The translations under genes were made by a program, and so were the position numbers. 10,143 nucleotides of DNA. It comes from Pseudomonadota bacterium. Its GTDB lineage: Bacteria > Bdellovibrionota > FAC87 > UBA2466. The notes beneath the pieces are model-generated. The model ran no database searches and had not been told where the DNA came from. It saw only the letters and a list, made by a program, of their open reading frames with translations. How positions within the stretch are numbered: the first letter of the stretch is position 1; each line of letters starts with the position of its first letter. The stretch is from assembly GCA_043767805.1 (NCBI GenBank), contig JAYUGC010000150.1, positions 1 to 10,143 of the forward strand, read 5' to 3'. Below are positions 1-10,143 of the stretch, in pieces.

Positions 1-213
1 GGCGAAGTAAACGACGAGCCCGAGAGCGAGTTCACTCAAAGCGAGCGAGAAACGATTCCATTCCGCTTCGGGAAATAGACCCAAGATCGGTCCGGCGACA
101 TAACCCAAGACGATGAAAACGAGCGCTTCCGGAACGCGAACGCGAGCGTACAGACCTTTTAAGGCCTGTCCTAAAAAGAAGATCGCCGCGATGGCCGCTA
201 ATGCCGTGGTCAT
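1..213 (-). CDS. Cation:proton antiporter (CPA, NhaP/KefB-like), N-terminal 71 codons; runs off the left edge
   Basis: Not in the ORF track. Manual translation from ATG at 213 (minus) is open to position 1: MTTALAAIAAIFFLGQALKGLYARVRVPEALVFIVLGYVAGPILGLFPEAEWNRFSLALSELALGLVVYFA. The pattern of hydrophobic helix, 'RVPxxLxxIxxGxxxGPxLG', then 'xELALxxxxF' matches the N-terminus of Na+/H+ exchanger family proteins. In-frame stops lie upstream at ~265-270. Confidence 0.75.
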   Translation of the reverse strand, partial: MTTALAAIAAIFFLGQALKGLYARVRVPEALVFIVLGYVAGPILGLFPEAEWNRFSLALSELALGLVVYFA

Positions 214-320
214 TAAGGTTCCGTCTCTTCTTTTCGGCGCACTCCTTACCGAACCTTCGGAAAGTTATCAGGGTTCCCAACAACCAAGACGCGTCGAGTC
301 AAGCGCTTGAAGAGACTCAG

Positions 321-968
321 CTAAGGCTGGAGAAAAAACTCGGTTAGTTCGGGGAAGCCATCGAACCTGAGGCACGCGGAGTCCGGCTGCCCGAATCCGT
401 AATTCACATGGTAGTACGGCACTCCGGCTTTTTTCGCGGCCACGTGGTCTCCCGCCGTGTCCCCGATGTAAACCGGCGACGCGAGCCGGTTTCTCTTAAC
501 GAGAAGCGCGATGTTGTGCCCTTTCGGTTTTCCCGTGGCGCCGTAACATTCCGTATCCTTGAAAAGACTTTGAAGGCCCGAGGCCGCGAAGAAAGTCGCG
601 AGGTAGTCTTTCATGCAGTTACTGACGATAAAAAGCGGAAAACAGGCCGCGAGCCGCTTGAGTCCCGCCGCCACTCCGGGAAACAAAGCGCCGCCCTCGG
701 TTTGCAAAACGGCAATCTCCCGTTCGTAGCAATTGTGCGCGATGGCCTCCCTCTGCTCAGGCTCGGCCTCGGGGAAGACCTTGTCGAAAATTTCGTTCAT
801 GGGAAGGCCCATGATGCCTTGAATGTCCTTGTCCGTGATGACCCGATCGGAGACCCCGAGGTTCCCCAAAGCCTGGTTCCACCCCTTCGCGCAGGACGCG
901 GAGGAGTCCCAAAGGGTGCCGTCCAAGTCAAAAATCAGCCCGTCCAGTGGCGTGTCAGTCATTTTCAT
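321..968 (-). CDS. HAD-superfamily hydrolase (phosphoglycolate phosphatase-like, subfamily IA)
   Basis: Motif I LIFDLDGTLWDS, motif II IVSN, motif III Lys (GKPKG), motif IV YIGDTAGD; 215 aa. The start could be 968 or 962. Confidence 0.9.
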   Translation of the reverse strand: MKMTDTPLDGLIFDLDGTLWDSSASCAKGWNQALGNLGVSDRVITDKDIQGIMGLPMNEIFDKVFPEAEPEQREAIAHNCYEREIAVLQTEGGALFPGVAAGLKRLAACFPLFIVSNCMKDYLATFFAASGLQSLFKDTECYGATGKPKGHNIALLVKRNRLASPVYIGDTAGDHVAAKKAGVPYYHVNYGFGQPDSACLRFDGFPELTEFFLQP

Positions 969-1097
969 TAACGTTTAGAGTCGTTTTCTCAAGGCTCGGG
1001 GCCACTATAAATCAGGGCTTTGGCTACCGCTACCCTGGATTCCCTCTCCCAATTCCAAAACTCTCGGCTAAGATGCGGACAGATCAGGGGGGGGTGT

Positions 1098-2342
1098 ATG
1101 CGGTTCATCTGGCTTTTGAGTTTTTGGGCTCTGTCTGCCGTGGCGCTGGACAAACCGGCGGCCGTGGTTCGGATGAAAAAGGGGACCGCGGGGAAACCCA
1201 TCTTGTTCGGCCTGAGCACCGCCCAAGCGGAAGCCCTCTATAAGGCGAGCCACCGGAAAGCCGACCTCCGCAACCTCTATATCGTTCCCGACCGCGACCT
1301 TCAGGCCATCAACTGGAAGGACGCTCAGCTGGACGGCTGGATCGATAACGGCCCCGTCCCTCCCCCCGGCTACTACGCGGCCTCCGCCGACCCGGAGCTG
1401 GCGACTCAGTGGTGGAGAGAGAAACTCGAGCTCGATAAAGTCTGGGCGAAAGCGACTGGAAAAGGCGTCACTATCGCGGACTGCGATTCGGGCTATTACA
1501 CCGAAGAGCCGGACCTCGCGCCCAATCTCCTGTTAAACGATCGCTACGATTTGTCCGATCGCGAAGAGCCGCTCAAAATCGACGACGGTGCTTACGTGTC
1601 TCACGGCACGTCGGTCGCCTCCCTCTTGGTGGGCGCCTTGGACGGCAAGGGAACCAACGGCATCGCCTACAACGCGAAGCTCGTGCCGCTGCAAAATTTC
1701 AATTACTCGAAGGAAGATGATCTTCTGAAAGAAGACGCCACCACCCGCTGCATTTTGCGCGCGCTGACCATTCAGTCGGTGAAAGTCATTCTCCTCGAAA
1801 ACCAAACGGCGCAAGGCTCGTCGGAAACCTTTCTTGGTACGAGAGAAGCAGTCCGTCTGGCCATTGCGTCCGGTGTGCCCGTCGTGTCGGCCGCCGGAAA
1901 TTATGCCTTGGATCTCACCATCGAAAGCGGCGATGACACGGGCTCGATTCTGGTCGGCGCCGTGGATCCGAAAGGAAAGCTCTCCGGCTTCAGCAATTTC
2001 GGCTTGCGGCTGACCGTCGCGGGCTATGGACAAGACATTCAGACGCTCGCGGGACCAAACGGATACCAAGCGACTTTCACGGGAACCTCCGCGGCGGCGC
2101 CTCAGGTCGCGGCGACGGTCGCCCTGATGCTCGAGCTCAATCCGAAGCTCTCACCCGCGCAAATCCGCACGATCTTGGAAAAGACCCGCGCCATAACGGC
2201 CGAGAATAAAGACGTAGGCGGCCTCTTGAACATCGTCGCCGCTTTGGACGAAGTCGCGAAGACGAGAACGAGCTCCTGGAATTACAACTCGAGCCAGCAA
2301 GTCCGTAAAACCGTGCGAACGATTTTAACGAAGAAGCCCTAG
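1098..2342 (+). CDS. Secreted S8 family (subtilisin-like) serine peptidase
   Basis: Catalytic Asp (TIADCDSG), His (SHGTSVAS), oxyanion Asn (SAAGN) and Ser (FTGTSAAAP). Start moved from the ORF-track 1020 to ATG 1098, which gives a signal peptide (MRFIWLLSFWALSAVA) and follows a G-rich RBS-like tract. Confidence 0.92.
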   Translation: MRFIWLLSFWALSAVALDKPAAVVRMKKGTAGKPILFGLSTAQAEALYKASHRKADLRNLYIVPDRDLQAINWKDAQLDGWIDNGPVPPPGYYAASADPELATQWWREKLELDKVWAKATGKGVTIADCDSGYYTEEPDLAPNLLLNDRYDLSDREEPLKIDDGAYVSHGTSVASLLVGALDGKGTNGIAYNAKLVPLQNFNYSKEDDLLKEDATTRCILRALTIQSVKVILLENQTAQGSSETFLGTREAVRLAIASGVPVVSAAGNYALDLTIESGDDTGSILVGAVDPKGKLSGFSNFGLRLTVAGYGQDIQTLAGPNGYQATFTGTSAAAPQVAATVALMLELNPKLSPAQIRTILEKTRAITAENKDVGGLLNIVAALDEVAKTRTSSWNYNSSQQVRKTVRTILTKKP

Positions 2343-3463
2343 CTCGCCATCTGATGGAGCGAAGGAGCCCGGCGCCAGGCCCGTAAGTACAGAGACCATT
2401 GACGAGCGGCGAGCTTCCATTCCATGCGGCTCGCCTTCAGCTCTACTCTGAGCAAGAGATAACGCTCTTTGGACTGAGCCTTAACGTCGGCTTTCATCTG
2501 CTGAAACTCTTCGCGGATCTCTTTCATGCGAAGCTGAGCGGCTTCGCGCTTGGCTTTGAGCATCTCGATGCGCTCGGCGGGAAAGCCCATCTTCAAAAGC
2601 GAGTTCTCTTCCGTGCGCAGGCGCACTCTCTGGATCTCCGCCGCGGGAATGCGCTTTAGCCGGGTGGTCAGGCCCACGAAGGACAAGCCGCGGATGAGCC
2701 ATTTCGTCGGATCCCACTGATACCAGCGGATGCCGTTACGGTAATCGGAAGCAAATTGGTGGTGGTAATTATGGTAGCCCTCGCCGAACGCGAAGATGGC
2801 GAGCAGCAAGCTGTCTCTCGCCGTTTGCATCTCGCTGTAGGTGCGCTTACCGAAAGTGTGAGCGTAAGAGTTGATGAGAAACGTCGAGTGGCTTCCCGCG
2901 ACGACGCGAAGGAGGCCGCCGAAGAGCAAGCCGCCGAACGGATGGCCCAAGGCATAGCCGAGCATGAGCGGAACCCCGAAGCACATGGCAACCGCGATCA
3001 CGACGTAGTTTCTGTGCTGCCACATCACGAGCTTGTCCTCGAGCAGATCCTGCGGGTAGTTGCTCGTGTTGGTCTCTTCGTAAAACAGCCAGCCGATGTG
3101 GGCCCAGAGAAAACCTTCGTGGATGTTGTGGGGATCTTTGTCCGTATCCACATGACGGTGATGACGCCGGTGGTCAGCGCCCCATTGCAAGGCCGAGCCC
3201 TGAAAAGAGCCAGCTCCGAAGAGCAGGAACGCGAGCTTCACGATGGGATTGGCCTCGTAGCTCCGGTGGGAAAGAAACCGGTGGTAGCCCGCCGTAATGC
3301 TCATGCTGGTGCAGGCCACGTAAATGAAGAAGAGCGCGATGAGCGACCAGTTAAGCCCGTATTGATAGAGATAGAGAGGCGTCAGAATGACCGCTCCCAA
3401 CCCCGTCAGGGTGAAGAACAGCACATTGACCCATTGGAGTTTACGGTTGGCGGGGATGGTCAT
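2339..3463 (-). CDS. Membrane fatty acid (acyl-CoA/acyl-lipid) delta-9-type desaturase
   Basis: Three His boxes (HRFLSH, HRRHH, HNYHH), FGEGYHNYHH and WDPTKW motifs, transmembrane segments and a charged helical C-terminal tail. ATG at 3463 is preceded by TAAGGA (SD-like). Confidence 0.93.
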   Translation of the reverse strand: MTIPANRKLQWVNVLFFTLTGLGAVILTPLYLYQYGLNWSLIALFFIYVACTSMSITAGYHRFLSHRSYEANPIVKLAFLLFGAGSFQGSALQWGADHRRHHRHVDTDKDPHNIHEGFLWAHIGWLFYEETNTSNYPQDLLEDKLVMWQHRNYVVIAVAMCFGVPLMLGYALGHPFGGLLFGGLLRVVAGSHSTFLINSYAHTFGKRTYSEMQTARDSLLLAIFAFGEGYHNYHHQFASDYRNGIRWYQWDPTKWLIRGLSFVGLTTRLKRIPAAEIQRVRLRTEENSLLKMGFPAERIEMLKAKREAAQLRMKEIREEFQQMKADVKAQSKERYLLLRVELKASRMEWKLAARQWSLYLRAWRRAPSLHQMAS

Positions 3464-3657
3464 AGGAGTTTCCTTACTATAGATGCTAACGACTCCGGCG
3501 ACTGCATTCAGCAAAAATCACATCAACCATTACAGATCGTTAAAAGAAGGGATGAATCATCGATTTTGCGTGGCGCATTAGATCCAGAAGTAACGGAAAT
3601 CAGAGGCCCTGTCGAGAAACTTGCCGGGAATACCGCACTTCGCCTATCTAACTGAAC

Positions 3658-4113
3658 ATGCTTAAAGAAGGGGATAAGGCTCCGGCCTTCCGTTTACCGT
3701 CCGATTCTGGTGAGACCATTGCGTTAAGCGACCTCAAGGGTAAGACCGTGGTTCTCTACTTTTATCCAAAAGACATGACCCCCGGCTGCACGACCCAAGC
3801 TTGCGGGTTCCGGGACGAAGCCTCGGCTTTGAAGAAACGCAAAGCGGTCGTCTTGGGGGTGAGCGCCGACTCCGTAGAGCGCCACGGGAAGTTCCGCGAC
3901 AAGTACGAGCTGAACTTTCCGCTCCTAGCCGACGAGGACAAGAAGGTCTGCAAGGCGTACGGGGTCTGGCAGGAGAAGTCCCTCTACGGCAAAAAGTTCA
4001 TGGGCATCGTTCGCTCGACGTTCGTCATCGGGCCGGATGGCAAGATCGCAAAGATCTTCCCCAAAGTTAAAGTGAAGGATCACATGGCCGAGGTTCTCGA
4101 GGCCCTTAAGTGA
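3658..4113 (+). CDS. bcp: Thioredoxin-dependent thiol peroxidase (BCP/PrxQ peroxiredoxin)
   Basis: VVLYFYPKDMTPGCTTQACGFRD (PxxxTxxC with a CxxxxC resolving Cys), GVSAD and RSTFVI; 151 aa. Confidence 0.95.
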   Translation: MLKEGDKAPAFRLPSDSGETIALSDLKGKTVVLYFYPKDMTPGCTTQACGFRDEASALKKRKAVVLGVSADSVERHGKFRDKYELNFPLLADEDKKVCKAYGVWQEKSLYGKKFMGIVRSTFVIGPDGKIAKIFPKVKVKDHMAEVLEALK

Positions 4114-4829
4114 GCGGAACCCCGAAAAGCGCGAAGGATCGGCTCATCGTCGCGCTCGACGTGGACTCTCTGGATAAAGCCATGCCTCTCGTGAAGCGTC
4201 TCGTGCCGCACGTGGGATGCTTCAAAGTCGGGCTCGAGCTTTTGACCGCCGAGGGCGCCCCTCAAGTGGTCTCTCGCATTCACGACGCCGGCGGCTCGAT
4301 CTTTTACGACGGCAAGTTCGACGACATTCCCGCGACCATCGCGGGCGCGAGCCGCGCCGTCGCTCGCCTCGGCGTGAAAATTTTCAATCTGCATGCGTCT
4401 TGCGGGCTCGAGTCCATTCGGGCCGCCGCCAAAGAGAAAGGTTCCTCGATCTTGCTCGCGGTCACGGTGCTGACTTCCCTCGACGACGCGGCCGCGCGCC
4501 GATCGTTTGGGGCGGACGCGCTCACCAAAGTGCTGTCGTTCGCGAGAGACGCGAGCGAAGGCGGCGCCGACGGCATCGTCTGCTCTCCGAAAGAGCTCGA
4601 AGCGCTCGCAAAAGATCCGCTCACCGCGAAACTTTTGAAAGTCACTCCGGGGGTTCGTCCGGCTTGGGCCGCGGCCAACGATCAAAAGCGCACCCTAACG
4701 CCCGGAGAAGCCATCCGCAAAGGCGCGTCTTATCTCGTCGTCGGACGACCCATTCTGCAACCGCCCTCGGGTACCGCGGAAGACGCGGCTAAACGAGTGG
4801 TCGAGGAAATTGAAGAGGCTCTCTCGTGA
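4110..4829 (+). CDS. pyrF: Orotidine-5'-phosphate decarboxylase
   Basis: RLIVALD, FKVGLEL, DxKxxDIP catalytic motif (DGKFDDIPAT), AVTVLTS, DGIVCS, VTPGVRP, DQKR and LVVGRPI. GTG start overlaps the bcp stop (GTGA at 4110-4113). Confidence 0.96.
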   Translation: MSGTPKSAKDRLIVALDVDSLDKAMPLVKRLVPHVGCFKVGLELLTAEGAPQVVSRIHDAGGSIFYDGKFDDIPATIAGASRAVARLGVKIFNLHASCGLESIRAAAKEKGSSILLAVTVLTSLDDAAARRSFGADALTKVLSFARDASEGGADGIVCSPKELEALAKDPLTAKLLKVTPGVRPAWAAANDQKRTLTPGEAIRKGASYLVVGRPILQPPSGTAEDAAKRVVEEIEEALS

Positions 4830-5440
4830 ATCCCTTGGAACAGATGCGGGCCGTGGGCGCGCTCGTCACCGATAGCCACATCGTCTATACCTCGGGCCGC
4901 CACGGAAAGGCCTACGTCAATAAAGACGCGGTCTATCCGCACGCGGATCTGACTAGCGCCGTAACGCTCGCAATGATCGAGCCTTTCGTCTCGCAAAATA
5001 TCGACGTGGCCATGGCGCCGGCTTTGGGAGGCATCATTCTTTCGCAGTGGGCCGCGCACCACCTCACCCGGCTTTCCAAAAAAGAAGTGCTCGGCGTCTA
5101 CGCGGAAAGAGAAGGCGACGGCTTTCTCCTCCGCCGCGGCTACGATAAGCTGGTCGCAGGCAAGCGTGTCCTGATCTTGGAAGACGTTTTGACGACGGGC
5201 GGCTCGGTCAAAAAGACCGTGGAGACGGCGAAAGCCGCTGGCGCGAAAGTCGTCGGCGTCGCCGCCCTTTGCAACCGGGGCGGCGTCACGGCGGATTTCC
5301 TGGGCGTGCCCGAGCTCCGCTCCTTTCTCGAAGTGAAGCTCGATTCCTGGGAAGAAAAAGACTGCCCGATGTGCTTAGGCAAGGTCGCCATCAACACGGA
5401 CGTGGGCAAAGGCCGCGAGTTCCTGGCCCGCAAAAAGTAG
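4826..5440 (+). CDS. pyrE: Orotate phosphoribosyltransferase
   Basis: YTSGRH, PALGGI and the PRPP-binding motif VLILEDVLTTGGS. Directly follows pyrF with a GTGA overlap at 4826-4829. Confidence 0.92.
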   Translation: MNPLEQMRAVGALVTDSHIVYTSGRHGKAYVNKDAVYPHADLTSAVTLAMIEPFVSQNIDVAMAPALGGIILSQWAAHHLTRLSKKEVLGVYAEREGDGFLLRRGYDKLVAGKRVLILEDVLTTGGSVKKTVETAKAAGAKVVGVAALCNRGGVTADFLGVPELRSFLEVKLDSWEEKDCPMCLGKVAINTDVGKGREFLARKK

Positions 5441-5454
5441 CGCTTTGAGTTACA

Positions 5455-6942
5455 ATGGGCCTCATGCCCCGTGTGTCTAAAAAAACCGCCGGCGCGGTTC
5501 TGCTTTTCTTTCTTTGCACCCTCAATCTGACGTCGGGCGGAAGGCTCGGCAGCGTCGATGCCGGCTCTCAGTTGCAAGCGGCGACCCTGCTTGCCCGCAC
5601 GGGACAACTAGGCGCGGTGGCGCCTCCCACCTTGGAACCCGTCTTGTGGGTTCCAAACGCCAAAGGGCTTTTCTATCAATGCCACGACGTGGGCAATCTC
5701 TTCTTGATGTTTCCCGCGGCACTCTTGGGAAGCTCGCTGTCCAGGGCGACCACGGCCGAGATATTTGAGAACCCTCCCCCCTTGAGTCGGGTGGCGGTAT
5801 CGCTCACTTACGGTTTGTTCGCGGCTCTCGGCTGCTTTTTTCTCTTTCTCTTCTTCTGCCGGCTCTACGATTCACGCCGGGCTTTCCTTCTCACTCTCGC
5901 TTTCGCCTTCACCACGTTTTTCTGGGCTTACACCAAGACTGCGTGGGACGTGATGGGCTCCGCGGTCGGCGCGTGCTTCGTTCTCTATGCCTCGGCTCGC
6001 GCGATGACCGCTCCCGTCTGGGAGAATAAAGACTTCGCGCTCTTAGGTCTCGCGGTCGCCATCGCGGGCTCATTCCGGTTCTCGCTCTTTCCGTCCCTCT
6101 TGCTCGGGGTGGCTGCTCTCGGTTTTCTCTACCGCGACCGCCTGAAGGTCGCGCCGGTCGCGGCATTTTTGACGACGGTACTAGCCACCATGCTGCCGGC
6201 ATTTGCCTACAATCTCGTTCGCATGGGAAACCCGTTTCAGCCGGCCACCATGGCGCCGCAGTTCGCGACGACGAGCGACCTCCAAGGCAATGTCTTCTAT
6301 GGCCTCTACGGGCTGTTGCTGTCGCCCAATAAGGGCCTATTCTGGTTTGCCCCCGTTTTGCTCTTACTCTTCGCGCTGCCTTGGCACTGGAAGCAGCTCC
6401 CCAAGTGGGCGCGCGACTTGGCGCTCTCGATGGGAGCGGTGACTTTCAGTTATCTTTTGCTCGTCTCTAAAATTCGCAACTGGGGAACGTTCGGCTGGGG
6501 ACCAAGGTACTTGGTACCCGTGCTTCCTTTTCTCTTTTTCTTTTCGGCGGTGAGTCTCGTCGAGCTCTGGCGAAAGTACCGCGCTCCGCTCGTGGGTCTC
6601 TTGGCGCTTTCCTTTTGCCTCAACCTCGCTCCGGTTTTAGTCAATTGGAGCCTTGCGATTGCGGACCCGCAAACCTCGAACGCTCATCTTTTCTTTCCCT
6701 ACCAGCATCAGGCGATCTGGAAGGGGCTGTTTAATGGCCTGAGGGGAATTCCCCTCGCCGCCCCCGCGGAAGTTTTGGCGGATCCGGTGAGAAGCGCGGG
6801 CGCGCGCTTTCCCGATCTCTGGCTAGTCCGTCTTATGGAGACGTCGCGGGCCGGAAACTTCGCGGGGCTCACCGGAGTTTTCTTGCTTCTCTTTGGGATC
6901 GGGGGCTCGCTCGGCCGTTTACGAGCGGAGCGACGCGAATAG
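5455..6942 (+). CDS. Polytopic membrane protein, probable GT-C fold glycosyltransferase-like (ArnT/PMT-related)
   Basis: 495 aa with roughly 10-12 hydrophobic segments. It has an Asp in the loop after TM1 (GSVD), plus 'LLSPNKGLFWFAP' and 'WGPRYLVPVLP' motifs, which recall lipid-carrier-dependent glycosyltransferases. The CDS is solid; the function is inferred. Confidence 0.65.
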   Translation: MGLMPRVSKKTAGAVLLFFLCTLNLTSGGRLGSVDAGSQLQAATLLARTGQLGAVAPPTLEPVLWVPNAKGLFYQCHDVGNLFLMFPAALLGSSLSRATTAEIFENPPPLSRVAVSLTYGLFAALGCFFLFLFFCRLYDSRRAFLLTLAFAFTTFFWAYTKTAWDVMGSAVGACFVLYASARAMTAPVWENKDFALLGLAVAIAGSFRFSLFPSLLLGVAALGFLYRDRLKVAPVAAFLTTVLATMLPAFAYNLVRMGNPFQPATMAPQFATTSDLQGNVFYGLYGLLLSPNKGLFWFAPVLLLLFALPWHWKQLPKWARDLALSMGAVTFSYLLLVSKIRNWGTFGWGPRYLVPVLPFLFFFSAVSLVELWRKYRAPLVGLLALSFCLNLAPVLVNWSLAIADPQTSNAHLFFPYQHQAIWKGLFNGLRGIPLAAPAEVLADPVRSAGARFPDLWLVRLMETSRAGNFAGLTGVFLLLFGIGGSLGRLRAERRE

Positions 6943-7284
6943 GAGCGCCCAACCGACGAGAAAACAAACCCCGCCGATGGGAGTAATGGCTCCGAGCACG
7001 CCGGCCTGAGAGAGCGCCAGGGCGTAGAGACTGCCGCTAAAAATGAAAATACCAACGAGAAACGCCCAACCGGCGTATCTAAGCAGCGAGGTCTCTCCCC
7101 GCATCAAAAGAATCGCCACAAGAGCCAGCGCGAAGGTGTGAAAGAATTGGTATTCCACCCCCGTCTTGAAGATGGCTAGATATTTTTCGTCGAGTCTGGC
7201 TTTCAAGGCGTGAGCCCCGAAGGCGCCGAAAGCCACCGAAAGAAAACCGGTTACTGCCGCCGCACTGAGAAAGAAATTGGCCAT
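6919..7284 (-). CDS. DUF423 / YgdD (TMEM256) family small membrane protein
   Basis: GAFGAHAL, TGVEYQFFH, IFSGSLY and GAITPIGG motifs. ATG at 7284 is preferred over TTG at 7293. Confidence 0.93.
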   Translation of the reverse strand: MANFFLSAAAVTGFLSVAFGAFGAHALKARLDEKYLAIFKTGVEYQFFHTFALALVAILLMRGETSLLRYAGWAFLVGIFIFSGSLYALALSQAGVLGAITPIGGVCFLVGWALLFASLRS

Positions 7285-7332
7285 AGCGCTCAAAATACTC
7301 GTGAGCGTTCATGGGTCAAGCAAGTTCCCGCG

Positions 7333-7391
7333 TCGCTCCGCACGTTCGATCCGGGGCGGTCACTGGTTGCTGGAGCTCGTACGAGGAAATC
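7333..7391 (+). repeat. Dispersed ~60-bp repeat, copy A
   Basis: 7346-7391 (TCGATCCGGGGCGGTCACTGGTTGCTGGAGCTcGTACGAGGAAATC) matches 10008-10053 at 45/46. Weaker similarity extends left to ~7333. Confidence 0.95.
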
Positions 7392-7476
7392 TATTAGATC
7401 TTCGCCTGAAGGGCGCCTCGTTAACGGCAGTCCGATCTCAGTGAGAAGTTCGTGAGGCTTAGATCAAAATAGCCTA

Positions 7477-7536
7477 CCTCGGTCCAGCATCTAGCAACCA
7501 GTGACCGGCCCGGATCGAAACGCGCGAGCAGCGAGG
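7477..7536 (-). repeat. Dispersed ~60-bp repeat, copy B (inverted, more diverged)
   Basis: The reverse complement of 7493-7518 (TCGATCCGGGcCGGTCACTGGTTGCT) matches copies A and C at 25/26. Its 5' flank CTCGCTGCtCGCGCG matches CTCGCTGCcCGCGCG in copy C. The unit is bounded by CCTCG...CGAGG. Confidence 0.9.
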
Positions 7537-7543
7537 AGAGCGC

Positions 7544-8515
7544 TTAGCCGTGGCGGCGCTGAGAATCAGCGGTCGCGGGCGTCGATCGATTCATCATGTA
7601 CCACCGAATCGTCCGCGCCAAACCTTCACGCAACGACGTCTTCGCCTGGAAGCCGAAATACGCGAGCGCCCGGCTGACATCGAGCCGCCGCCGAGGCTGC
7701 CCGTTCGGCCGAGAGGGATCATAATGAATCGCGCCGGTGAAGCCGACATGGCCCGCGACAATGGTGGCCAGCTCACGAATGGAAAGCTCTTCGCCCGAGC
7801 CCAGATTTACCGGCTCGCGGCCGTCGTATTTCTGCGTTGCCATAACGATGGCTTCGGCCGCGTCTTCGACGTAGAGAAATTCTCTCGTGGGAGAGCCATC
7901 GCCCCAAAGCACGATCTCTTTCGTCCCCGACTCCTTGGCCTCGAGGCATTTGCGCACGAGCGCCGGAATCACGTGAGAGCTTTCCGGATCGAAATTGTCT
8001 TTCGGTCCGTAGAGATTCACGGGCAAGAGATAGACGGAATTAAAACCATATTGCTCGCGGTACGCCTGCCCCTGCACGAGCATCATCTTCTTCGCGATGC
8101 CGTAGGGAGCGTTCGTCTCTTCCGGATAGCCCGACCAGAGATCGGCTTCCTTGAAAGGCGTGGGCGTGAACTTGGGGTACGCGCAGATGGTGCCGATGGC
8201 GACGAACTTCTCGACTTTGAAAAGACGCGAGTACTCCATGAGCTGAAGGCCCATGATGGCGTTGTCATAGAAAAAACTTCCCGGGTTCTTGGCGTTGGCG
8301 CCGATACCGCCGACCACCGCCGCGAGATGAATGATCACCTCCGGCTTGTGTTGCGTCAGCAGGCGCACGATGGCGGCGCGATCCCGCAGGTCGTACTCTT
8401 TCGAGCGCGGCACGAAAACGTTGTTACAACCCTGCTCTTTCAAGCGGGCCACGACGAACGAGCCGAGAAATCCGGCTCCCCCAGTAACGATGATTTTCTT
8501 TTTGGTTAGGTCCAT
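7544..8515 (-). CDS. fcl: GDP-L-fucose synthase (GDP-4-keto-6-deoxymannose epimerase/reductase; extended SDR)
   Basis: [34 protein letters not shown] (YxxxK), PVNLYGP, SHVIPAL and [15 protein letters not shown]. Start set at ATG 8515 ([12 protein letters not shown]). Confidence 0.93.
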
Positions 8516-8663
8516 GTTCTTTGCGCAAGAAACTCGTAGAGGCTCATCCATCTATCGGCATCCGAGCGCCAAAACTCCAGCAAAGAGCTGACCACGATTC
8601 AAGAAAGATTCTATGGCGTCAGGGCTCCGTTGGCGAGGCCTGCGCCTTCCCGCCCGAGTGGGC

Positions 8664-8669
8664 TATAAT
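8664..8669 (+). promoter_or_regulatory. Candidate sigma70 -10 box for the wzt-like gene
   Basis: Perfect TATAAT in a GC-rich divergent intergenic region, 37 nt upstream of ATG 8707. No convincing -35 box. Confidence 0.4.
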
Positions 8670-8706
8670 TAGAAAGACCTCCAACCCTCCTTTCCCCGAA
8701 ATTCTT

Positions 8707-9984
8707 ATGCACCCAGCCATCAAGGTTCAGAATGTTTGGAAGCACTTTCGACTTGGCGCGCAGTTCACGAGCAACTCGTCGCTCAAAGAATCGATTGCGG
8801 ACGCCATCATGGCGCCGGTGCGCTATTCCTACCGCCGGCTAAAGGGGCTGCCTCCCCCGCCGAAGCGCACGGGAGAGACGATCTGGGCGTTACGCGACTT
8901 GTCGTTCGAAGTGCAGCCTGGCGAAATCGTCGGCATCATCGGAAGAAATGGCGCCGGCAAATCTACTCTATTCAAAGTCTTGAGCCGGATCACTGCGCCA
9001 ACGCGCGGCAGAATCGACATGCACGGCCGGGTGGCGAGCCTTCTCGAAGTGGGTACCGGTTTTCACCATTACCTCACCGGACGCGAAAATATTTATCTCT
9101 CGGGCTCCATCTTCGGAATGCGCATGGCGGACGTGAAAAAGCAGTTCGACGCCATCGTGGAGTACTCCGAAATCGAGAAGCATCTGGACACCCCCGTAAA
9201 ATTTTATTCGAGCGGCATGTACGTCCGCCTGGCCTTCGCGGTCGCGGCGCATTTGAATCCCGACATCATGCTGGTCGACGAGATCCTAGCGGTCGGCGAC
9301 ATGGCCTTTCAGAAGAAGTGCCTGGGCACTTTGAAAGCGACCGCGCGCGAGAACCGCACGGTCTTATTCGTCAGCCATAGCATGCAGGTCATCCGCCAGC
9401 TCTGCACGCGAGTCATCCACATCGAGAACGGCGTCATCCGCATGGACTGCCCCACGGAAGTCGGCATCACCGATTACAACAAGTTCCTGCAAAAGCCGCG
9501 CGATCTAACGACGGAAGGAAAGCTTAACCGGATCCACCGCAGCACGGGCGCGGTGCAGGTTCAGAACTTCGTCTCGAGAAATACCGATGAGACCGAGTGC
9601 TGGCGCTTCAAGCACGCGGAAACCATTCTTCTCGACTTGTCCTATAAGGTCACTCGCGACGTGCCTTCTCTTGCGATCTTTCTGACTATCCGCTCGGTCA
9701 TCTCGGGTGACGTAATCACCACCGTGTTCGAAGGACTCTCGGAAGACCCGGTGAAAGCCGGCACCTCGGCCCGCGCGGAATTGAAACTTCCGAAGATCGC
9801 GCTCCGTCCCGGCGATTACTCGCTCAGCTTACAGATGACCGATCTCTCGCGCGAGAAAGTCTTCGACATCATCGACGATAATGTGGGATTGCCTTGGCTC
9901 TCGATCGATACGGCTCAAGGCGATCTCATCGCAACGGAAGGCTACGTAAGCCTCAATTCGTCGGTGAAGGTCAACGCCGCCTAG
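8707..9984 (+). CDS. wzt: Polysaccharide/O-antigen export ABC transporter ATP-binding protein with a C-terminal carbohydrate-binding (Wzt_C-like) domain
   Basis: IWALRDLSFEV, Walker A GRNGAGKST, SLLEVGTGF, signature YSSGMYVRLAFAVA, Walker B LVDEILAVGD, H-loop VSH and a beta-rich C-terminal extension (LRPGDYSL). Start set at ATG 8707 (MHPAIKVQNVWK). Confidence 0.92.
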   Translation: MHPAIKVQNVWKHFRLGAQFTSNSSLKESIADAIMAPVRYSYRRLKGLPPPPKRTGETIWALRDLSFEVQPGEIVGIIGRNGAGKSTLFKVLSRITAPTRGRIDMHGRVASLLEVGTGFHHYLTGRENIYLSGSIFGMRMADVKKQFDAIVEYSEIEKHLDTPVKFYSSGMYVRLAFAVAAHLNPDIMLVDEILAVGDMAFQKKCLGTLKATARENRTVLFVSHSMQVIRQLCTRVIHIENGVIRMDCPTEVGITDYNKFLQKPRDLTTEGKLNRIHRSTGAVQVQNFVSRNTDETECWRFKHAETILLDLSYKVTRDVPSLAIFLTIRSVISGDVITTVFEGLSEDPVKAGTSARAELKLPKIALRPGDYSLSLQMTDLSREKVFDIIDDNVGLPWLSIDTAQGDLIATEGYVSLNSSVKVNAA

Positions 9985-9990
9985 CAGCCT

Positions 9991-10053
9991 TCTCGCTGCC
10001 CGCGCGCTCGATCCGGGGCGGTCACTGGTTGCTGGAGCTAGTACGAGGAAATC
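9991..10053 (+). repeat. Dispersed ~60-bp repeat, copy C
   Basis: 10008-10053 is 45/46 identical to 7346-7391. It starts ~7 nt after the wzt stop codon. Confidence 0.95.
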
Positions 10054-10143
10054 AATTTGCCAGCGCCTCACCGCGGATCAAGCCGCGCCCGGGAAAGGAC
10101 CAGTCGGTGATGGCCGATTCGTCCATCGCCAACGCCACCCGGG
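10052..10143 (-). CDS. Possible 3' end of an unidentified gene entering from the right edge
   Basis: A minus-strand frame is open from the window edge: ...RVALAMDESAITDWSFPGRGLIRGEALAN*, with TGA at 10052-10054 and GC-rich third positions. It is too short to identify. Confidence 0.4.
   Translation of the reverse strand, partial: RVALAMDESAITDWSFPGRGLIRGEALAN

Follow-up and report, generated by a model that had tools for sequence, protein, structure and literature searches.

What kind of element do the short intergenic repeats beside fcl and wzt represent, and what could have spread them? The initial annotation of the window, i.e. the whole stretch of 10,143 nt analysed here, which is contig C150 of the source assembly G000 (4.52 Mb, 204 contigs), had described three copies (A, B and C) of an unassigned ~60-bp repeat and had proposed a lineage-specific REP/MITE-like element, a recombination site or a structured 3'-UTR RNA.

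Repeats in the window

The repeats are real, and their positions and similarity could be reproduced from the sequence. The 26-nt core occurs exactly at 7346 (+) and 10008 (+) and with one mismatch at 7493-7518 (-), copies A and C are identical at 45 of 46 nt, and every one of the three copies is intergenic. Copies B and C share an end that is longer than the core and begins 8 nt behind the stop codon of fcl (7544-7546, -) and 7 nt behind that of wzt (9982-9984, +), respectively, as had been claimed, and Pfam backs both gene labels. The unit itself, however, has to be redrawn. Copies A and B, opposed across 59 nt, are the arms of one element of ~200 nt, and copy C, 93 % identical to copy A over 58 nt, is a lone arm (Table 1). 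As DNA, the complete element folds into a single rod (-64.2 kcal/mol; z -7.43; 0 of 200 shuffles).

Table 1. Coordinates of the repeat element, its parts and the flanking genes in the window
Feature	Position	Strand	Remarks
Complete gene-less fold-back element (A + B)	7327..7536	.	between DUF423 gene and fcl; full-length matches elsewhere in G000
Arm A	7327..7401	+	sequence, alignment; arm HMM E 3e-17
Arm A, decayed GC cap	7327-7343	+	TTCGATCC box next
Arm A, heptamer units	7358-7384	+	one unit with 1-nt deletion
Arm A, inner core	7382-7401	+	
Variable centre	7402..7460	.	itself an imperfect stem-loop, GTTAAC near apex
Arm B	7461..7536	-	core, heptamer units, TTCGATCC box, terminal cap; arm HMM E 1e-17
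Arm B, cap	7523-7533	read on +	G...A loop
Arm B, inner core	7461..7481	-	18/21 nt identical to core upstream of four-helix-bundle gene at G001:C159
Copy C, lone arm	9992..10056	+	truncated within core; arm HMM E 5e-14
DUF423 membrane protein gene (flank)	6919..7284	-	PF04241; start per own gene caller
fcl-like NAD-dependent epimerase gene (flank)	7544..8515	-	PF01370
wzt ABC transporter ATPase gene (flank)	8707..9984	+	PF00005 + PF14524
Possible 3' end of convergent gene	10052..10143	-	putative; stop codon within arm C; 29 codons, leaves contig

No family or plasmid match was obtained for the putative 29-codon frame at the contig end. The possibility of an assembly artefact, raised in the initial annotation, was followed up in DNA sequencing runs. 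Contigs of run X1 hold exact pieces corresponding to 6600-7372, 7346-7490, 7462-7878 and 7853-10028, and in runs X2 and X3 the parts 6600-7372 and 7462 onward are matched exactly; all three runs come from a single study, X1 is possibly the source itself, and the stretch is covered by overlapping pieces, none of which spans the whole. Since the X1 pieces overlap across A and B and up to C, an artefact is unlikely. A fourth run, X4, derives from a related population and has no cover over the copies; no contig joins across them, so that it is uninformative.

Family structure in the source genome

Searching G000 with the arm HMM gave 67 matches at E<=1, whereas the reversed genome gave none, so the repeats are not due to chance. 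Those with E<0.2 group into 39 loci, to which a remnant on contig C168 was added, giving the 40 loci considered here. Paired inverted arms are found at 25 of the 39 loci and span 144-207 nt at 24 of them; the span at the remaining locus is 355 nt because a MITE, carrying a 9-bp duplication, sits inside that copy. The other loci hold lone arms or internally deleted hairpins.

From the outside in, an arm of 70-85 nt consists of a GC mini-hairpin cap, the TTCGATCC box, 7-base units (four, GG-started, varying in number and degenerate) and an inner core of ~21 nt that ends in GATCT, and the centre of the element is a variable stem-loop. The core pairs with fixed mismatches, which recur in G000 and in the sister species G001. 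The 20 full copies show a mean identity of 75 % and a maximum of 87.5 %, i.e. the family is not young, while the centres show a mean pairwise identity of 62 % as compared to the 75 % of whole elements. In the main G000 subfamily, the arms within a copy are no more alike than arms of different copies (p 0.64). The family in G000 looks old and possibly orphaned.

Placement, gain and loss of copies

With our own gene caller (4093 genes in G000), 34 of the 40 loci could be classed as 11 convergent, 20 tandem and 3 divergent junctions, where intergenic length would predict 5.8, 16.8 and 11.4, respectively (p 0.003). The 17 orientable tandem copies lie in sense (6) or antisense (11) to transcription. 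Every locus is situated between protein genes or at a contig end, none is in a 23S rRNA gene and there is no rRNA match. The neighbours include housekeeping genes, such as purH, holA, thyA and xseA, and the copies are placed singly and in both orientations, not in cassette arrays. Among 68 flanking proteins from 34 regions, 19 of which have no Pfam family, no transposase, integrase or homing-type nuclease domain was found. An Rfam search, suggested earlier, returned nothing above threshold in the window and only sub-threshold miRNA hairpin matches at the loci of six other copies. The copies in the window have no terminator-like tail, in agreement with the U-tail reported as missing.

Occupancy of orthologous junctions differs between the species. 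For only 2 of 32 gene-less loci of the related family in G001 (see below) does the orthologous G000 junction hold a family copy; at 5 of 16 junctions inspected, the genes of G000 touch or overlap each other, and 4 of the 16 hold unrelated repeats. Conversely, the flgL-csrA junction, filled in G000, is empty in G001, G003 and G005 and is not syntenic in G002, and there is no copy behind the fcl and aminotransferase genes of G001, where the next gene differs. Copies have therefore been gained or lost. The two shared sites were considered as proof of ancestry and rejected, because the unrelated repeats at 4 of the 16 junctions mark such junctions as hot spots.

A BLAST-type search with the element found no match in 40 relatives and missed the G001 family later found by a model. 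The heptamer pattern occurred at chance level in five relatives, and exact patterns were absent from metagenome contigs and GTDB. The cap pattern gave 117 loci in GTDB and the heptamer pattern two metagenome loci; under four HMMs, only the plain heptamer arrays L226 and L227 among these matched, both of which lack the core and, among their listed ORFs, any four-helix-bundle gene. A gapped core pattern gave three matches in 38 genomes, all in G000, and a search of 401 genomes from the phylum with the core pattern gave 15 matches in G000, 3 in G001 and six single matches vs 3 in the control. Among the genomes searched, the family is confined to one genus. Being dispersed, intergenic, palindromic and without an Rfam family, it broadly corresponds to the lineage-specific REP/MITE-like element first proposed, apart from the ~60-bp unit.

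A related family and a gene-bearing copy in a sister species

A sequence-only model built from the 20 G000 copies alone (59 candidates scored per genome) found matches in a single one of the 37 other genomes of the order, that of G001, which belongs to the same genus. The six matches (best E 3e-5) fall at five loci, four of which are true members and one of which (L108) is not. These G001 copies are hairpins of 100-137 nt with the same inner core, with arms of 6-base units and without a terminal cap; in place of the caps, 22 of 31 G001 copies have a central GNNA loop. There are 22 core matches in G001 vs none in the control, and at least 32 gene-less hairpin loci, of which 32 were analysed. 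Reciprocally, an HMM of the G001 copies placed its 11 best G000 matches, and 16 of 19 at E<=1, on loci of the family (best E 3.6e-8, as compared to 0.41 for the best reversed-genome match). Within a G001 copy, the arms are more alike than between copies (p 0.007).

One further G001 copy encloses a gene. On contig C159, two arms 466 nt apart surround a PF05635 match; they form a perfect 31-bp inverted repeat that encloses an intact 119-aa ORF of the PF05635/TIGR02436 family (23S rRNA intervening-sequence protein, a four-helix bundle), related to the Xanthomonas pentamer of PDB 2GSC. The control for the arm-pattern search that found this locus gave 58 matches and is uninformative, the pattern reading nearly the same backwards. 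Just inside the upstream arm lies the core, which shares 18 of 21 nt with the arm B core, and with the G000-only model this arm ranked first among eight four-helix-bundle loci, at a modest E of 0.002. A short BLAST of the C159 arms against G000 gave nothing significant. The protein has seven distant plasmid relatives and no relative in viral contigs.

The G000 assembly holds no four-helix-bundle gene with heptamer arms, and the G000 copies contain no ORF. Its only four-helix-bundle gene (C186) has other, hexamer-type repeats, upstream only. Among the loose ends listed that lie on the element, there was no sign of an unassembled cassette. The cognate cassette has thus been lost from G000, lies unassembled or never existed there. 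More generally, 30 four-helix-bundle loci were fetched and 26 scored, leaving out four that had already been viewed; strong inverted arms surround the ORF at only 4 of the 26, and many of the other loci show one-sided repeats next to a tRNA gene. In G000, a second repeat family (19 matches at ~12 loci, none in the reversed genome) uses a hexamer that is found in inverted arms around the four-helix-bundle genes G001:C72 and G006:C61. A third arm type, present around the gene at G001:C1, recurs by eye without a gene at the G001 mscS junction; the orthologous junction in G000 holds the family described here.

Search for a mobilizing enzyme

Like a REPIN doublet, the element has inverted arms which, together with the spacer, fold as a hairpin (z -7.4), and paired arms prevail (25 of 39 loci). 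A conserved GTAG/GTGG foot, which defines canonical REPs (PMC6006769), is absent: the family ends listed comprise one GTGG, one GTAG and three GCAG, the remainder being varied, with no GTAG/GTGG (CGTC) foot conserved. The sole GTAG is part of the host flgL stop region and is also present at the empty G001 site. G000 harbours a RAYT gene with its own, different repeat in 61 regions, i.e. working-looking RAYT-REPIN material, as well as another RAYT-like gene and one more Y1 gene. None of these three Y1 genes is flanked by arms of the family, the nearest copy being 23 kb off or on another contig of the 204-contig assembly, in which gaps are possible. Although the element functions in the manner of a REPIN, it falls outside that class.

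At cross-species empty sites no target-site duplication was seen, a comparison limited by the ~80 % protein identity of the two species, and the element ends are ragged, without a shared terminal sequence. A shared outer end motif was tried as a candidate and not established (12 of 66 ends in G001 vs 5.5 % in the control; 10 of 71 in G000 vs 11 %). Neither an IS630 transposase nor DUF559 was found in G000, and of its three GIY-YIG genes none is on a contig with a family copy. The assembly gave no reverse transcriptase match, even though it contains the end of a group II intron.

DNA or RNA character

Mismatches on the reference strand are balanced (81 G-T vs 74 A-C), and a double change is seen in only 2 of 26 consensus pairs. 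The caps are polar: a c(G-N1-3-A)g hairpin is present on the outward strand of 26 of 46 arms and on the other strand of 1 of 46, against a background of 2.1 %, counts that are not independent since the copies are kin. There are 16 different cap loop sequences, some of them non-GNRA. GCGNAGC/GCGNNAGC mini-hairpins are described as far more stable as DNA than as RNA (PMC13037366). Taken descriptively, as a count over kindred copies, the polar caps are suggestive of DNA-type hairpins.

Origin of the family and alternative explanations

Taken together, the G000 copies are probably gene-less miniatures of a four-helix-bundle (PF05635/TIGR02436) cassette and probably spread in the form of hairpins of single-stranded DNA, the protein and host enzymes having the roles proposed below. 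The four-helix-bundle fold may resemble that of Avd, the accessory protein of diversity-generating retroelements. This explanation starts from the anatomy of the element, its dispersal, the inner-core homology with G001, the one gene-enclosing G001 copy and the differing occupancy of junctions. Gene loss would have left an arm-core-loop-core-arm structure, a strand of which would fold into a hairpin of single-stranded DNA when the genome is replicated. The pentamer of the four-helix-bundle protein may then recognise the arms or the core in trans, host enzymes would place hairpin copies at gene junctions and leave no target duplication, and purifying selection would retain copies mainly behind stop codons. 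The putative link to a cassette is drawn from a core of ~21 nt and a single cassette found in the sister species, and the direction of descent may be the reverse, i.e. the gene may instead have entered an existing hairpin.

It is tempting to speculate, although we hold this wider proposal to be rather doubtful, that four-helix-bundle genes and tandem-repeat arms make up a transposase-free mobile system parallel to RAYT-REPIN, in which each protein would serve its own arm type and spread gene-less hairpins; in this genus, the 21-nt core would have been kept while the arms switched between 6- and 7-base units and gained DNA caps.

The main rival to a miniature cassette is an orphaned REPIN, i.e. 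a REP-like doublet of GC mini-hairpins with a long paired spacer, whose RAYT (HUH Y1) was lost, is unassembled or acts in trans, the G001 gene being a passenger. Inverted doublets do outnumber lone arms, no target duplication was seen, the caps are of the DNA type, REPs likewise lie near stop codons (PMC3733652) and can outlast their transposase (PMC6006769), and G000 holds functional-looking RAYT-REPIN material of another family in 61 regions. We nevertheless consider this origin unlikely, given that all three Y1 genes lack family arms in their flanks, that the ends have no conserved GTAG/GTGG foot and that it is the inner core, not the cap, that is conserved between the species. A host-kept RNA element, whose 3'-end hairpins would terminate or stabilise transcripts, or have them cleaved by RNase III, and which spread by recombination, would account for the excess of convergent and the shortage of divergent junctions, and IVS stems are indeed RNase III substrates (PMC4990558). 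It is improbable, as copies occur in both orientations and at divergent junctions (3 of 34 loci), G-U strand bias and a terminator tail are missing, double changes are rare and sites are not conserved between the sister species; the structured 3'-UTR RNA of the initial annotation is not supported either, given the two orientations, the divergent junctions and the balanced mismatches. An effect on RNA may still arise as a by-product.

Still less probable is a classical DDE-type MITE in the style of ERIC, Correia or RUP, moved by an IS transposase. Its 144-207 nt, inverted ends, internal deletions and position next to stop codons would suit such an element, but the ends are ragged and share neither a terminal sequence nor a target duplication, no IS630 was found in G000, no transposase was found among the 68 flanking proteins, and the true MITE inside one copy, with its 9-bp duplication, provides a direct contrast. 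Least probable of all, in our judgement, are single-stranded recombination sites (attC-like or dif-like) for a tyrosine recombinase, even though the fixed mismatches within the core pairs recur in both species. Sites of the attC type have RYYYAAC...GTTRRRY ends and stand in tandem cassettes of one orientation. No such ends are present in our sequence, which bears out the missing attC core noted earlier, and the copies stand singly, in both orientations, beside housekeeping genes and outside cassette arrays, so that the neighbouring genes lend the proposed recombination site no support.

Relation to known systems and significance

ERIC, Correia and RUP MITEs share with the G000 element its size, palindromic fold, internal deletions and gene adjacency. 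In contrast to them, it has no TA duplication and no fixed ends, and no IS630 transposase was found. With REPIN/RAYT systems (PMC3116915) and GTAG/CGTC REP dimers (PMC3733652), as described there, it shares inverted-doublet hairpins and lone-arm remnants, an intergenic, lineage-specific occurrence near stop codons and the lack of a visible target duplication; the comparison with the 28 REP families of PMC3733652 is at the level of their general description. It differs in having neither conserved foot nor cognate RAYT, in its arms of 70-85 nt made of tandem units and in the conservation of the inner core instead of the end.

Two further systems come close. The ORF-bearing 23S intervening sequences (IVS; S23p) of Coxiella and Leptospira (PMC4990558) have stem-forming inverted arms and tandem short repeats as well, and the G001:C159 copy carries the same protein family in its loop. 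The Coxiella IVS is described as having terminal inverted repeats, tandem heptamers and an ORF of the PF05635 family; IVSs are excised by RNase III, and their protein, for which that source gives no known function or catalytic activity, is probably not made in Coxiella (PMC4990558). Unlike an IVS, the G000/G001 family lies outside rRNA, and its gene-less copies, dozens in number, occupy mRNA gene junctions in either orientation. Intergenic heptamer repeats of Xanthomonas and Nostoc (PMC4692102) and of Beggiatoaceae, Cyanobacteria and Bacteroidetes (PMC4679880) are likewise formed by about four 7-base units, often in inverted pairs, close behind stop codons and rarely between divergent genes, and their origin is left unexplained in these reports. 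In G000, by contrast, the units are degenerate, and a conserved core and centre lie between them. A term search of the main texts of PMC4692102 and PMC4679880 found no mention of four-helix-bundle genes, and no literature tying such genes to dispersed gene-less hairpin repeats was found in a literature search confined largely to open-access journals.

What is new here, as far as the sequences of two species can tell, is a core that is kept across species while the repeat arms are replaced. The case bears on both the function of PF05635/S23p (PMC4990558) and the origin of intergenic hairpins built from 6-7-base repeats (PMC4692102), questions that these reports leave open. A single repeat family is ordinary in itself; this one is dispersed and tied to a PF05635-type gene, and comparing two species tells the conserved core apart from the arms, which are exchangeable; this gives a sharper test case and a defined protein-DNA pair for testing. 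If the transposase-free reading is true, the 21-nt core would be a candidate recognition site.

Flanks of the fold-back element

The genes that flank the fold-back element in the window, a DUF423 gene and fcl, are separated by this element only, whereas the corresponding interval spans 3.5 kb in the same-genus sister species (G001) and holds pilin-like and other genes. Close to the contig's right-hand end, a short stretch was matched by many contigs of other organisms, with a high summed depth, in all four sequencing runs; the 29-codon frame located there had no match in family and plasmid searches.

Other repeats and mobile elements

One copy of the fold-back family carries an inserted MITE of ~160 nt with inverted ends of ~30 bp and a 9 bp direct repeat, near-identical copies of which are present on C18 (98.7 %) and C44 (96.8 %) of the source genome (G000). 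The same genome harbours a RAYT gene flanked by 26-bp inverted repeats, which form a dispersed doublet family of their own (61 regions), and a family of 25-nt perfect-type palindromes with a GCGAAGC centre (19 regions). By eye, a related repeat of ~90 nt was also noted at two places, one upstream of the third Y1 gene and one on C168.

Judged by eye at loci of G000 (L024) and many relatives (L283-L292 and L356-L379), genes for the four-helix-bundle protein (PF05635/TIGR02436; 23S rRNA intervening-sequence protein) often directly adjoin tRNA genes, with repeat arrays in between, and many of them carry a CGCTCCC-type motif ~45-60 nt upstream of the start. G003, the genome of another relative, has 15 such genes in total, including back-to-back pairs on C52, C36 and C135 (L314, L316 and L317).

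A group II intron, represented by its 5' part (Rfam RF02005, E 2e-35), was located ~100 nt away from a fold-back family copy, while no RT was found in the G000 assembly. The same intron start recurs at the ends of contigs C133 and C86, indicating that the group II intron is multicopy and collapsed in G000.

Positions of the features discussed, by genome and contig
Feature	Genome	Contig	Position	Locus
DUF423 gene-fcl interval	G000	C150 (window)	7293-7544	
DUF423 gene-fcl interval	G001	C20	33432-36933	
Stretch with 29-codon frame	G000	C150 (window)	10059-10128	
MITE	G000	C74	1553-1712	L068
RAYT gene	G000	C66	16797-17198	L001
25-nt palindrome (example)	G000	C170	21493	
25-nt palindrome (example)	G000	C151	6735	
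Related ~90-nt repeat, upstream of third Y1 gene	G000	C86	60-260	L002
Related ~90-nt repeat	G000	C168	95-190	
Four-helix-bundle gene	G000	C186	24500-25090	L024
Group II intron, 5' part	G000	C156	3240-3589	L080
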